The notes under the pieces: generated by a model
Told to the model about the DNA's origin: nothing
The model's database searches: none
Seen by the model: only the letters and a program-made list of their open reading frames with translations
Shown here: positions 1 to 59,441 of the stretch, one piece after another
Layout: each line of letters begins with the position of its first letter
Position numbering within the stretch: position 1 is the stretch's first letter
Translations under genes and position numbers: made by a program
Origin: a virus
Taxonomy: Duplodnaviria > Caudoviricetes
DNA length: 59,441 bases
IMG/VR virus record: IMGVR_UViG_3300030104_000577
Location: 1-59,441 of that record
Reading direction: 5' to 3' (one strand)

Positions 1-119
1 AGAGTTCCTGACACAGCGTTTGTTGCTATGTGAACAGCTGTAATAGCGTTATCCGCAATAAGTGTTCCCTGTATCGCGTTTACTGCTACTAGTTCTGAAG
101 GTACTGTTGTATTTGCCAT
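1..119 (-). CDS. Tail fibre-like virion protein, N-terminal part (runs off window)
   Basis: ATG at 119 after GGGGAA RBS; reads MANTTVPSELVAVNAIQGTLIADNAITAVHIATNAVSG with short repeats typical of fibre proteins; follows the tail fibre gene. Confidence 0.6.
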   Translation of the reverse strand, partial: MANTTVPSELVAVNAIQGTLIADNAITAVHIATNAVSGT

Positions 120-122
120 TCT

Positions 123-2546
123 TTATTCCCCTTTTAGTTTTTCTATTTCTGCTGAAAGTTCTTGGATTGCTTTTACTAGCATTGGTATAACTGCTGTTTC
201 ACCAACTCTTTGTTGTCCAGCAGGATCATCGTCGTCCCACATACTAAAACCATCTTTAATATCGCTGTGTTTATCAATAGCTGCTTTAACTTCTTGAGCT
301 ATAAAGCCGTGTTGAGATTTAGAGTTTTTATAAACTTCTGTAGAGTCTTTTTCATAACCTCTAAAGTTTTCAGGTAGATCACCTTTATTTCTATAATTAA
401 AAGTTACTGGTCGAAGATCGTTGATAAAAGCTAAACCTACAGTAGAGTCTTCAATATCTTTCTTAACTCTTTCATCTGATACTTCTGCCCAAGATGTACT
501 TCCGTGTCCTGTCCGAATATCAGAAGCACCTTGACCTATAGTTGTGTAGTTGTCTTGGCACGAAAGATTTAATCCAAAACCATTAGCATTACTACTACCT
601 GCTGATGTTGTAAGAACGTTAGCACCAACTAATGTATTAGATGAGCCTGTTGTTGTCGTATCTCCAGCATCATCTCCAATATATGTGTTTGAACTGCCTG
701 TGGTGTTTGCGTATCCAGCACCAATACCAACTGCCACATTATTTGCACCTGAAGTATTTAAACCTAGTGAAGCATTACCTACAGCAACATTCAAAGTACC
801 AGTAGTATTAATATACATAGCACCTTGCCCTATAGCCACATTATTTGCACCTGTGGTAGTAAAAAACAGACTAGCATGTCCAAGAGCTGTGTTAGCACCA
901 GCAGTAGTATTATTATAAAGCGCCCTGTAACCAAGTGCTGTGTTTTCAGATCCAGTAGTATTGTCAGTTAATGCCTCTGCACCAAAAGCTGCATTTTGAT
1001 TTCCAGTAGTGTTTGCATCTGCAGCGGCAGAACCCATCGCAGTATTTTTAGCACCAGTTGTATTTGCACCTAAAGCATAATAACCTACTGCTGTATTTTC
1101 TTGTGATGTAGTGCTTAATCTTAAACATTCATAACCAAGTGCAGTATTGTAATTTCCAGTAGTATTTGTTCTTAAAGCACCTGAACCGACTGCTGTGTTT
1201 TCAGTACCTGTTGTATTTTCTGTTAAAGCAGTTGAACCGACTGCTGTGTTGTTAGCTGCTGTGGTATTCTCGCTTAAAGCTCCGTAACCTATTCCTGTAT
1301 TTGTTGATCCAGTTGTATTTTTTCCTAAAGAGCTATAACCCATTGCCGTGTTATTTGAGCCAGTTGTATTTGCATCCATGGAAATTGCACCAACTGCCAC
1401 ATTATCTGTACCTGTTGTGTTTACTGTTAAAGCAAAATAACCAACTGCTGTGTTATCATCTGCTGTTGTGTTAGATCCTAAAGCACTTTGACCAATAGCA
1501 ACGTTATTTTCTCCTGTAGTATTAGCATCTAAAGAATAAGAACCTACTGCTACATTTTTAATACCTGTTGAAATTAATTTTCCAGAATTATAGCCAATAG
1601 TGACATTTTTCTCACCTGTGGTTATTGCTTCTCCAGCACCTCTTCCAAGAGCAGTATTTTTAGTACCTGTGGTAATTGCTGCACCCGAATTAAACCCAAC
1701 AACTGTATTATCATCACCAGATGTTAAAGCTGCAAAAACATCAACACCTAAACCAGTATTGTTGTTAGCAGCGTCTATAGTTCCTGTAGCATTGTCTCCA
1801 AGCATAATTGAAGAAGTACCAAATGCTTTATAATTTAATGCTGAACCATTAATAGTTAGTGCATCAGTTTCTAAAGTTCCATCGATGTCTGCATCACCTG
1901 AAATATCTAAAGCTGTACCAATAAGTGTTTGTGTAAATGTTACTTGCCCATTAGAAGCAATAGTTATAGCATCTACGTCTGAAGCAGAACCAATTGTTTT
2001 GCCATCACCAATAATCAAATCATCAGTTAGTGTAACTATACCTGTAACACCTAAAGTGCCACCTATAGTCGCATCATCTGTAACTGTTAGATCATCTTGT
2101 ACTTTTAAATCTACTACGTTTAAACTGGCAAAAGCATCAACAACCGCAGCTCCTGAACCAGCACCATCTAGGTAAACTGCTTTAGTATCACCAGCAGGTA
2201 TGGTTACATTTGCCCCACTACCTTGTGAAATAATAATGTTTTGCGAACCACTTGTGCCATTCTCAATAAAGTGCAAACGACTAAGTGTGTTTGGTGCTAT
2301 TGTAATAGTACAAGCTGAATCGAGTGTTCCAGTGTATTTAATATAGATTGACCTAGCAGGGTCTGTTGCACCATCAGCTACAGTTGAAGTGTGTGTGTCT
2401 GCATTTGTTGTTATTGCTTCTGTACCAAAACTTAATCCTTCTGCAATAAGCTCTAAGTTGGTATTTGTTGTTGTACCCCACGTTCCTGACGCATCACCTG
2501 TCGCCATTTCGTTGAGTCTTAAATCATTTACATATGTACTTGCCAT
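123..2546 (-). CDS. Tail fibre/receptor-binding protein with 14-aa beta-roll repeats and C-terminal intramolecular chaperone (peptidase S74-like)
   Basis: Many NTAxGxxALxxNTTG repeats; C-terminal SDERVKKDI...GFIAQEV...LVKAIQEL chaperone signature. Confidence 0.85.
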   Translation of the reverse strand: MASTYVNDLRLNEMATGDASGTWGTTTNTNLELIAEGLSFGTEAITTNADTHTSTVADGATDPARSIYIKYTGTLDSACTITIAPNTLSRLHFIENGTSGSQNIIISQGSGANVTIPAGDTKAVYLDGAGSGAAVVDAFASLNVVDLKVQDDLTVTDDATIGGTLGVTGIVTLTDDLIIGDGKTIGSASDVDAITIASNGQVTFTQTLIGTALDISGDADIDGTLETDALTINGSALNYKAFGTSSIMLGDNATGTIDAANNNTGLGVDVFAALTSGDDNTVVGFNSGAAITTGTKNTALGRGAGEAITTGEKNVTIGYNSGKLISTGIKNVAVGSYSLDANTTGENNVAIGQSALGSNTTADDNTAVGYFALTVNTTGTDNVAVGAISMDANTTGSNNTAMGYSSLGKNTTGSTNTGIGYGALSENTTAANNTAVGSTALTENTTGTENTAVGSGALRTNTTGNYNTALGYECLRLSTTSQENTAVGYYALGANTTGAKNTAMGSAAADANTTGNQNAAFGAEALTDNTTGSENTALGYRALYNNTTAGANTALGHASLFFTTTGANNVAIGQGAMYINTTGTLNVAVGNASLGLNTSGANNVAVGIGAGYANTTGSSNTYIGDDAGDTTTTGSSNTLVGANVLTTSAGSSNANGFGLNLSCQDNYTTIGQGASDIRTGHGSTSWAEVSDERVKKDIEDSTVGLAFINDLRPVTFNYRNKGDLPENFRGYEKDSTEVYKNSKSQHGFIAQEVKAAIDKHSDIKDGFSMWDDDDPAGQQRVGETAVIPMLVKAIQELSAEIEKLKGE

Positions 2547-2599
2547 TTTTTAGTCCCTCGATTAACCTTTTAAGATTATACTACTATTTTAAACAATTG

Positions 2600-3496
2600 T
2601 TAAGCTACTTCTTCCCAATTAGGGTTTTGATCATCGTTAACAGAAGACCAACTAGGTGTTTGACTATCATTTACTCCTGTCCAGCTTGGATCTTGACTAT
2701 CATCTATTAACCCCCAAACATTCACCGAAGGAACTCCTGCTGTGCCTTCTAGTCCTGTTAAAGTTACTGTTGCTTTAGATATTGTTGTTACTGTTCCTAA
2801 AGATGCTGTGGCTGATTGTTCTGTAACATGAACTGTCATGCCCAAAGCTATCGATACAGTACCTAATGCACTTGTTGCTGCCTGTCCTGTTGAAGTTACA
2901 TTTGCTTTACCTACAGTTGTTACTGTTCCTAGAGATGTTGTAGCCGAAACACTAGAAATATCTACATCCGCTTTAGCAACAGGAGTAACTGTACCTAATG
3001 CACTTGTTGCTGCTAATCCAGAAACTGTAACTTGTGCGTTGTGGTGAACTGTGACAGATCCAAGACTTGCTGTTACACTTAACCCTGTTACAGAGACATT
3101 AGCCTCACCATCTACATCTACAGAAACCGAACCAACTGTTCCAACAGCACTCGGTAAAACAGCAACAGCATCACCATTAACACCAACTCCAGAAACTGTT
3201 CCAGTTGCGCTAACTCCTGTTAGTGTTACGTTTGCTACACCTACTACACTTAATGCGCCAACAGCACTTGTGGCTGATTGTCCAGTAGGAACTACATTAG
3301 CTTCTGCAACTATACTTACAGATCCTACAGCAGAAGTAGCAACTAAAGTAGAAGGCGTTGCGTTAGCTCCAGCGTCAACGCTGACAGAACCTAACGCAGA
3401 AGTAGCAGCTACACCAGATATGGTGAAGCTTATAGGTACGGAAGCGGGTTGACCCCAAGGACCATCACCCCAGCCAGCTCGACCCCAGCCTGACAT
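2600..3496 (-). CDS. Virion structural protein with V/T/S/G-rich repeats
   Basis: Repeated VTGxxATxxLGxVTV units, Trp-rich termini, structural module context. Confidence 0.6.
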   Translation of the reverse strand: MSGWGRAGWGDGPWGQPASVPISFTISGVAATSALGSVSVDAGANATPSTLVATSAVGSVSIVAEANVVPTGQSATSAVGALSVVGVANVTLTGVSATGTVSGVGVNGDAVAVLPSAVGTVGSVSVDVDGEANVSVTGLSVTASLGSVTVHHNAQVTVSGLAATSALGTVTPVAKADVDISSVSATTSLGTVTTVGKANVTSTGQAATSALGTVSIALGMTVHVTEQSATASLGTVTTISKATVTLTGLEGTAGVPSVNVWGLIDDSQDPSWTGVNDSQTPSWSSVNDDQNPNWEEVA

Positions 3497-3502
3497 TTTA
3501 GG

Positions 3503-3931
3503 TTAAGCTATTCTAATAATAGCTGTACTTGCTGCTGCCGCAGGGAAGACTATTGTAAAGTCTCCTGCTGTAGAAGTTTTATCTCCACCAAAATCAATGG
3601 TTGCTACAGATACATCAGAATTTGTATCATTATAAATTAAGCATCCTCTGGCGGTAACAGTAGCTGTACCAAATGTTAAATCTGCAAAATCGGTAAAACC
3701 TGTTGTTCCACCAGAAGTAGGGTTTATATTAGTCAGAGCTGCACCGCCAGCTGTGTAATTAGTACCAGTAACTTGATTAGTGGTGGTATATGCTGTTGTT
3801 GCTGCACCCATAGTAGCAGAACTTGTGTAGAGAGCTAGTTTAAAAGAGTTGCCTCCAGAAGCTAAAAAATTATGTTTTGCTTCTAATAGTTCCTTTTTAA
3901 AACTTGTAGTTAATGTTGATGTTATAGCCAT
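3503..3931 (-). CDS. Virion structural protein
   Basis: FKLALYTS motif, beta-rich T/A/G composition, context. Confidence 0.6.
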   Translation of the reverse strand: MAITSTLTTSFKKELLEAKHNFLASGGNSFKLALYTSSATMGAATTAYTTTNQVTGTNYTAGGAALTNINPTSGGTTGFTDFADLTFGTATVTARGCLIYNDTNSDVSVATIDFGGDKTSTAGDFTIVFPAAAASTAIIRIA

Positions 3932-3932
3932 T

Positions 3933-4226
3933 TTATTTTAACTCCGTAAGTATTTTAGCTAAATTTTCGTGTCCTTGTTTTATTAAAACATTTTTCATAG
4001 TGCATCTTTCACTATTGATGCCCTGTTTAATATAATAAAGTATTGTGTTGTAAATAGCTACTCTAAATGCTTCTGCTTGTTGTCGAACGTGACCTTCTGC
4101 TTCTTGAGATATACCGCATATTCTATCAGTTGCTCGTTCAGCCCAATATTCAGGAGGGTGACCTCTATATTTTTGTGTATCTACTGTTAATGATCCTAGT
4201 GTTGAAACTGTATCTATCTCTATCAT
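3933..4226 (-). CDS. Hypothetical protein
   Basis: Tightly packed ORF in operon. Confidence 0.6.
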   Translation of the reverse strand: MIEIDTVSTLGSLTVDTQKYRGHPPEYWAERATDRICGISQEAEGHVRQQAEAFRVAIYNTILYYIKQGINSERCTMKNVLIKQGHENLAKILTELK

Positions 4227-4227
4227 A

Positions 4228-4962
4228 CTAATACCTTTTTGCTTCTGGTGGCGTGTTTAATACTGGTACGATTTCACCGTTCCTCAATTCTTCTTCTTTT
4301 GCGGACATATAATCGTTATAACTAACTTCATAAAACTCCTTAGTTTTTGGGTCAATCATCACTAATGGTGGGTTATCTAACCTATGATATCCGTATATTT
4401 TATCTTTTAACGGTACGTCTGTATCTAGTAAACCAGAACGAGGAGCTACACTGACCACCATTCCTGCAGTTATGCATTTAGATAACCAAAACTCTACGCA
4501 AGCTCTCCCTGCTTCTGCAAAGTGTAAATTACCTTTATAGGTAAAATCTACTCCAAACATATTTAACCTACCTACTCTATTATATAAAGCAAAAGCAATA
4601 GCAAAACAAACTGTGTTATTTAAGTAATTAGATCCTGTTTCTTTTACAACATCAAGTAAAGGAAACTCTACTAAGTTATCACATCTCTCATCTAATTCAC
4701 ATGTGTATATAGGTCCAGGATGAGATTTTAACACTTTGCACATTAGGTGTGTTTGGCTTCCTGCAGCATCACTGTCTAAAAATCTGGTAGGTGGGTCTAA
4801 CATAAATGTTCTATCGACTTGTCTAGCTATTCCCGCCATTGCGTTTATTGCCCAAACTTCGTCGTATTCGTGTCCATGTGAAACAGATAAATGATAGTCT
4901 AACTGACTCTCGCCCATAGCGACGATGGCGACATTCGCCCCGTCCAATGTCTGTATTTTCAT
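4228..4962 (-). CDS. Hypothetical protein, possible sialyltransferase/Maf-like Rossmann fold
   Basis: VAIVAMG-S, EVWAIN and FGVDF motifs resemble GT29/Maf-type folds; function uncertain. Confidence 0.4.
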   Translation of the reverse strand: MKIQTLDGANVAIVAMGESQLDYHLSVSHGHEYDEVWAINAMAGIARQVDRTFMLDPPTRFLDSDAAGSQTHLMCKVLKSHPGPIYTCELDERCDNLVEFPLLDVVKETGSNYLNNTVCFAIAFALYNRVGRLNMFGVDFTYKGNLHFAEAGRACVEFWLSKCITAGMVVSVAPRSGLLDTDVPLKDKIYGYHRLDNPPLVMIDPKTKEFYEVSYNDYMSAKEEELRNGEIVPVLNTPPEAKRY

Positions 4963-5609
4963 GCCTGTGGTGTTCTCCTTACTTGGTCGTATCTATATTG
5001 ATCTCGGGTGGATTTACCTTCCCCAAGGTTTTTCATTAAGGCGAGTGCCTCTTGAAATCTGGTTTCATAGATCGGTGATGTCTCATAATTCTTTAAATAC
5101 ATCATGGCTTCTGCTAAACTACCATACAACATTGCATTAGGAGCATTGGTAGATAACCAAGTTGTACCAGAATCACCTGCCGAAGTAAGGGATGAGGGTC
5201 TATAAAAATAATGTAACTCAAAAGTAAAATTAGTAGATGGCGTTGGTGCCAATATAAAAGTATCATCATCAAACTCTGCGTAATACTTTGGTGTCCCTGT
5301 GGTAGCGGATGCAGGTGTATAATCCCGAATAAAACTTGGATGTTTCAGTTTTAAATAGTTGTAGTTAGAAGAACTGTCTATAACCGCTAAACTGAAAGAA
5401 GATAAAAAATCACTAGGTGCGCCTAAGTAAGCAGAACTAGCAGTTGCTGTTCCTGTTACGTTTTTGATAAAATCATCTAACTGTACAGCTTTTAAAATGC
5501 GTTCTTCTGCTGTTTTAATAAAGTCTGGTAAGTGTGTAACAAAAGAAGATTCTGTAGACTCAGCATAATCTTGTATTGCTGTTTTTAGTGTAGCGTATGT
5601 CCAACTCAT
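4959..5609 (-). CDS. Head-tail adaptor / tail tubular protein-like
   Basis: TYATLKTAI..., GTPKYY, LAPTP, TWLS...YGSL pattern typical of podoviral adaptor proteins. Confidence 0.6.
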   Translation of the reverse strand: MSWTYATLKTAIQDYAESTESSFVTHLPDFIKTAEERILKAVQLDDFIKNVTGTATASSAYLGAPSDFLSSFSLAVIDSSSNYNYLKLKHPSFIRDYTPASATTGTPKYYAEFDDDTFILAPTPSTNFTFELHYFYRPSSLTSAGDSGTTWLSTNAPNAMLYGSLAEAMMYLKNYETSPIYETRFQEALALMKNLGEGKSTRDQYRYDQVRRTPQA

Positions 5610-5613
5610 AATA

Positions 5614-5976
5614 TTATCCTGTTGTAACTGTTACTTCTCCAACCTCTCCAACTAAACTATCTGTAAAAAAACTTGATCCTATCGTGTCGTTATGAGATAT
5701 AAACATAGAAGGAGCGGTAACTCCTAAACTGTTTTTAGTGTTTTCTGTTTTTACTACCCCATAACCTGTTGTAGGAGCAGACTCAGTTCCTCTAGGTTGT
5801 ATAAGAGCTTCTGGGTCTGTAGGTGTTGTGATAGGTTCTAACTGTGGGTGTTTGGGTTCAAAACATGTACTGCAAACTTTCAAACCATTCCACTCTTTTC
5901 TCAATTGTAAGTATTTATATACAAAACCGCACCTATCACACTGAGCTTGAGAATATTTACCAACTGCATACCCCAT
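5614..5976 (-). CDS. Hypothetical Zn-binding morphogenesis protein
   Basis: CDRCGF...VCSTCFEPKHPQ motif. Confidence 0.6.
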   Translation of the reverse strand: MGYAVGKYSQAQCDRCGFVYKYLQLRKEWNGLKVCSTCFEPKHPQLEPITTPTDPEALIQPRGTESAPTTGYGVVKTENTKNSLGVTAPSMFISHNDTIGSSFFTDSLVGEVGEVTVTTG

Positions 5977-6650
5977 TATAAATAACTCCTACGCGGAACT
6001 AGATGTAGAGAAACTCTACCTCTATCCTCATCTGCTGCAAGTTTAAAATCTTGTTCATACTGTTGTTTCAGTAAAGGTACTCTTTCTGGGTTTCTTTTCA
6101 TTGCTATGTAGTATGCTAAACCACTAGCCATACAAGGCATAAACCTTGAAGGTACTTCTGGGTCTTGAGCGGAAGCAGATACATCGTCTATGCGTTGTAT
6201 AGTGTTTGCTACAAATGAGTATGTTGCTACAGAATCTGGTGTTGGATATAACTTCACTACTGGTGTAGTTTGCCTGTCTAAAAAATATTGAGTTGGTCTT
6301 CCAGTAGAATCCTTGTCGGGTATGTTTAAATATTCTGTTCTTCCTATACGAGTAATTTGTAGATCTGTTGTAGTGCTATTGTCTACTTGTCGTATGATAG
6401 CGGAAACTATATCTATGTCATATGCGTTTAAAGTATAACTATTAGTTCCTGACGTTAAACTTGTTGTAACTTGATCTATCGTCCAGAGGTTTACACCTCT
6501 GTTAGACCAATCGGCGAACATAATATTTAATGATCGCCGAGCAGTCTCTGCATCATAACCTGTTCTAAGTTCTAAACCAGCTAACTCGTATGCTTCCTCT
6601 ATTGTGTCCGCAATCGTTAACTGAAAAGTTTTAGTGCCCGAAGTCGCCAT
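5976..6650 (-). CDS. Head-tail adaptor / tail tubular protein A-like
   Basis: ARRSLNIMFADWSNRG, GRPTQYF, LYPTPD motifs; position after capsid genes. Confidence 0.6.
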   Translation of the reverse strand: MATSGTKTFQLTIADTIEEAYELAGLELRTGYDAETARRSLNIMFADWSNRGVNLWTIDQVTTSLTSGTNSYTLNAYDIDIVSAIIRQVDNSTTTDLQITRIGRTEYLNIPDKDSTGRPTQYFLDRQTTPVVKLYPTPDSVATYSFVANTIQRIDDVSASAQDPEVPSRFMPCMASGLAYYIAMKRNPERVPLLKQQYEQDFKLAADEDRGRVSLHLVPRRSYL

Positions 6651-7057
6651 TAAAATTCTTTAATTACTGTTAAAACAATAACATAAGAATCTGCACTCGC
6701 ATGACCTGTGGTTGTTAGTTTGATGTCTCCTGTTTTTCCACTAGAAGCAGCGGTGTTCTGCAAACCACCCATGTATGAAAAATCTACATCGTCACTATAA
6801 TCAGAATTTAAATCCCAACAAATCGTGTTTGTATCAGCGTTCCACAAAAGTTTTACGCTCATACCAAATGTTGAGTAATTAATCTTTTCTACTTTACAAC
6901 CTGTACATGCTGCACCATCTGTACTTCTTGCAGCTAAAGCACTTACGTCTATTTTAGTTACTGCTGCTTCGCCTGTTCCATCGGATGTGTTAGTTAACTG
7001 TATAACAGCTTTTCTATCATCATCTACGATAGTTGTTGAAGTTACTGCATCTGCCAT
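6650..7057 (-). CDS. Virion structural protein
   Basis: GGAGG RBS, beta-rich, context. Confidence 0.6.
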   Translation of the reverse strand: MADAVTSTTIVDDDRKAVIQLTNTSDGTGEAAVTKIDVSALAARSTDGAACTGCKVEKINYSTFGMSVKLLWNADTNTICWDLNSDYSDDVDFSYMGGLQNTAASSGKTGDIKLTTTGHASADSYVIVLTVIKEF

Positions 7058-7070
7058 ATGTCACCTCCGA

Positions 7071-7577
7071 TTAAGCGTCAGCGAATGGAGTTACTAGAGT
7101 TCCTGAACCAAGTATTAATCCTTCTACCGCATATTTAGCAGAAGCTATTGCAGTGCATCTCACAATACTACCAGCTAGTCCACCTTTAGTTGATCCATTC
7201 ATGGTGATAACATCGTTACTTGCACCAGAAATAAAAGTTTTACCTGTCGCATCAGTTACACCAGTGTAAGTACCACCAACAAATTTATCTGTGCCGTCGG
7301 TTAAAATATCCATGTCTGTTGCTGCAGTAACTACTACAAATGTAAAAACAGCACCTAAATTGTTAGTTTGACTCGGATCGTCATCACGTCCTGGAGCAGT
7401 AGCAACAATAGTAGGTAAGGTAAATTTACCGTCTGCGTCGTTAGTTAAAAGAACTTTACCTGCGTGTGCTGCAACAGTTAGAGTTGTATCAGCAGTAAGA
7501 CTAACTACGTTAGCATTACCTGCTGCTATGAATCCAGCGAGTGACCTAACTGGACCTGAAAATGTTGATTTTGCCAT
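7071..7577 (-). CDS. Virion structural protein (possible head fibre/decoration)
   Basis: AGGAGG RBS, STFSGPV N-terminus, downstream of MCP. Confidence 0.6.
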   Translation of the reverse strand: MAKSTFSGPVRSLAGFIAAGNANVVSLTADTTLTVAAHAGKVLLTNDADGKFTLPTIVATAPGRDDDPSQTNNLGAVFTFVVVTAATDMDILTDGTDKFVGGTYTGVTDATGKTFISGASNDVITMNGSTKGGLAGSIVRCTAIASAKYAVEGLILGSGTLVTPFADA

Positions 7578-7601
7578 TTTATTCCCTCCTATGAGAATAA
7601 T

Positions 7602-7657
7602 AATTCACCGTCTTGGCTTGTCTGCTAGGTCAGTCGGTGAGTAAAAGTTATCCTAGT
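7602..7657 (-). ncRNA. Structured RNA element downstream of major capsid gene (Mu-gpT-DE-like motif)
   Basis: Minus strand CUAGG...UCACCG-ACUGACCUAGCAGACAAGCCAAGA-CGGUGA: stem plus potential CUAGG/CCUAG pseudoknot; position matches the described Mu-gpT downstream element; family identity not verified by search. Confidence 0.55.
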
Positions 7658-7682
7658 AATTTAATCATATATTATTAAACAT

Positions 7683-7712
7683 AAAAAAGAAAGGGATCCG
7701 AAGACCCCTTTC
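7683..7712 (-). terminator. Rho-independent terminator after MCP
   Basis: GAAAGGGGUC-UUCG-GAUCCCUUUC followed by U-tract. Confidence 0.85.
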
Positions 7713-7734
7713 AACATTCCAGATTGTTTTTAGC

Positions 7735-8643
7735 TTATGCGCCTGGAGATCCGTAGATTCCGCGCCAATCACTAAACCCGAAGGAATATCTCTCACGAGC
7801 TTTGTAACGAACGTTACCAGTTTCAAAATCGCCTTCCATACCTGTTGCCATGGCTGCTCTTTCAAAATGTTTCAAACCGTTAGGTGCATCTGTCTTAATG
7901 AAAAATGCATCTGTGTCGGTTAAGTAATGGTTCACTACGTATCCTTCTGGCAACATCCCCATGTTTTTCATAGCGTTGATGTCGTTATCAGAAGTAGATA
8001 CTCTTCCTGGAGAGTTTAAGATCCTATCTGCCACAAATTGTAGTTGTGGTGGTATGATCAGTTTTCTAGCTTGCACATTAACTTTAATACCTCTTTCATC
8101 TTTATATGATGAGATATCAATTAAAGCATTTTCTAACGAAGTTTCGTTAAGATCTGCTGCTGTGCTTGGCTCATTAGACTGGTCACCTGCTGTCAATGTT
8201 GGGTGATCAGTTGTCATGAGAGGTTTACCATCGCCTCCTGGAAAGGAAGTAGAGAAACCATTGTTAAGCACATTTGCTGCTTTAACTTGTTTAGTGGTCG
8301 CCATTGACCTAGCCAATGCTCTTGTGTATCTAGATGAAAGCGTATCGTAGAGGTTATCTTCGATTGCTTCTTCTGTCAACGCAAATGCGAGGGCTACTGT
8401 TTCATGAGTGTAACGAGATGTGAAGGTCTCTTGCGCTGCATCATAAGTTACTGCTGCACCTTCTCCTTTAACTGGAGCTTGTGCGAAACCTGATAACATC
8501 ACTTCTTCTTCAAATGCTCTGTCTGAATTTTCAGTATCAAAAATTTCAGAGTGCTCATTCTCGTAACGGTTGTACTCGAGACCAAAAAGTGCATTTAGTC
8601 CTGGCTCGAGTTCTTTTACTAATTGCGCTCTATTAATCGCCAT
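7735..8643 (-). CDS. Major capsid protein (Mu gpT-like family)
   Basis: MAINRAQLVKELEPGLNALFG start, ARERYSFG...DWRG end; 302 aa; followed by strong terminator. Confidence 0.85.
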   Translation of the reverse strand: MAINRAQLVKELEPGLNALFGLEYNRYENEHSEIFDTENSDRAFEEEVMLSGFAQAPVKGEGAAVTYDAAQETFTSRYTHETVALAFALTEEAIEDNLYDTLSSRYTRALARSMATTKQVKAANVLNNGFSTSFPGGDGKPLMTTDHPTLTAGDQSNEPSTAADLNETSLENALIDISSYKDERGIKVNVQARKLIIPPQLQFVADRILNSPGRVSTSDNDINAMKNMGMLPEGYVVNHYLTDTDAFFIKTDAPNGLKHFERAAMATGMEGDFETGNVRYKARERYSFGFSDWRGIYGSPGA

Positions 8644-8656
8644 TTTAAATTACCTT

Positions 8657-9196
8657 TTAGTTATTGCCGAATACAGAAGCTGGGAATATTACATACATTC
8701 TAGCGTATTGACCGATTGAGTTGTCGGGTCTATCTACAAACCCCACTACTGTCGCGATCCCACTAGAAGTAGTAGCTGTCACTGCTTCTTTTGATCGACC
8801 TGTTGAAGAATCACCTGCTGTTGTTGTGATAGTGTTTGTAGTACCAACCGTTGCTTGTGTTGGAGTTGCAGATCCCTGCGCCTCGTACACAATATCAGGG
8901 TCGGCATATACATACGCTTTCGCATCAGCAGATCCGAGGGTAGCTGTGTCGGCTGTCCACATTTTCGAAAAAACGATAGAGCCGTCAGTAGCTGTATATT
9001 CTACACCTGCGAATACACCTAGAGGAGTACCAGTCGCTGTTCCTTGAATAACGTAACCACTAGATAGATTAACTACATCACCACTAAAGATAGATGCGTT
9101 AGTCGCACTTGCGATTGCGAATTCTGAAGGTCTTATAGTACCGCCAGACATATGATAAGCAGGAGTAAAACCGTTTGGACTATTAACATTTGCCAT
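8657..9196 (-). CDS. Capsid decoration/minor capsid protein
   Basis: MANxxxPNGFxP, IFSGDVV, GVFAG, DPDIVYEAQ motifs; directly upstream of MCP. Confidence 0.6.
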   Translation of the reverse strand: MANVNSPNGFTPAYHMSGGTIRPSEFAIASATNASIFSGDVVNLSSGYVIQGTATGTPLGVFAGVEYTATDGSIVFSKMWTADTATLGSADAKAYVYADPDIVYEAQGSATPTQATVGTTNTITTTAGDSSTGRSKEAVTATTSSGIATVVGFVDRPDNSIGQYARMYVIFPASVFGNN

Positions 9197-9237
9197 TGTA
9201 TTTTACCTTTTCGTCATATTGAAAAAAATAATGATTC

Positions 9238-9717
9238 CTAAGAATCATTTCCTTTACCAAATGTGACTTGAGACTTTCTATTAGGGTTACTAATAGGCAT
9301 TCTACTGTCACTTTCTCGCATAAGATTGTTATCAACAGCCTGCATTTGGTCAGCAGCTTGTCGATCATAATATTCTCGTCTTTGATCAACGAGTTCTTGA
9401 GGCATCTTTGCAAGTATCAATCCTCCCACTCCGATTACGCCAGCGTGTTTACCATCATCAACAGTTGGTGCTTCAAACTCAGGATGGTCTTCTGCTCTCA
9501 CAGGTTCCCAACCTTCACGAATACGTTTTGACATATTCGCTTTGTCGTCTTGACCTACCATTGATTCTCGTAACCACCTGTATACATATCCGTCTGGAGG
9601 TGTTGGTGCGTCTAATAAAGACGGTGGTTGCCATGTCTTGGTACGAGACTTTTTCTCTCGACTGTCTGCAGATCGAGGAGATCGATCTGTTACGGTATTA
9701 CTATTTTTGTCTACCAT
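9238..9717 (-). CDS. Conserved head-module hypothetical protein
   Basis: Start taken at MVDKN after AAGGAG RBS; YRWLR, EGWEPV, GGLILAK motifs. Confidence 0.6.
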   Translation of the reverse strand: MVDKNSNTVTDRSPRSADSREKKSRTKTWQPPSLLDAPTPPDGYVYRWLRESMVGQDDKANMSKRIREGWEPVRAEDHPEFEAPTVDDGKHAGVIGVGGLILAKMPQELVDQRREYYDRQAADQMQAVDNNLMRESDSRMPISNPNRKSQVTFGKGNDS

Positions 9718-9727
9718 TTTAACTCCT

Positions 9728-10630
9728 TCACGATTTAACGTGTTTAGCATATTCTTCAAGTGGGACATTTAGTCTTTTAGCTATTGCTACCTGACTAGGT
9801 GTCAACTTGACTGTGCGTCCTTTTCCTGTTTTCCCTGTCGCCCCTCGGCTTGAGTTAGTAACATTCTCTTGAACGTTCGGTGGTGGGGTTTTTCCTAGTT
9901 TATGAGGAAAAGCCTCAGCCATTCTTTTATCGATCTGCTCATAATATTGATCAGAAGCAGGATCAAATCCTTCTTTTTCTACAAGTTCTTTATGAAAAGC
10001 AAAAGCACTTGTAGTCATAGCTAAATCAGAACCAAACCACTCATTCTTCGAAGCCCACTTTTGAGCTTGTGGGTCTGGTGTTGGAGGTTGTACAGGTGGA
10101 GCAGTTGCTGTTTGTGTTGCTTGCTCAACCTCTACTTCTTTCTCCTCCTCTGGTTTAACTCTTTTTAAACTTTCTAATTCTACTGCAAGTTTCGCAACTT
10201 CTTTCTGAGACTCAAGCATGGCGTCTGTATCACCGATATCATGCGCTTTTTTATACGCTGACTCTGCCGAGCTCAACTGACTCTGGACTCTTGCACTATA
10301 TTCATCATATAGGTTTTTATCTTTTTGTGAAAGGGTTGCTTGAGTATTATTTAATTTTTGCTGCACATTTTGTGCATACTCAATCGCTGCTTTCTCTCTT
10401 CTTTCGGCTTCTCGTATCTTATAAGTTAGTTTATTTATTCTTTTCTTGACTGATTCACTATACTCTGCTATCTCTTCTTCTGATTTATCTTCTTCTTTTA
10501 CTGGTTTTTCTTCTGCAGTTTTTTCTTCAACAACCTCAGGCTCTTCTGTTTCAACCTCAGCTGTTTCAGTTTCTGCTGCTTCTAGTTCTATCTCTACTTC
10601 TTCGTTTTCTTCTTGCATGGGTTCTGCCAT
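9728..10630 (-). CDS. Capsid scaffolding protein (putative)
   Basis: Acidic N-terminus, coiled coil, C-terminal AKRLNVPLEEYAK; between portal and MCP. Confidence 0.65.
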   Translation of the reverse strand: MAEPMQEENEEVEIELEAAETETAEVETEEPEVVEEKTAEEKPVKEEDKSEEEIAEYSESVKKRINKLTYKIREAERREKAAIEYAQNVQQKLNNTQATLSQKDKNLYDEYSARVQSQLSSAESAYKKAHDIGDTDAMLESQKEVAKLAVELESLKRVKPEEEKEVEVEQATQTATAPPVQPPTPDPQAQKWASKNEWFGSDLAMTTSAFAFHKELVEKEGFDPASDQYYEQIDKRMAEAFPHKLGKTPPPNVQENVTNSSRGATGKTGKGRTVKLTPSQVAIAKRLNVPLEEYAKHVKS

Positions 10631-10654
10631 GGTACTGTCCTCTTGTTTGCGTGA

Positions 10655-11122
10655 TTACACGGGAGTTGTTACATCTTCTGGGTTATTTATTACGGCTAAT
10701 ATTTCATCATCGTTCAATAAACGTAAGTCGCCACCCTCTATCTTAATCCTTGCGCCTGCGTATCTGCCAAAGATAACCCAATCTTTTTCTTGACACCATG
10801 CACCGTTAGGGAACTTATTTTTATCTTTATATGCGTCTGGACCAACACTGACTACATAACCTACATTAGTCGACAATCTTTCTTTTTCAACATAGGATTC
10901 TGCTAAAGCTATACCGCCTTTAGTCATAGCTTTTTGACTAAACGGTAGTATTAGTATTCTATAACCAGTCGGAGACGGTAACTGTTCTAGTAAACTCTCG
11001 TCTTCTTGTACTGATTCAGGGGATATTATAGTTTCTTTCTTTTTAAACCGACTTGAATTATCTACGTGGTCTGGTATAGAATTATCTGCGGGATTGTTTC
11101 CCAAAACTTCCTTTACTGACAT
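10655..11122 (-). CDS. groES: Co-chaperonin GroES-like protein
   Basis: PTGYRILI, TKGGI, VVSVGP, VIFGRYAG, LLNDDEILAVI Cpn10 motifs. Confidence 0.8.
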   Translation of the reverse strand: MSVKEVLGNNPADNSIPDHVDNSSRFKKKETIISPESVQEDESLLEQLPSPTGYRILILPFSQKAMTKGGIALAESYVEKERLSTNVGYVVSVGPDAYKDKNKFPNGAWCQEKDWVIFGRYAGARIKIEGGDLRLLNDDEILAVINNPEDVTTPV

Positions 11123-11315
11123 TATCTTCCTCACTACTCTTTTTTTGCAGGTCTAATAATATTCTCTCGGCTGAGCTTAGACCTGTTAACTCACCGAGAA
11201 CTTTTTGATATGCTGCCCAATCTTGAATACCACCAGTCGTGATAACTTCTTCTAGATCAGACTTCCTTAAACGGAGTTCTTTTAAAAATTTTTCTATTAA
11301 ATATATAGGATCCAT
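11082..11315 (-). CDS. Hypothetical protein
   Basis: DWAAYQKVLGELTGL helix-hairpin; TAATG coupling to upstream gene. Confidence 0.6.
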   Translation of the reverse strand: MDPIYLIEKFLKELRLRKSDLEEVITTGGIQDWAAYQKVLGELTGLSSAERILLDLQKKSSEEDNVSKGSFGKQSRR

Positions 11316-11581
11316 TAACAACCCCAATCTCTACGCGCCCAATAGTTAGCTTTCATTCTATCACTACCTAAACCACTGCTGCGTGCGCAATATGCTTTTT
11401 TGCGTTTTTTATTATTTTTGTGCATACCTAAGTTAGCATCCCCAAATGTAATTTTTTTAACTCTGCCTGTACTAGGATTTTTTACGAAAACGACTTTACG
11501 TTTTTTACCGTATCCAGTTTCTCCTTTGCGGAGAGCTCTTGGAGAATTTAATTTTACTGTTTTACCCTGATACTCAGCCAT
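11315..11581 (-). CDS. Small basic hypothetical protein
   Basis: VKKITFGD...AYCAR...ANYWAR motif; overlapping start/stop. Confidence 0.6.
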   Translation of the reverse strand: MAEYQGKTVKLNSPRALRKGETGYGKKRKVVFVKNPSTGRVKKITFGDANLGMHKNNKKRKKAYCARSSGLGSDRMKANYWARRDWGC

Positions 11582-11972
11582 CTTGTCCCCATACTTTAGT
11601 TTTAGATCCACCCCAATATTCTACAGCGTGTCCTTCTTCTATTAATTTAGCGCAAATATCCTCACCGTCTTCTGTGTATGGAACACCTAGTATCCTGCCA
11701 TACTTGCCTTTACCTAACGATTTAACTTTAAAAGAACCAGTACAAAGTTCTTTTAATCTTTCTTTTGCTGCTTTGCCCATAACTTTTTCTTTAGCTCTTT
11801 CTGGGTATCTTTTTGTATTAATTCTAGATTCAGGAGTATCGATTCCTGCTAAACGTACTCTTTGTTTATGTAATCTCACATTAAATCCTAAATCTATGAC
11901 ACAATCAAATGTGTCCCCATCAACAATTCTTTCTAGCGTAGCATTATAGACAAATGCTTCTGGAGCACTCAC
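11574..11972 (-). CDS. Thermonuclease (SNase-like)
   Basis: RIVDGDT, VRLAGIDTPE, GKYGRILG motifs. Confidence 0.85.
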   Translation of the reverse strand: MSAPEAFVYNATLERIVDGDTFDCVIDLGFNVRLHKQRVRLAGIDTPESRINTKRYPERAKEKVMGKAAKERLKELCTGSFKVKSLGKGKYGRILGVPYTEDGEDICAKLIEEGHAVEYWGGSKTKVWGQDG

Positions 11973-12160
11973 TATCTTTTACCGCTTGAACTCGTATTGT
12001 ATTTTAAACCTTTAGTTGCAGCACCGCCACCCTGTACCGTACTTTGACCTTTACCAAAAACATCTTTGTATAAAGCTGTCCCAGAAGTTACAGGTTTAGC
12101 AAGATTTATTCGATCTGGTCCTGGCACACTAACTGTTTTATATTTAGTTGTATCTTTCAT
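11972..12160 (-). CDS. Small basic hypothetical protein
   Basis: GGGAATKG motif; RBS GGGGTG. Confidence 0.55.
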   Translation of the reverse strand: MKDTTKYKTVSVPGPDRINLAKPVTSGTALYKDVFGKGQSTVQGGGAATKGLKYNTSSSGKR

Positions 12161-12168
12161 AATCACCC

Positions 12169-12366
12169 CTATGAGTATTTAGTTCTTTTTCTTTTTTCAT
12201 CCATTACAGCACCGCATCCTCTATGCATACCAGATTTTACAGCACCACCTACTTTGAAGGATTGTCCCTTCTTCATTGCTTTAAAGTCGGCACCAGTTAT
12301 CTTGTCTCTAGGTTCTGCAACTGCTGCTAATTTTTTCTGTTTAGCTGAATATTTACTTTTAGGCAT
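12169..12366 (-). CDS. Small basic hypothetical protein
   Basis: KITGADF, FKVGGAV, RGCGAV motifs. Confidence 0.6.
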   Translation of the reverse strand: MPKSKYSAKQKKLAAVAEPRDKITGADFKAMKKGQSFKVGGAVKSGMHRGCGAVMDEKRKRTKYS

Positions 12367-12667
12367 TTTTACTTCCTTTCTGTGCTGCTCTTATATTCGC
12401 TTCGGTCGGTGCGCCTTTATCACCTTTCTTACGCATTCTTTCTCCGCTACCAGCTTTTATGCGTTTGCGTTTTGCGTGAATATTAGCCCAGAGACCAGGA
12501 CGACCACCATCTTTCATACCTTCACGATACTCGCCACCGCCAGCCATTTCCTTTTTCTTTTTCTCTGCGGCACCGCCATATCCCATCTTCTCGACTTTAC
12601 CGCCATATTCAAACGTTCTTTTATACATATCAAGATCCCTTAGTCTTAGTGTCCGACGATCTGACAT
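12359..12667 (-). CDS. Small basic hypothetical protein with xxGG repeats
   Basis: Four [FM]xxGG units then GLWANIHAKRKRI; start codon uncertain. Confidence 0.55.
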   Translation of the reverse strand: MSDRRTLRLRDLDMYKRTFEYGGKVEKMGYGGAAEKKKKEMAGGGEYREGMKDGGRPGLWANIHAKRKRIKAGSGERMRKKGDKGAPTEANIRAAQKGSKNA

Positions 12668-15026
12668 CTTTCAATATCTGACCGTATGTTTTCGTTGATT
12701 CATTTTGAGCTTTCATCATTGATTCTTCTCTATCCTGCGCAACTTTCATTTCAGCTATTGCTTCTTGTGATTCTATTCTAGCTAAATCTACCTCGCTTCG
12801 TAAAGCGTCTGATTGTGCTCTTTGAGCGATTTCTTCTTTCTTAATTTCTACTACAGGATCTACTTGAGCATTTTGCATAGCTTGTGCCATAGCTTGTGCT
12901 TGACCAGTAACTTGTTGTGTTGCTGTTGCTGCAGCTAGTGCTATCTCATTCATGACTTCTGGAGGCATCTGACCTTCTTCCATCTGTGGTAGTTTTTGAC
13001 CCATGGCTTGCTCAATTTGAATCTTATACAACATTGCTTGATGCTCTTGTATGTTTGCAGATATAGCTGATGCTGCTACTGGATTCTGTTGTGACATTGG
13101 GTTTTGTAAAAACGCTGAATGAGAAGTTATGTATGCCTCGTGATTTTGAAACTCAAAAGCTCTTATAGGTTGTCCCATCATTGCTGCCTGCTGTTCACTT
13201 ATAGGATCTCTAGGTGAAACTTCTTGTGGCTCAGGGAGCAGTAATTCTATATTTTTAATCTCTAACGCTTCGTACATTCTTTTATACGCTTCGCGTAGGT
13301 TGTGTATTTCAGGTGCTGATTGTGCCATCTGTAATTCTTGTTGAGCAATCATAACTCTTTGAGACATACTGAATATGTTAGGGTCACTTACAGGAATAAT
13401 ATCTACCCTATCGTCAAAGTCTGTTTGTTTTATTGATTGATCTGCACCAGAAACTTGGTATGGATATATAGGTGGTAGTGACCTAGCAAACACATTCGCT
13501 AGTAACCTGAACTCTTTTTTCTGAGCAAAGTGAAGTCGTTTATGTATGGCGGACATTACTTTTGTACCACGTTCCAACATAGCTACCGTAGTTCCTACTG
13601 GAAGTTGTTGACTGCCGATATCTCCTACTTGCATGTCTGCTATACTTGCGAATCTTCTACCTGAGTCTATAAGTATACCGAGTAACTGACTTAATACTGC
13701 GCTTGGCTCTTTATACGGTAAAGGCATCAATGAGTCACGGATTGTACCTCCTGGAACATCGACATCTCTAAATTCTCCAGGACGTAAAGGTTCATCTTCG
13801 CCCTGTACTCTCATACCGCGTGCTTTAAACCCTGCTGGTAGGTTTGCGAGTGTACCAGCGTCAATAAGCTGTCTTAGTAATGAAGTTGCGGACTTAGTTA
13901 GCCCTCCAATCATGTGAATTAACCCAAAACCATAAAAACCGAGTCCTGGAAGGAACTTATAGTGTATGAAATACTCTTTTTTACGGAATAATTCGTCGTT
14001 TAAGTTCCAGTTTCTTCTCATTGACAGTATCTTACCGCTGTCTTCAAGGATTGTTACTATATAAGGTACAGCGTAATCGAACTCATCTATGCCTTCTAAC
14101 TCTAAATTTACGTGTATTTCTAGTAGTTTATACTCATTATAATCGCTAGACGGCTTACTTAGCCCTTGTAACTCGTCCATTTTCTCTTTTGCTTCGTCTA
14201 AATCAATTTCTCCAGGATTTCCTATCGGAATATCGCGAAAAGTACCGTTTATTTGCATTTTTCGGATGTCATTTCCTGTCATATTGATGGTATGAGTGAT
14301 TCTAGGGCTAGTTTCTAGGTTTGTAGTGTCGTAACTGACTACTAAATCCTCTGCTTTGACAAAACTAGAGGTAGCACGGTTTAAAAGTGAGTCAAAATAC
14401 ACTTTTTTGAACGCAGATCCTGCTAAAGGAAGGTAAAATAGCAAACTGTCCATGTCTGGATCGTATTCTTGCATAACTTCCGTGATCTGGTAGTTCATAA
14501 ACTCCTTAACTCGGGCACATTGTGCCATAACTTCGGGATTTTCCGCACCAACGGTCTGAGTTTTCACTGGACCTTGTGCTGGAAGGAGTTCTTTATATGC
14601 TTGTGCCTGAAACTGTGTTGCTGCTTCTGCTAAAAGTGGGTGTGTTACACCACTAGCTCCTGGGAATGGTTGTTCTCTTTCTTCTGATTTAATACCGAGT
14701 AGATCTAAACCGTCAGAAAATGTTTCTAACCACTCTTCTCTTGATTGTTTATCTTCTTCATACTGAGAGCAAAGTTCACTACTAATCTCGTCTAGTTGAT
14801 CTTCGTCTAAAACTTCTGTTAAATTGACATTGTGCTCTGTCATGATAGTTTCTTCAGACATAGCAACTGGTGTTAATTCACCGTTAGGAGATATTTGAAA
14901 CTCAGCGGTGTTCTCACCCTGAATATTCATTTCCTCTGGAAGTTCTACTGTGATTTCTTCCTCTGGTGATGGTTGTTGTAAAGGATCTACACCTTTTGAT
15001 GGATATCTTTGTACTTCAATCGCCAT
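12630..15026 (-). CDS. Portal protein
   Basis: 798 aa after TerL; PFPGASGVTHPLL, LPLAGSAFKKVY, LIDAGTLANL motifs; Q-rich C-terminal barrel. Confidence 0.85.
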   Translation of the reverse strand: MAIEVQRYPSKGVDPLQQPSPEEEITVELPEEMNIQGENTAEFQISPNGELTPVAMSEETIMTEHNVNLTEVLDEDQLDEISSELCSQYEEDKQSREEWLETFSDGLDLLGIKSEEREQPFPGASGVTHPLLAEAATQFQAQAYKELLPAQGPVKTQTVGAENPEVMAQCARVKEFMNYQITEVMQEYDPDMDSLLFYLPLAGSAFKKVYFDSLLNRATSSFVKAEDLVVSYDTTNLETSPRITHTINMTGNDIRKMQINGTFRDIPIGNPGEIDLDEAKEKMDELQGLSKPSSDYNEYKLLEIHVNLELEGIDEFDYAVPYIVTILEDSGKILSMRRNWNLNDELFRKKEYFIHYKFLPGLGFYGFGLIHMIGGLTKSATSLLRQLIDAGTLANLPAGFKARGMRVQGEDEPLRPGEFRDVDVPGGTIRDSLMPLPYKEPSAVLSQLLGILIDSGRRFASIADMQVGDIGSQQLPVGTTVAMLERGTKVMSAIHKRLHFAQKKEFRLLANVFARSLPPIYPYQVSGADQSIKQTDFDDRVDIIPVSDPNIFSMSQRVMIAQQELQMAQSAPEIHNLREAYKRMYEALEIKNIELLLPEPQEVSPRDPISEQQAAMMGQPIRAFEFQNHEAYITSHSAFLQNPMSQQNPVAASAISANIQEHQAMLYKIQIEQAMGQKLPQMEEGQMPPEVMNEIALAAATATQQVTGQAQAMAQAMQNAQVDPVVEIKKEEIAQRAQSDALRSEVDLARIESQEAIAEMKVAQDREESMMKAQNESTKTYGQILKDVRSSDTKTKGS

Positions 15027-15048
15027 AATAATAACCTTTTGTCATTGA

Positions 15049-16578
15049 TCAATAGTAACTCATTTTCTTACGATATAAAACCTCTTCTTCGTAATCTGAC
15101 GGCAACTTGATAAATCCTCCTTGCCTAAAACGCATCAGAGCTTGAGTTGTTGAGTCGACTAAATCGTCGTGATCCCCTGCTGGAAAAGCTGCACACTCTT
15201 CTATAACATCGTGTGCCCAGTTTGTATCAGGATACCAAACCATCCCCGACTCAAACAACGGTGCAGTTGCATTTACCCTTGCGACTTTGTCATTTCCGCG
15301 AGATGGCGTAAAATTTTGTACAGGAATACCTATGTTCCTTAGTTCTTGTGTGAGAGGTACTCCCGATGCTTTTCCCTCTATTATAACCACGTCAGGTGTC
15401 CAATGTTCGTATTGTGAAAGTGCAACACCTTTTAGTTCTGGGAAGTTGTACCTGCCTTTTACGACATCTAATAGAATAATATGCGGAGCATCTCCTGCGT
15501 ATATTTCATCACCGCCTAATCTGCCTTCTGGGTAAAACACTCCCCAAGTTGTGATAGCAGAATAGTCTGCCATTTGACTTTTTAAAAACGCAGTGTCGTA
15601 ACTTTGTATGATATATTCACAGGACGGTGGGTTTTTATTTTGCCATTCTTTCCACCACTCTCTCTTGATAAGTGCGCCTTCTTCCGAGGTCGGATTCTGC
15701 ATATATTGCGCGTGCCATTTTGGACCACCGCGAAGTGATGCCTTGACACTTTCGAGTTCTTCTATTCGCCAGTACTCTGGCCACAGTGGTTTACCACTCG
15801 GCATTATAGCAGGCAGTTCTATAACTTCCCACTGATCTGCTTTCGGATCTCGTGCTGCATCTTTGAGTAATCTACCTGTAAGATCATTGACGTTCCACCT
15901 TGTCATCACGATTACAATCGCACCTCCAGGTTGTAGTCGTTGACGTGGACCAGAAGTGTACCATTCGTAAGTATCGTCCATGGACTTAGGGTTCATGGCG
16001 TCTTGCTCTGAGTGTGGGTCGTCGATAATAAATAGATCCGCACCACGACCAGCTAGTGCACCGCCCACACCTGCTGCATAATATTCACCTTTAAGTTTAG
16101 GGTTGCGCTTGTCTTGTGTTTCCCACTTACCTGCTGCTTTTGAGTCTGGGTTAATAAGCACATTGTCAAACACAGATTGAAAATCTTCTGTTAACATTAA
16201 GTCACGAATCTTACGACCAAACTTTACCGCGAGGTCGGCAGTGTGTGTGGCTTGTAGTATTTTGAGTGATGGGTTACGACCTACGAGATACGCAGGAAAC
16301 ATGTGGCTCGCAAACTCACTCTTCGTGTGCCGTGGTGGCATGTTTATAATTAATCTTTTTATCTTACCGTCTGCGATACGATCAAAAGCATCTGCCATGG
16401 TTTTATGATGCTGACCTTGTATAAACGATGGCCATTGACTTTTGACGAAAGGTAAGAAACCTTTCTGCGCTTCTTCTACGTCTTTGAGTTGTTTTAACCT
16501 CTCGGTAAGTTCTAGGTGTTCTTTTAAAACGTCGAGAGGAATCTCCTCTGCGTTTTCTATAAAATTATCAGTCATCAA
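15049..16578 (-). CDS. terL: Terminase large subunit
   Basis: MPPRHTKS Walker A, IIDDPH Walker B, MTRW motif, SYDTA and HDDLVDS nuclease motifs. Confidence 0.95.
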   Translation of the reverse strand: MMTDNFIENAEEIPLDVLKEHLELTERLKQLKDVEEAQKGFLPFVKSQWPSFIQGQHHKTMADAFDRIADGKIKRLIINMPPRHTKSEFASHMFPAYLVGRNPSLKILQATHTADLAVKFGRKIRDLMLTEDFQSVFDNVLINPDSKAAGKWETQDKRNPKLKGEYYAAGVGGALAGRGADLFIIDDPHSEQDAMNPKSMDDTYEWYTSGPRQRLQPGGAIVIVMTRWNVNDLTGRLLKDAARDPKADQWEVIELPAIMPSGKPLWPEYWRIEELESVKASLRGGPKWHAQYMQNPTSEEGALIKREWWKEWQNKNPPSCEYIIQSYDTAFLKSQMADYSAITTWGVFYPEGRLGGDEIYAGDAPHIILLDVVKGRYNFPELKGVALSQYEHWTPDVVIIEGKASGVPLTQELRNIGIPVQNFTPSRGNDKVARVNATAPLFESGMVWYPDTNWAHDVIEECAAFPAGDHDDLVDSTTQALMRFRQGGFIKLPSDYEEEVLYRKKMSYY

Positions 16579-17464
16579 ACTTTCTGAATGATCCTAATCC
16601 ACCTTGTGTTCTAGCTATATCTTTCATTGTCTCACGTAGCTTTTGTAATCCTGTGTCGAACTGTTCTTGTGTTTGTTGAGGAGCGTTCAGCGACGCTTTG
16701 TATTGTTTATACTTGCCTAGTTGTTCTGGGGTAAACTTATTTATCTCGTTATCTATGTTTTTTAGTTTGCGTCTTGCGGCAGCGACTTCTCCTGGTGCAT
16801 TCATCATGTCTCCACCAACTTTTAATTCTCTTTGCGCAACTCTTCTCATATCATACAAGTTATCTAGTCTTTTGAAATAACCTAGTGGTGTCATACTTAG
16901 TAGTGATTCACCCACGGATCGAGGTGCCATGGACATTGCGCCTTGGTACACAGGATTATCTATAAGTTGCGGGAATCTATCCATCGCGAGGGCATTGAGT
17001 CCACCGCCCATGAAGTTACTGAGCATAGACCGATCTGCGTCGTTCGTGGCTCGCATCTCTGCTTCACCGCCAGTTTGCATTTCTTGAGGTTGAGCTTTGA
17101 CTGTGTCTTCTACACCTTGCTTGATTGCTTCTTGAACTTCTGGTGCTTTTAGACTGCCAGTTTCGTACAGTCGTTTAGCGAGCATGGGTAGTGATTCAAA
17201 ACCTGCTGTATAGTACGCTAAAGATAGTAATCCTGCATTTTTAATTCTTCCGAGAACATCCTGTCTTGCAGGTTCCATCATACCTGAAAGAAGATTTGCT
17301 AGTTGAGTGTGATTATCAAATGCGATTTGATTACCCCAAGAGTCTTTACCTTTGCCTGTTAGTCTTGCCCAAAACTCGTCTGCAGTTTCTGGACCATTGG
17401 CTTTGGACTCTCCTCCTTTTTCAAAACCGTATTGAAGTGGTATCATGTTCCTGCTAATCGTCAT
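16568..17464 (-). CDS. Hypothetical protein (possible internal virion protein)
   Basis: 298-aa ORF coupled to TerL; FEKGGE/MQTGGE motifs. Confidence 0.6.
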   Translation of the reverse strand: MTISRNMIPLQYGFEKGGESKANGPETADEFWARLTGKGKDSWGNQIAFDNHTQLANLLSGMMEPARQDVLGRIKNAGLLSLAYYTAGFESLPMLAKRLYETGSLKAPEVQEAIKQGVEDTVKAQPQEMQTGGEAEMRATNDADRSMLSNFMGGGLNALAMDRFPQLIDNPVYQGAMSMAPRSVGESLLSMTPLGYFKRLDNLYDMRRVAQRELKVGGDMMNAPGEVAAARRKLKNIDNEINKFTPEQLGKYKQYKASLNAPQQTQEQFDTGLQKLRETMKDIARTQGGLGSFRKFDD

Positions 17465-17704
17465 GTAGTGATCCCATATGTAAAAAATTTTTGCAAAATA
17501 TTTTTTATAACTAGACTTCTGACCATTAGTGTATTACACTATTGTCGAAAAGTAAAATTTTATTGGGATGTATCTCGAAAACCGACACACCACGCTTCGC
17601 GTAGTATGGTGTCTCAAAAGGGGGGTGGGGGGGTGGACCAGCAACCGTAGGCAGGAGGACCGAATTACTGAGCTACAGTTACAGCTGGCGCCAACCCCTG
17701 ATCT

Positions 17705-17966
17705 CACCACCACCAGCCAACAGCCAGCCAACAGCGAGCCTGAGCGACCACCCAGCCAGCCCGAGCCACCAGCGAGCCACAGCCAGCCACCACCGAGCAC
17801 TGCCCAGCCAGCCACAGCCAGCCACCAGTGACCCCGACCCACCAGCCAGTGGTCTCGAGCATGAGCACCAGTTCGACTACGAGCACCAGCCCGAGCACCA
17901 GTCCGAGCACCAGTTCGACTACGAGCACCAGTCCGACTACGAGCACCAGCACCAGCCCGAGCACCA
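17705..17966. repeat. GC-rich strand-biased repeat tract (CAGC/CCAC units then GAGCACCA repeats) with Chi-like octamers
   Basis: Seven GAGCACCA units at 17863-17966; CCACCAGC at 17710, 17766, 17839; only 2 T in 17705-17828. Confidence 0.9.
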
Positions 17967-17998
17967 TAAAAAAAGATTAAAAAAAGTCAAATAAATAC

Positions 17999-18027
17999 TT
18001 TACTTTTATATACTTTTATTATAGACT
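17999..18027 (+). promoter_or_regulatory. Sigma70-like promoter
   Basis: TTTACT-N17-TAGACT preceded by A-tracts; near-identical copy at 18867-18895 on minus strand. Confidence 0.65.
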
Positions 18028-18097
18028 ATAAGGGTATTAATTAATAGGGTAATTAATACTAACTACTAAATAGTAACCCTAAATAAAGGAAAACAAA

Positions 18098-18334
18098 ATG
18101 TCAAAAACTACTAAAAAAGCTAAAGTCGCTGTAAAAGTTAACTTAGGCGGTTTACCAGAAAACGCGGTTTATACTAAAACTGGTAAAATAGCTAGGGCGG
18201 TTCATAACGCTGAGCGTCACGAGTTATATAACGGTAAAACGGTCAAGGAAATATTAAGTATCAAACCTACCGTTATGACCCCAGCGGATATTAAGTATGA
18301 TGTAAAAGTAGGGTTCATCACCTTAGAAAGTTAA
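18098..18334 (+). CDS. Small basic early protein, paralog 1
   Basis: AAGGA RBS, own promoter and terminator; highly similar to 18559..18789. Confidence 0.85.
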   Translation: MSKTTKKAKVAVKVNLGGLPENAVYTKTGKIARAVHNAERHELYNGKTVKEILSIKPTVMTPADIKYDVKVGFITLES

Positions 18335-18347
18335 GGTAACTCCCCTC

Positions 18348-18376
18348 AGGGCTACGGTAAAACGTAGCCCTTTTTT
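18348..18376 (+). terminator. Rho-independent terminator
   Basis: AGGGCUACG-GUAAAA-CGUAGCCCU then U-tract. Confidence 0.85.
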
Positions 18377-18531
18377 ACGCACAGAAAACAGTTCAGATCA
18401 GATTATGAACTACTTTATATATAGAACTAGACTTAGTATATAGGTCTGTTCTGATCTGAAAAAGCAGATATGGTTTACAGAGCAATATGGTTTACAGAGA
18501 ATCGTTCAGATCTGAATATTAGGGGTAAAGG

Positions 18532-18551
18532 AAAAGGGGACCGAAGTCCCC
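18532..18551 (-). terminator. Rho-independent terminator
   Basis: GGGGAC-UUCG-GUCCCC-UUUU directly after paralog 2. Confidence 0.8.
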
Positions 18552-18558
18552 CTAACTA

Positions 18559-18789
18559 TTATTCAATAGTTATAAACCCCGTTTTTACATCATACTTGAT
18601 ATCTGCGAGGGTCATCCTAGTAGGTTTAAGCGATAAGATCTCTTTTATAGTTTTACCGTTAAACTCTTCGTGACGTTCCGCGTTATGAGTAGCGCGGGCT
18701 ATTTTCCCAGTAGCGGTATAAATACCAGCGGGAGCGAACGGTCCACAGTTCACTTTTACTTCTTGAGGTTTAGTAGCTTTTTTAGCCAT
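18559..18789 (-). CDS. Small basic early protein, paralog 2
   Basis: AAGGTGA RBS; shares TGKIARAxHNAERHExxNGKTxKEILSxKPT...ADIKYDVKxGFIT with paralog 1. Confidence 0.85.
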   Translation of the reverse strand: MAKKATKPQEVKVNCGPFAPAGIYTATGKIARATHNAERHEEFNGKTIKEILSLKPTRMTLADIKYDVKTGFITIE

Positions 18790-18866
18790 TATAATCACCT
18801 TTATTTAGGGTTATTTAGTAGTAGATTTATTAGTATAATCACCCTATTAATTAAACTAATGACTAT

Positions 18867-18895
18867 ATCATATTATAAAAGTATATAAAAGTAAA
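18867..18895 (-). promoter_or_regulatory. Sigma70-like promoter
   Basis: TTTACT-N17-TATGAT, duplicate of the promoter at 17999. Confidence 0.65.
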
Positions 18896-19267
18896 GGGAT
18901 GATCACTAATTAATTTTATCCCCTGTTCAGATCGCAATGTGATCCGAATGTAATCTCAATCACATCAGAACCAGACAATATAACATGGTCAATGGTCCAT
19001 TGTTCAGATCAGAAAAAGCTCGGATGGTTTACAGACGTTCAGATCCTATTGGCTATTGGCTGAAAGTCCAGATTTCGTGGTCCATGGTCCATTCCTGTAG
19101 GATTTTTGTCCGTGAACGTGATCATGATGCAACCTAGTTTCTATATACAACGGTCCAGAGTCCACAGACCACTGTCTAAAGATCTTTCACATGCTTTATC
19201 ACACCTTCACCATTATTACCATCAAGTTACCATCGACCACAGTCCATGGTCATATTACCTGTTCCAA

Positions 19268-19370
19268 GGCAATAGGTCGCCAATACGATAGCCAATAGCC
19301 CTCACACAAGGACTAACTGCGAGGGTTATAAAGATTATGCTATTGGCTTATTGGCTAAACGCGAATATTT
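19268..19370 (+). repeat. 103-bp element, copy 1 (three ..AATA boxes, 41-bp spacer, two inverted boxes); origin-like
   Basis: Same spacing as the inverted copy at 39839-39941. Confidence 0.65.
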
Positions 19371-19479
19371 GTGTAAAATTATTAAGTAAAATTCGTGAGA
19401 GCTAATATAGAAAGTGGTGCGTCTCGTCGGACAAGTGCACCAAGCTTGCTAAATAGGGTATATTGGAGGAACCCCCCGA

Positions 19480-19869
19480 CTAACTACTACTATTATTATT
19501 ATTATAGAAAGAATTTTTTCCCCAGTAAACCCATTCACCATTCTCCCACACATATTCAGGGTGGCGAATATTAACGGAGACTGCCACAGGTTTATACACT
19601 TCCATAGAGTATATAGGTATATCATCACCCACCCATGGAAAGTAAAAGTTTTCGTCCTCGGCTAATATACCGTCTAGATCATTTTTCCACTCTTCGTACT
19701 GGTTCTCTATGTCTCGTGCTATTTCGGCACCTTCTTTGAGAGTTTTGTTGTCCGCTACGGTGTAGTGGTCTTTTAGGTTAAAGTCAACCTTTTTCATAAT
19801 ATCACGACGTCGGTCGCCTCTAAACTGAGCTGGTACAAGCTGCAGATTTATCATATATTTGCTTTTCAA
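19480..19869 (-). CDS. Hypothetical early protein
   Basis: AAGGAG RBS before TTG; internal ATG start also possible. Confidence 0.55.
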   Translation of the reverse strand: MKSKYMINLQLVPAQFRGDRRRDIMKKVDFNLKDHYTVADNKTLKEGAEIARDIENQYEEWKNDLDGILAEDENFYFPWVGDDIPIYSMEVYKPVAVSVNIRHPEYVWENGEWVYWGKNSFYNNNNSSS

Positions 19870-19922
19870 GTTGTTCTCCTTATTTAATTTATTACTATAT
19901 AATTATATAAACGAAAACGGCG

Positions 19923-19933
19923 ATCACCTAGCA
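19923..19933 (-). promoter_or_regulatory. Repeated early-region motif TGCTAGGTGAT
   Basis: Identical 11-mer at 21703 and 22836, each about 15 nt upstream of a TAWWAT box. Confidence 0.6.
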
Positions 19934-19944
19934 CAAATCACTAA

Positions 19945-20151
19945 TCACTTACCTTTTTCGTGTCGAATGTTTTTTTCGTAATTTAGGTTCACGACGTTAT
20001 CTATTTCTTCTGCTTCTATATCTTTTTCGTCAGCTACAAATTTCCATTTTTGTGCTTTAAGATATCCTTTTTCTTCAGCTTCTTCCCTGTCCGTAGCCAT
20101 CACGAAACACTCTTCTACTGTGTAAGTTGTTCTGGTTAACTTATATTCCAT
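19945..20151 (-). CDS. Hypothetical early protein
   Basis: GAGGAG RBS; AxxxEEAEEK motif. Confidence 0.6.
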   Translation of the reverse strand: MEYKLTRTTYTVEECFVMATDREEAEEKGYLKAQKWKFVADEKDIEAEEIDNVVNLNYEKNIRHEKGK

Positions 20152-20501
20152 AAGTGCTCCTCACAGCTGTAGTAATACTCTTCGAGACTGGGCGCGTCAC
20201 ATTCAAAGCCATCGGTGATGTGTTGTTTCCAGTACTTACCGAATGGACCACCGCTCGCGCACAGGTCACAACCTTCCCACAGCCATATAGGTGTGGCATC
20301 ACTAGGTATGCGGAGTTTAAACATCACTTTCATCACATTCCCTGACATATCTTGATTATCACACCACTCACCGAACTGCTTCTCCATATCTTTTATTATA
20401 GCTATGCCATCATTCAAAGTGCCTGCTCCTATACGATAGAAGCGAGGCGACTTTGGATCATAACCGCTAGGATGTAGGGTAAACTCATATATTTTATTCA
20501 T
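20136..20501 (-). CDS. Hypothetical early protein
   Basis: ATGA overlap with upstream gene. Confidence 0.55.
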   Translation of the reverse strand: MNKIYEFTLHPSGYDPKSPRFYRIGAGTLNDGIAIIKDMEKQFGEWCDNQDMSGNVMKVMFKLRIPSDATPIWLWEGCDLCASGGPFGKYWKQHITDGFECDAPSLEEYYYSCEEHLWNIS

Positions 20502-20815
20502 GGAGTTACCCTAAACACCTTACTCTCGATGCCGTTATCAAACTTATAATAAAGCATCCCGATATTTCCTATACCTTCTACATGCTCATCGCGTATAGCT
20601 TCATATACCGCTTTAGCTTCTTTAGTATATTCTAGCCATAACTCATCAACTGGCGGTAGGTACTTCCTAAACTCATTTTTCGCTGTTGACTTAGTTAGTT
20701 TTTTCCAAGGCACGTCCTTAAACTCAATAGCTTGAGATGGACCAACGTAAACATGAATATCACCGCCTTCACCGACTAAATATTCATAATCTTCCATAGT
20801 ATATTTTACTGCCAT
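20498..20815 (-). CDS. Hypothetical early protein
   Basis: AGGAGG RBS and AT-rich promoter region. Confidence 0.65.
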   Translation of the reverse strand: MAVKYTMEDYEYLVGEGGDIHVYVGPSQAIEFKDVPWKKLTKSTAKNEFRKYLPPVDELWLEYTKEAKAVYEAIRDEHVEGIGNIGMLYYKFDNGIESKVFRVTP

Positions 20816-21031
20816 AAGTTATTCCTCCTGTTTTTATTTAACTTATAAGTATATAATAACTAAGAACTTATTCGCTAACTAGGACGATCACTAATCGCAT
20901 ATACCCTTATATATAGGCGGTTTTACTAGGGTTGAGCGCGGTGGATCGGCTTTTATTTACGCTCCAGTAATTCATCTTTATAAGGTAATACTAGGGTTAG
21001 GGGTAGTAGAAAAACGCTCGATTAGCTTGAT

Positions 21032-21214
21032 TCACCTGCCAATGTCTTTTATACTATTGAGACCAATGACTTGGTACGCTCCCTTGTTATAAGCAGGTGC
21101 CACGGTGAATACACCTCTAGCACTACCACACTGGACGCAAGTGGCATAACCTAAAGCAGCACGTCTTTCTTGTATTCGTCTACGACAAATTTTACAGGAA
21201 ACTTTTACAGTCAT
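21032..21214 (-). CDS. DksA/TraR-like C4 zinc-finger protein
   Basis: CxxC...I..RR..ALGY.TCxxC pattern. Confidence 0.55.
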   Translation of the reverse strand: MTVKVSCKICRRRIQERRAALGYATCVQCGSARGVFTVAPAYNKGAYQVIGLNSIKDIGR

Positions 21215-21648
21215 TTAGCTATCCTCACATACTCAGTAAGAGCAGACTGAAAGCTAGAGCCGTGTACACTAATGGCATAGTAAACATAATCTACAATTTT
21301 ATCTGTAGAGGACACGTCAATAGTATTATATTCACCAGACTTGTAATAGTAGGGAGCAGGAGTGTGGTACACCTCTCTCCAATCTTCATACTCAGTAGGC
21401 ACATCTCTTGGTCTATCACCTCCGTGAACCTCACTGAAATAATAGCCATACTCTACACCTTCAGGGATAAATATTTTAAGCATATCGCGAATAATCATTT
21501 GTTCTTTATATACTAACGGACAATCCTCGGCAAACTGTTCTTTGAAATATGATTCTGGTTGCGATGAGTAATAGCCTGTAGAGCTGTATGCTGTATTTTT
21601 ATAATCGGCAGGTATTATTTGCCAACCATCTTTTATTACTTCTTCCAT
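21211..21648 (-). CDS. Hypothetical early protein
   Basis: AAGGT RBS, upstream promoter motif. Confidence 0.6.
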   Translation of the reverse strand: MEEVIKDGWQIIPADYKNTAYSSTGYYSSQPESYFKEQFAEDCPLVYKEQMIIRDMLKIFIPEGVEYGYYFSEVHGGDRPRDVPTEYEDWREVYHTPAPYYYKSGEYNTIDVSSTDKIVDYVYYAISVHGSSFQSALTEYVRIAK

Positions 21649-21702
21649 AGTCTTGTACCTTTATTTATTAATAGTAAATATATAATAAAATACATTAACT
21701 AC

Positions 21703-21713
21703 ATCACCTAGCA
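21703..21713 (-). promoter_or_regulatory. Repeated early-region motif TGCTAGGTGAT
   Basis: Second of three identical copies. Confidence 0.6.
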
Positions 21714-21718
21714 TACTG

Positions 21719-22009
21719 TTATATCTCGTAATATTCTGCTGCTCGTTTTAGGTTTTCTAAAGAGACTTGCATCAATGCGTCCTCTGGACTTTCCTTAATC
21801 CAGTAATAACCAAACTCTGACACATCGTCGTTGTTTTTAGGTTTTAGAACAAAATAACCTAAATCACGCACATATATGATCGAGGTGTTGCCAGCTTCAA
21901 ACTTTTCCCCTTCGTCTAGTTCAGTCAGGTGGTGTTCTAATTCATCACGCAGTAGTTTATGCTCTTCCTTCCGTGAATGTAGTGGGTGACGATATATACC
22001 TTTACCCAT
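21719..22009 (-). CDS. Hypothetical early protein
   Basis: GGAGG RBS, overlap with upstream stop. Confidence 0.6.
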   Translation of the reverse strand: MGKGIYRHPLHSRKEEHKLLRDELEHHLTELDEGEKFEAGNTSIIYVRDLGYFVLKPKNNDDVSEFGYYWIKESPEDALMQVSLENLKRAAEYYEI

Positions 22010-22574
22010 GTTTCACCTCCTTTGGGATATCCCACATAGTCTGCGAAGTGAGTACACTATACTCACCGTTCGCTTTCATAGGTAAAACTTCTTTACTGTC
22101 TTTGACCCAGTTTTCAGGTAGTCGCCAGCTGTCATACCATGGAGGCAGTTCGATATTCTTTAGTGCCTGACCTAAAGGTGTGAAACAGGTATGAAAGTAA
22201 GCCTCCTGATCATACCTAAAAAAGCCATTATTCTGCTGGTCACTAAGAGACACGAACCAACCTTTAGCATCTATCTGCGGTTTATCAATAAACAAGTAAA
22301 CATACTCGATGTGCAGAGGGTCGAGAGCATTCATAAACTCGTTCAAGTTTTCGTACTTCTCTGGTTCTTGTTTTCTAGTGTCTGACTCTGCTGTTGTAAG
22401 TTTTAAACTAGATATGTATCCTGTGTTCACGAGTCTTCTAACTTTTATTATATCAGCATAATAACCGTACAACATAAAACCATTGTGCTGTAAGTAGCCA
22501 TCATAATGACAATAAGATGCGGTAATACCGTCCTCGTCCCATGAGCTGTATCCTATGTAACTACGAGTTCCCAT
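22002..22574 (-). CDS. Conserved phage hypothetical protein
   Basis: MGTRSYIG...YCHYDGY...EYVYLF pattern common in phage early regions. Confidence 0.65.
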   Translation of the reverse strand: MGTRSYIGYSSWDEDGITASYCHYDGYLQHNGFMLYGYYADIIKVRRLVNTGYISSLKLTTAESDTRKQEPEKYENLNEFMNALDPLHIEYVYLFIDKPQIDAKGWFVSLSDQQNNGFFRYDQEAYFHTCFTPLGQALKNIELPPWYDSWRLPENWVKDSKEVLPMKANGEYSVLTSQTMWDIPKEVKHG

Positions 22575-22575
22575 A

Positions 22576-22779
22576 TTACGCCACCTTGACGATTATATCG
22601 TCTTTCATAGTAACTTTAGCAAACCACTCGCGACCACCTTGTAAGTGTGGACGATGGGCACCGATAAAACTGCCTGTAGATTTGTACTCATCACCAAAGA
22701 AAGATGTCTCTGTGTAGTTGAGTCGTTGACCTACTGCTTCTTTAAGTTTTTTCTTGCTTGTATAGTTTAATAACATCAT
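22576..22779 (-). CDS. Conserved small phage protein
   Basis: AAGGAG RBS; YxSKKxLKExVG...ETSFFGxEY...WFAxVTM motif. Confidence 0.65.
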   Translation of the reverse strand: MMLLNYTSKKKLKEAVGQRLNYTETSFFGDEYKSTGSFIGAHRPHLQGGREWFAKVTMKDDIIVKVA

Positions 22780-22835
22780 ACGCTGGTTCTCCTTATATTT
22801 ATTTAGCGTATATTAATAATACTAATGATTATTAC

Positions 22836-22846
22836 ATCACCTAGCA
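22836..22846 (-). promoter_or_regulatory. Repeated early-region motif TGCTAGGTGAT
   Basis: Third identical copy. Confidence 0.6.
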
Positions 22847-22856
22847 TGATGCGTAA

Positions 22857-22997
22857 TCAATTATCGTCATGTGTTCCGTAGAAATATATTCCTAAAACAA
22901 CGGACATGGCGAGAGCTAACAGTAAAGAATCGTTCAAGCTTGCTTGTATAGCCAGTTCGATCAAGTATTGTTCCTCTTCGTGTATATAATTACTCAC
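22857..22997 (-). CDS. Small membrane protein
   Basis: GTG start overlapping upstream stop; C-terminal hydrophobic helix. Confidence 0.4.
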   Translation of the reverse strand: MSNYIHEEEQYLIELAIQASLNDSLLLALAMSVVLGIYFYGTHDDN

Positions 22998-23166
22998 CGT
23001 TCTTTGCCATAGTGTATAGTCTAGCAGGTATAACCACATTTACATTACAGTCACTACAGCACCTACCGTTTTTCACTGGTCGTGCATTATGACCTTGATC
23101 CCAGATAATTTCACCACCATCTGTTTTTTGTTCCTCTATATCGTTCTTACATATACTACATTTCAT
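22990..23166 (-). CDS. Small Zn-finger protein (58 aa, absent from ORF track)
   Basis: Manual translation MKCSICKNDIEEQKTDGGEIIWDQGHNARPVKNGRCCSDCNVNVVIPARLYTMAKNGE; GAGGT RBS. Confidence 0.75.
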   Translation of the reverse strand: MKCSICKNDIEEQKTDGGEIIWDQGHNARPVKNGRCCSDCNVNVVIPARLYTMAKNGE

Positions 23167-23380
23167 TTGCTTTACCTCTCTTAGTTTTTTCTAGAAATAC
23201 TTTTTGACTACTGATTCTTCTAGGGTTGTATAAAATGTGTTCTGGTATGTCTTGAACTATTTTGAAAACTTTCTTTAACTGTTTAAACTGTGCATCTTTT
23301 CTCTCACCAGCTATCAAGTATACATAACGATCGAGCTCTCTACAAAGTGCTTGCTTCAAACTAACTGGTTGCTTCATCAT
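23156..23380 (-). CDS. Hypothetical protein
   Basis: GAGGT RBS, overlapping neighbours. Confidence 0.55.
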   Translation of the reverse strand: MMKQPVSLKQALCRELDRYVYLIAGERKDAQFKQLKKVFKIVQDIPEHILYNPRRISSQKVFLEKTKRGKANEM

Positions 23381-23546
23381 CTAACCTCTGTTCTGCGTCG
23401 TGGTATTGAAGCTGTAGTTCTTGCTGATTCAATGAGTTGATTTCTCGTCTTTGTTTAGCTTTTACCTCATCGAGTACTCTGTGCGCTGTAGCTACATTCT
23501 CGATAGCTCTATATAATTCTAAAGTTTGCTCTTTGGTAAGTGACAT
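23361..23546 (-). CDS. Hypothetical coiled-coil protein
   Basis: AGGAGG RBS. Confidence 0.6.
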   Translation of the reverse strand: MSLTKEQTLELYRAIENVATAHRVLDEVKAKQRREINSLNQQELQLQYHDAEQRLDDEATS

Positions 23547-23624
23547 GATGCCTCCTAAGGTTTAGTTATTAATAAAGTATAAGTATATAACTAGAATAAT
23601 AGATCATTAAGGATAATGTTAAGA

Positions 23625-23760
23625 TAACCCTGACCACGCAAGGGAGGCTGCAGAATGATAGGACGTGATCAGGGTTAAAAGAAAAACCTGATGAGGGTAG
23701 GAGAATACTATCGTAAAGTCTTAAATCAATAACAATAGTCAAATGAACACCCCCATCAGG
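23625..23760 (-). ncRNA. Tandem hairpin RNAs displaying anti-RBS sequences (putative antisense sRNAs)
   Basis: Two 12-14-bp stems, complete on the minus strand only through G-U pairs; loops contain anti-AUG and anti-SD sequences. Confidence 0.6.
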
Positions 23761-23767
23761 CAACCAA

Positions 23768-24253
23768 CTATTTATAGAGCATAAACTCCTTATCAAGATC
23801 GTACCTGATATCTTTAGCTTCTACTCTAAGAGTTGCTAGAGCTTCCCTTACTGTCATACCATCTAAGTCGCTATGACGCTCTGCGTTCTCTTTAGACCTA
23901 GCCATTTTTGCTGGGTTATTCACTATAACCCGATCCATGTCTAGACCTTTTACTGCTACTTTATCTTTCGATTTTTTTACAGCGGTTTTAAGGTTAGTCT
24001 TCGTTACTTTTAACTTCCCTATCTTAGCTGTATTTTTAAGTGCTGCTTGTTTCATTGCACCCATTTGCTTACCCTCCTCTGGCTCTCGCCAAGTTATATT
24101 ACGGTTGTTGTACATATGGAAGACTCGTTTAACCTCACCTTCCTCTTGATACTCAGCGGTAAATTGTACGGAGAGCAGAGATTTGACGGTAGCTTCATGC
24201 CATAAATCTTTGTGACATGTTACTAATACTTTATCTGTTCTCGGTGCTCTCAT
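23768..24253 (-). CDS. Early protein whose C-terminal part is paralog 3 of the 18.1/18.6-kb proteins; probable internal start at 24064
   Basis: KMARSKENAERHSDLDGMTVREAL...KDIRYDLDKEF aligns with paralogs; GAGGAG RBS precedes internal MGAMKQ. Confidence 0.7.
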   Translation of the reverse strand: MRAPRTDKVLVTCHKDLWHEATVKSLLSVQFTAEYQEEGEVKRVFHMYNNRNITWREPEEGKQMGAMKQAALKNTAKIGKLKVTKTNLKTAVKKSKDKVAVKGLDMDRVIVNNPAKMARSKENAERHSDLDGMTVREALATLRVEAKDIRYDLDKEFMLYK

Positions 24254-24317
24254 AAAATTTATCCTAAGTATTAAAAGTATATAAACTAATATAACGAAAG
24301 TATAGGAAGATCACTAT

Positions 24318-24935
24318 TTAATTAACAGGACCGTTACTGAGGTGTTCGGACGGCTCCATATATCCTTTGTAGTCTTGACCGCTATCCTCAAAATACCACT
24401 CAAAATGTACAGGCATGTTGAATGTTTTAGTGTAGACATATAACAAATCATATATATGTTGAGGCTCAGACCAAACAGTATCGAAGGTGTAAACCAGCTC
24501 AGCGTATCTACCAGCATTGTGCCCATAGTTATCATCTGGCTGTTCTAACGCTTCGTTATATGTATAACTAGAGTCATAGGCATTGAGCATTACACCCCAG
24601 TTTTGTACGCACCAGTCATGCCGAGACAGATAAGTATGTTCACGAGTAAGTCTTCGTATGGTGAATGGATCGAGACAGTTTTGTTTTACCCAATCTTCAG
24701 TTAGCTTATAATCGTGTTCTAGCCCACACTGGTCATAACGCAATCTAGAGTAGTAAAAGTTTTCCTTACCCACCGCAAAAAGTTCTAAGTCTTTAATATC
24801 TTCTGGTATAGGTTTGATACTATTAAAGTCAAAAGCACCTTCTTCGCCTTGTAGATAGTTTATTATTTTTTGTAAGTTGGCTCCTGTGGATCTAAAAGCT
24901 ACAACATTTCTACACTCGTAGACTCGAGTTTTCAT
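24318..24935 (-). CDS. DUF1281/YubB ferredoxin-like domain protein
   Basis: FDFNSIKPIPE, DWCVQNWG, FDTVWSEP motifs. Confidence 0.65.
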   Translation of the reverse strand: MKTRVYECRNVVAFRSTGANLQKIINYLQGEEGAFDFNSIKPIPEDIKDLELFAVGKENFYYSRLRYDQCGLEHDYKLTEDWVKQNCLDPFTIRRLTREHTYLSRHDWCVQNWGVMLNAYDSSYTYNEALEQPDDNYGHNAGRYAELVYTFDTVWSEPQHIYDLLYVYTKTFNMPVHFEWYFEDSGQDYKGYMEPSEHLSNGPVN

Positions 24936-24990
24936 AGATATCTTCCTTAATTTAACTAACGCTTATATAATAACTTAGACTATATAGATT

Positions 24991-25215
24991 TTAAGCATTA
25001 TCTTTTATGATAACGTCTTCTAAAACACCGTGCTTGTTTATCTTGTATGAATGTGATTCACGAGGTGCTTGTAGACTCTCATAATTCTTTCTTAAATATT
25101 TTTGGTATTTATTGTAATACTCTTGCTCGGTGGGATATGGTTTTTCAAAGTTTGCTTCACGCTCGGCACAATTTTTATAGTACATTCTGCGGACATAGAT
25201 TTCAAAGTTGTTCAA
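24991..25215 (-). CDS. Hypothetical protein
   Basis: AGGAGG RBS before TTG. Confidence 0.6.
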   Translation of the reverse strand: MNNFEIYVRRMYYKNCAEREANFEKPYPTEQEYYNKYQKYLRKNYESLQAPRESHSYKINKHGVLEDVIIKDNA

Positions 25216-25236
25216 GTTACCTCCTAATTAAAAATA

Positions 25237-25600
25237 TGGCTTGTCATCTCCGACCTATTTTAATGACTAACTTAGCTTACCTTCATACGAGCGATCAACC
25301 TCAACGAGTCTGTAAGTACCACAAAACAAAAAAGCGAGAGAGGCTTGGAGTCTGGCTACACTCAGGAATTTACTTTAACTCTCAACTTAGCACGATTCGG
25401 ATAAACTTGATTAGGGAGTCTCCGAACTTTGTCCTTTTATTACCTCAGTATGTACCTCTCTCTTTTACTCAAAGGGACTGCGTTAACCCCGTATGTCCCT
25501 AAGCAGATTAAGGAGCTCTGTAAACTGGCTGCTGGGTTCTGTTTACTTTCGAGATCTCTAGCCACCGAGCACTCCTCAATCCTAGGTTATTACTAACCTT
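25237..25600 (-). ncRNA. Large structured non-coding RNA of unknown class
   Basis: About 360 nt without a credible ORF, higher GC than flanks, at least five helices, GUAA tetraloop, stem plus U-tract at 25328. Confidence 0.6.
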
Positions 25601-25644
25601 AACTATATTAAAACTTAGAACTATAAGAATAAAAAGGATTATCC

Positions 25645-26127
25645 TTAATCAGTTTTATCTTCATAGTCCCCTTCTATAAGTGTTCCTGCAGGTAATATAC
25701 CACCTGTTTCATGATATATCTCTTTCATTCTTGCAAGTATTTGATCTTTATTCATAGTCTCTACTTTGTTCACAAGTATCTCACTACGATTCACATACAA
25801 TCCTGCTGCTTTACCTCTGTTAACCTCGGCTGTAACTGCAGCAGACCACGCACCATTACGCATAGCACCGTCACGAATATCCTTGAGATCTGTTAGATGT
25901 GTAGACAGATCAACTACCGCCTTATCTGCTGCTTTGGCTTGTAGTTCTTGTATGCGTTTCTTGACTACAGGGTTTTTATCACTAGACAACACAGTACCAG
26001 CTCTACCAGCATTTTTATCACTGTATCCTGCTTTCTTCGCAGCGTCTTTTTTCTTCATACCTTTCGCTACGTTCTGAGCAAACTTTTCTTGCTTCGGTGT
26101 GAGTTTCTTACTCACGCTATCCTCCAC
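25645..26127 (-). CDS. terS: Terminase small subunit
   Basis: LTPKQEKFA...AAKKAGYS...NPVVKKRIQEL HTH signature; A.V.RGKAAGLY. Confidence 0.75.
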   Translation of the reverse strand: MEDSVSKKLTPKQEKFAQNVAKGMKKKDAAKKAGYSDKNAGRAGTVLSSDKNPVVKKRIQELQAKAADKAVVDLSTHLTDLKDIRDGAMRNGAWSAAVTAEVNRGKAAGLYVNRSEILVNKVETMNKDQILARMKEIYHETGGILPAGTLIEGDYEDKTD

Positions 26128-26348
26128 AATCTTAATAAAGTTCTATCATCTTCTGATACTTTTCTGCTAGTAAACTTTTTACTGTTTCTTGTGCCATAAT
26201 TAGAAGCTGCAACTCTTAACCTTTGTGCTTCTTCAAAATCATACAACATGTCGATACTGTCGCCTATTCCCATTTTATGGAAATTATACTTATTGTTTCT
26301 AGGAGTATTCCTCTCAGGCATAGGAATATCTTTATTTATTTCAAACAT
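26112..26348 (-). CDS. Small putative DNA-binding protein
   Basis: I.KDIPMP...KYNF..MGIGDS...LRLWRIA pattern. Confidence 0.6.
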   Translation of the reverse strand: MFEINKDIPMPERNTPRNNKYNFHKMGIGDSIDMLYDFEEAQRLRVAASNYGTRNSKKFTSRKVSEDDRTLLRLWRIA

Positions 26349-26366
26349 TTACATCACCTATCTAGT

Positions 26367-26783
26367 TTAATTGAAGTCTTTTCGACTAATTCCTGGAAAA
26401 TGTTTTTCTAATTGTTTATCGTCACTTTTTACTTTTCTATATTTTTTAGGAAAATATACATTTAATTCATAAATAGCTTCATTTATATCCATCCAATCGT
26501 CCACAGGTTTATGTCCTAAGAAATGAGTGTAACCACCTGAGTAACTATCTGTATACACTTTTGCTTGTTCTAGTATCTCATAAGGAACATGTGCTGTTTC
26601 TACTGTGCCTATGTATTGTCTTTGTTCAGGAGAAACAGGGTCATTGTGTTTCTTCCCCTGTCCATAATCCATTTTATACTGCTCTCCTTGCCACGCACTA
26701 TTACACTTCCTACTACAAAATTTTCTCCTTTGACCATACAAGTCTTTACCGCAGTATTTACATTTGTAATAAGTTTTATCCAT
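26367..26783 (-). CDS. Hypothetical protein with N-terminal Zn ribbon
   Basis: CKYCG...KFCSRKC. Confidence 0.6.
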   Translation of the reverse strand: MDKTYYKCKYCGKDLYGQRRKFCSRKCNSAWQGEQYKMDYGQGKKHNDPVSPEQRQYIGTVETAHVPYEILEQAKVYTDSYSGGYTHFLGHKPVDDWMDINEAIYELNVYFPKKYRKVKSDDKQLEKHFPGISRKDFN

Positions 26784-26895
26784 AGTATATAAAAGTATAA
26801 CCTACAACATACTCTTATAAAAGGATAATGCCCAGCCTGCACATTTTAATCCTATCCTATCCCGACTGAGCAAAAGACAGGTGTGGGATGCGGTA

Positions 26896-27924
26896 CTATG
26901 CTGCCTCAGCGTACTCTATGGCTTTATTCATAGCTTTCTGCTTTAGCGAAGCACGGTTCCCGAACCATGCGTTATGTAACGACGCATCTCTGTCGTGTCC
27001 CCACTTATGGTCAACTACGAAAGTTACAGCATTCATAGCTCCCCACCAAGTACCGTTAGACGACTTGAGTTTAGCTCCTGGCTGTTCATCAATAGCTTGA
27101 TGCACTAACGAGGGGATACGCTTGAAATCGTCAACCATTGACTGACGAGTAGCTATCGCTCTCACCTCAGTCATGTTTTCTATCTCCTCCTGCGCTTTCA
27201 ACAGCTCTGGTTGAAACACGTCGGCGATATAGGTAACGACCGTATCTTTGTTAAACTTCTTACGACTAAGAAACTCCGCACTCTCTTGAAACTCTTTCAT
27301 ACGGTTGCCAGCTAATCCTAATGCTTCTTCGGCAGCGACGAAAAGCTCAGAGTCTAGAGCCTTGACGTGAGGTACTCTAAACGAGTTCTGCCTATCACTA
27401 GACAGTGCCATAGTTAGAGTGTTGTTACAGACTACACGAATCGGTGTAAACTTAATCTCGTTAGACTTACCCCATTTATGAGATACGCTTACTAATAAAT
27501 AACCTAGCACACGGTCATCTCCTGGTAGTGTAAAGTCTTTACTGACATTAGCTAAACCCCAGACCTGTTCCCCACCTTTTAGCGAACCTGCAGTTTCCAT
27601 AGTCATATGCCCAGCATCTGTAAACTTTTTGAAAAACTCAAAAGCCTCAGCATTTTGCGTAGGAATAAACCGCTTACCACATGGTCCAAAGGTTTTATTA
27701 TCGCTATCACGAGTGATAACATAATAATCAGGGACAGCAATTACGTCGCTAGACGAATCAAGATCTGGCTGTTCGTGCGTAAATAGATGGCGTTTGCTAA
27801 CTGTCCAATCAAGTTCAGCAGCAACGAGCATCTCTTGCGGTGATAGGTTAGGATCAACCTGTACACCTAGACCGTGCCAAGGAACTTCCCCAGCGTAAGC
27901 CATTGTTTCTACTGCATGAGCCAT
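26896..27924 (-). CDS. DUF932 family phage/plasmid protein
   Basis: MAHAVETM, PWHGLG, ETAGSL.GG..VW, TPIRVVCNNTL, GTWWGAMNAVT motifs. Confidence 0.85.
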   Translation of the reverse strand: MAHAVETMAYAGEVPWHGLGVQVDPNLSPQEMLVAAELDWTVSKRHLFTHEQPDLDSSSDVIAVPDYYVITRDSDNKTFGPCGKRFIPTQNAEAFEFFKKFTDAGHMTMETAGSLKGGEQVWGLANVSKDFTLPGDDRVLGYLLVSVSHKWGKSNEIKFTPIRVVCNNTLTMALSSDRQNSFRVPHVKALDSELFVAAEEALGLAGNRMKEFQESAEFLSRKKFNKDTVVTYIADVFQPELLKAQEEIENMTEVRAIATRQSMVDDFKRIPSLVHQAIDEQPGAKLKSSNGTWWGAMNAVTFVVDHKWGHDRDASLHNAWFGNRASLKQKAMNKAIEYAEAA

Positions 27925-28009
27925 ATTGCTCTCCTTTAGTTACCGTTCGGCTTAATTACCAAACTTACATATATATTATATATAAGGTAGCTACGATAAA
28001 AGCATGTTC

Positions 28010-28438
28010 TTAAAGATTATAACAAAGAGTCCACAACCAAGTCTCAAACTCTATAACAGCGGTGACGTCTGTTTTCTGTCTGTTGGGATATCGCCAGTTT
28101 TTACTGAGTACACTCAAAGGTAAACAAACTCGTATAGGTTGGTGATTGTATTTCCATATCAGTACAGGTATGTTGCCTGCTCGTGACGTTACTGTCTGTT
28201 CCCACCAATCTTGTTTGTACCAGTTACCAGAGGCATATCGTTTACATTCAATGATGTGGTTTGGCAACTCTAAATCACCTAAACCTTTCTCCTGATACTG
28301 ATCTAGATTTCTTTTAACTTTAGGAATGTCTTTGAATTTAGGAAACCTATCACAGTTTTGTTCTAAAAAGTCATTGATCTTATTAGCGATATCTCTCTCA
28401 AATGATGCGCCTTTATTTCTTGAATTTATTTTACCCAT
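28010..28438 (-). CDS. Holliday junction resolvase-like PD-(D/E)XK nuclease
   Basis: SRNKGASFER, GD, IECKR, WWEQ motifs. Confidence 0.7.
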   Translation of the reverse strand: MGKINSRNKGASFERDIANKINDFLEQNCDRFPKFKDIPKVKRNLDQYQEKGLGDLELPNHIIECKRYASGNWYKQDWWEQTVTSRAGNIPVLIWKYNHQPIRVCLPLSVLSKNWRYPNRQKTDVTAVIEFETWLWTLCYNL

Positions 28439-28724
28439 TCTTTATTAACCGTATGTTGTTTATCCTTAACCACTGTCTCATTAATTGATTTATTTCTTTT
28501 GAAGACGCGGTCGGGTAGTAGTGTCTTATCTTTTTGATTCTTTCGTTATAATCTTTCAATCCTGTGTAATAATCACCATTACCCAGTTTACAGAACCTGA
28601 TTATCTGCCATACTCTCTGTTTTGATATGTTGTAATTTATACCTATGTCTTCTAAACTGGTATCGTTGTTTGTATATTTCATGTATATGTCGAAATACAT
28701 CTTACGCAATTTAGCTTTTTTCAT
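28431..28724 (-). CDS. Sigma70 region 4-like HTH protein
   Basis: SLEDIGINYNISKQRVWQII. Confidence 0.65.
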   Translation of the reverse strand: MKKAKLRKMYFDIYMKYTNNDTSLEDIGINYNISKQRVWQIIRFCKLGNGDYYTGLKDYNERIKKIRHYYPTASSKEINQLMRQWLRINNIRLIKNG

Positions 28725-30594
28725 TATTGAAATATTCCCTGTAATCTGTTACATCTGCCCAGTTTTTACCTATCTCCCCATCAACCTTGTTAGGCACTTC
28801 TAGCTTAACACAATCTCTCATTATTTGCATTACTTTCTCACATTCTGCCTTGTCCTTTACAGATATATTCAACTCATCGTGTACTTGTGTATGTGCTAAA
28901 ATGCCTTCGTTGTGTAAATCAAGCATAGCTTTCTTTGTCATATCTGCTGCAGAACCCTGTATTAAACGATTCATAGCTTTATAAGTAAATGCGCGTCTGA
29001 GCTGTCCTCCATACTCCTCCACAGCCTTATCGTAAGAATATGGCATAGCTCTCCTATCCATTGGTTCGTAGAGGTTAAAACGACACTTACGACCGAGTAT
29101 AGTATTTACATATCCCCTATTTGAGCCCTGACGAGCTGCAGAGTCTCGTAATCCACGGACAAAAGGCACTCGCTTATGATACTGGTCAAATAATACTTCG
29201 GCTTCCTCTGCGCTTATACCTAGCTGATTAGTTAGCTTTTCTTTACCCATACCATAACTTAATCCTAAGTTAATAATCTTAGCTTCCTTACGACTTATAT
29301 TAGCCATGTCAGCCACTATCTGATGAAAGTCAGCATCACCTGAGTAGTCTGCTGCTGCTTCCTCTGCACCGTCTTGATGCGTTAATACTGAGTAATGAAC
29401 AGTTAGTCTAGGCTCTTGCTGAGAGTAGTCAAAACAGCCCCAGTGTGAATCTTCCTCTGGTATAAATAAACTACGAATCAATGGACCAACCTCTGGATCT
29501 CTAGCAGGCACTTGTTGAAGGTTAGGTTTAGAGCAACTAAATCTACCAGTAACAGTACCGCCATCATCAGACCTGAGAGGGTGCAGTTCTCCATGTATCC
29601 TACCGTCTACTAAATGTTCTAATATCATCTTGTCTATAAATGTAGTACGAGCTTTGTTTAGTTTCCTTGCTTTAGCTACCGCCAATGGTAACTTGTGTGT
29701 ATGTTCCTCTAACCACTTAGCTTGAAAACTAGGTGCGTTAGTCTTAGGTGTTTTAGGATAGTCAAGTCCTGCTCTATCAAACACCTGTGATAATGACTGT
29801 GCTGCCCAGAGATCTGGCTTGATTCCATACCACCTATGTATCTCTGAAGTTATTTGATTCTCTTTTTTGCGTAACTCTTTTTTAACTTTTTCAGTTCTAT
29901 CTAAATCAATGCGAACACCTCTGTTGCGCATGTCTATGAGCACAGGTATTAATGAACTTTCTAATTCATATATTTTACCAACATTCTCTGAGTCTATATC
30001 TTCTGATAATTTTTGCCATAACCTATATGTTAGATCTGCATCCTGCTCTGCGTAGTTACCTACATACTCAGGCGGTAAACGATACATCTCTGCTTTAGGG
30101 TTTATACCGTACACTTGTGCAGCTTCTATTAACATGGACTCATCTTTTTCTTCACCTAAATACTCTCTACCTACCTTGTTTAAAGAGTAGCCATACTGAT
30201 TCTCATTGAGTAGTGGTGCTGCCATCATAGTATCGTGTATCTTACCGTTGATAGTAAATCCTTCTCTCATTAACCAACCTACGTCATACTGAGCATTATG
30301 AAACACCTTCTCATTGGGTGCTTCTAATTGTTTCTTTAACCATCTATAAACCACTGTTTTATCTAAGTTACCGCCCACCTCATGAGCGACAGGGAAGTAT
30401 GCTCTGTATCCTTCCGTAGCTATCGCAATACCTATAATAAAACCTCTGTCATTAAATGCCCAACCTGGACCATGGGACATGAGCCATGGATCTTTAGTTT
30501 CTAGATCAATCGCTATGGTTTTCTGACCAGTTAAGTCAGGGAAAGAGGTAGGCGGTGTCCAGTCTACCTGAGGTGGAAACAGTGGATTCTGCAT
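28711..30594 (-). CDS. polA: DNA polymerase family A with 3'-5' exonuclease
   Basis: DLET, FHNAQYD, YAEQD exo motifs; TGRFS..PNLQQ, DYSQQEPR, KIINLGLSYG, VHDEL. Confidence 0.95.
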   Translation of the reverse strand: MQNPLFPPQVDWTPPTSFPDLTGQKTIAIDLETKDPWLMSHGPGWAFNDRGFIIGIAIATEGYRAYFPVAHEVGGNLDKTVVYRWLKKQLEAPNEKVFHNAQYDVGWLMREGFTINGKIHDTMMAAPLLNENQYGYSLNKVGREYLGEEKDESMLIEAAQVYGINPKAEMYRLPPEYVGNYAEQDADLTYRLWQKLSEDIDSENVGKIYELESSLIPVLIDMRNRGVRIDLDRTEKVKKELRKKENQITSEIHRWYGIKPDLWAAQSLSQVFDRAGLDYPKTPKTNAPSFQAKWLEEHTHKLPLAVAKARKLNKARTTFIDKMILEHLVDGRIHGELHPLRSDDGGTVTGRFSCSKPNLQQVPARDPEVGPLIRSLFIPEEDSHWGCFDYSQQEPRLTVHYSVLTHQDGAEEAAADYSGDADFHQIVADMANISRKEAKIINLGLSYGMGKEKLTNQLGISAEEAEVLFDQYHKRVPFVRGLRDSAARQGSNRGYVNTILGRKCRFNLYEPMDRRAMPYSYDKAVEEYGGQLRRAFTYKAMNRLIQGSAADMTKKAMLDLHNEGILAHTQVHDELNISVKDKAECEKVMQIMRDCVKLEVPNKVDGEIGKNWADVTDYREYFNNEKS

Positions 30595-31274
30595 TAACTA
30601 ATTGCCTCTCTACACATATTCTCTTTACCGAAATGGCACCATTTACAACCAAACCTAGAAGGTTTAGCAGGAAACTCTGTTGCAGTAGTCATAGCCATGG
30701 CTCGGTTATGTATCCTTTCTTGTTTAAATTTTATACTCGCAGGTGTGTAGACATATCTATCTATTTTACCATGGTCAATATACCACATCTCTGTGATTAT
30801 ACTTTCTAGTTCAGGGTATCTGTTCAGAGCTACAGCACCGTAAAACTCACACTGTTCTCTATGTGCTTCTTGATTACCTTGATATCTACCAGTTTTAAAA
30901 TCTATCACTCTTGCCTCTTTACTCAATCCTTCCTCATATACAAACGCATCTACTTTAGCTCTACCCCAAGTATCTTCGTCAAACCAACCTGTCTTTTTCC
31001 ACTCAGTAGTTATCGCCCAGTCACTTTCACATATCACATGACCGTGTAAATATAAATCCTTGAGTAAATCAAATGCGTCTTCAAAATCGGCTAACTCTTT
31101 GGGAATCTTTTCTAGATTACCTCTTATATAATCTTCACACATCTGGTGAATATTTTTACCTCTTTCCATTGCAGGATGTTGAGGTTCCTTAAACTTCTTA
31201 ATAAATTTAAATTCTGCTTGCTTAGGGCATCTCTCATAACAGCCTAGTCTACTATACGACCATTGTGGTATCAT
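30594..31274 (-). CDS. PD-(D/E)XK exonuclease (RecB/Cas4-like)
   Basis: WSYSRL..Y..CP, KVD, IDFKTG, CKWC motifs; start at MIPQW after GAGG. Confidence 0.8.
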   Translation of the reverse strand: MIPQWSYSRLGCYERCPKQAEFKFIKKFKEPQHPAMERGKNIHQMCEDYIRGNLEKIPKELADFEDAFDLLKDLYLHGHVICESDWAITTEWKKTGWFDEDTWGRAKVDAFVYEEGLSKEARVIDFKTGRYQGNQEAHREQCEFYGAVALNRYPELESIITEMWYIDHGKIDRYVYTPASIKFKQERIHNRAMAMTTATEFPAKPSRFGCKWCHFGKENMCREAIS

Positions 31275-32311
31275 ACTTTCCTCTCTAGCCACTCCACACA
31301 CGCTTTTTTCCAGTCACTAGCTTTACAGGCTTCCAGTTTTTTCCTAGCAGACTTAATGTTACCGTCCTTCCAGTATGCCCACGAGTCTTGTATAGGTATC
31401 GCAACCTCTCTCCAGAACGGATCAGCATGTCTAAACTTTTTAGTTTGACCGAGACTGGATTTCTCTAATGGCTTTCTGTTGAAAAATAACTTTAACTCAA
31501 AATCCCAAGTGTCGACAGAATAACTCGACATCATAGGATAGGGCTTTACGTCTGAAGTCCTGTAAGGATTCATGTTTCGTACGCTTTGTGGTAATGATTG
31601 AACATAGTAATCTAGTATATCATCTTGAGCAAACTTCTGTAAAAGATCATCGAAAATATCTTCGTATGCGTGATAACTGTCGCTCACTTGATTATACACA
31701 CCTATCCCTACACCAATCTTACTTGCCATGTATTCTTGTAGCATTGACATGTGTACTGCGTTAGCACCATACGCACCCCAGATAACATCATTAGACCTAT
31801 TAGATACAGTCATGTTTAATAAACCGTCTCGTATTTTAAAATATATGCAAGTATTACAAGGCACATCTTTACCGTCTCTATTTAAGTCTTTTATGCTCCA
31901 CATCTGTAAAACAGCTCTTCTGTCGTCAGGGTTATCTTTCAATATACGCACTATAATATTTAACTGATCTCTATTGAAAAAACTACGCCATCGCCACCCA
32001 TACGCTCCCCATAACGAAACACCGTCATCACTGTAGTTTCTCATACTCTTAGCATACCGCTCTACAGTTTTTAAATCATTCTCACCGTTCAGCATCCACA
32101 GACCTTCCATAAAATGAAAGTAAGGGTTAGCGTTACGATGTGCCCAGAATAGTACTCGTTCATCAGGTCTTTTATAAACAGTGGTGACAGGACACGGTGC
32201 TTCATACATCATACCGTTCCTACTGTTTAACTTTACACCAAACTGGTCTAGATAGTCTAGACCTCTGGGCAGTGCTTCATGTACATTGTCAACTATTATT
32301 GTGTGCATCAA
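31271..32311 (-). CDS. Thymidylate synthase-family dUMP hydroxymethylase (putative)
   Basis: GAYGWRW, DRRAVLQMW, catalytic DVPCN, RSND..WG..GAN (Asn suggests dUMP specificity), SYHAY. Confidence 0.8.
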   Translation of the reverse strand: MMHTIIVDNVHEALPRGLDYLDQFGVKLNSRNGMMYEAPCPVTTVYKRPDERVLFWAHRNANPYFHFMEGLWMLNGENDLKTVERYAKSMRNYSDDGVSLWGAYGWRWRSFFNRDQLNIIVRILKDNPDDRRAVLQMWSIKDLNRDGKDVPCNTCIYFKIRDGLLNMTVSNRSNDVIWGAYGANAVHMSMLQEYMASKIGVGIGVYNQVSDSYHAYEDIFDDLLQKFAQDDILDYYVQSLPQSVRNMNPYRTSDVKPYPMMSSYSVDTWDFELKLFFNRKPLEKSSLGQTKKFRHADPFWREVAIPIQDSWAYWKDGNIKSARKKLEACKASDWKKACVEWLERKV

Positions 32312-33080
32312 TGCCTTCCTTATATGCTTTTTTCCATCCTACTATTACATCCCTACGAGGTAAACCATTCCACGCAGTCTTAGTTTGCTTTTCTACAACC
32401 TTTACACAACTGGGGTGAAGTTCATGTAGTCTATCAGCACCTGCGTTATGCACGTCGATAGTTCTCCACTCACTACAACCACCATCAGCATTAGAGGACT
32501 TTTGACCTTGAGCGTAATAAAAACTTACCTTGCATGCCTTACCTTTCCTGAGTAGTTGTAGAGCAATGTCAAAATCTTCCATCACCTGAGTTCTGCCCCA
32601 CTCAATATCGTCAGGGAATGCATCTAAATTATATCCCAACACTCTCATATACCTAGTGTTTTCTACACATAAATCTTCAACACGGTTGTTACCTTCTCTA
32701 GCACTTATGCCCACATGAGCGTAACCTTGATCCATCCACTCGTCAAGTAATCCAAACAGAGCAGGATACTCATCAGACTCTAAGTATCTTAAATGCCAGT
32801 CAGTTGGGCTTTTACGAATATAAAACCGTAAGTCATCATCTAACATAACCACACGTGGATCTGTACTTTGTTCTATTATATATTTTCTTTTATAGCTAAT
32901 ACCTTTAATAAACGAAGGAACTATCAGCTTCTGTACGTCTGGATATTTGTGATACTTATCCTGCTCGTCTTCGTCTATGGCTAGTATTACTGTGCCATCC
33001 TTAATCATGTTTTCTGGAAAAAACTCTAGGGTAACTTGACTCTCAGGTCTACCCCTCGTCGGTATGTATATCTTCATCAT
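32289..33080 (-). CDS. GT-A glycosyltransferase, TET/JBP-associated (TAGT/JGT-like)
   Basis: IYIPTRGR, MLDDDL, EDFDIALQLL..G, GGCS motifs. Confidence 0.75.
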   Translation of the reverse strand: MMKIYIPTRGRPESQVTLEFFPENMIKDGTVILAIDEDEQDKYHKYPDVQKLIVPSFIKGISYKRKYIIEQSTDPRVVMLDDDLRFYIRKSPTDWHLRYLESDEYPALFGLLDEWMDQGYAHVGISAREGNNRVEDLCVENTRYMRVLGYNLDAFPDDIEWGRTQVMEDFDIALQLLRKGKACKVSFYYAQGQKSSNADGGCSEWRTIDVHNAGADRLHELHPSCVKVVEKQTKTAWNGLPRRDVIVGWKKAYKEGIDAHNNS

Positions 33081-33369
33081 CGCTCCTAGTTGCGTATTGC
33101 TCTACTAATATTAAATATCTTCTTAAATCATGTATATCATCCATGATACCTTCTGGTCTTGTATCATTTCTTATCGCAGAGAATATATCAAAGTTAGTGC
33201 ATCTAACTTGATTCTCTATCCTATCCCATTTACGAGCCAGCATCATAAACGCACCGATACCGCCACGCTTACGCCAACTATTGCCATAACTTTTCTCTGC
33301 TTCTACAAGCTCTTCTACATCTTGTTCAACTATGTCTAGCATTTCTTGAAATTTTTTCTGCTTTTTCAT
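33049..33369 (-). CDS. Nucleotide-modification-associated all-alpha (MazG-like) protein
   Basis: KSYGNSW..RG, RKWDRIEN, DDIHDLRRY pattern. Confidence 0.6.
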   Translation of the reverse strand: MKKQKKFQEMLDIVEQDVEELVEAEKSYGNSWRKRGGIGAFMMLARKWDRIENQVRCTNFDIFSAIRNDTRPEGIMDDIHDLRRYLILVEQYATRSDDEDIHTDEG

Positions 33370-33872
33370 ATGCCTCCATACTCCTCTATAAGTTTACCGA
33401 GTAAATTTGAACCTCGTTTATTTAACTTTTGGTTTGCTAAGTATTCAACACCGTTGCTAAATACCATGTTCATATTAGTATTGCCCATTTTTCTCTGACG
33501 CATACAGAAAAATAACAGTTCAAACATATCGGCTTGTTTAAATAAAAGTGCTTCCTTTTTACCTAAGACACTGCTGTAGTCTATGTTTAATTTCTTTTCG
33601 TAAGCAAGTTCTATTGATTTTAATGATTTGATTAAATCAGGGTTATCCCATTTGACAGGTGCTGGAATATCCCCTGTGTATAATTCAGCTACGTCATGTG
33701 TAAGTGCCTTTAGTATAGCTATCTTGCTCACATTAGGCTCTAAATATTGTAGTATGATAGCCACACCCCATGAGTGCGCACCTACTGATTGTTCGCCGAT
33801 AGTCTCTAGCGTGTGATACCTTTTTATTGTACCGCCACGCACTACCTCAAATAAATTATCTAGACTGTTCAT
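33366..33872 (-). CDS. HD-domain nucleotidase (YfbR-like)
   Basis: IKRYH, SVGAHS, LTHDVAELYTGDIPAPVK, KQAD. Confidence 0.8.
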   Translation of the reverse strand: MNSLDNLFEVVRGGTIKRYHTLETIGEQSVGAHSWGVAIILQYLEPNVSKIAILKALTHDVAELYTGDIPAPVKWDNPDLIKSLKSIELAYEKKLNIDYSSVLGKKEALLFKQADMFELLFFCMRQRKMGNTNMNMVFSNGVEYLANQKLNKRGSNLLGKLIEEYGGI

Positions 33873-34689
33873 ATCTATACTTTGACCTTGGTCGACCTTG
33901 ACCTAGTCTTACTCTCTCATATTTATCAAACTCACACAAGCAATGCTCTATTTCTCTCATCTCTAGTGAGGGTAGTGCTGGATCTATATACTCGCTAGAG
34001 ACATCTAACAGTTCTTTCATCTCTGCAGTTAATTGCTCTTTCTTTATACTGTGCTGTAAATCTCTATTGTGTATTCTATTAAGTCCGCGTTTAGCTCCTG
34101 GACCAGCATTAGCCCATGTCATAATATCTTTAGCGTTTTCTAAATGCTTTGTAAACCTCAAATCAGTTACAACCTCATAAGCCATAAAACCACTAAATCC
34201 AGCATAAGGTAAATACTCTTTCCAAGTTTTTTCTAAACTGTCTTCGTAAAGTTTAGGAGGGTTATCGAACAAAGGAGTGAGTATTTTATCTATGGTTTGC
34301 TCTACCTTAGTTCCCCCTAATGTACCAGTAAGCATATACGCACCTGTGTATACTTTCTTTTTACGATTCATTCTATCTTGCATTATAGCTTTTACACGTG
34401 CAGGATTCCATGACTCTGGAAAACCTATCGCTTTTAAAGTTGGTGGGTGGTTTATTTGACGTGCTACAGACATCGCGAATGGTAAATGAGTGTGATCTTT
34501 ATACGGTTCTCTCCAGTTTTTCCTTATCCATATAGTAACTTTATCTAACTCTCTATAAACATTACAAAAACTATATGTCTGTAATATCTCATCTTGAGTC
34601 CAAGGGAATGTTCTCCCATCTTGACGTTTTAAATATATAAAATGTCTTTCGTCTATGTAGTCAAAGAACCTACGTGTATTTGATACCAT
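33856..34689 (-). CDS. 5-hmdU DNA kinase (aGPT-Pplase1 family)
   Basis: ERH.IY..R, PWTQDEILQTYSFCNVYRELDKVT, FMAYEVVTDL, GPGAKRGL, IEHCLCEFDKYER. Confidence 0.8.
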   Translation of the reverse strand: MVSNTRRFFDYIDERHFIYLKRQDGRTFPWTQDEILQTYSFCNVYRELDKVTIWIRKNWREPYKDHTHLPFAMSVARQINHPPTLKAIGFPESWNPARVKAIMQDRMNRKKKVYTGAYMLTGTLGGTKVEQTIDKILTPLFDNPPKLYEDSLEKTWKEYLPYAGFSGFMAYEVVTDLRFTKHLENAKDIMTWANAGPGAKRGLNRIHNRDLQHSIKKEQLTAEMKELLDVSSEYIDPALPSLEMREIEHCLCEFDKYERVRLGQGRPRSKYRYEQSR

Positions 34690-35138
34690 TCTGGTACTCC
34701 TCGTTTAGTCCACTTAGCGAAATGTTTTTCACCAATATAATATTTACGATACGCTGATATAGGATCGTCAACAACCTTATACTCGTCTGGCATACATTGA
34801 GGATGTTGTTGTAATCCTTTACTTTTTATGTTTGGGTTAGGCAACGAGAGCACGATGTCAGCAGACTTATGATTATTATCTCTTTCATATCGCCAGCAAA
34901 ACTCTTCGTTTAAGTATATAGTTAAGTCTTTTAACCACAGCCAGTTATCAAGACTAGCTCCAGCCCATAGAGTACAGGGGTGTTTAGCATGTACAGGTTT
35001 ATAAGGAGCCTCTTCACCGTTAGACCACATAGCTGTACACAGCATTTGAGCAGACTCGAGTATCATTTTAGATACATGTTTATCACAGTGCATTTGAGCA
35101 CAACCTTGTATTGTTTTATCTAATTTAAAAATATTCAT
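34653..35138 (-). CDS. Pyrimidine-dimer DNA glycosylase/endonuclease V-like protein
   Basis: MNIF.LD, HCDKHV.KMILESAQML.TA, H..HPCTLW, AYRKYY. Confidence 0.75.
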   Translation of the reverse strand: MNIFKLDKTIQGCAQMHCDKHVSKMILESAQMLCTAMWSNGEEAPYKPVHAKHPCTLWAGASLDNWLWLKDLTIYLNEEFCWRYERDNNHKSADIVLSLPNPNIKSKGLQQHPQCMPDEYKVVDDPISAYRKYYIGEKHFAKWTKRGVPEWYQIHVGSLTT

Positions 35139-35191
35139 GTCTGTATTTTACTTTACAAGTAAAGGGAAAGTATAGGATCGTGGTAATAATT

Positions 35192-36688
35192 TTAAACAAA
35201 CAAAAACTCCTTCCTAGTTCTTCCTTGCACTATATGCAGATTACTCTTAGTTCTAGTAACTCCGACATAAAACGCACGGCACTCATTATCTGGATTATTG
35301 TATAGCTCTTCCCAAGTTTTCGTAGCTAAATCTGTAAGTAGAACAACATTATCTGCCTCGCCACCTTTTGCTGCGTGGATAGTGTTCAGTTTTATTTTAG
35401 AGGATACTAGATTTTCACCTCTGCGTAAACAAGATATTAAATATTCTCTCTGTGTATTACCTATAAGATCAAATGATTCATGCCATATACCGTCTACTAA
35501 TAAACCGTAGTTTGCTTTTAAGTTTTCTATGTTTAACTGAGCGTCCGCATTTACCGTTTTAAGCGTCTTAAAACCTTTTTTAATACCTGTACCAGCCTTC
35601 ATATATTTAAGGATTCTACGTATCCTTTCCGCACTGATCTTATTACCTTTTCTCAAGTGTTCCCAATCTTTTATAGCAGTCACCAAACTTTCAGATACAG
35701 ATGGTTTGTTATTTTTCTGGAAAACTCTACCACTTAGTTTAAGATAGTTTTCTACATTATTCAGTAGATAATTATTTCTTGCTAAAAACAACCACTCACC
35801 GTCTGATAAATCAACATGCTCAAAACTGGTGTGGTACGAAACACTGCCCTCTTCTACTTTAGGCTCCCAGACTTTTTCTTTTCTGTTACTTATCCTACTC
35901 ACAACTTTCAACGCTATATCGTGCACTTTTCTAGGTATGCGATAAGACTGTTTTAGATATGTGTGATTACCTTTTAGATTTATGAAGTGTTCAACATCTG
36001 CACCTGCCCATCTATAAATAGCTTGATCGTCGTCACCAGCGATGTATACATGGTCCACACCTTCGGCTAACTTTTCTACGCATCTCCACTGTAGTGTGGA
36101 TAAATCTTGTGCTTCATCTATTATCAGTACGTCTAATTCTGGTTTACCTTTTGAGGATAAAAACATTTCTAACATATCAGTATAATCTATGAGAAAATAC
36201 GCTTCCTTATATTTTGCATAACTCTTTACAAACCACTCAAAATGCATCCAAGATATATTAGAACCTGAATTATTCCATATTTCTCTTTGCCCCATACATT
36301 GATTACGAGCCATATTCTCTAGGAAAAGCATTCTATCACCTTTGCTAGACAGAGCCATCATATTTTCTCCATCCCAAGCTGAGTTTATACGCTCTCCTAT
36401 ACTCTTACTAAAGTTACGAAGATTACTTCGTGACATTACATCGCTTCTAGTCATTCCTAACCAACCATAGCAAAGTGAATGTAGTGTTCTAAAATATGTT
36501 AACTCATCTGGATCAAATCCAAACTTCACGACAGCTCTAGACAATGCTTCATTTGCTGCTTTCTTAGTAAACGCTATATAACCTAACTTATCTGGTCTCA
36601 CACCAGAGTCCAGATACTCTTCTACTTTATTTAATAGGTAGGTAGTTTTACCAGTTCCAGGTGGACCAAGGACAATGTTCCAAGTCAC
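35192..36688 (-). CDS. UvrD/Rep-like SF1 helicase
   Basis: GPPGTGKT, IIDEAQD, GDDDQAIY, TIHAAKGGEAD, YVGVTR. Confidence 0.9.
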   Translation of the reverse strand: MTWNIVLGPPGTGKTTYLLNKVEEYLDSGVRPDKLGYIAFTKKAANEALSRAVVKFGFDPDELTYFRTLHSLCYGWLGMTRSDVMSRSNLRNFSKSIGERINSAWDGENMMALSSKGDRMLFLENMARNQCMGQREIWNNSGSNISWMHFEWFVKSYAKYKEAYFLIDYTDMLEMFLSSKGKPELDVLIIDEAQDLSTLQWRCVEKLAEGVDHVYIAGDDDQAIYRWAGADVEHFINLKGNHTYLKQSYRIPRKVHDIALKVVSRISNRKEKVWEPKVEEGSVSYHTSFEHVDLSDGEWLFLARNNYLLNNVENYLKLSGRVFQKNNKPSVSESLVTAIKDWEHLRKGNKISAERIRRILKYMKAGTGIKKGFKTLKTVNADAQLNIENLKANYGLLVDGIWHESFDLIGNTQREYLISCLRRGENLVSSKIKLNTIHAAKGGEADNVVLLTDLATKTWEELYNNPDNECRAFYVGVTRTKSNLHIVQGRTRKEFLFV

Positions 36689-38196
36689 AAACTACTCTCT
36701 GTGAAGTTCTTAGTTTCTAAAGAGGTATTCTCTTCATCATACTTAAACTCTTTAATGTACCAGACATTAGTGCCTCTACCTTTTATATTCCAAAACTTAT
36801 GCTCTGCTTTTAAATCTCTTAACTTAGAAGCAATACGGTTAGTTTCCATATCTGTAAATCTATGCTTCACTAAATAATCTTTTAAGTCTTTGATTCTAAA
36901 GTATGTTTTACCGTCTTCTGTGTACGGTTTGCCTAGTAGTATCTCATCTCTTGTGTTAGCTTGAGCCATGTCTGTGCAGAAAGATTCAAGTAACTCCATA
37001 AACTGACCTTCTATGGTGACGTCATCACTGACCTCTATAATTTCCATACCGCTGTCCATCAAAGTTTGTATCAGGGTTTGCCACGCTCTTTCTTGCATTT
37101 TAGGTGGCATCATATTAAGTATTTCCATACAAGCTCTTTGAAACTTGATTTGATTCTGTAATTGCTCAGTGGTTAGTTCTAACCTTTTATCATCTATTGA
37201 TAAAAACCATAACGGTGGTTTAGTGTCTAGTTTAGATAAACTAGAGAATGTAGGAGTAGCATTACTACCGCCTATACCGAACTTACAACCACGACACCTA
37301 GCCACATTACAATAAGACCTAATAGGTTCGTCACTGCATTTATAGTTATACTCTTTCTTTTTGAGTGTACCTATGAGGGTTATAACTTCTTGCGCAGGTA
37401 GTGGTGGTTGAACATACTTACGGTTGTATTCTTCTATTTCAGTTTGCCATGTTTCGGGTGTAGACTTTTTAAGGTAAACCCCAACATTAAATAAACCATT
37501 GTTCCTGGTTCCTTGTGGAAAACCTTGCTTGAGTAATACTTGTAAACAAGGTGGACCATCTTTTATGTCATCAAGTGTAGGAACTTCTAAATCTATTAAT
37601 TTTTCATAGTCTAGAGATCTTTTTTCTACAAACTCTATAAATTCAGATACAGTTAATGCATCTCCTTTAGAGTCATAAGCGTATCTTAAAGATTCATCGC
37701 CTTCAAAATACGGCATGTTTAGCCATGAGCCTATATCTCCTCTATCAACCAATACTTCTCGTTGTTTAGGAAATATCTCAACACCACCGTAACCTAAACC
37801 AGCAGATATCTCTCTTAATTTATCCTGCATATCTCCAGCAGGTGCTTTATCTTTTAGGAAACAGTATACATGAGCACCACCGCTCTTGCTTCTACATACA
37901 ACTAACGGTAGTTTAAATTCTTCTATTTTTAATACTAACTTCTTTATGTCTAGTGAGTATGTATCTATATCTATTGCGCCCCACTTTACATGATTCTCTT
38001 CATCAATAGGTACTACACCCAGTCCACGAACACCATCTATGTGGTCTTTCCAGTGCTTAACACTAGAACCCATAGTCTTTATAGTTTTAGCAGTACCTTG
38101 TTTTTTCTGACCGACTGATGTGTTGTTTACTATAAAACTACCATGAGCACGGGAGGATCCGTAGAATATATCATGTAGTTTTTGTGCTGTGTCCAA
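36685..38196 (-). CDS. Primase (AEP-type with PriCT-like domain)
   Basis: WGAIDID, RSKSGGAH, EIFPKQ, LNMPY, PPCL...GTRNN. Confidence 0.75.
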   Translation of the reverse strand: MDTAQKLHDIFYGSSRAHGSFIVNNTSVGQKKQGTAKTIKTMGSSVKHWKDHIDGVRGLGVVPIDEENHVKWGAIDIDTYSLDIKKLVLKIEEFKLPLVVCRSKSGGAHVYCFLKDKAPAGDMQDKLREISAGLGYGGVEIFPKQREVLVDRGDIGSWLNMPYFEGDESLRYAYDSKGDALTVSEFIEFVEKRSLDYEKLIDLEVPTLDDIKDGPPCLQVLLKQGFPQGTRNNGLFNVGVYLKKSTPETWQTEIEEYNRKYVQPPLPAQEVITLIGTLKKKEYNYKCSDEPIRSYCNVARCRGCKFGIGGSNATPTFSSLSKLDTKPPLWFLSIDDKRLELTTEQLQNQIKFQRACMEILNMMPPKMQERAWQTLIQTLMDSGMEIIEVSDDVTIEGQFMELLESFCTDMAQANTRDEILLGKPYTEDGKTYFRIKDLKDYLVKHRFTDMETNRIASKLRDLKAEHKFWNIKGRGTNVWYIKEFKYDEENTSLETKNFTESSL

Positions 38197-38219
38197 CTAA
38201 ACGCTCCCTTTGCGTAATT

Positions 38220-38274
38220 TATCGAGACCCTCTACTCTCCTTTACCTAGAAAAGAAAGTAAAGGATCGTCGATA
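38220..38274 (-). promoter_or_regulatory. Long intergenic hairpin between SSB and primase genes (attenuator/processing site)
   Basis: UAUCGA..GAUCCUUUACUUUCUUU / AAAGGAGAGUAGAGGGUC.UCGAUA with several G-U pairs on minus strand. Confidence 0.55.
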
Positions 38275-38281
38275 GTTTAAG

Positions 38282-39070
38282 TTAAAATGGTGCTTCGTCA
38301 GGTGATGCTGTCGAGGCTGGCGGTGCATCTACATTTACAGTTTCAGCAAAACCTTTTGCTATCTCATATAAATGTAACTCACTTTCTTCAATGATGCCTA
38401 TTAAGTCAATGTTCCAACCAAACCAAGTACCACGGTCGTTGGACTCTTGTACCGTAGTTAGTTTATACTTATGACTGTATGAAGGCGGTGTATATACATT
38501 ACCCTCACTACCTTTTAGTTTGATACTAGACATAACAGAGTTCCATGTACGAGACTTCTTCAACTGTGTGTTAGCCATTGGTATCATGACTTGTTGAAAC
38601 GAGTCACCTTCAATAGTTAAAACATAGTGCGTAGCTGAGGTCTGTATGTAATTACCGTTAGGCAATACATCTGCATACCTCTCATCTTTTTTAGTTTCAG
38701 CTAGTATACTTGCGTCTGTGTGTTGATTCACTAAACCACCGCCACTCTCGCGAGGTTGCCACTCTAAATACATACGCTTATATGCGACAGGTAATACAAT
38801 CAAAGGGTTATCCTCTGTGTACAGTTGTTTTGTAACTGTGTTTACTACGTCACCTGCTGCTGCGCCTTCGATATAGCCACCATCGCGTTTATTTACCTCT
38901 GGGCTAAGAGCCTGTAAGATTTTTAAACGAGGTATCGTGAGGTCGTCTTGACTAACATTCTCAAGACCTTTACCTGAATCTACCTCAAACGAAGCTCCTA
39001 AACTAGCGAGAGCTGTTGAAGTTTTCTTAGCTACTTGTTTATCTTCACTTTTTACTTTTTCTTCACTCAT
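38282..39070 (-). CDS. Single-stranded DNA-binding protein (putative)
   Basis: D..IPRLKILQALSPEV, QLKKSRTWN, acidic DEAPF tail; replication context. Confidence 0.65.
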   Translation of the reverse strand: MSEEKVKSEDKQVAKKTSTALASLGASFEVDSGKGLENVSQDDLTIPRLKILQALSPEVNKRDGGYIEGAAAGDVVNTVTKQLYTEDNPLIVLPVAYKRMYLEWQPRESGGGLVNQHTDASILAETKKDERYADVLPNGNYIQTSATHYVLTIEGDSFQQVMIPMANTQLKKSRTWNSVMSSIKLKGSEGNVYTPPSYSHKYKLTTVQESNDRGTWFGWNIDLIGIIEESELHLYEIAKGFAETVNVDAPPASTASPDEAPF

Positions 39071-39627
39071 TATTTATTTACCTTAGTTTTTTGACCTATA
39101 TAGACATTAAAGGTATCCAAGGGTAGGTCGTTCCCTTGTTCTACCTGCTCTCTGACAAGAGCTTTCAAAGTCATAGGCTCTACCCACTTCTTTTGAGTAA
39201 GTGTGTGCCCATCTTTTTCTAGCTGTGCCATGAGTTCTTGAGCTACTTCGTCTTCACCTCTGCCGAAGTTAGCTGAAACTGTATTCTTGATAACGTCACC
39301 TAATCCGTTACTTTCAAGCCAGTTGAAACATAATTCTTTATTTTCAGGAGTTATCCTAGCTGAGTAATATGGTTGAATAGACAATTTAGTTCCGTCAAGT
39401 AACTTAAACTCACTTATACCGACCTCTCTTAATTTATCTGGTATAGTCTCTTCACTTAGTTTTTTATAATCTGCTTTTAAGTGTTTAAGTTTTTGTTCCT
39501 CGATCTCTATCTTTTGTTCTAAATCTGTTAACTGTGATCCTAACGAACCGATGTCTGCTAGATCTTTGATCTTTATTTTGGTGTCGCTCTTTGCGTCTTC
39601 CTCGAACATTTGTTCAGGTGGTTTCAT
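39070..39627 (-). CDS. Conserved replication-module protein
   Basis: Start MKPPE after GAGGT; WL..NGLGDVIKN, VEPMTLKA motifs. Confidence 0.7.
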   Translation of the reverse strand: MKPPEQMFEEDAKSDTKIKIKDLADIGSLGSQLTDLEQKIEIEEQKLKHLKADYKKLSEETIPDKLREVGISEFKLLDGTKLSIQPYYSARITPENKELCFNWLESNGLGDVIKNTVSANFGRGEDEVAQELMAQLEKDGHTLTQKKWVEPMTLKALVREQVEQGNDLPLDTFNVYIGQKTKVNK

Positions 39628-39644
39628 AATACATACCTCTTTAT

Positions 39645-39797
39645 AATTAGTGGCGATGTGTCTTAGTCGAGTAGGGTATCTACGCACCTAAAGGTGAAGT
39701 GCTATGTAGTTATCTCGACCTGTTTTTATGGTAAGCAAAATAGTAAGACTTGAGGCAGCATCGCCGACTACCTGTCGCTACTACTAAATAGCCCTAT
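39645..39797 (-). ncRNA. Structured 5' leader / antisense RNA of replication operon
   Basis: Nested helices GGCGAUG/CAUCGCC, GUCUUA/UAAGAC, GUCGAG/CUCGAC, CUAC/GUAG, GCAC/GUGC. Confidence 0.65.
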
Positions 39798-39801
39798 TAG
39801 T

Positions 39802-39830
39802 ATTATATAGAATTAAAATTAATAAAAGCA
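39802..39830 (-). promoter_or_regulatory. Putative promoter of replication operon
   Basis: TGCTTT-N17-TATAAT, predicted start about 39795. Confidence 0.5.
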
Positions 39831-39838
39831 CTTTAATA

Positions 39839-39941
39839 AAATATTTAAGATTTGCTAATAAGCTAATAATGTAAACTCTGAATCTCTCTGTATTTAAGCT
39901 ACTCAGATAGCTATTGACAAACCTATTAACCCCATATTACC
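39839..39941 (-). repeat. 103-bp element, copy 2 (origin-like)
   Basis: Collinear ungapped with 19268-19370 in inverted orientation. Confidence 0.65.
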
Positions 39942-40028
39942 TATATATAAGTAATACTAAAACATGATGCTAGTTATTTACTTAATATATACTTTATACT
40001 TTAAACTAACTTATATAAAGGAACTAAG

Positions 40029-41471
40029 TTGGAACAATTTTATTTTAAAACTAAACCTTACGATCACCAACTAGACGCATTAAACATATCTTACGATAAA
40101 GAAAAGTTTGCGTTATTTATGGAGATGGGTTGTGGTAAATCAAAAGTCGTTATAGACAACTTTGTATATCTACACAAGCACAATAAAATAAATGGTGTTT
40201 TAATATTAGCTAATAAAGGTGTGTATGATACATGGTACAGTAAAGAAATACCAGCACACACACCAGATGATATAGAAATTACTTTAGTTAAGTGGTCAAA
40301 CTCAAACTCTCAGAAAAATAAAAAGTTGTTACAGTCTCTATATGAAGATCCTAATAAACTTAATATATTAGTTATGAACACTGAGGCATTGAGCACGAAG
40401 AAAGGTACACAGTTCGCTACTAATTTTCTATTTAAGTGTAAAACTATGTTTATTATAGACGAAAGTACAACGATTAAAAATCATAAAGCTAAGAGGACTG
40501 TGAACGCTGTACGCATAGGTAAGTACGCACATTATAAAAGAATATTAACAGGTAGTCCTGTAACTAAAAGTCCACTAGATTTATATAGTCAGTGTTACTT
40601 TTTAGACCCAGCATTACTAGGTTTCAATAGTTACTATGCATTTAGAACTAGGTATGCCAATCTAGTAGAGAGTTCTGCTGGCGGTAGAACTTTTAAGTTG
40701 GTTACAGGATATAAAAACTTAGAAGAACTAAACCAACTTATCGGTAAGTTTAGTTACAGAGTTCTTAAAAAAGATTGTTTAGATTTACCAGACAAAGTTT
40801 ATTTGAAACGTGTCATACAGATGACAGATGAACAGAAACGAGTCTATAAAGATTTACAAAAGAAAGCAGAGTCTTTATTAGCAGGCAGTAAAGTTACTAT
40901 AACACATTTGATTACTCAAGTTATAAGACTACATCAAATATCCTGTGGTTTTATAAAATTAGATAACGGTGCTCTCACAGAATTACCTTCATACAGGATG
41001 GCTGAACTATTAAGCGTATTAGAAGAAGCAGACGGTAAGGTAATTATCTGGGCGAACTACAGACACGACATACAAAAGATAGAGAAAGAACTTACAAAGC
41101 TCTACGGTGCAGAGTCCGTGGGCACTTATTATGGTGACGTTAGTCAAGAAGATAGAGAAGATGTTATTAATAATTTTCAAGATAAAGAACATCCTCTTAG
41201 GTTTTTTGTAGGTAATACACAAACAGGTGGCTACGGTATCACACTGACTGCTGCAAGTACAGTGGTATACTACTCTAATAATTATGACCTAGAAAAAAGG
41301 TTACAGTCAGAGGACAGAGCGCACCGTATAGGTCAAACGAATAAAGTTACTTATATAGATATAGTTTGTGAACGCACAGTAGATGAGAAGATAGTAAAAG
41401 CACTACGTCAAAAACAGAATATAGCGCAGACAGTACTGGGCGAAGAACAGTGGAAAGATTGGTTACTATAA
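40029..41471 (+). CDS. SNF2-like SF2 helicase
   Basis: EMGCGKS, IIDEST, LTGSP, GYGITLT, QSEDRAHRIGQ. Confidence 0.9.
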   Translation: MEQFYFKTKPYDHQLDALNISYDKEKFALFMEMGCGKSKVVIDNFVYLHKHNKINGVLILANKGVYDTWYSKEIPAHTPDDIEITLVKWSNSNSQKNKKLLQSLYEDPNKLNILVMNTEALSTKKGTQFATNFLFKCKTMFIIDESTTIKNHKAKRTVNAVRIGKYAHYKRILTGSPVTKSPLDLYSQCYFLDPALLGFNSYYAFRTRYANLVESSAGGRTFKLVTGYKNLEELNQLIGKFSYRVLKKDCLDLPDKVYLKRVIQMTDEQKRVYKDLQKKAESLLAGSKVTITHLITQVIRLHQISCGFIKLDNGALTELPSYRMAELLSVLEEADGKVIIWANYRHDIQKIEKELTKLYGAESVGTYYGDVSQEDREDVINNFQDKEHPLRFFVGNTQTGGYGITLTAASTVVYYSNNYDLEKRLQSEDRAHRIGQTNKVTYIDIVCERTVDEKIVKALRQKQNIAQTVLGEEQWKDWLL

Positions 41472-42923
41472 ACCGAAAGTAGCCAAACCACCATAGTTCA
41501 TCATCATACGACCACGACCTAATCTAGCTCTACGATTTCTTTCTACAGGGGACATTGTTGTTTCGTTCACTGCTGACAATGATGGCAATCCTGTTACTGG
41601 AGCTGGTACATTAAATCCAGACACTAACTCAAAATTAGTAGGCACTGGGTTTGGCTCAACCCTTGTACTCATCGGAGCATTCGCAGGTGCCATAACTCCA
41701 CCGAAACCTATTGAAGCCTGTAGTTCTGCTAATCTTCTGGCAGTTTCTTCACGAGTAAGAGGTCTATTACCTGCACGCATCGCATCAAACTCAGCATCTC
41801 TTCTTGCTTTGTCTATATCGTATTGACCAGACTCAGTGTACTCGTTACGACCAGACTCAAAACTAGAACCAGCAGCACCATATAAAGTTTGCATAGCACT
41901 TGCTAAATCATTGGCTCTACTCGCTTCCATCTGTGCATTAAATGCAGCATGAGAATCACCTAATGCTTTTAGATAATTTGGACTACCTTTTGGACCTTTT
42001 GAAGAAGCATACTTACCAGAGGTCACATTTGGACCTTGTTGCTTAAAGTCAGGTATTCCATCATTGTTTCTATCTCCGAACGATACTCCTGGACCAGTTG
42101 TTCCTGGAGTGAATCCCATAGTTCCTGATGAAGTTGATCTACCTTCCTCGTCTCTACCACTAATCCTTGATCTAGCAGGATTTCCCACATCTCTCTCCAT
42201 GAGAGCTTTTTCTACTTGATCTATGCCACTACGTTCTATGTAATCTTGAAGTGCTTTTTGATTTTCAGGTAAAGTCATGTCCATTCCTGCAACTGCTTCT
42301 ACACCTGCTTGGTCTAATACACCTGCTGCTCCTAATTGTTTAGCAAATGTACCAATCCCGCCTTCTTGATTCACTATGTTACTCGCCATGCTTCCCATAG
42401 TCCCACCCTCAGGAACAGAAAAAACATTTCCAGCTTTAGTTTGAAATACTCCAGCATACTCTTCAGGAGTGCCCTCGTACAAATTAGGTTCTCCACGTGG
42501 GCTATATGTGTCTAAAGTTCCTACTCCATAAGTACCTATTGGGTCAGCAGCATATGTTTCAAAACCACCTAACCCGCCACCGCTAAGACTACCGCCCATA
42601 TTAACTGCTGCACTTGCTGCTCCAGGAACACCGTACATTGTTTCTTTACCTGTCAAAGATTCTGTAAGTGGATCTGTAGTAGGGTCAACAGGCTGTGGTT
42701 CAGGGACTCTGTTTGCTAAAAAATTACCATAAGTGTCTCTCTGCATGGCATCTAGATTAACCTGATCTAGCATAAATCCAGGTGGATCAATTCTTCCTGG
42801 ATTGACTAAATCTTCTGTAGTGAAACGACTAGTGTTCCTAAAATTATCCATGAAGTTACCGCCTACAGACGGTAGTCCTTCTCTGGTTTCTATATTAGAA
42901 ACTATGTCTGATAATATCCCCAT
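41466..42923 (-). CDS. Internal virion/ejection protein (putative)
   Basis: Gly-rich low-complexity ORF at end of ejection-protein cluster. Confidence 0.5.
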   Translation of the reverse strand: MGILSDIVSNIETREGLPSVGGNFMDNFRNTSRFTTEDLVNPGRIDPPGFMLDQVNLDAMQRDTYGNFLANRVPEPQPVDPTTDPLTESLTGKETMYGVPGAASAAVNMGGSLSGGGLGGFETYAADPIGTYGVGTLDTYSPRGEPNLYEGTPEEYAGVFQTKAGNVFSVPEGGTMGSMASNIVNQEGGIGTFAKQLGAAGVLDQAGVEAVAGMDMTLPENQKALQDYIERSGIDQVEKALMERDVGNPARSRISGRDEEGRSTSSGTMGFTPGTTGPGVSFGDRNNDGIPDFKQQGPNVTSGKYASSKGPKGSPNYLKALGDSHAAFNAQMEASRANDLASAMQTLYGAAGSSFESGRNEYTESGQYDIDKARRDAEFDAMRAGNRPLTREETARRLAELQASIGFGGVMAPANAPMSTRVEPNPVPTNFELVSGFNVPAPVTGLPSLSAVNETTMSPVERNRRARLGRGRMMMNYGGLATFGL

Positions 42924-45817
42924 TAATTACTGTATCCATATCGTAAAGGTATGGTCAATTTTTTAGTAACATGACCACCACGGTTTAATTCTAGTTCTTC
43001 TTCGGTAGCTATCTGTGCTCCAGGTTCTAACATCATCTCTAATCTAGTATCTTGAGACTGTGGTTCGTCGTCTTCTGGGGTAAACACTTCTCTACCTACC
43101 GCTCTTGCTAAAACACTTCTGTCAGTTGTGTTTAATTTTCTAGCATTTTTAATAGTTTCGTATAGATTGTCAGGGTTTGTCAATAAATTCATAAACCTTT
43201 CTCTTTCAACATATGCTTTAGCCATTTTGACAGCAGTTAACATACGACCCTCTGTAGTAAATAGACCTACATAAGTTCGAGCACCTTGGTTAATTATATT
43301 GAACAATGTTGAATCTGCGGGAGAAAGTGAAGCAACATTGATATCGTCAAAACTTTTAAGTTCCTCACCTAAACCTTTTAAATGTCTAGGAAACTCTTCA
43401 CCAAACCACCCAGTTAACTGTGCTCCATAATCATCTGCATACTGTATTAGTTTTTTACCACTGATAGTAGATCTTCCTCCTACCAACCTTGAAGCATCTC
43501 CCACAGACTTTAACATATCATTCATGATATATCTTTTATATTGTTCTAGGAGTTCTGGTTTATTTTGTAATACTCTTCTAAGTGCATCAGTTACTGAGAC
43601 TCTATCTTTGCTCCAACTAGAACTAAATATTGCTTCTGGACTGTCTGTTTTTACAATATTTCTTAGAACGTCTGATTGTTCAATAGCTGTTCTAGCACTT
43701 TCTAAATTTCTTTGATTATTTTTAAAAGATCTAATAAACTGTGTGGGAGATATAAATTCTGCAAGTTCTGTTTCATCAAAAAATCTTTTTAATATTTTAC
43801 CGTTTTTTGACATCCACTCGTCGTACTCTTTACCACCTTTGGGTCTCAACAATCCATCAGGAGCAGTATCGTCTACAACTTTAGCAAAAAAATCTCCTCG
43901 AAGACCTTGTCTCATAGCTTCAAATGCTTCTACATTTTCTGGATCTAATATTTTATTCAAGTAACTTGTGTCTTTGTTATTACGAAGGACAGTGAGTAAC
44001 CTGTCGTATGCTTCTTTATCACCTAATTGATATAAGTCAGATCCTTGTTTTTGCATCTGTGTTATTTGTTTTATAACATTACTGTCAAACTCTGCGTCTG
44101 CTTGTTTGTATGCATCTTCCGCAATAGAGAAAGTTTTAAAAGCCTCTGGGTTTTTATTCCTTAGTGCATTGTTACGGATCTCATCCATACCGTCTCGTAT
44201 AGAAATTAAATCTGAAAAATCACCACCTTTTGAAGCAATATTATTTATACTGCTCTGTAACTGACGAATGTCTCCTTGAAACTGTTTAAAACTTTTATTA
44301 GTATTTATAGTATTTTTTAAACTTGTCGCTATATCTAATACTTGTTTATTTGGTAGCCCACTTTCGCTTTGGGTTTTTATAATTCTATCGAGAGTTTTAT
44401 TTAGAGAAGAATAATTGAAAGGTTTAGCATTGCCTTTAAATCCTGCTTGTTTATAAGCAGTTTCATAGTCTAAATCAACTTTATCGTACCTAGCATTTTT
44501 TAAAGTTACAACAGAATCACGAAGTTGTCTACCTGCTTCATCTGCAGGTAATCTATTGTTCGATAGATTAGTTAGAATCTCATTAGCTGTTGAGTCTAAA
44601 TCAGCTATTTTTTGATCTATCGGTATTGTTTGCCTAGCTACATCTTCGGCTACTGTTTCTTGTATTTCTCGACCAGTTTCTTGTCTTGTGTACAAGTTTG
44701 CAGCTTCTTCTGCTTGCTCTCTTGTGACTCCTTGTGTTTCTATTAAGTTGTCTACTATCCTACTAAACAGTTCTCCTTGGTCTGAATATTTTTCTCTTAA
44801 AACCCTACCAAAAGGAGTATCTCTATTAGCTTCGTTTCTTAAAAATTGTTCTAAATTTACTGCACCAGGAACATCATCACCCATTAAAACTTGAGGAGTA
44901 GTCAAAAATTTAGTATCTACAGTTCCTTCTTTTCTTAAGTTTTCGTAAGCCGACATAAATTCATCTTCATCAATAGGTATAGCACCTAACCCTCTACCCA
45001 TATACATTTTATACAACCTATATCCTAATCCTCCAGCACCGCCAAAAGCAGCAACTAGACCAGCTTGTTTCATAGCTTCTGAGTTTTTATCAAAACCTTG
45101 AGGTAGATAACCTTTATTGTCTAACTCTTCGAGTTTTTTCATTCTATACACATAAGATCCTAATGCTTCTGTCATTATCCCTACTGTAGCACTTCTAGTG
45201 ACACCTGCTGCAGCTAGTCCAGGAAGAATCTCAGCAGCAAACGGTTTCATAAATGCTGTAAAATCTCCCATGTTCATTCCAGGAGGGTTTACTGGTCTAG
45301 GTTTACCTGAGAATGGATCATTAAATATATACTCATTTGTATTCGGTTCTACTCGAACATCCCAGTTAAAACTAGGGTTGGTAAATCCTGCTTCACGATA
45401 GTTATCTTGTAGTATTTTTGTTATAGCGTCTGGACCAGCTTTAGGGTCGTTCCTAACAGACTCAGGCAGAAACTCAAAATCTTCAATAGCACTTCCAGGA
45501 GTAGCCTCGGCTTCAAAATCTACACCACTGTATTGCGCAAGAAACTGAGGACTCATACGAGATACAAAATCTTTTGTTATTAAAGGATCTCCTGCTAATA
45601 TTCCTTTCTCTGCTGCCTCACGAACATCAGTTGAAAGTTCTGAGGTAGGTTGGTAAATTCCAGGAAAATTTACAGGTTTATAACCGTATTGACTTAATGC
45701 ATCCATCTGAGGTTGTGTAAGACTGTCTTCATTAGTAGCCAGTCTATTGTCTAATACTTTGTCAACTCCTTGTGGATCGAGTAAAAAATCAATTGTATTT
45801 TGATTTATTTGACTCAT
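42923..45817 (-). CDS. Large internal virion/ejection protein (putative)
   Basis: 964 aa, helical, hydrophobic Gly/Ala segments; position after tail genes. Confidence 0.55.
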   Translation of the reverse strand: MSQINQNTIDFLLDPQGVDKVLDNRLATNEDSLTQPQMDALSQYGYKPVNFPGIYQPTSELSTDVREAAEKGILAGDPLITKDFVSRMSPQFLAQYSGVDFEAEATPGSAIEDFEFLPESVRNDPKAGPDAITKILQDNYREAGFTNPSFNWDVRVEPNTNEYIFNDPFSGKPRPVNPPGMNMGDFTAFMKPFAAEILPGLAAAGVTRSATVGIMTEALGSYVYRMKKLEELDNKGYLPQGFDKNSEAMKQAGLVAAFGGAGGLGYRLYKMYMGRGLGAIPIDEDEFMSAYENLRKEGTVDTKFLTTPQVLMGDDVPGAVNLEQFLRNEANRDTPFGRVLREKYSDQGELFSRIVDNLIETQGVTREQAEEAANLYTRQETGREIQETVAEDVARQTIPIDQKIADLDSTANEILTNLSNNRLPADEAGRQLRDSVVTLKNARYDKVDLDYETAYKQAGFKGNAKPFNYSSLNKTLDRIIKTQSESGLPNKQVLDIATSLKNTINTNKSFKQFQGDIRQLQSSINNIASKGGDFSDLISIRDGMDEIRNNALRNKNPEAFKTFSIAEDAYKQADAEFDSNVIKQITQMQKQGSDLYQLGDKEAYDRLLTVLRNNKDTSYLNKILDPENVEAFEAMRQGLRGDFFAKVVDDTAPDGLLRPKGGKEYDEWMSKNGKILKRFFDETELAEFISPTQFIRSFKNNQRNLESARTAIEQSDVLRNIVKTDSPEAIFSSSWSKDRVSVTDALRRVLQNKPELLEQYKRYIMNDMLKSVGDASRLVGGRSTISGKKLIQYADDYGAQLTGWFGEEFPRHLKGLGEELKSFDDINVASLSPADSTLFNIINQGARTYVGLFTTEGRMLTAVKMAKAYVERERFMNLLTNPDNLYETIKNARKLNTTDRSVLARAVGREVFTPEDDEPQSQDTRLEMMLEPGAQIATEEELELNRGGHVTKKLTIPLRYGYSN

Positions 45818-48192
45818 TGATCAACCCCTCTAAGTTTTATATACTCTAAAAACTTATTGTACTGTTCTGGGTAATTAGTTCGATATGTAGCAGCAAGAGT
45901 GGGTTGACTACTTAATCTTTGTAAAAGTTCTTCATTAGTCATAGTACCTATACCGCTTGGATCACCAGCTATTGAAGGTAAACCACCTACTGGTGCGGCA
46001 CTTACAGGAGTGTTACTGATAGGTCTTTTATCTCTGCTTTTTACTAAATCTCTATACGTCGCTATATTTTTATCACTACCCTTACTTATAGGAATAGTGT
46101 CGTATCTGTTTAAATTTTCTTCTGATAACACTTGGTCTATAAACCTAGTTTTTACAGGTTGATATGGATTATCTGGAGTCTCTCGTAAACTTGCTTCAAA
46201 TTTTGCTATTTCTTCCGCACTTATAATTTCTGAGTTATTGAATTCTTGAATCCCCATCACAAGACCGTCGTATTTATCTACCGCACCTTCTACTAAATCA
46301 TAGACTTGTTGTTCAAAATCATCAAAAGTGGTGGCGTTTGCACCAGCTCGATTAAGGAATCTTTCTATATCTCTGTCGGATATGTCTCGACCTTTTTGAG
46401 CATCTAATGCTGCACTTTGTAGTGCGAGAGTAAATATTAAATTTTGTACTCTTTTAGTGTCAAGACCAGAATTTTTTAAGAAACTGTAAAGACCAGTGTC
46501 GTTAAAAGTAGTGTTAAATTGATTTCTAAAACTATTGAAATTTTTAGTTTCTTCTCCTGGATCTCTTTTACCGTTACCATTCGCATCGTTATAAAAATCA
46601 AATTGACCTCGGTTAAATATATCATTTAGTTGTTCAAGCTGACCTATAACATTCTTACCGAACTGCGTGAGCCCAGTAGTTGGGTTACCGAAAGTGACGT
46701 CTTGATCTCTAGCCCTAGCGTCTTCTATTATAGCGAATGTTTTATCTACTGTGTTTAAAATCTCTCTTGTCTGACCATTGACTTGTTGTATTTGAGCTTC
46801 TATTCTTTTTTGTTCTTCATTAGCTTGATCAATAGTCATGACACCAAAGGCATTAGACTGTGGTCGACCTTTTTGGAAAGTAAACTCACCGTTAGCTCCA
46901 TAAGTCATTCTATAACTGTTGTCTATGGGCATTAAATGTTCATACCCTTCTCGAGGCGCACCGTTTTTACCGCCAAATAAATTACGCTCTAGTGTAAACT
47001 CAGGTTGCCCAGTGAGTGTATTCATAACTTGTTGTATTTTAGCTACACCAACTTTAGTCGCTTCTACATTTGGGTTGTTTTTCTCCCACTCTGCGAGCTC
47101 AAAGTCTGTCATAGACATTACTTTATCGTCTACTACATATTGGTTTCTACCTTTCATAGCATCATGTCCAGGGACAAGTATAAATCCTTGATCTGCTAAT
47201 CGTTTAGCAGTTACTTGATTAAGTAAACCTGCTCTTGCGCCTGCTGATGGATCTGGTCGACCGTCATTATCTTCATCTGCAAATATTGAATATGCTTTCA
47301 TTTCACCTGAGTATGGAACTGCTCCAGGAGTCATACTTACTTCTTGATCAGTTAAAAACTGCGGGAACTCTTCACCAGCAATAGTGTATGGTTCTCTTTT
47401 AGCTTTTATTAAAGATGTTCTTAAACTGTTTCTATCTTTAGCACTAGCTAATGATAGACTAGCAGAAAAGTCTTGTATCCTTTTGGCTTTATTAATGTCA
47501 ATACTTGCCATTGCGTCTCGATATTTTTTCTGCTCTTTAGCTGAACCACTAGCATAGTTCAAAAACGCACTTGATAAAGCAGTGCCCCAGTCATCGCCTT
47601 TAGTGCCTGAGTTTATTAAGGCAGCACCAGCAGCGAGATAGGGGAGTGCTTTGTCGGGTTGGGGAATTAAATCTTTAATTTCATCTGTGTCTAAATATTC
47701 TTTAAACGCTTCTAAGTATATCTGATTAGCTTCTTGTTGACTTTCAGGGTCTGCTCCGTAAAACTTTTCTATTTGATCCATAGTATAAAAAGTGTTTACA
47801 GCACTTTGAGTTACTTCTTCACCGTCTCTTTTAACTGTTCCTAGAGTCATCGCTTGGTTTAGTTTATCTACAAACGTCATCTCATCTTCTGACTTTTCGT
47901 TCTCGATGTCGAGTGTATTGCTCATTGTTTTAGCTACTTCTTTTTCTACTTCTGGGTTAGTACCTAAACCTGTCATTTCAGTTATGGTGCTGTCCATACC
48001 TGAATTAACTATACCAAAATCATGTTGACTCGGTAAATTATTTGCAACTCTGACTGAATCAGCTAACATCGCTTCTATAACTTCTGGAGGCTGAGCAGTT
48101 ATTTGAGCTATCTGGTCCATGGACATTCCGCTCTTGGCTAAATCAATTACTTGATTACGCATCGGGAACATTAAATTTACTGGTCTTGACAT
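45814..48192 (-). CDS. Internal virion/ejection protein (putative)
   Basis: 792 aa; ISDRDIE motif; context. Confidence 0.55.
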   Translation of the reverse strand: MSRPVNLMFPMRNQVIDLAKSGMSMDQIAQITAQPPEVIEAMLADSVRVANNLPSQHDFGIVNSGMDSTITEMTGLGTNPEVEKEVAKTMSNTLDIENEKSEDEMTFVDKLNQAMTLGTVKRDGEEVTQSAVNTFYTMDQIEKFYGADPESQQEANQIYLEAFKEYLDTDEIKDLIPQPDKALPYLAAGAALINSGTKGDDWGTALSSAFLNYASGSAKEQKKYRDAMASIDINKAKRIQDFSASLSLASAKDRNSLRTSLIKAKREPYTIAGEEFPQFLTDQEVSMTPGAVPYSGEMKAYSIFADEDNDGRPDPSAGARAGLLNQVTAKRLADQGFILVPGHDAMKGRNQYVVDDKVMSMTDFELAEWEKNNPNVEATKVGVAKIQQVMNTLTGQPEFTLERNLFGGKNGAPREGYEHLMPIDNSYRMTYGANGEFTFQKGRPQSNAFGVMTIDQANEEQKRIEAQIQQVNGQTREILNTVDKTFAIIEDARARDQDVTFGNPTTGLTQFGKNVIGQLEQLNDIFNRGQFDFYNDANGNGKRDPGEETKNFNSFRNQFNTTFNDTGLYSFLKNSGLDTKRVQNLIFTLALQSAALDAQKGRDISDRDIERFLNRAGANATTFDDFEQQVYDLVEGAVDKYDGLVMGIQEFNNSEIISAEEIAKFEASLRETPDNPYQPVKTRFIDQVLSEENLNRYDTIPISKGSDKNIATYRDLVKSRDKRPISNTPVSAAPVGGLPSIAGDPSGIGTMTNEELLQRLSSQPTLAATYRTNYPEQYNKFLEYIKLRGVDQ

Positions 48193-48194
48193 AT

Positions 48195-49376
48195 TTACAC
48201 CAATGGTTGATTACCTTGTAAAGCACCGTATGCAGCAAGAGCTGTACCTACTCCTTGCATAAGTGGGTTACTAGGGTTATTAGCAGACATCTGAGTCATC
48301 GTTGTACTGCCTAAAACAGGAGCAAAACTTGATGCTAATTGACCTGCTTGACCGATAGTATTCATTGGTAAATTGTATGCTCCTACAAAATTACCGTAAT
48401 CTAGATCCAGTCCTCGTTGACCTAAGTTTTGCTGCATACCACCAGCACCATACAATCTAGCTATGTCTGTGCCCATTAAACCTGACATTGCTCCACCTAA
48501 ATTACCTATTTGAGCACCTAAGTTACCACCTAATTGACCAGTCTGTGCTGCCATGCGGAAAGCATCTTGACCAGCACCACCGTATAGATTACCTAACGCG
48601 CCACCTAATGCACCTAAACCGCCAGCAGTAGATCCCATCAATCTTGCTATATTCGCTTGTCTACCTTGCTGACGTTCAAAAGAATCTGAAGCTAGTTTCG
48701 CTGCACGATCTTCTGCTTGCAGTCTCAAACCACCTATACCTTGCATCGCGCCTCTAGCTATATCTGCTCTAGCGTCACTTCTTTGTAGTCCGCTTCTATC
48801 ACCGAACCCTGCGCCTTTGCCTATTGCTGTAGCTCTATTAAATATATCAGTCTCTGCTAACCTTCTTGAGACATCATCAAGTGCTTGATCTACTACTTGA
48901 TCTTGATATCTGTTAGAAAACTCTGATATATCGTCAGCTGAAAAACCTTGCATAGCACCTCTACCGAGATCTACTGCATCACCTAGCAGACCTACACCTT
49001 CTTGTATCGGTGCTGCGCCTTGAGACACTGCTTCGTCTAATAGTCCTGTACCAGTGCTTAGTCCTCCAGTGACATCAGCTAACGCTCCCTCTGTTATTTC
49101 TTCCGCCCTACCTAGATATGGACTATACGCACCGACTCCTTCGGCTGATAACCGCATCGCTTCTTCTTGTGCTGGTGTGAATCCTGCTATTCTTTCGCCT
49201 TGGTATGTGAATGGGTTAGCACCAGCTACCCCAAAGCCCATCATTTTATTATATAAATCTTGATTCAACAGAGGCAAGATACCAGGAACATTTTGTCCTG
49301 GAACACCGCTAAAAAATTGACCTAAAAAATTAGGTGGTAATACCTCCGACCTTTGAAATTGTTCTTCGACTGCCAT
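48195..49376 (-). CDS. Internal virion/DNA-transfer protein (putative)
   Basis: YQGERIAGFTPAQ, NRYQDQVV, Gly/Ala/Gln-rich. Confidence 0.55.
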   Translation of the reverse strand: MAVEEQFQRSEVLPPNFLGQFFSGVPGQNVPGILPLLNQDLYNKMMGFGVAGANPFTYQGERIAGFTPAQEEAMRLSAEGVGAYSPYLGRAEEITEGALADVTGGLSTGTGLLDEAVSQGAAPIQEGVGLLGDAVDLGRGAMQGFSADDISEFSNRYQDQVVDQALDDVSRRLAETDIFNRATAIGKGAGFGDRSGLQRSDARADIARGAMQGIGGLRLQAEDRAAKLASDSFERQQGRQANIARLMGSTAGGLGALGGALGNLYGGAGQDAFRMAAQTGQLGGNLGAQIGNLGGAMSGLMGTDIARLYGAGGMQQNLGQRGLDLDYGNFVGAYNLPMNTIGQAGQLASSFAPVLGSTTMTQMSANNPSNPLMQGVGTALAAYGALQGNQPLV

Positions 49377-50578
49377 TATGCTCTTCCTAGCCCCATGCTC
49401 ATTGCTTTGTTTTCATTAAAATTCATAAAATCGTATAACCGTTCTATGCCCTTATCGTGATCTCCATCACCTATACCTTTGACACTTTGTTTAGTGAGTA
49501 CAAACTCACCGTCAGCTAATTTAGCATTGATTGTGTCTTCATCTCCTGATCCCTCAGGATCCTCTACGTCACCGCCTGTTTGTCTTAAATCAATCTCTTC
49601 TACGTTACCCCCTTTATTGAACGTAGGGAACATTAAATTAACATATTGATCATTATCGCCTGCAGCCTCCCTGAAAAACTCTGCTACAGCAGGATCTAAT
49701 GAAGCTAATGAAGAAGTTGGTATGTCAGTAGGCATAAAACTTCCTTGATTAATAGACGAACCTTGTACTCCTCTATATTGAGAAGGAGTCACTGCTGGCG
49801 TAAGTGGATTCTGTAAATACCCACCTAATGCACCGCTAGGAGCAGGCATACTTGTGGTTGTTTCATCTGGGTTAAATGCGCCCATAGCTGTCAATGCTGT
49901 AGCACCTGCACCTATTTTTTCTAAAGCACTTAAATCTTTAAATCTGTCACCTAGTTTAAACCCTTCTGGTAGCGTAGCGTCTGTAAGTGCTGCTCGACCA
50001 GATGCACCTATATCTTGAAATATACTGCCGATACCTTCTCCACTTCCAGGAGTTGGATCACCTATATTACCTTTAGACAGCATAAAATTTTCACCGAAAG
50101 GGTTAAGTGAACTTATACCTTCGCCAAAAGTAGTTTCTCCGAAAGTACCGCCTTGTATTCCTGCACCTTGCGCGATATTACCGCCAACATAAGAAACCGC
50201 TGTAGACTGAGCTATATCTTTTCTGTTACCACCTGCTGCAGCAGTGCCTAATCCACCACCTATCGCAGCACCTCCAGGTCCGCCGATAGCGTATCCTACA
50301 ATACGACCTACGGTCGGTGCTATCTTTTTAAGAGTATCACTTAACCAACCGAACTCAGGTGCACCAGTTATTGGGTTTATAGAGTTTTCGTAATGACCTA
50401 CTGTATATCTGTTAGGATCTGTTTCGTGTCTCTCAAAAGCGTCGAACAGTGCTCGTTTTAAAACTGGGTCAGTCGCTATCGGTCTTGGCAAGACCATTTC
50501 ACCAGTAGAAAGGTGACCAATCATAGTGTCTCCAAACCTGCCGTGTATAGCTATACTTTCAATGCCTTGTAAACTCAT
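49376..50578 (-). CDS. Internal virion protein with two D-x5-L-x2-GE-x-V modules
   Basis: GDTMIGHLSTGEMVLP, SINPITGAPEF, EDTINAKLADGEFVLT. Confidence 0.6.
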   Translation of the reverse strand: MSLQGIESIAIHGRFGDTMIGHLSTGEMVLPRPIATDPVLKRALFDAFERHETDPNRYTVGHYENSINPITGAPEFGWLSDTLKKIAPTVGRIVGYAIGGPGGAAIGGGLGTAAAGGNRKDIAQSTAVSYVGGNIAQGAGIQGGTFGETTFGEGISSLNPFGENFMLSKGNIGDPTPGSGEGIGSIFQDIGASGRAALTDATLPEGFKLGDRFKDLSALEKIGAGATALTAMGAFNPDETTTSMPAPSGALGGYLQNPLTPAVTPSQYRGVQGSSINQGSFMPTDIPTSSLASLDPAVAEFFREAAGDNDQYVNLMFPTFNKGGNVEEIDLRQTGGDVEDPEGSGDEDTINAKLADGEFVLTKQSVKGIGDGDHDKGIERLYDFMNFNENKAMSMGLGRA

Positions 50579-50615
50579 GTAATTAGTTTACCTCTTTTTA
50601 ATTTAATTGTATATT

Positions 50616-50789
50616 CTAAACACCAACTTTCTTCATGGCGTCTTTATGAGATTGTGTAAAAGTTGCACCTTTGTTCATTGCTCTGACCATACTACTGACG
50701 TGTTTTTTAGTATGATGTTTCGCGTGTTTCTTCAAAGCTGTCTGTTGTCTTTTGTTGAGTTTATCTACTTTTACACCTTTTATCTTCAT
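50616..50789 (-). CDS. Small basic His/Lys-rich protein (57 aa, absent from ORF track)
   Basis: Manual translation MKIKGVKVDKLNKRQQTALKKHAKHHTKKHVSSM...SHKDAMKKVGV; GAGGA RBS. Confidence 0.7.
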   Translation of the reverse strand: MKIKGVKVDKLNKRQQTALKKHAKHHTKKHVSSMVRAMNKGATFTQSHKDAMKKVGV

Positions 50790-50797
50790 ATCTTCCT

Positions 50798-51127
50798 CTA
50801 CAGTGTTATAGTGGTGTCCCCACCTAGTTTAAATGTAACTTTACCTACACTACCGACCGCCTCAAAACCTTTTGGTGTTGTAGGTGTTGAAATATTTTCC
50901 CAGTATAGTCCTTTGTATACCTGTAACGCACCGATGTCTGTGTTCCATACTATACTGCCTTCATTGAATTTTAGTTTATCCCTTTCTGTTGTGTTTATTT
51001 GCCTTATATTATCAGGATCAAACTCTCCTAAATTTATTTCTAATATCCTAACTAGTCGATTGTATGTTGATCCACTGACACTTTCTTCCATTTCTATGGG
51101 AAGTCTGGTTTGTAATAGTTTGCTCAT
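50798..51127 (-). CDS. Tail-associated hypothetical protein
   Basis: GSIVWNTD...LQVY.G..W motif; ATGA coupling. Confidence 0.6.
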   Translation of the reverse strand: MSKLLQTRLPIEMEESVSGSTYNRLVRILEINLGEFDPDNIRQINTTERDKLKFNEGSIVWNTDIGALQVYKGLYWENISTPTTPKGFEAVGSVGKVTFKLGGDTTITL

Positions 51128-52986
51128 CTTCTACCATCTGGTCTAACTTCCATTCGAGTAGCACCTAATCTCCATCCTGTAGCTGTATTACCACTTACAT
51201 TATCATCATCAGATTCTACACGTAAAACAGCCTGTCTACCTCTAGCTCTTACGTGGGTCTGTTGCGTATCACTCGATACAGAAGAAGTGTTTGATGTAGT
51301 GAGGGAATCCCCTGGAAAATTACGAGTTTTTAAAACTAAATTAACTGTTCCACCAGAACTATTAGCTAAAAACCTAAAGTCTGGAATCATTTTTGATATG
51401 AACGCATATTGTTCTCCGTCTGCTATATCAAAATCGCTAGATTCTATAAACACATTAGTCATAGGGCTACCATCAGCATCAAAACCTGATTCATGGGTGT
51501 ACAGATAATTGTCCGTCGTAGCTCTAGGAGAACTTGATACACCAGAGTCAATCCAAGCATGTCTCACTAATTGACCATAAGTCCACACATTTTCAGCATA
51601 GTTATAGGTCACGTATCTATTTATCTCTTCACTGCTTGAAGAACAATAAAACCAACCTACTTCGTCAAATTTAGTGTTGGTAAAACTAAAAGTTTTAAAT
51701 GCCTGACTTGAGTTAAAATCATCAAAGACGTAACTTAAAACTGTGCACGGCACTTTTTTTACCGCACCAGTATATGCGTAAAAGTTATCATAACCCATCC
51801 AAAACACTCCAGTAGGAGCTGTAACTGCTGCTTTTGGAGCCATTAAACCTGTGTTTTCATTAATAAGATTTATGCCAAAAGTAAACGGTGGTCCAATAAA
51901 TTGCATACTGTACAGAGCTGTGTCTGTCCATATTAATAACTCTTGCCTAGATTTCACTGCTCCGATAATAGAGCTACCAGAATCTAAACGTAAACTGCCA
52001 GCAGTGTTAGTAGACAGTGCTTCAAAATCTAAAGGATTTTCTTGATCACTAAAAGCTATCAACATAGGATCTATAGCACCGCTGCGAGAACCACCGTCCA
52101 TGGGATCTGCTCCTAGTACAATTAAATGTCTGTCTTTTTCAGATGTAATAACTTGTAACCCTAGTGTTGGGACATTAACCGCACCAGAAGTGGTAGCAAG
52201 TTCAACGGCTCTCGTTGATGTTCCGTTGTTTTCTACCCATCTGTATACACCACCGCCTCTTGGATTCAAAATTAAATCTTCTCCAAAATTATCATGTGTC
52301 CATAACCTTAATTGATTGTTTGCAGAAATAGCACTAGAGCTACCAAACGTGCTAGCACCCCAAGTACCGACACCCCAACCTGTACTTTGAATATATGTAT
52401 CTAGACCTACGTTAATCTGATAACTGCCATCAACACCAGAACCACCGTTACCGCTATCACTACTGTTAGCTGTGACTGCAGCACCGTCAGTATCTTTAGC
52501 CACAAAAGTATATGTATTTGTACTAGGGACAGAAACTATTTGATATTCTTGGTTTAAAACCGCAGCAGTAATATTACCGCCAAGACTGACAGCCCCAGAA
52601 ATAGTGACGAAATCATTTGCTACAGCTCCGTGCGAAGAGTCAGTAGCTGTGATAGTAGAACTGCCGTTAGTAGCAGCAAAGGTGATGCTGTTAGTAGAAG
52701 TTTTTCTTATAGGGGTGATATCATTAAAGTTATCCCCTTCTTTAATATAGTATTTTAAAGTTGTTCCTAATCCTAAAAATTTAGTTCCAGATAAAGCAAC
52801 CCAAGCATGTAACGCTCTAGCTTTGCCTAAGAATGTCTGTAGTGTGTTTTTAGCCCATCCACCTATTTTTTGAGGTCTGCCATTTTTAAAACGAACAAGA
52901 TTAACATCAAACCAACCTCCTTCGTTATCGTAGTCAGTTCCTTCTCTATTTATTCCTGGACGAAATACAAATTTATTTAAAGGCAT
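51124..52986 (-). CDS. Tail tubular/nozzle (P22 gp10-like stabilization) protein
   Basis: 620-aa beta-rich; WTHDNFGEDL, FSDQE, EVGWFY, WRLG motifs. Confidence 0.7.
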   Translation of the reverse strand: MPLNKFVFRPGINREGTDYDNEGGWFDVNLVRFKNGRPQKIGGWAKNTLQTFLGKARALHAWVALSGTKFLGLGTTLKYYIKEGDNFNDITPIRKTSTNSITFAATNGSSTITATDSSHGAVANDFVTISGAVSLGGNITAAVLNQEYQIVSVPSTNTYTFVAKDTDGAAVTANSSDSGNGGSGVDGSYQINVGLDTYIQSTGWGVGTWGASTFGSSSAISANNQLRLWTHDNFGEDLILNPRGGGVYRWVENNGTSTRAVELATTSGAVNVPTLGLQVITSEKDRHLIVLGADPMDGGSRSGAIDPMLIAFSDQENPLDFEALSTNTAGSLRLDSGSSIIGAVKSRQELLIWTDTALYSMQFIGPPFTFGINLINENTGLMAPKAAVTAPTGVFWMGYDNFYAYTGAVKKVPCTVLSYVFDDFNSSQAFKTFSFTNTKFDEVGWFYCSSSSEEINRYVTYNYAENVWTYGQLVRHAWIDSGVSSSPRATTDNYLYTHESGFDADGSPMTNVFIESSDFDIADGEQYAFISKMIPDFRFLANSSGGTVNLVLKTRNFPGDSLTTSNTSSVSSDTQQTHVRARGRQAVLRVESDDDNVSGNTATGWRLGATRMEVRPDGRR

Positions 52987-52987
52987 T

Positions 52988-53398
52988 TTACCCCTCTACC
53001 ATCATATCTTTTAATCTAGTTGCTCTTGGTCCAACTTGCCTAGCCCATTTTGAATCCAACATTTGTACAGCAGCTTCTTCCCAATCTGCTACTTCCATGG
53101 CTGCTAGAAATTTTTTAAAATTCAATAGTCTACTGAGACCTAAATTGAAACACATATTAATCATCACTCTTTTTCTGACATCAGACAAGTTACTATACCA
53201 ATTAAAAGTTCTTTCTAATTCAGACACACAATTATCTATATCATTAGCTAATAAAAAATCAGACTCAGATTCACTTATACCTACGTCTTCTAAATTTCTC
53301 CCTACCCCAATAGTCAGTTTATCCGCGGAGCAGTGATATGGTTTGAATTTAACACCTTCATCTCTTTTAAGTTCTTCAATTAACTTCTGTAAGTTCAT
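52988..53398 (-). CDS. Endolysin, T4-type lysozyme (GH24-like)
   Basis: DEG...Y.C....TIGVGRNL, NMCFNLG, MLDSKWARQV. Confidence 0.85.
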   Translation of the reverse strand: MNLQKLIEELKRDEGVKFKPYHCSADKLTIGVGRNLEDVGISESESDFLLANDIDNCVSELERTFNWYSNLSDVRKRVMINMCFNLGLSRLLNFKKFLAAMEVADWEEAAVQMLDSKWARQVGPRATRLKDMMVEG

Positions 53399-53771
53399 CT
53401 TTTTTATCCTCTGCGGTTGGGTCGTTATCTCTGTAGTATTCTATTATAGCTAAATTTTGCCTGATGTAACGCTTTATATCTGCTATGTTATTTGACAAAT
53501 TTTCATAACCTTGTGCAGTGAGAGAGTAGTAAGCAACAGCAGGTGCGTCACCTTTATCGTAGTCTGTTATATACTCTCTCATAGTTTCTGGGTTTAGTAT
53601 TTTCCATTTAATCTCAGCAGGTGAGACTGCTTCTGGTAAAGGTGGATGATATAATGGCGCAGGTTTTTGGACCGTAATAATTTCTACTGGATCAACTTTA
53701 GGTGGTTTTGATAATACACTTGAACAACCAGTTGTAAATAATAGAAAACTAATTAGTAATATTCTCATCAA
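53376..53771 (-). CDS. Outer-membrane spanin-like lipoprotein
   Basis: Signal peptide with lipobox TTGC, Pro-rich segment, next to endolysin. Confidence 0.65.
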   Translation of the reverse strand: MMRILLISFLLFTTGCSSVLSKPPKVDPVEIITVQKPAPLYHPPLPEAVSPAEIKWKILNPETMREYITDYDKGDAPAVAYYSLTAQGYENLSNNIADIKRYIRQNLAIIEYYRDNDPTAEDKKDELTEVN

Positions 53772-54171
53772 ACTGCCTCGGATTAGTTAAATCTACTAAC
53801 TCTCTGTTTACTCTAGCTGTACCTTTATTGACAATATTTTCTACTAAACCACTTTTAGCTATTGCTAAACTATTCAGGTCATGTCTAGCGAAAGTGTTTC
53901 TTAACTTACTCACTTCTTTACGAGCTTCGTTACTCTGTTCAGTCAACTCTGTTATCTTTTGTTGACTTATTTTTTCTTTATCTAATTGATTCTGTAACTC
54001 TTTGTTACTTTGCTCTACTGATTTTTTCAGTATCTCTTGATTAGTTATAGCTACGTTTAACTCTATGTTTAGTTTATCTATTTTTGAGTTCTGCATACTG
54101 ATATACATAGCACTTCCACCCAAACTTGCGATTAGTAAACCACCTAAGATTATGTTTGTTTGTATGCCCAT
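53749..54171 (-). CDS. Inner-membrane spanin-like protein
   Basis: N-terminal TM helix then coiled coil. Confidence 0.65.
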   Translation of the reverse strand: MGIQTNIILGGLLIASLGGSAMYISMQNSKIDKLNIELNVAITNQEILKKSVEQSNKELQNQLDKEKISQQKITELTEQSNEARKEVSKLRNTFARHDLNSLAIAKSGLVENIVNKGTARVNRELVDLTNPRQFDENITN

Positions 54172-54202
54172 TTGTTTAGTTTAACCTAAATTAATCAATA
54201 TT

Positions 54203-55402
54203 TTAACTACCTTGTTTAATATTGATGATTGATGAACTGCCACCATTGACACTCACTTGATTTACTTTACCCTCTTGTTCTATGCGAATGCTGTACGAAC
54301 CGTCTTTTGATACCTGCATCTGTAAGCTATCTTCAATCTGTCTTATAAATTTAACTTCACTATCGGATACAAAAGTGTTTATTTGTGTATCACTATCGTA
54401 TCCTACACTTGTGCCTCTTACTCCATCAGCAGATAAAGCTCTGTCTGCTTTACTAAGTTCATCAACCTCTTGTATAACATCTAGTAAATCTTCTAAAAAA
54501 TTTGCAGCGAGATAATCTATATCAAGCTCTGTGTATTCTAGATCATCTTGTTCTAGTTCATCTGTATCAAGTTCATCAAACTCTAAAAAATCTATATCCA
54601 GTATGTTTTCTGTATTAGCAGTAGCTTCTTGCTCACCCTCTAAATCTCTAGCTTGAGGAGGATTTACTATCAACATGTTATCAATCATGTCTACTGTTAA
54701 ATCAAGAATAACAGCAGGAGTGGGTGAAGTTTCAAAATTATACACAGTTGTTGCTTCATATGGTCTATTAAGTATCACCTGCCCTAAAGCAGTATCTACA
54801 ACTATCTCACCACTAGCGTCTCCATTCTCGTCTGGTAATAATATCACAAGAGTTTCGCCAGTTTCTTTTACCGTAAGTGTGAAATCTGTGCCTCTGATTC
54901 CTATCGTAGCTGAATTAGTTCTGACTGTTATATTATCTTTAGGTATGCGTGGCTTTTTACTAGATATAAATCTACCAGTTCCTTTGACAAAATTCAAAGC
55001 CATACTTGATTTACTAGGGTTAGGATCAAATACAAACTCATCAATTATCACATTGCTGTGTTCTGTAAGACGTATAGTTGTCTCATCTCTGAACGTAACA
55101 CCCATACGACCGTTAGCTGTTTCCAGTTTGTCCATAGAGTTTAATGAGAAATTAATCTCACTTTCGTATGGTTTGTCTCGTACTACTCTTGTGTTACCGT
55201 TTAACTCTGTGATATTACCTATATCAACATCCAACGCTTGTGCCTTGATCGTCTTGGTTGACACACACAGTGCCATTACTACCATCAGAAGTAATGCGTA
55301 ACCAGTCGTTGTCTTGTGTAGACTGTTGGTCAACAGCAAACGATCTATTACTACCGTCGTGCTCAAGTTTAAAATACCCACCTGCATATCCGTCTCCGTC
55401 AT
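54203..55402 (-). CDS. FecR-domain secreted protein (true start probably about 55290-55340)
   Basis: D.LET..G, F.D.T.IRLTEHS...IDEFVFDP, T.SATIGIRGTDF; signal-like LLLMVVMALC...AQA. Confidence 0.7.
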   Translation of the reverse strand: MTETDMQVGILNLSTTVVIDRLLLTNSLHKTTTGYALLLMVVMALCVSTKTIKAQALDVDIGNITELNGNTRVVRDKPYESEINFSLNSMDKLETANGRMGVTFRDETTIRLTEHSNVIIDEFVFDPNPSKSSMALNFVKGTGRFISSKKPRIPKDNITVRTNSATIGIRGTDFTLTVKETGETLVILLPDENGDASGEIVVDTALGQVILNRPYEATTVYNFETSPTPAVILDLTVDMIDNMLIVNPPQARDLEGEQEATANTENILDIDFLEFDELDTDELEQDDLEYTELDIDYLAANFLEDLLDVIQEVDELSKADRALSADGVRGTSVGYDSDTQINTFVSDSEVKFIRQIEDSLQMQVSKDGSYSIRIEQEGKVNQVSVNGGSSSIINIKQGS

Positions 55403-55955
55403 AATTCACAGTATTACTATCACCATCAAGATCTATGTAGTTTGTACCTGAGTCTACATCTAAATCAATATTAACTGTGTTACCTGAACCTTGTACAATA
55501 GTGTCCACATCTGCGCCACTAGCTAAAGCATTTGTAGCTAAATCTAGTGTCATAGTGTTAGTTGATCCATCCACGTCCACATTAACATTACTGTTATCTG
55601 CCGAGTTCGAGTTGCCAGGATCTACTTGTATCGTAAAACTATTTGTATCTCCATCAAAATCGAATATACCTGTAAATGTATCTGCATTGATATCGCCTAA
55701 CATCTTGTTATTATTACCTATTTGATTTACATCTAAAGTCATAGTTGCGCCATCAAGATCAAATGCAGTCATACTACCATGTGCAGAGTTTAACCCACCT
55801 ATGATGTTACCACTTCCTAATTGCTCAAGATCTATATTTGCTGTAGCACCAACTTGATCTACATAGATTTCGTTATCATCTGCATTTAAAGCTACAGACA
55901 ATACTAATAAACCCAATAGTAACGCTAACGCTGTTCTGTTAAATTTACTCATCAT
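55224..55955 (-). CDS. Curlin-like secreted beta-repeat protein
   Basis: Signal peptide; repeated (I/V)xQxGxxN / xDxDGxxN units; follows CsgG. Confidence 0.65.
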   Translation of the reverse strand: MMSKFNRTALALLLGLLVLSVALNADDNEIYVDQVGATANIDLEQLGSGNIIGGLNSAHGSMTAFDLDGATMTLDVNQIGNNNKMLGDINADTFTGIFDFDGDTNSFTIQVDPGNSNSADNSNVNVDVDGSTNTMTLDLATNALASGADVDTIVQGSGNTVNIDLDVDSGTNYIDLDGDSNTVNYDGDGYAGGYFKLEHDGSNRSFAVDQQSTQDNDWLRITSDGSNGTVCVNQDDQGTSVGC

Positions 55956-56799
55956 AATTCCAGTACCCCTTTTTTACACCTATTTTAATTATTTCTAACA
56001 CTCCTTCTTCTATCGCTTTTTGTAACGCTATTGATGTGCTTTCATTCGCTGACACACCCCCCTCTACCTCTATGAGTCTTGTCCCTTGATCTATAAATCG
56101 AAATAAATCTTGTGACAAACCTACAGATAAAACATTTTTAGAAGCTAGTGTTTCTATCAATACTTCACCTGTGGATACAGATACTAATCGTAAACTAATC
56201 GTTATCAGATCCTCTCTGTACTCTTTACTAGAGCCGATGCCGAGGTAACGAGCACCTAAACCACCACTCTTTATATTAGTATCATAACTCAAAACTCCTC
56301 CCTGTACTAAAAGTCCAGCAAAAAGTAATGGTTTTACATTACTGTCTTCTTCAAAACTTTCTCTAGTAGAGCGTATTATTTGTCTCTCTTTAGTTAAACT
56401 TTCTAACCCTACCCTTTCTACTACTTTAAAAAATTCGCCCTCTGCAGCGTGTTTTAAAGCTCTTATAAGATACGCTTCTGGAGCTTGTGTAATAGCTGTA
56501 CTAAACAAAGCAAACTCACTGTTGCTTTTCCTTTGACCTGTGTGATCTCTAAAACTGTTAGGATATATAGCTATCACTGGTTTTCTTTTAGAAGGTGGTG
56601 TATTTTTCAACTCTTCTGACTGTAAAGAAAGTATAGAAGAGCTCTGTATAACTACGTGTGGGAAACCACCACCCTCTAATAAATTTTTAGACGCGCAACT
56701 AGAAAGTAAAATCGCCAATAGGCACAGTAATAACTGTCGTCCCACCTGTCTCGTCTGTGATCGTGAGAGAGATAGTATCGTTTTCAACAATGTATTCAA
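55945..56799 (-). CDS. csgG: Curli secretion channel CsgG-like lipoprotein (alternative GTG start 56745)
   Basis: Lipobox LSSC; FRDHTGQRK, FSTAITQ, VVERVGL..L.KERQIIR, GG.GARYLGIG, LRLVSVSTGEVL. Confidence 0.85.
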   Translation of the reverse strand: MNTLLKTILSLSRSQTRQVGRQLLLCLLAILLSSCASKNLLEGGGFPHVVIQSSSILSLQSEELKNTPPSKRKPVIAIYPNSFRDHTGQRKSNSEFALFSTAITQAPEAYLIRALKHAAEGEFFKVVERVGLESLTKERQIIRSTRESFEEDSNVKPLLFAGLLVQGGVLSYDTNIKSGGLGARYLGIGSSKEYREDLITISLRLVSVSTGEVLIETLASKNVLSVGLSQDLFRFIDQGTRLIEVEGGVSANESTSIALQKAIEEGVLEIIKIGVKKGYWNYDE

Positions 56800-57139
56800 T
56801 AGTGTTGCCCTCTAGTGTTAACTTACCTTCTGTTTGTTTAGTTTCTCCAAACAACTGTTCTACCATTTGTCTGCTTAGTTGCGCATAGATCCTACTCTCT
56901 AAATTTCTTATAAATCTAGCGAGTGTAGTATTATCTGCGTCTCTAGCTAATTCATCTTTGTATGCTTCTATCTCATCTTTTAATGCCTGTTTTCTAGTAG
57001 ACTCTTGATTCTCTATCGTAAGATAATGACTAGATGTATTTATCCCAGAAAAGCTAGGACTTTTAAATTTAAAAGACATTTCGTCAGAATATACTGGAAA
57101 CGATAATAACAATATTAAATATTTAATCTTTCTTATCAT
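56699..57139 (-). CDS. csgF: Curli assembly protein CsgF-like
   Basis: Signal peptide then F.FKSPSFSG, F..NLESRIYAQLS; adjacent to CsgG. Confidence 0.75.
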   Translation of the reverse strand: MIRKIKYLILLLSFPVYSDEMSFKFKSPSFSGINTSSHYLTIENQESTRKQALKDEIEAYKDELARDADNTTLARFIRNLESRIYAQLSRQMVEQLFGETKQTEGKLTLEGNTIEYIVENDTISLTITDETGGTTVITVPIGDFTF

Positions 57140-57380
57140 CTTTTAATCTGTTTTCCTCTTTTAACTCTAAAACAGTATTTACCTTTTGTTGTAATCTTAT
57201 CATATCTTGGTCTAATAAACGTAATTGATCAGTAAGTCTAATAATAGTTACCTTCATTTCCTGTACAGCAGGATCTATTTTCTTTGTGATTGTTTGCCAA
57301 ACAAAGAAAACAAAATAACCCAGCCCTACAACCATCACTATCGGGAAGCCAAACTCTGAAACTAATTTTACTATATCCAT
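57123..57380 (-). CDS. Small membrane protein (paralog of 57546..57842)
   Basis: FGFPI...GYFVFFV TM helix, DMIRL coiled coil. Confidence 0.65.
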   Translation of the reverse strand: MDIVKLVSEFGFPIVMVVGLGYFVFFVWQTITKKIDPAVQEMKVTIIRLTDQLRLLDQDMIRLQQKVNTVLELKEENRLKDDKKD

Positions 57381-57562
57381 TATTTGAACTTCTTCTGTAT
57401 ATATTTAATACCTGCATATATAGATAAACCATATACTGCAAACAAAGTTAGACTACCAAACACAATCAGGTAATCAGAGGGATATAGGTATATTAGTCCG
57501 AAAAGACCGTCTACAACTGCTTCTGCGTCTCCGACTGGAGGTAGATTAATCTCGTCTTGCAT
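57380..57562 (-). CDS. Small membrane protein
   Basis: Hydrophobic C-terminal helix; overlaps neighbours. Confidence 0.5.
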   Translation of the reverse strand: MQDEINLPPVGDAEAVVDGLFGLIYLYPSDYLIVFGSLTLFAVYGLSIYAGIKYIQKKFK

Positions 57563-57842
57563 CTATCTTCCCGTCTTCTACGAAATTTTCAGCTCTAGCT
57601 ATTCGCTCTAAATCAGGGGATAGATTCAATGCACTTGATACGCTAGTGTCTATGCGTATCATGTCGTTGTTCATTGTTGCTGCTCTGGTGATAAGCATTT
57701 TAGATATAGCTTGTACTGTATTAATTTCACCTACTAAAGCATCCATCATTTGCTTCATAACGAGAAATATGAAATAAGCCATTATTAAACCACCAGCAAC
57801 TGGTAGTCCTAAATCAGCTATTAATGCAAAACCTTGTTCCAT
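57546..57842 (-). CDS. Small membrane protein (paralog of 57123..57380)
   Basis: LGLPV...AYFIFLV TM helix, DMIRI. Confidence 0.65.
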   Translation of the reverse strand: MEQGFALIADLGLPVAGGLIMAYFIFLVMKQMMDALVGEINTVQAISKMLITRAATMNNDMIRIDTSVSSALNLSPDLERIARAENFVEDGKIDARRD

Positions 57843-58006
57843 TCATCCACCACCCCTTCTGTAACAATCGCCTCAAGAACTCCGACTATCATAACTCCTA
57901 TGATGTCTGCTTCTCTATCTGCTTCCTCTCTATCTCTAGCTATTATTTGTGGTCCAACATATTCAGTTCCATCTTCATCGTTTATTCTAGTTATAAAGAT
58001 CTTCAT
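57821..58006 (-). CDS. Hypothetical protein
   Basis: ATGA coupling; YVGP.I.A...EEA. Confidence 0.55.
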   Translation of the reverse strand: MKIFITRINDEDGTEYVGPQIIARDREEADREADIIGVMIVGVLEAIVTEGVVDEWNKVLH

Positions 58007-58317
58007 TCTTCACCTTTAAAATTTTTGCTAGAACTTGAGCTACCTGCGTATAGACCAAACCATGCTGCTCCTGCACCAACAATTATCGATATAAGACCAG
58101 ACTGTTCTAGGTTGGGCTCGGGTAACTCCATAAACCACATAACAGAGTAGTACAATAAAAATATATACACACTTAAAAACATACGAGGAAATATTCGCCA
58201 AGCATCTACCGCTCTCGCTAGATGAATCCATTTTTGATATGGATTAATGCTCCGTTCGTTGTGGACTGTGTCAACTTCAATTTCCAGCTCTATCTTCTTT
58301 TTAATATTTTCTTCCAT
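58003..58317 (-). CDS. Holin-like two-TM membrane protein
   Basis: DAWRIFPR followed by two TM helices. Confidence 0.5.
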   Translation of the reverse strand: MEENIKKKIELEIEVDTVHNERSINPYQKWIHLARAVDAWRIFPRMFLSVYIFLLYYSVMWFMELPEPNLEQSGLISIIVGAGAAWFGLYAGSSSSSKNFKGEE

Positions 58318-58493
58318 TACTTCTTCGCTTTTTTCTTTTTAACTTTTTTCTTTTTCTTGGCTCTTTTCACATACGCTTCGTTCTTAGCAGTTTTAGGATC
58401 ATCTGCTACGTATCTGCCTTTTTTATCTTTGGCTCGAACCGTTTCAAAAAGATTAGGAAAGAAAAAACATTTTATTTTATTCCATATACTCAT
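58317..58493 (-). CDS. Small basic protein (58 aa, absent from ORF track)
   Basis: Manual translation MSIWNKIKCFFFPNLFETVRAKDKKGRYVADDPKTAKNEAYV + Lys tail; GAGGA RBS. Confidence 0.7.
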   Translation of the reverse strand: MSIWNKIKCFFFPNLFETVRAKDKKGRYVADDPKTAKNEAYVKRAKKKKKVKKKKAKK

Positions 58494-58508
58494 GACACTT
58501 TTCCTCTG

Positions 58509-58694
58509 TTATACAAACTTTGCAAAAACTATAGATGCTAAAATGAATGGATATACTGCCCATATCATATTTTCTAGTTTTTTGAATTTAGCAGAACCTT
58601 CATCAAGACGTCTTTCGATATACTCGTATCGTATGGCACATTCTCTTTCATGCGCTTCTATTTTTGACAAAGAATCTTTTACTGTTGGCATCAT
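58509..58694 (-). CDS. Small coiled-coil + TM protein (XhlA-like)
   Basis: HERECAIRY..IERRL followed by C-terminal TM. Confidence 0.6.
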   Translation of the reverse strand: MMPTVKDSLSKIEAHERECAIRYEYIERRLDEGSAKFKKLENMIWAVYPFILASIVFAKFV

Positions 58695-59374
58695 GCCACC
58701 TGTATGTCCCAACAGTTAAGATTAGCAGCAACTGTTCTTCTTTCGCCTTTGCCTTTAAATGGGTAAACCATGTGTTGTAACCAACTTGGAAATAAATAAA
58801 GTTTTCCTACTTGCGGTTGTATTACAAAGCTCTGTGGAGGCTTTAAAATATCCACATCTGTAACGTGATTTTGTCCATACTGAAAAGCTAAATATCCATC
58901 ACAATCTCCACTAGCGTTGTATAGATTATATTCAGATGTTCCTGCAGTAGGTTGATCTAATATTTGCTGTGGTACTTTAGTCCAAGTTGTGCAAGAGATA
59001 CCCATCATTGTTTTTGTGCCATGACTGTGTATCGGATTGTAATCCCTTTCAAAGCTATGCACTGACCAAAGTTCATCCATTTCTACACGCTTATTCGTTT
59101 TGTATTGTGCGCCAGTAGCTTTTGAATAATGATTTATGTATTCAGCACCTAAAGCACACAACATATTAGTAAAATCAACAATTTTTTTATCTTCGTGATC
59201 CATTAATAGTTGTTGTCCATGTTGTATCTGACCAACAAGTGTACTAGCAAGTGATTTTCGTTTCTTTTTCTTCAAATAAGAATCTAAATACTTATTTAAA
59301 TTTTTTACCATTTCTTCTGGTACATCATGCTCTAGTACAAAAACACTAGGCATACCGTGGATTTGAGTAGCCAT
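58691..59374 (-). CDS. 2OG-Fe(II) oxygenase-like protein
   Basis: YNPIHSH, P..GKLYLFPSWLQHMVYPF, ERRTVAAN. Confidence 0.75.
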   Translation of the reverse strand: MATQIHGMPSVFVLEHDVPEEMVKNLNKYLDSYLKKKKRKSLASTLVGQIQHGQQLLMDHEDKKIVDFTNMLCALGAEYINHYSKATGAQYKTNKRVEMDELWSVHSFERDYNPIHSHGTKTMMGISCTTWTKVPQQILDQPTAGTSEYNLYNASGDCDGYLAFQYGQNHVTDVDILKPPQSFVIQPQVGKLYLFPSWLQHMVYPFKGKGERRTVAANLNCWDIQVA

Positions 59375-59375
59375 A

Positions 59376-59441
59376 TTAACTAGGTACTGAAAATGATTCG
59401 TCTGGCGTAGGATTCACTACTGGATTAGTAATAACTGAGTC
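59376..59441 (-). CDS. C-terminal fragment of an upstream gene
   Basis: Open frame DSVITNPVVNPTPDESFSVPS* ending just before next start. Confidence 0.5.
   Translation of the reverse strand, partial: DSVITNPVVNPTPDESFSVPS

Follow-up and report, generated by a model that had tools for sequence, protein, structure and literature searches.

Large hairpins with anti-SD words behind a phage gene suggest a terminator-promoter junction

Introduction

Two large hairpins occupy the gap between two genes of an uncultured phage, and their loops read as complements of ribosome-binding sites. What do such loops do behind the stop codon of a gene? A sequence-only reading had taken the pair for a mini-array of processed antisense RNAs, with a constant scaffold and variable guides aimed at host or competitor mRNAs. 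We analyzed the locus within the whole stretch of DNA that surrounds it (hereafter the window; 59,441 bases), an IMG/VR record graded complete or nearly complete (99%), and compared it with related phage loci, with possible target sites and with known RNA systems.

Results

The phage and the genes on either side of the hairpins

The window has a G+C content of ~38% and carries almost all of its ORFs on the minus strand; among other proteins it encodes a family-A DNA polymerase, a DUF932 protein and a small-terminase-like protein. No isolated phage showed any DNA match to it, and the nearest isolated phages by the DUF932 protein are <40% identical, so that no host can be inferred. A profile of a neighbouring gene found no relative among 185,579 prokaryote species (one genome each). 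Sequencing runs that contain window DNA are labelled as marine or estuary metagenomes.

The gene in front of the hairpins, p161, has a conserved domain in its C-terminal ~60 aa, as seen in the alignment of its homologues. Pfam and PHROG searches gave no family for p161, the AlphaFold model reached a pLDDT of ~90 for residues 100-161 only, and Foldseek returned no match of this model in the PDB at E<=0.001; there is thus no hint of an RNA-binding role. Because p161 has its own promoter-like box upstream, we regard the p161 unit as monocistronic. Homologues of the 61-aa ORF behind the hairpins are present in two related loci, L002 and L004, in the same gene order.

Two hairpins fold on the minus strand of the gap

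The hairpins lie in the 221-nt gap (23547-23767) between the p161 and 61-aa ORFs. On the minus strand, which is also that of both genes, the gap folds with an MFE of -61.2 kcal/mol (z = -5.34), a value that none of 200 shuffles attained (mean -40.5, sd 3.88). The plus strand reached only -44.4 (z -1.69), and 8 of 200 shuffles were as good. These z-scores bear out what had been noticed from the letters: two hairpins behind p161 with the loop sequences as described, fully paired only on the minus strand by virtue of G-U pairs.

Hairpin 1, 76 nt long with 32 unpaired bases, has an outer stem of 14 bp (23748-23761 paired with 23686-23699) and an inner stem of 8 bp (23732-23739 with 23707-23714) capped by an apical loop of 17 nt. 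The 5' side of its internal loop consists of 8 nt (23740-23747) and includes GUUCAUUUG; the 3' side, unpaired at 23700-23706, is AUUCUCCU, which the plus strand reads as AGGAGAAT. Hairpin 2 is a 15-bp stem with a 23-nt loop (23640-23662), 53 nt in all. As had been claimed, the two joined loop sides of hairpin 1 are the complement of a 17-mer composed of SD, spacer and start codon, the complement of the hairpin-2 loop is an SD-N7-AUG-AUA-GGA string (an exact plus-strand match at 23642-23663), and the two hairpins have a CCUGAU.../...RUCAGG base in common.

The hairpin region is single-copy in the window, where the pattern CCUGAU-N10-40-AUCAGG had no match. Rfam gave no match either, for the whole window at the gathering score or for 23500-23820 at E<=5, and only chance-level rows for the corresponding gaps of L002 and L004; a tRNA/tmRNA search was empty.

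Read along the minus strand, the p161 stop codon is followed after 9 nt by hairpin 1, then by UUUUUCUUUU, hairpin 2, a promoter box and the SD-AUG of the next gene (Table 1). The sequence-only reading was silent on the UUUUUCUUUU U-tract, the promoter-like box and the AGGAGG SD downstream. Hairpin 1 is followed by a true U-tract; the 3' tail of hairpin 2 is a weak UUAUCUUAA that does not qualify as one. The promoter-like box is a conserved block in the window, L002 and L004, and similar boxes (repeat family D14) stand ahead of several further early genes in the window. A sigma-70-like match was located at 23622-23593, in a region where such matches occur at chance level (22 found, 22.3 expected). 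Contigs of two metatranscriptome libraries leave 23547-23767 uncovered, and contigs cannot show absence.

Table 1. Coordinates of the features at the p161 locus (window positions)
Feature	Position	Strand	Source or remark
p161, 161-aa ORF	23768-24253	minus	ORF list; gene whose transcript the hairpins would close
Hairpin 1	23686-23761	minus	folds; -29.8 kcal/mol alone
Conserved anti-SD word AUUCUCCU, 3' internal-loop side of hairpin 1	23699-23706	minus	
U-tract UUUUUCUUUU, directly 3' of hairpin 1	23677-23686	minus	sequence; hairpin-plus-U-tract scan
Hairpin 2	23625-23677	minus	folds; -21.8 kcal/mol
Promoter-like box for the next unit	23575-23622	minus	AUUAUCCU..AUC element, then TATATACTTATA-type -10
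AGGAGG SD and AUG of the 61-aa ORF	SD 23551-23556; AUG 23544-23546	minus	sequence
61-aa ORF	23361-23546	minus	ORF list; first gene of the next unit

Related phages change the stems and keep the hairpin-1 loop

Syntenic loci were collected through flanking proteins, 1 via p161 itself and 76 via the DUF932 protein, and further loci were found with a profile of the p161 family (30 in viral contigs and the best 80 of 111 in metagenome contigs). In most relatives the p161-family protein is ~100 aa long; three lineages, represented by the window, L002 and L004, have the long form of the gene (160 aa). The window lineage takes in the near-identical L111 and the 94%-identical L112 and L113.

In nearly all relatives, a strong hairpin stands directly behind the stop codon of the p161-family gene. 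Among the distinct hairpin sequences at this site in the IMG/VR and metagenome relatives, 28 of 44 are followed by a U-tract, and many qualify as textbook terminators, for instance those of the L037, L006, L063, L047, L099 and L104 types. Many relatives' hairpins have an outer stem that is conserved in sequence (alignment A3). A covariance model built from this alignment (R1; a GCCCAGU.../...ACUGGGC terminator hairpin) gave four window matches at E<=10, none of them at 23625-23677. When hairpin 2 was aligned by hand with the L006-type terminator, most stem positions agreed, several pairs were flipped, and the 3' end of the loop was CCCUUG in both. Hairpin 2 is therefore likely to be homologous to the L006-type terminator, as judged from the hand alignment only.

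Close relatives show how the two hairpins change. The gaps of the window and L112 differ at 6 of 224 positions. In the stem of hairpin 1, L112 has C-G in place of a U-A pair (23755/23692), a double change; in the stem of hairpin 2, it has U-G in place of C-G. One further difference falls in the hairpin-2 loop, inside the supposed guide, and two lie in the promoter/leader part. Together with the fold z-scores, both stem changes agree with the earlier assignment of the minus strand as the functional one. Comparison of the window with L112, L117 and L116 revealed changes on both sides in 5 of 11 predicted pairs of hairpin 1. These comparisons indicate that the hairpins are real, selected RNA structures of the sense strand.

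In L002, the hairpin-1 stem is wholly different, the inner stem and the U-tract are missing, and the loop retains GUUCAU.UG and AUUCUCCU. Its hairpin 2 keeps the stem with G-U changes around a different 17-nt loop that contains neither an anti-SD word nor CAU, and the CCUGAU/RUCAGG base common to the window hairpins was not found in L002. L004 has hairpin 1 with a new stem, the same AUUCUCCUGU and no U-tract, and lacks hairpin 2. Thus the varying part is what had been called the scaffold, and the kept part is the supposed guide of hairpin 1: neither the constant scaffold nor the variable guides survive the comparison, given the unrelated stems in L002, the absence of hairpin 2 from L004 and the conservation of AUUCUCCU across relatives.

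Elsewhere in the neighbourhood, the gap 25216-25644 contains a structured element, closed by a helix and equipped with a U-tract, that is a candidate phage RNA without an Rfam match. L004 has a copy of it directly behind hairpin 1 (86% identical over 135 nt) and L002 a more diverged one; among the three copies, 5 of 21 predicted pairs change on both sides. The element is the only part of 22000-26500 represented in contigs of two metatranscriptome libraries (one study), which span 25257-25570 at depth 21 and 25430-25600 at depth 24.

Anti-SD words recur in the large loops of this locus

The word AUUCUCCU occurs nine times on the sense strand of 78 loci and the window, and eight of these occurrences lie in the hairpin behind a p161-family gene (window, L002, L005, L004, L054, L055, L056 and L064, of which L002 and L005 are the same contig). 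The hairpin occurrences span four lineages; the ninth is elsewhere, in L072. At the p161 locus, anti-SD 4-mers were present in 6 of 7 hairpins with at least 12 unpaired bases, versus 1 of 37 with fewer. This table has one hairpin per representative and omits hairpin 1 of the window, hairpin 1 of L117 and the L107, L133, L143 and L118 types, most of which also have an anti-SD word. Behind p161-family genes, a control scan of loci L003-L078 and the window found such 4-mers in 3 of 11 terminator-like hairpins, versus 4 of 81 elsewhere, the latter set including many weak hairpins of coding regions.

The words are also seen in further lineages whose stems are unrelated. Two anti-SD copies, conserved among L081, L118, L119 and L120, are present in the L081 group, and oversized loops with anti-SD words occur in the L107 group (two copies), L133, L143 and L047b. 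Loops are ordinary in the window's other clear terminators, one of which has a UUCG loop at ~7.69 kb. Hence the preference of large loops at the p161 locus for anti-SD words is far above that of small loops or other terminators. A kept loop on a co-varying stem, as in hairpin 1, would be the look of a functional loop. CUCC-type words could also have a neutral source, in arms that are G-rich on the 5' side and C-rich on the 3' side and in the duplication of arm sequence, of which L133 offers an example with its direct repeat.

The expectation that homologous loops present both anti-SD and anti-AUG segments was borne out in part. The anti-SD word recurs in several lineages; an anti-AUG at a start-like distance is restricted to the closely related set of the window, L002 and L004, and hairpin 2 of L002 has lost both.

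Searches for target sites

No start site in the window matches either of the two proposed targets, as had been stated. The 8-mer complement of the hairpin-1 word occurs in the window only on the plus strand of the hairpin itself, and neither full target had another window match at <=3 mismatches, the hairpin's own complement excepted. When the four loop segments were paired with all 84 TIRs of the window, shuffled segments did as well in 20, 84, 130 and 20 of 200 trials, respectively. The L002 record (complete) and the L004 record (80%) contained self-matches only. In L004, the 9-mer AGGAGAAUC is found twice on the sense strand, once within its own gene and once at the TIR of a 105-aa gene at 12826; this doubling was not seen in the window.

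The search was extended to the 13,480 ATG contexts of all fetched phage loci, where the best bipartite match scored -20.8 against -17.9 +/- 1.6 for shuffles, 2 of 60 of which were as good. The joined hairpin-1 target agreed at 16 of 17 positions with the TIR of a nuclease gene in L051/L052. We consider this a probable chance match: it ranks 6th to 8th with a score within reach of shuffles. Across 19 distinct TIR contexts of the nuclease gene, no variant matched the L002 or L004 loops. Likewise taken as chance was a ribosome-like site inside p161 (24079), the top bipartite partner of hairpin 1 along the entire sense strand at -17.8 with runners-up at -17.6 and -17.0; the same internal site fared poorly in L002 (2847 of 14,996 positions better) and L004 (650 of 14,996 better).

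A 20-mer of the hairpin-2 target had no match in the IMG/VR viral contigs. In 596 Gb of prokaryote genomes it matched two Lachnospiraceae MAG contigs only; in L191, the one inspected, it stands at the beginning of a short ORF. Our own estimate (20 bases, ~1.2e12 positions) puts the expected number of matches at about one, and the taxa are not marine; the two were taken as chance. Target sites above chance were therefore found neither in the window nor in the relatives' genomes, the phage start contexts or the prokaryote genomes, and the idea that the loops are aimed at host or competitor mRNAs gained nothing from these searches.

Discussion

A probable terminator followed by a promoter-like box

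On balance, the hairpins are probably the structures that terminate the transcript of p161 and form its 3' end, with a promoter behind them that restarts transcription. With the U-tract and the promoter box taken into account, a terminator-then-promoter junction is the simplest reading. In it, hairpin 1 and the U-tract behind it would be the intrinsic (Rho-independent) terminator of the single-gene p161 unit, and hairpin 2 would serve as a second, weaker terminator or as a hairpin that protects the 3' end; by the hand alignment only, it may derive from the terminator hairpin present here in most relatives. The promoter box directly behind the hairpins would then restart transcription for the 61-aa gene. 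The resemblance of the loops to anti-RBS sequences would be due partly to descent and partly to the unexplained preference for pyrimidine-rich, anti-SD-like words, and not to a guide function. From what can be read directly at the locus and in its relatives, namely the structures, their strand, the stem co-variation, the U-tract, the layout of genes and promoters and the relatives' terminators, we infer that transcription would actually end at the p161 hairpins.

Several observations count against this assignment. Both hairpins form a stable, G+C-rich stem-loop on the transcribed strand; neither has the short loop (3-8 nt) and compact shape of an intrinsic terminator, and hairpin 1, with its 32 unpaired bases, is atypical. 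A scan for consensus terminators passed over hairpin 1 and picked up no more than a sub-hairpin of 5 bp at 23643-23628. Since the hairpin-1 homologues of L002 and L004 are without a U-tract, termination cannot be the conserved function of hairpin 1. The retention of AUUCUCCU while the hairpin-1 stem co-varies is what one expects of a loop that some partner reads, and the anti-SD enrichment in large loops of the p161 locus points the same way. As for hairpin 2, its U-tail is weak and model R1 missed it.

Alternative explanations

The last-named points on the loops favour a second view, which we regard as possible though unlikely: the loops would be functional anti-SD seeds that pair with SD regions, chiefly through AUUCUCCU in hairpin 1 and GCCUCCC in hairpin 2. 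A cis form would act on read-through transcripts, with the logic of T4 gene e, and restrict translation of the next gene to transcripts from that gene's own promoter; a trans form would be an RNA embedded in the 3'UTR or terminator, comparable to the C-rich loops of RNAIII/Rsa or to the icaR 3'UTR. In its favour are the recurrence of the words in large loops of several lineages with unrelated stems (both window hairpins and hairpin 1 of L002 and L004 included), the conserved loop on the co-varying hairpin-1 stem, and the precedents of the Rsa/RNAIII UCCC motifs and T4 gene e (PMC2790875 and PMC3014915). The window hairpin-2 loop pairs with its own downstream TIR at -12.9 kcal/mol, ranking first of 21 (14 of 300 shuffles as good), and the L107-group hairpin stands 10 nt before an RBS that contains AGGAGAAU, the complement of the loop word AUUCUCCU, in a duplex that by hand pairing reaches 10 bp with one wobble. 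Against this, the next gene's TIR ranked 13th of 21 in L002, 10th in L004, 7th in L081, 6th in L107, 4th in L047b and 12th in L135; lineage-specific co-variation with the TIR of the next gene was not found. Nor was any seen with the gene's own TIR, which ranked 14th of 16 in the window (-5.4 kcal/mol), 16th of 16 in L002 and 12th of 16 in L004, while the MFE structure of the whole gap leaves the next SD unpaired, and arm composition (G-rich 5', C-rich 3') along with the L133 repeat could create CUCC-type words without selection. A broader proposal, that in a group of uncultured marine phages the 3' end of one small early gene is a regulatory RNA whose oversized terminator and 3'UTR hairpins keep one or two anti-SD words open in their loops, seems to us improbable. 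Such loops would block ribosome loading on phage or host messages, in cis or in trans, and in the window the bipartite loop sides around the inner stem could read SD and start codon together. If true, the staphylococcal C-rich-loop RNAs would have a counterpart in phages, and a first example of anti-SD loop regulators within mRNA 3' ends of marine phages would be at hand; the locus would offer a comparative set of about ten hairpin types at one syntenic site for the study of translation gating between transcription units.

The original proposal, a mini-array of processed trans-acting antisense RNAs in which a constant scaffold presents variable bipartite guides against SD-spacer-AUG, is very hard to reconcile with the comparison. 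It can point to the exact complements in the window, to the hairpin-1 loops of L002 and L004, which also read as anti-(SD-N8/11-AUG), and to the 16/17 agreement with the L051/L052 nuclease TIR; the scaffold differs in L002 and half of the array is missing from L004, the hairpin-1 guide is conserved across relatives, and the anti-AUG part of hairpin 2 belongs to a lineage-specific loop expansion that already differs in L112. The nuclease TIR variants went unmatched by the L002 and L004 loops, shuffles equalled the best bipartite match among the ATG contexts, and viral contigs lack the hairpin-2 20-mer. We give equally little credence to the converse possibility, that an antisense transcript uses the SD-like and AUG strings as real ribosome sites, for mini-ORFs or as ribosome decoys. 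The plus strand of hairpin 2 does read AAGGGAGG-N7-AUG with a short ORF (~6-7 codons), and that of hairpin 1 reads AGGAG-[33-nt hairpin]-CAA-AUG with a 13-codon ORF, where the intervening stem would join SD and AUG as in split sites of the T4 gene 25/38 type; a promoter-like match exists at 23569-23597, and L002 and L004 also show SD and AUG, at 11 and 8 nt. Yet this strand folds no better than shuffles (z -1.69), the G-U pairs and the substitutions that create them favour the minus strand, the mini-ORFs (13, 31 and ~6-7 codons) are not conserved, hairpin 2 of L002 has no AUG, nearly all genes are on the minus strand, and promoter-like matches are at chance level.

Comparison with known systems

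The C4 antisense RNA of P1/P7 is likewise a phage RNA with two loop segments complementary to a ribosome-binding region. Its target reportedly lies in the same operon, directly downstream, and contains an evident duplicate of the complementary segments; neither the window nor the records of L002 and L004 yielded such a target.

T4 gene e offers a different parallel. Its early transcripts sequester the SD and its late transcripts start inside the structure, and for gene e, soc, 49 and I-TevI only read-through transcripts have the SD sequestered (PMC3014915). Similarly, the window has its anti-SD words upstream of a promoter and the SD downstream of it, so that both would be present only in read-through transcripts. 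The T4 strands form one local helix, whereas the parts in the window are 85-190 nt apart and would need a contact between loop and SD; moreover, no co-variation with the TIR was found, and the MFE structure of the gap has the SD free.

A C-rich, anti-SD-like word in the 3' untranslated part of an mRNA is also found in icaR, where the motif is said to pair with the 5'UTR of icaR itself. The anti-SD motif of the icaR 3'UTR is the subject of PMC3868564. By contrast, the window loops pair poorly with the annotated TIR of p161.

The S. aureus RNAIII and Rsa RNAs come closer in the form of their loops. RsaE reportedly is one of the Rsa RNAs with a C-rich loop. As in this family, the window loops present unpaired pyrimidine-rich anti-SD words, several copies per RNA, and the words lie in the most conserved part while the helices vary, so that the window hairpins, too, show the conserved loop. 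Unpaired UCCC motifs of the Rsa RNAs, as well as of three hairpin loops of RNAIII, are described as binding SDs (PMC2790875). Those, however, are separate sRNA genes with mapped ends, proven targets and a known host, whereas the window hairpins belong to the mRNA 3' region of an uncultured phage.

Intrinsic terminators, finally, differ from the window hairpins in size, the latter being very large at 76 nt (32 unpaired bases) and 53 nt (23 unpaired), in the poor U-tail of hairpin 2 and in the lack of a U-tract behind the hairpin-1 homologues of L002 and L004. A large loop with CUCC and CAU will always resemble an anti-RBS, and this calls for caution in reading such loops. If the plain reading holds, the locus is an ordinary terminator-promoter junction. 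Like intrinsic terminators, hairpin 1 combines a G+C-rich stem with a U-tract and follows a stop codon of the coding strand within a few bases, and the homologous site of the relatives holds canonical terminators.

Element X, a candidate phage RNA

Element X is about 130 nt long, with a closing helix (GAGAGAGG/CCUCUCUC) and a U-tract, and the gap in which it lies has no match in Rfam. In metatranscriptome contigs from two libraries, this gap was the sole part of positions 22000-26500 to be represented, with coverage of 25257-25570 at depth 21 and of 25430-25600 at depth 24. Two related phage loci, L002 and L004, also carry the element, but there it stands directly 3' of hairpin 1 (the first hairpin behind p161, the 161-aa ORF), unlike in the window. 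Among the three copies compared, 5 of 21 predicted pairs were changed on both sides; the fold z was just -1.33. We regard element X as a candidate for an abundant phage RNA, one that has changed its place among intergenic sites.

Locations of the features described in this part
Feature	Location	Strand	Length
Gap with two hairpins and element X	window 25216-25644	minus	430 nt
Element X copies	L004 11440-11571; L002 about 3545-3660		
Internal SD-like string and in-frame AUG within p161	window 24055-24085	minus	
Equivalent internal SD-like sites	L002 about 3165-3195; L004 about 11065-11105		
Hairpin behind DUF932 gene	window 26830-26871	minus	
Region poor in long ORFs	window 17500-19500		
Very stable hairpin between two genes	window 38197-38281	minus	
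Nuclease gene start, related phage group	L051 2551-2567; L052 2536-2552		
9-mer complementary to L004 hairpin-1 loop, two copies	L004 11260-11275 and 12810-12828	sense	

Possible internal initiation in p161, and its short homologues

Within p161, a strong SD-like string (GAGGAGG) precedes an in-frame AUG (Met63-65) by 5-8 nt. This AUG coincides exactly with the start of the ~100-aa homologues in other phages, and the SD-like site is kept in all three long-form lineages (the window, L002 and L004). These sequences suggest that the gene may also produce a second, short isoform by internal initiation.

We compared the short p161-family genes across L082, L131, L133, L135, L155, L169, L179 and other loci (alignment A3). 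Their TIR, AAGAAAGGAGAAAC..AUG, is almost invariant, and their common terminator hairpin, GCCCAGU.../...ACUGGGC, is conserved in sequence. The proteins are merely 40-60% identical despite this near-constancy. Conservation of the TIR and hairpin is greater than a terminator would need.

Other hairpins and repeats

R1, the covariance model built from A3, weakly matched the hairpin behind the DUF932 gene (12.1 bits, E 0.84). The stem of this hairpin (GCUCAGUC/GGCUGGGC) encloses a loop of 26 nt that is rich in purines and in which GGAU occurs three times; the hairpin is followed by AUUAUCCUUUU, which resembles the box behind hairpin 2. Elsewhere, the region poor in long ORFs contains 12/18-nt units repeated in tandem at 17720-17960 and a directly repeated 35-nt sequence (copies at 18447 and 19001), and the very stable intergenic hairpin (-33.5 kcal/mol for the gap) is without a U-tract.

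Candidate partners of the hairpin-1 loops

In L051 and L052, a PD-(D/E)XK-type nuclease gene begins with AGGAGAAUCAAAUGAUC, 16/17 identical to the joined target of the window's hairpin 1, the string complementary to its two internal-loop sides. In the window, the orthologous gene starts at 31274 and its TIR differs. We rejected the L051/L052 nuclease TIR as a partner and ascribe the match to probable chance, as it was not above chance in a shuffle test. The 15-kb L004 locus carries, on its sense strand, two copies of the 9-mer complementary to the loop of its own hairpin 1: one lies inside the p161-like gene itself, and the other at the TIR of the 105-aa gene, where complementarity is perfect over 11 bp.

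Follow-up and report, generated by a model that had tools for sequence, protein, structure and literature searches.

We identified a structured leader RNA at the head of the replication operon of an uncultured marine phage. The window, that is, the whole stretch of DNA that we analyzed, spans 59.4 kb and represents a whole or near-whole virus record. The leader is a conserved structured RNA, with a pseudoknot that shows compensatory changes and an invariant 5′ tail in front of it, and it is a new leader type, absent from Rfam 15 and widespread in marine phages. Based on comparative sequence analysis, we give a probability of roughly 45% to the reading that this tail pairs in trans with the start regions of mRNAs encoding two small paralogous phage proteins. 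In such a scheme, the replication-operon mRNA would begin with a 5′ leader spanning positions 39796-39625 of the minus strand and comprising a single-stranded invariant tail (containing GGG and, further on, UAGUAGUAG), an H-type pseudoknot and a short spacer to the Shine-Dalgarno (SD) sequence of the DUF7307 gene.

The minus strand carries almost all genes of the window. The first four operon genes served by the leader (35192..39627, minus strand) encode, in that order, a DUF7307 protein, a Pam3 gp34-like protein, an AEP primase and a UvrD-type helicase, and genes for a DNA polymerase and a thymidylate synthase lie further along the same strand; the preliminary description of this region had called the RNA a replication-operon leader, which is therefore a fair label. 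The first gene (39070-39627, minus strand) encodes a Pam3 gp33-like DUF7307 protein and is preceded by the SD sequence AAGAGG at 39641-39636, with its ATG at 39627-39625 (together 39625..39641, minus strand). An SNF2 helicase gene is divergent to the operon and is transcribed from 40029. In many relatives, the leader is separated from the DUF7307 gene by a further open reading frame of roughly 100-110 aa, as estimated by eye.

A megablast search of 38000-41500 against known phages gave no match, and a distant blastn search of the same region returned only helicase-gene similarity, in four records. The runs containing the phage DNA were marine metagenomes. Parts of 38300-40100 were present in 20 sequencing runs, two of which were RNA (0.11 and 0.07 of words), and single contigs of both metatranscriptomes mapped to coding pieces only (39015-39231 and 38718-38873), outside the leader.

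The replication-operon promoter has a TATAAT −10 box at 39802..39807 (minus strand) that is kept in all leader-bearing relatives; its −35 element is poor, and a consensus promoter scan called no full sigma-70 promoter at these positions. The 19-mer TAGGGCTATTTAGTAGTAG (39796-39778, minus strand) begins 5 nt past the box at 39807-39802 and constitutes the seed within the leader 5′ tail UAGGGCUAUUUAGUAGUAGCGAC (39774..39796, minus strand). Judging by the −10 spacing alone, transcription of the leader would start at about 39796-39794. A scan found no terminator after the leader structure, so a discrete small RNA is not expected. An exact search of IMG/VR for the 17-mer joining promoter and tail matched 20 stretches, the three real ones being already-known relatives, and a loose regular expression for a general TATAAT-N-AGGGT promoter class yielded no convincing further members.

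We further analyzed the structure of the leader in relatives. A protein-guided search recovered the operon in three, and then in nine, viral contigs, and among metagenome contigs 249 stretches encoded a relative, 80 of which were kept. In total, 30 distinct leader variants were found in marine phage contigs. Downstream of TATAAT, the relatives share the plan (A)AUAGGG-(0-11 nt)-UAGUAGUAG-(1-5 nt)-AGGUAG-U-GGCGGUG-CUGCCU-..AAGUC..hairpin..GAC-A-CACCGCC. In the window, all on the minus strand, helix a is formed by AGGUAG (39768..39773) and CUGCCU (39753..39758), pairing 39773-39768 with 39758-39753. The 5′ strand of helix b, GGCGAUG (39759..39765), lies within the helix a loop and pairs with CAUCGCC at 39658-39652, while that of helix c, GUCUUA (39744..39749), pairs with UAAGAC at 39665-39660; a single A separates the two 3′ strands (39652..39665). 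With one strand of helix b in the loop of helix a and its partner downstream, the arrangement is an H-type pseudoknot enclosing the variable hairpin c. The window leader additionally carries a clade-specific insert that contains an extra hairpin, GUCGAG/CUCGAC, and a 10-mer.

The alignment of 21 compact leader variants, made with MAFFT and designated A4, showed 85.1% of cells paired, compared with 31-48% when the partners were slid; nine pairs changed on both sides, and the covariation score was reached by 0 of 500 column shuffles. Helix a was 86.5% paired, with three pairs altered on both sides, and its inner-pair variants (GGUAU/AUGCC, GGUAC/GUGCC and GGUGU/ACGCC) occupy positions that were not selected for, the search expression having fixed only the outer GG/CC. 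Helix b showed the compensatory variants GGCGGUG/CACCGCC, GGCUGUG/CACAGCC, GGUGGUG/CACCACC and GACGGUG with CAUCGUC or CACCGUC, and its pairing of 100% arises partly by construction because pairing was a selection criterion. For helix c, which reads GUCCGU/GCGGAC in variant L003, the MAFFT alignment gave only 60.8% pairing, but it does not align this variable hairpin correctly. The folding of the whole window leader was no better than that of shuffled sequences (z = −0.88). Rfam gave no match over the window at the gathering threshold and none for 39560-39860 at E<=10. Even without any action in trans, the leader would represent a new candidate cis-regulatory RNA motif of a module comprising DUF7307, Pam3 gp34-like, primase and helicase genes.

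No other part of the leader is as well conserved as the tail. All 21 compact relatives (21 of 21) carry its core GGUAGUAG unchanged, at a position that belongs to none of the covarying helices. The possibility that the tail serves as an alternative partner of the helix a 3′ strand was ruled out, as it remains GGGUAG in variants L111 and L117, where that strand changes. The tail does not track these changes and is therefore constrained as a sequence, not as a pairing partner in cis. An invariant tail beside compensating helices suggests sequence-specific use of an unpaired segment; in the single-sequence minimum free energy fold, part of the tail is paired in cis. Other clades carry tail variants, namely GGGUAAAUAGUUAGUAGUAG or GGGUAAGUAAUUAGUAGUAG in L039, L043, L085 and L115, and GGGUUAGUAGUAGUAG in the L067 clade.

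One possible explanation is that the leader acts in cis only. Its tail and pseudoknot may form a protein site for autogenous control, comparable to T4 gene 32, or a stability element, and any complementarity to other phage messages would then be incidental; from our analysis we consider this rather unlikely. The T4 gene 32 leader has a 5′ pseudoknot and an A/U-rich unstructured stretch reaching to the ribosome binding site, as described (PMC3014915, section 24). The phage leader likewise has an H-type pseudoknot, here supported by covariation, at the 5′ end of a replication-module leader, and many relatives have an A/U-rich spacer after it. The strong support for the pseudoknot, its wide occurrence and its independence of any target all favor action in cis. 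So does the variable distance between pseudoknot and AUG, which ranges from ~26 to ~105 nt among relatives with A/U-rich spacers, as in the gene 32 operator (PMC3014915, section 24). In contrast to gene 32, the window spacer is only ~26 nt, an invariant tail of 12-25 nt precedes the knot, and the phage leader has no sequence or Rfam similarity to the T4 leader. The nature of the first product may also speak against a gene 32-like circuit. DUF7307 and the gp34-like protein have no solved relatives, their Atlas matches being limited to their own families, and a search of the Pam3 literature yielded nothing usable on their function. For the predicted DUF7307 model (pLDDT 74.7), Foldseek returned nothing at E<=0.001, and we recognized no RNA- or ssDNA-binding fold in it.

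One line of evidence for pairing in trans is the complementarity of the tail to two messages. Paralog 1 (78 aa; 18098..18334, plus strand) and paralog 2 (76 aa; 18559..18789, minus strand) are clear paralogs in convergent orientation, each ending at a terminator-like hairpin (18348-18371 and 18553-18534, respectively). Both proteins are lysine-rich with a Lys/Thr-rich N terminus, and both genes are embedded in iteron-like repeats. The 19-mer TAGGGYTATTTAGTAGTAG is present at 39778-39796 (minus strand) and at 18806-18824 (plus strand); the latter is the near-copy TAGGGTTATTTAGTAGTAG, which makes it complementary to the minus-strand paralog 2 mRNA. In that mRNA, the 5′ UTR site reads CUACUACUAAAUAACCCUA (18806..18824, minus strand), is complementary to the tail at 18 of 19 positions and lies at −35 to −17 from the ATG, ~45 nt downstream of a promoter-like site at 18895-18867. 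A C.A mismatch inside the duplex is conserved in the window genome (G000) and in the relative G002, which speaks against pairing. The paralog 1 site (18062..18081, plus strand) consists of 12 and 5 complementary nucleotides, namely ACTACTAAATAG at 18062-18073 (12/12) and CCCTA at 18077-18081 (5/5), with a 3-nt bulge in the target between them; paralog 1 codons 4-8, ACUACUAAAAAAG, form a second partial match to the tail. The exact 10-mer core TATTTAGTAG has three copies in the window, which are the tail and these two sites.

The preliminary description had reported matches of the leader to three paralogs, all of which we found as claimed, and had proposed that the RNA is antisense to all three. 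This held for paralogs 1 and 2, where none of 500 shuffled tails was as good, and failed for paralog 3, whose match did not rise above shuffles. Its placement of the pairing sites in translation start regions, directly before the SD, was likewise confirmed for paralogs 1 and 2, whose UTR sites stop 3-4 nt short of the SD.

The control behind these figures used dinucleotide-shuffled tails and the best duplex against start regions from −90 to +30. When up to three mismatches were allowed, the 19-mer had two matches in the window against 0.06 expected, and two or more matches occurred in 0 of 100 shuffles. Among 120-nt segments on both strands of the window genome, paralog 2 ranked 12/3929 and paralog 1 ranked 72/3929, several of the better-ranked segments being the paralog 2 UTR site itself or a second site within the paralog 2 coding region. 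RNAduplex runs with the whole 153-nt leader, a blunt comparison against start regions that allows long loops, found shuffled leaders as good in 12 of 300 cases for paralog 1 and 11 of 300 for paralog 2. When the whole leader was cofolded with the paralog 2 UTR, the 19-nt helix between the two RNAs persisted, and the net gain was −18.4 kcal/mol.

If the leader acted in cis only, these matches might reflect simple sequence, since simple (UAG)n/(CUA)n words occur in the leader as well as in the paralog UTRs. The paralog UTR is also similar to the Thr-Lys-rich N-terminal coding sequence of the same gene (for paralog 2, the UTR and the N-terminal coding stretch, family D7, are 70% identical). Such similarity, however, leaves matches of 18/19 and of 17/17 plus a bulge unexplained, given that 0 of 500 shuffled tails reach them.

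Paralog 3 (161 aa; 23768..24253, minus strand) is related to paralogs 1 and 2 by its C-terminal half alone. The leader 10-mer UUUGCUUACC (39730..39739, minus strand), at the junction of the clade-specific insert, is complementary to the spacer between SD and AUG of an internal start in this gene; as the exact word TTTGCTTACC, it occurs at 39730-39739 (minus strand) and 24064-24073 (plus strand), two copies against 0.16 expected. The internal SD-AUG, near 24079-24056, is conserved in G000, G002 and G003, and GGAGG(G)UAAGC is kept between G000 and G002 while the reading frame differs (GKQ and VSE), which argues for an internal start. In terms of hybridization energy, 81 of 300 shuffled leaders were as good for the internal start and 258 of 300 for the annotated start, and only a 7-mer of the complement is left in G002, while neither partner carries it in G003. 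Because of these shuffles and this shrinkage, the 10-mer may be a chance match, as the preliminary description had itself cautioned, and paralog 3 is probably not a target.

The closest complete relatives, G002 and G003 (83% and 74% DUF7307 identity), both keep the arrangement. In G002, the leader tail is TAGGGCTAGTTAGTAGTAG, the paralog 1 UTR CTACTACTAACTAACCCTA (18/19) and the paralog 2 UTR CTACTACTAATTAACCCTTA, with a G.U pair at the changed position. The corresponding sequences in G003 are TAGCGTTAGTTAGTAGTAA for the tail, TACTAACTAACTAAACCGTA for the paralog 1 UTR and, as reverse complement, AAGGGTTAGTTAGTTAGTTG for the paralog 2 UTR. The tail reads UAUUUAG in the window and UAGUUAG in both relatives, and the paralog UTRs change correspondingly from AAAUA to AACUA; in G002 and G003 the targets thus carry the counterpart of the U-to-G substitution at tail position 9, giving three informative genomes. 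The GGG/CCC part shows no such covariation in G003, where the leader has GCG and the paralog 1 UTR arms have CGG/CCG; these arms co-vary with each other (ACGGT/ACCGT), not with the leader. Among 120-nt segments, the small paralogs ranked 4/4303 and 17/4303 in G002 and 24/3151 and 123/3151 in G003, and shuffled tails were as good in 0 of 500 and 6 of 500 cases, respectively. The preliminary description had looked to relatives for conservation or covariation, and what they offer is divided: one shared U-to-G/A-to-C change is consistent with pairing, and the GGG/CCC part in G003 is not. A leader acting in cis only leaves the substitution common to tail and UTRs across three genomes unexplained.

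When identical DNA words change together, RNA pairing cannot be told apart from recognition by one common DNA-binding factor. Under an alternative that the preliminary description had itself raised, a phage regulator would bind the motif as an operator in double-stranded DNA, whichever way it faces; this regulator might be the small winged-helix-like paralogs, which would then control the replication promoter as well as their own genes. We regard this explanation as improbable. It would account for the inverted orientation of the motif relative to transcription at the two loci and for its beginning within ~5 nt of the replication-promoter −10 box. Of the 9 genome copies of TAATAGG, 4 lie in the 5′ arms of the paralog UTRs or ahead of the replication promoter, and in relatives the intergenic region ahead of that promoter holds 3-5 AATAG(G) repeats; the iteron-like repeats around the paralogs point the same way. 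The predicted paralog model is a confident one (pLDDT 81.8) of alpha/beta type, with three helices and two strands, and its structural neighbors could suit a regulator. In VIA-align, many of them were winged-helix-type domains (such as PriA WH, MarR, MecI and ArsR-like), in keeping with paralogs that may be weakly winged-helix-like. These fold matches are weak, however, with a best Z of 4.3 and no Foldseek match at E<=0.001. Moreover, TAGTAGTA was not enriched in any of eight genomes, nor was TAATAGG in the window (9 found, 11.4 expected). The word lies ~45 nt downstream of the paralog promoter-like site and, in distant relatives, at codons 3-7, positions that are typical of translational control and hence argue against control of a promoter. 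Differences of the G.U type in the paralog UTR hairpin also point to a constraint at the RNA level.

These hairpin differences come from more distant phages. Leader and small paralogs occur together in five such genomes, namely G007, which is complete with terminal repeats, G008, G010, G011 and G013. In G007, G008 and G010, whose UTRs were read, the paralog UTRs contain no complement to the tail, and a different hairpin precedes the SD. Its arms differ between G007 and G008 by G-C/G.U and A-U/G.U changes, which point to an RNA and not a DNA palindrome. G007 and G008 keep the tail unchanged although their paralog UTRs have no complement to it, in line with a role of the leader in cis only.

In four of the five distant genomes (G007, G008, G010 and G013), the best tail match falls at codons 3-7 (including CUACUACU), and in G011 it lies ~80 nt upstream of the ATG. 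The best small paralog ranked 24/4151 in G007, 21/1721 in G008, 112/3988 in G010, 79/3518 in G011 and 14/1534 in G013, with shuffled tails as good in 38, 23, 16, 24 and 87 of 500 cases, respectively. The shuffled-tail controls are thus marginal outside the window clade, which again favors a leader acting in cis only. Other small paralogs ranked poorly (315/4151 for a 74-aa protein in G007; 749/3988 for L158 in G010), and the long paralog-3-like genes never ranked as tail targets (605/3929 to 3107/4303). For the L039/L043 tail variant, the predicted UTR complement was not found in IMG/VR, where those contigs are fragments: a first target pattern matched at least 117 stretches, with one known paralog UTR and one leader among the matches listed, and a stricter pattern matched 16 stretches, the relevant ones being only the two leaders themselves.

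Codon usage at the start of the small-paralog genes shows a marked bias. Among 27 distinct genes, 64 of 76 threonine codons within the first 12 codons were ACU (84%), compared with 57 of 180 (32%) elsewhere in the same genes. In long open reading frames of eight genomes, ACU accounted for 43% of threonine codons overall and 37% in the first 12, where ACA was commoner. The sequences behind these counts are related, and Fisher P values therefore overstate their independence; the bias recurs across eight or more sequence groups and suggests that selection at the nucleotide level favors (CUA)n in the start regions of the small paralogs. A leader acting in cis only does not explain an ACU-specific bias confined to the first 12 codons, and ACA, the commoner N-terminal threonine codon in other open reading frames, would suit an unstructured start equally well.

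RNA pairing best fits the placement in translation start regions in every clade, the invariant unpaired tail, the co-change in relatives and the codon bias. In the mechanism that we propose, paralogs 1 and 2 would each be made from a short monocistronic mRNA, with which the tail would base-pair in trans around the start of translation. In the window clade, the pairing site directly before the SD (−36 to −15) would open a small 5′ UTR hairpin, and in distant relatives pairing would fall on codons 3-7. The likely outcome is that translation or stability of the paralog mRNAs would be lowered once the replication operon is transcribed, the opposite direction being equally possible.

A broader and more doubtful proposal is that, in widespread marine phages, a pseudoknot-anchored invariant (UAG)n tail pairs with start-region (CUA)n words as an mRNA-mRNA switch acting on small nucleic-acid-binding paralogs near the genome end. 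The (CUA)n words would be maintained through ACU-specific codon choice, and shut-off (or turn-on) of the paralogs would be coupled to the onset of replication-gene transcription. The window clade would then have lengthened the seed to 19 nt and shifted it into the 5′ UTR. Post-transcriptional control within lytic phage programs is known from only a handful of model phages. If true, the switch would be a phage-internal timing device derived from a message leader, not from a dedicated small RNA, and would mean that codon choice is constrained by an antisense partner.

Trans-acting base-pairing RNAs can derive from mRNA 5′ leaders, as in the case of trans-acting riboswitch fragments. Similar to these, the phage leader has a 5′ seed that is complementary to start regions of distant mRNAs, and the seed here is conserved and predicted to be unpaired. 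In contrast, the phage leader has no terminator or processing site that would define a small RNA, and the partner would be the whole polycistronic mRNA. The C4 antisense RNAs of P1 and P7 and the CI RNA of P4 are processed from an operon leader. They too are phage RNAs at the head of an operon that base-pair with phage messages, as is predicted here. However, our leader matches neither C4 nor any other Rfam family, its targets lie on other transcripts 21 kb away and not downstream in the same transcript, and it belongs to a lytic-type marine phage module, not an immunity system.

The preliminary description had also suggested that the paralogs may be toxic and the RNA a type I antitoxin-like element, a suggestion that our data do not bear out. 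Type I systems and the scheme proposed here share only the idea of an RNA blocking translation of a small protein by pairing near the SD. Unlike small hydrophobic or membrane toxins, the paralogs are soluble-looking, lysine-rich alpha/beta proteins of 76-78 aa, and many phages carry members of this conserved family close to their genome ends. The leader, at 39.8 kb, neither overlaps nor adjoins the paralogs at 18.1-18.8 kb. In G007, homologues of the small paralogs adjoin the genome end. In the window, the word TATATACTTT is found upstream of all three paralogs and of the SNF2 helicase gene, in four exact copies that are all correctly oriented.

Upstream of all three paralogs and of the divergently transcribed SNF2 helicase gene lies the same exact word, TATATACTTT, in the correct orientation in each case (18007-18016 and 39986-39995 on the plus strand, before paralog 1 and the helicase gene; 18878-18887 and 24274-24283 on the minus strand, before paralogs 2 and 3). 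The word is embedded in the longer context TTTACTT..TATATACTTT, which may represent a promoter class common to the paralogs and the helicase gene and separate from the promoter of the replication operon. Upstream of the latter, the divergent intergenic region (39850-39935) carries on its minus strand AATAG(G)-type words (TAATATGG, TTAATAGG and TCAATAGC) spaced approximately 10-12 nt apart, together with two tandem copies of GCTAATAA. Three to five AATAG(G)-type words were also found at the equivalent intergenic position in relatives, and we consider these words likely to be protein-binding sites through which the divergent promoters would be controlled.

In L075, L080, L195, L196 and many of the relatives' stretches L068-L141, the pseudoknot leader is separated from the DUF7307 gene by an additional ORF of roughly 100-110 aa, whose product follows the pattern ..GDPA.IG.CTAVAA.YN.GRVKFLKWDNRE..; no such ORF occurs between these two elements in the window. 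One metagenome contig from DNA run X3 matches the window at 39344-39501 and 39777-39887, with 264 other letters replacing the 275-nt leader body (39501-39777). The promoter and the 5' tail of the leader are therefore kept where the insert-bearing leader body is replaced.

The tail has a second complementary site inside the coding region of paralog 2 (18700-18729, minus strand), where AAAUAGCCC lies against GGGCUAUUU, plus GCUACU. With -26.3 kcal/mol, this site gave the best duplex energy of the genome scan; because it encodes the conserved TGKIARA motif, the match may have arisen by chance. Within 18750-18821, the 5' UTR of paralog 2, comprising the motif and the SD, shows 70% identity to a sequence 45 nt further downstream that encodes the N terminus of the same gene's product (repeat family D7). 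The UTR motif may have originated through duplication of the Thr-Lys coding word. In the close relative G003, the homologue of paralog 1 (L009, about 1725-1745, minus strand) lacks an ATG where the gene would be expected to begin, and its frame opens ATT ATT ATT AAT ACT; this could reflect a non-canonical start codon or a problem in sequencing or assembly.

Within paralog 3, the internal SD-AUG (24056-24079, minus strand) is conserved with the homologues in G003 and G002, the other closest complete relative. Because its nucleotides are kept even though the codons are read in another frame in G002, sequence conservation suggests that this start yields an additional product, shorter than the first at about 98 aa. 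In length, this putative product resembles the stand-alone paralogs of distant relatives, which have 95-105 aa.

Paralogs 1 and 2, which are convergent, lie amid iteron-like repeats (18380-18520 and 18920-19095), which include five copies of GTTCAGATC(A/T)GA in both orientations, three copies of ATATGGTTTACAGAG, and GGTCCATGGTCCATT-type repeats. The same iteron-like words are carried by L004, L005 and L009, and in the more distant complete genome G007 the genes homologous to paralogs 1/2 adjoin a terminal repeat. Such an arrangement could mark an origin of replication, or alternatively a packaging or end region. Elsewhere, an intergenic-looking stretch, TAATATAGTTAAGGTTAGTAATAACCTAGGATTGAGGAGTGCTCGGTGGCTAGAG (about 25545-25645, minus strand), contains the hairpin AAGGTTAG..TAACCTAGG; it is near-identical between the window and G003 and similar in G002, and may constitute a further conserved RNA or regulatory element.
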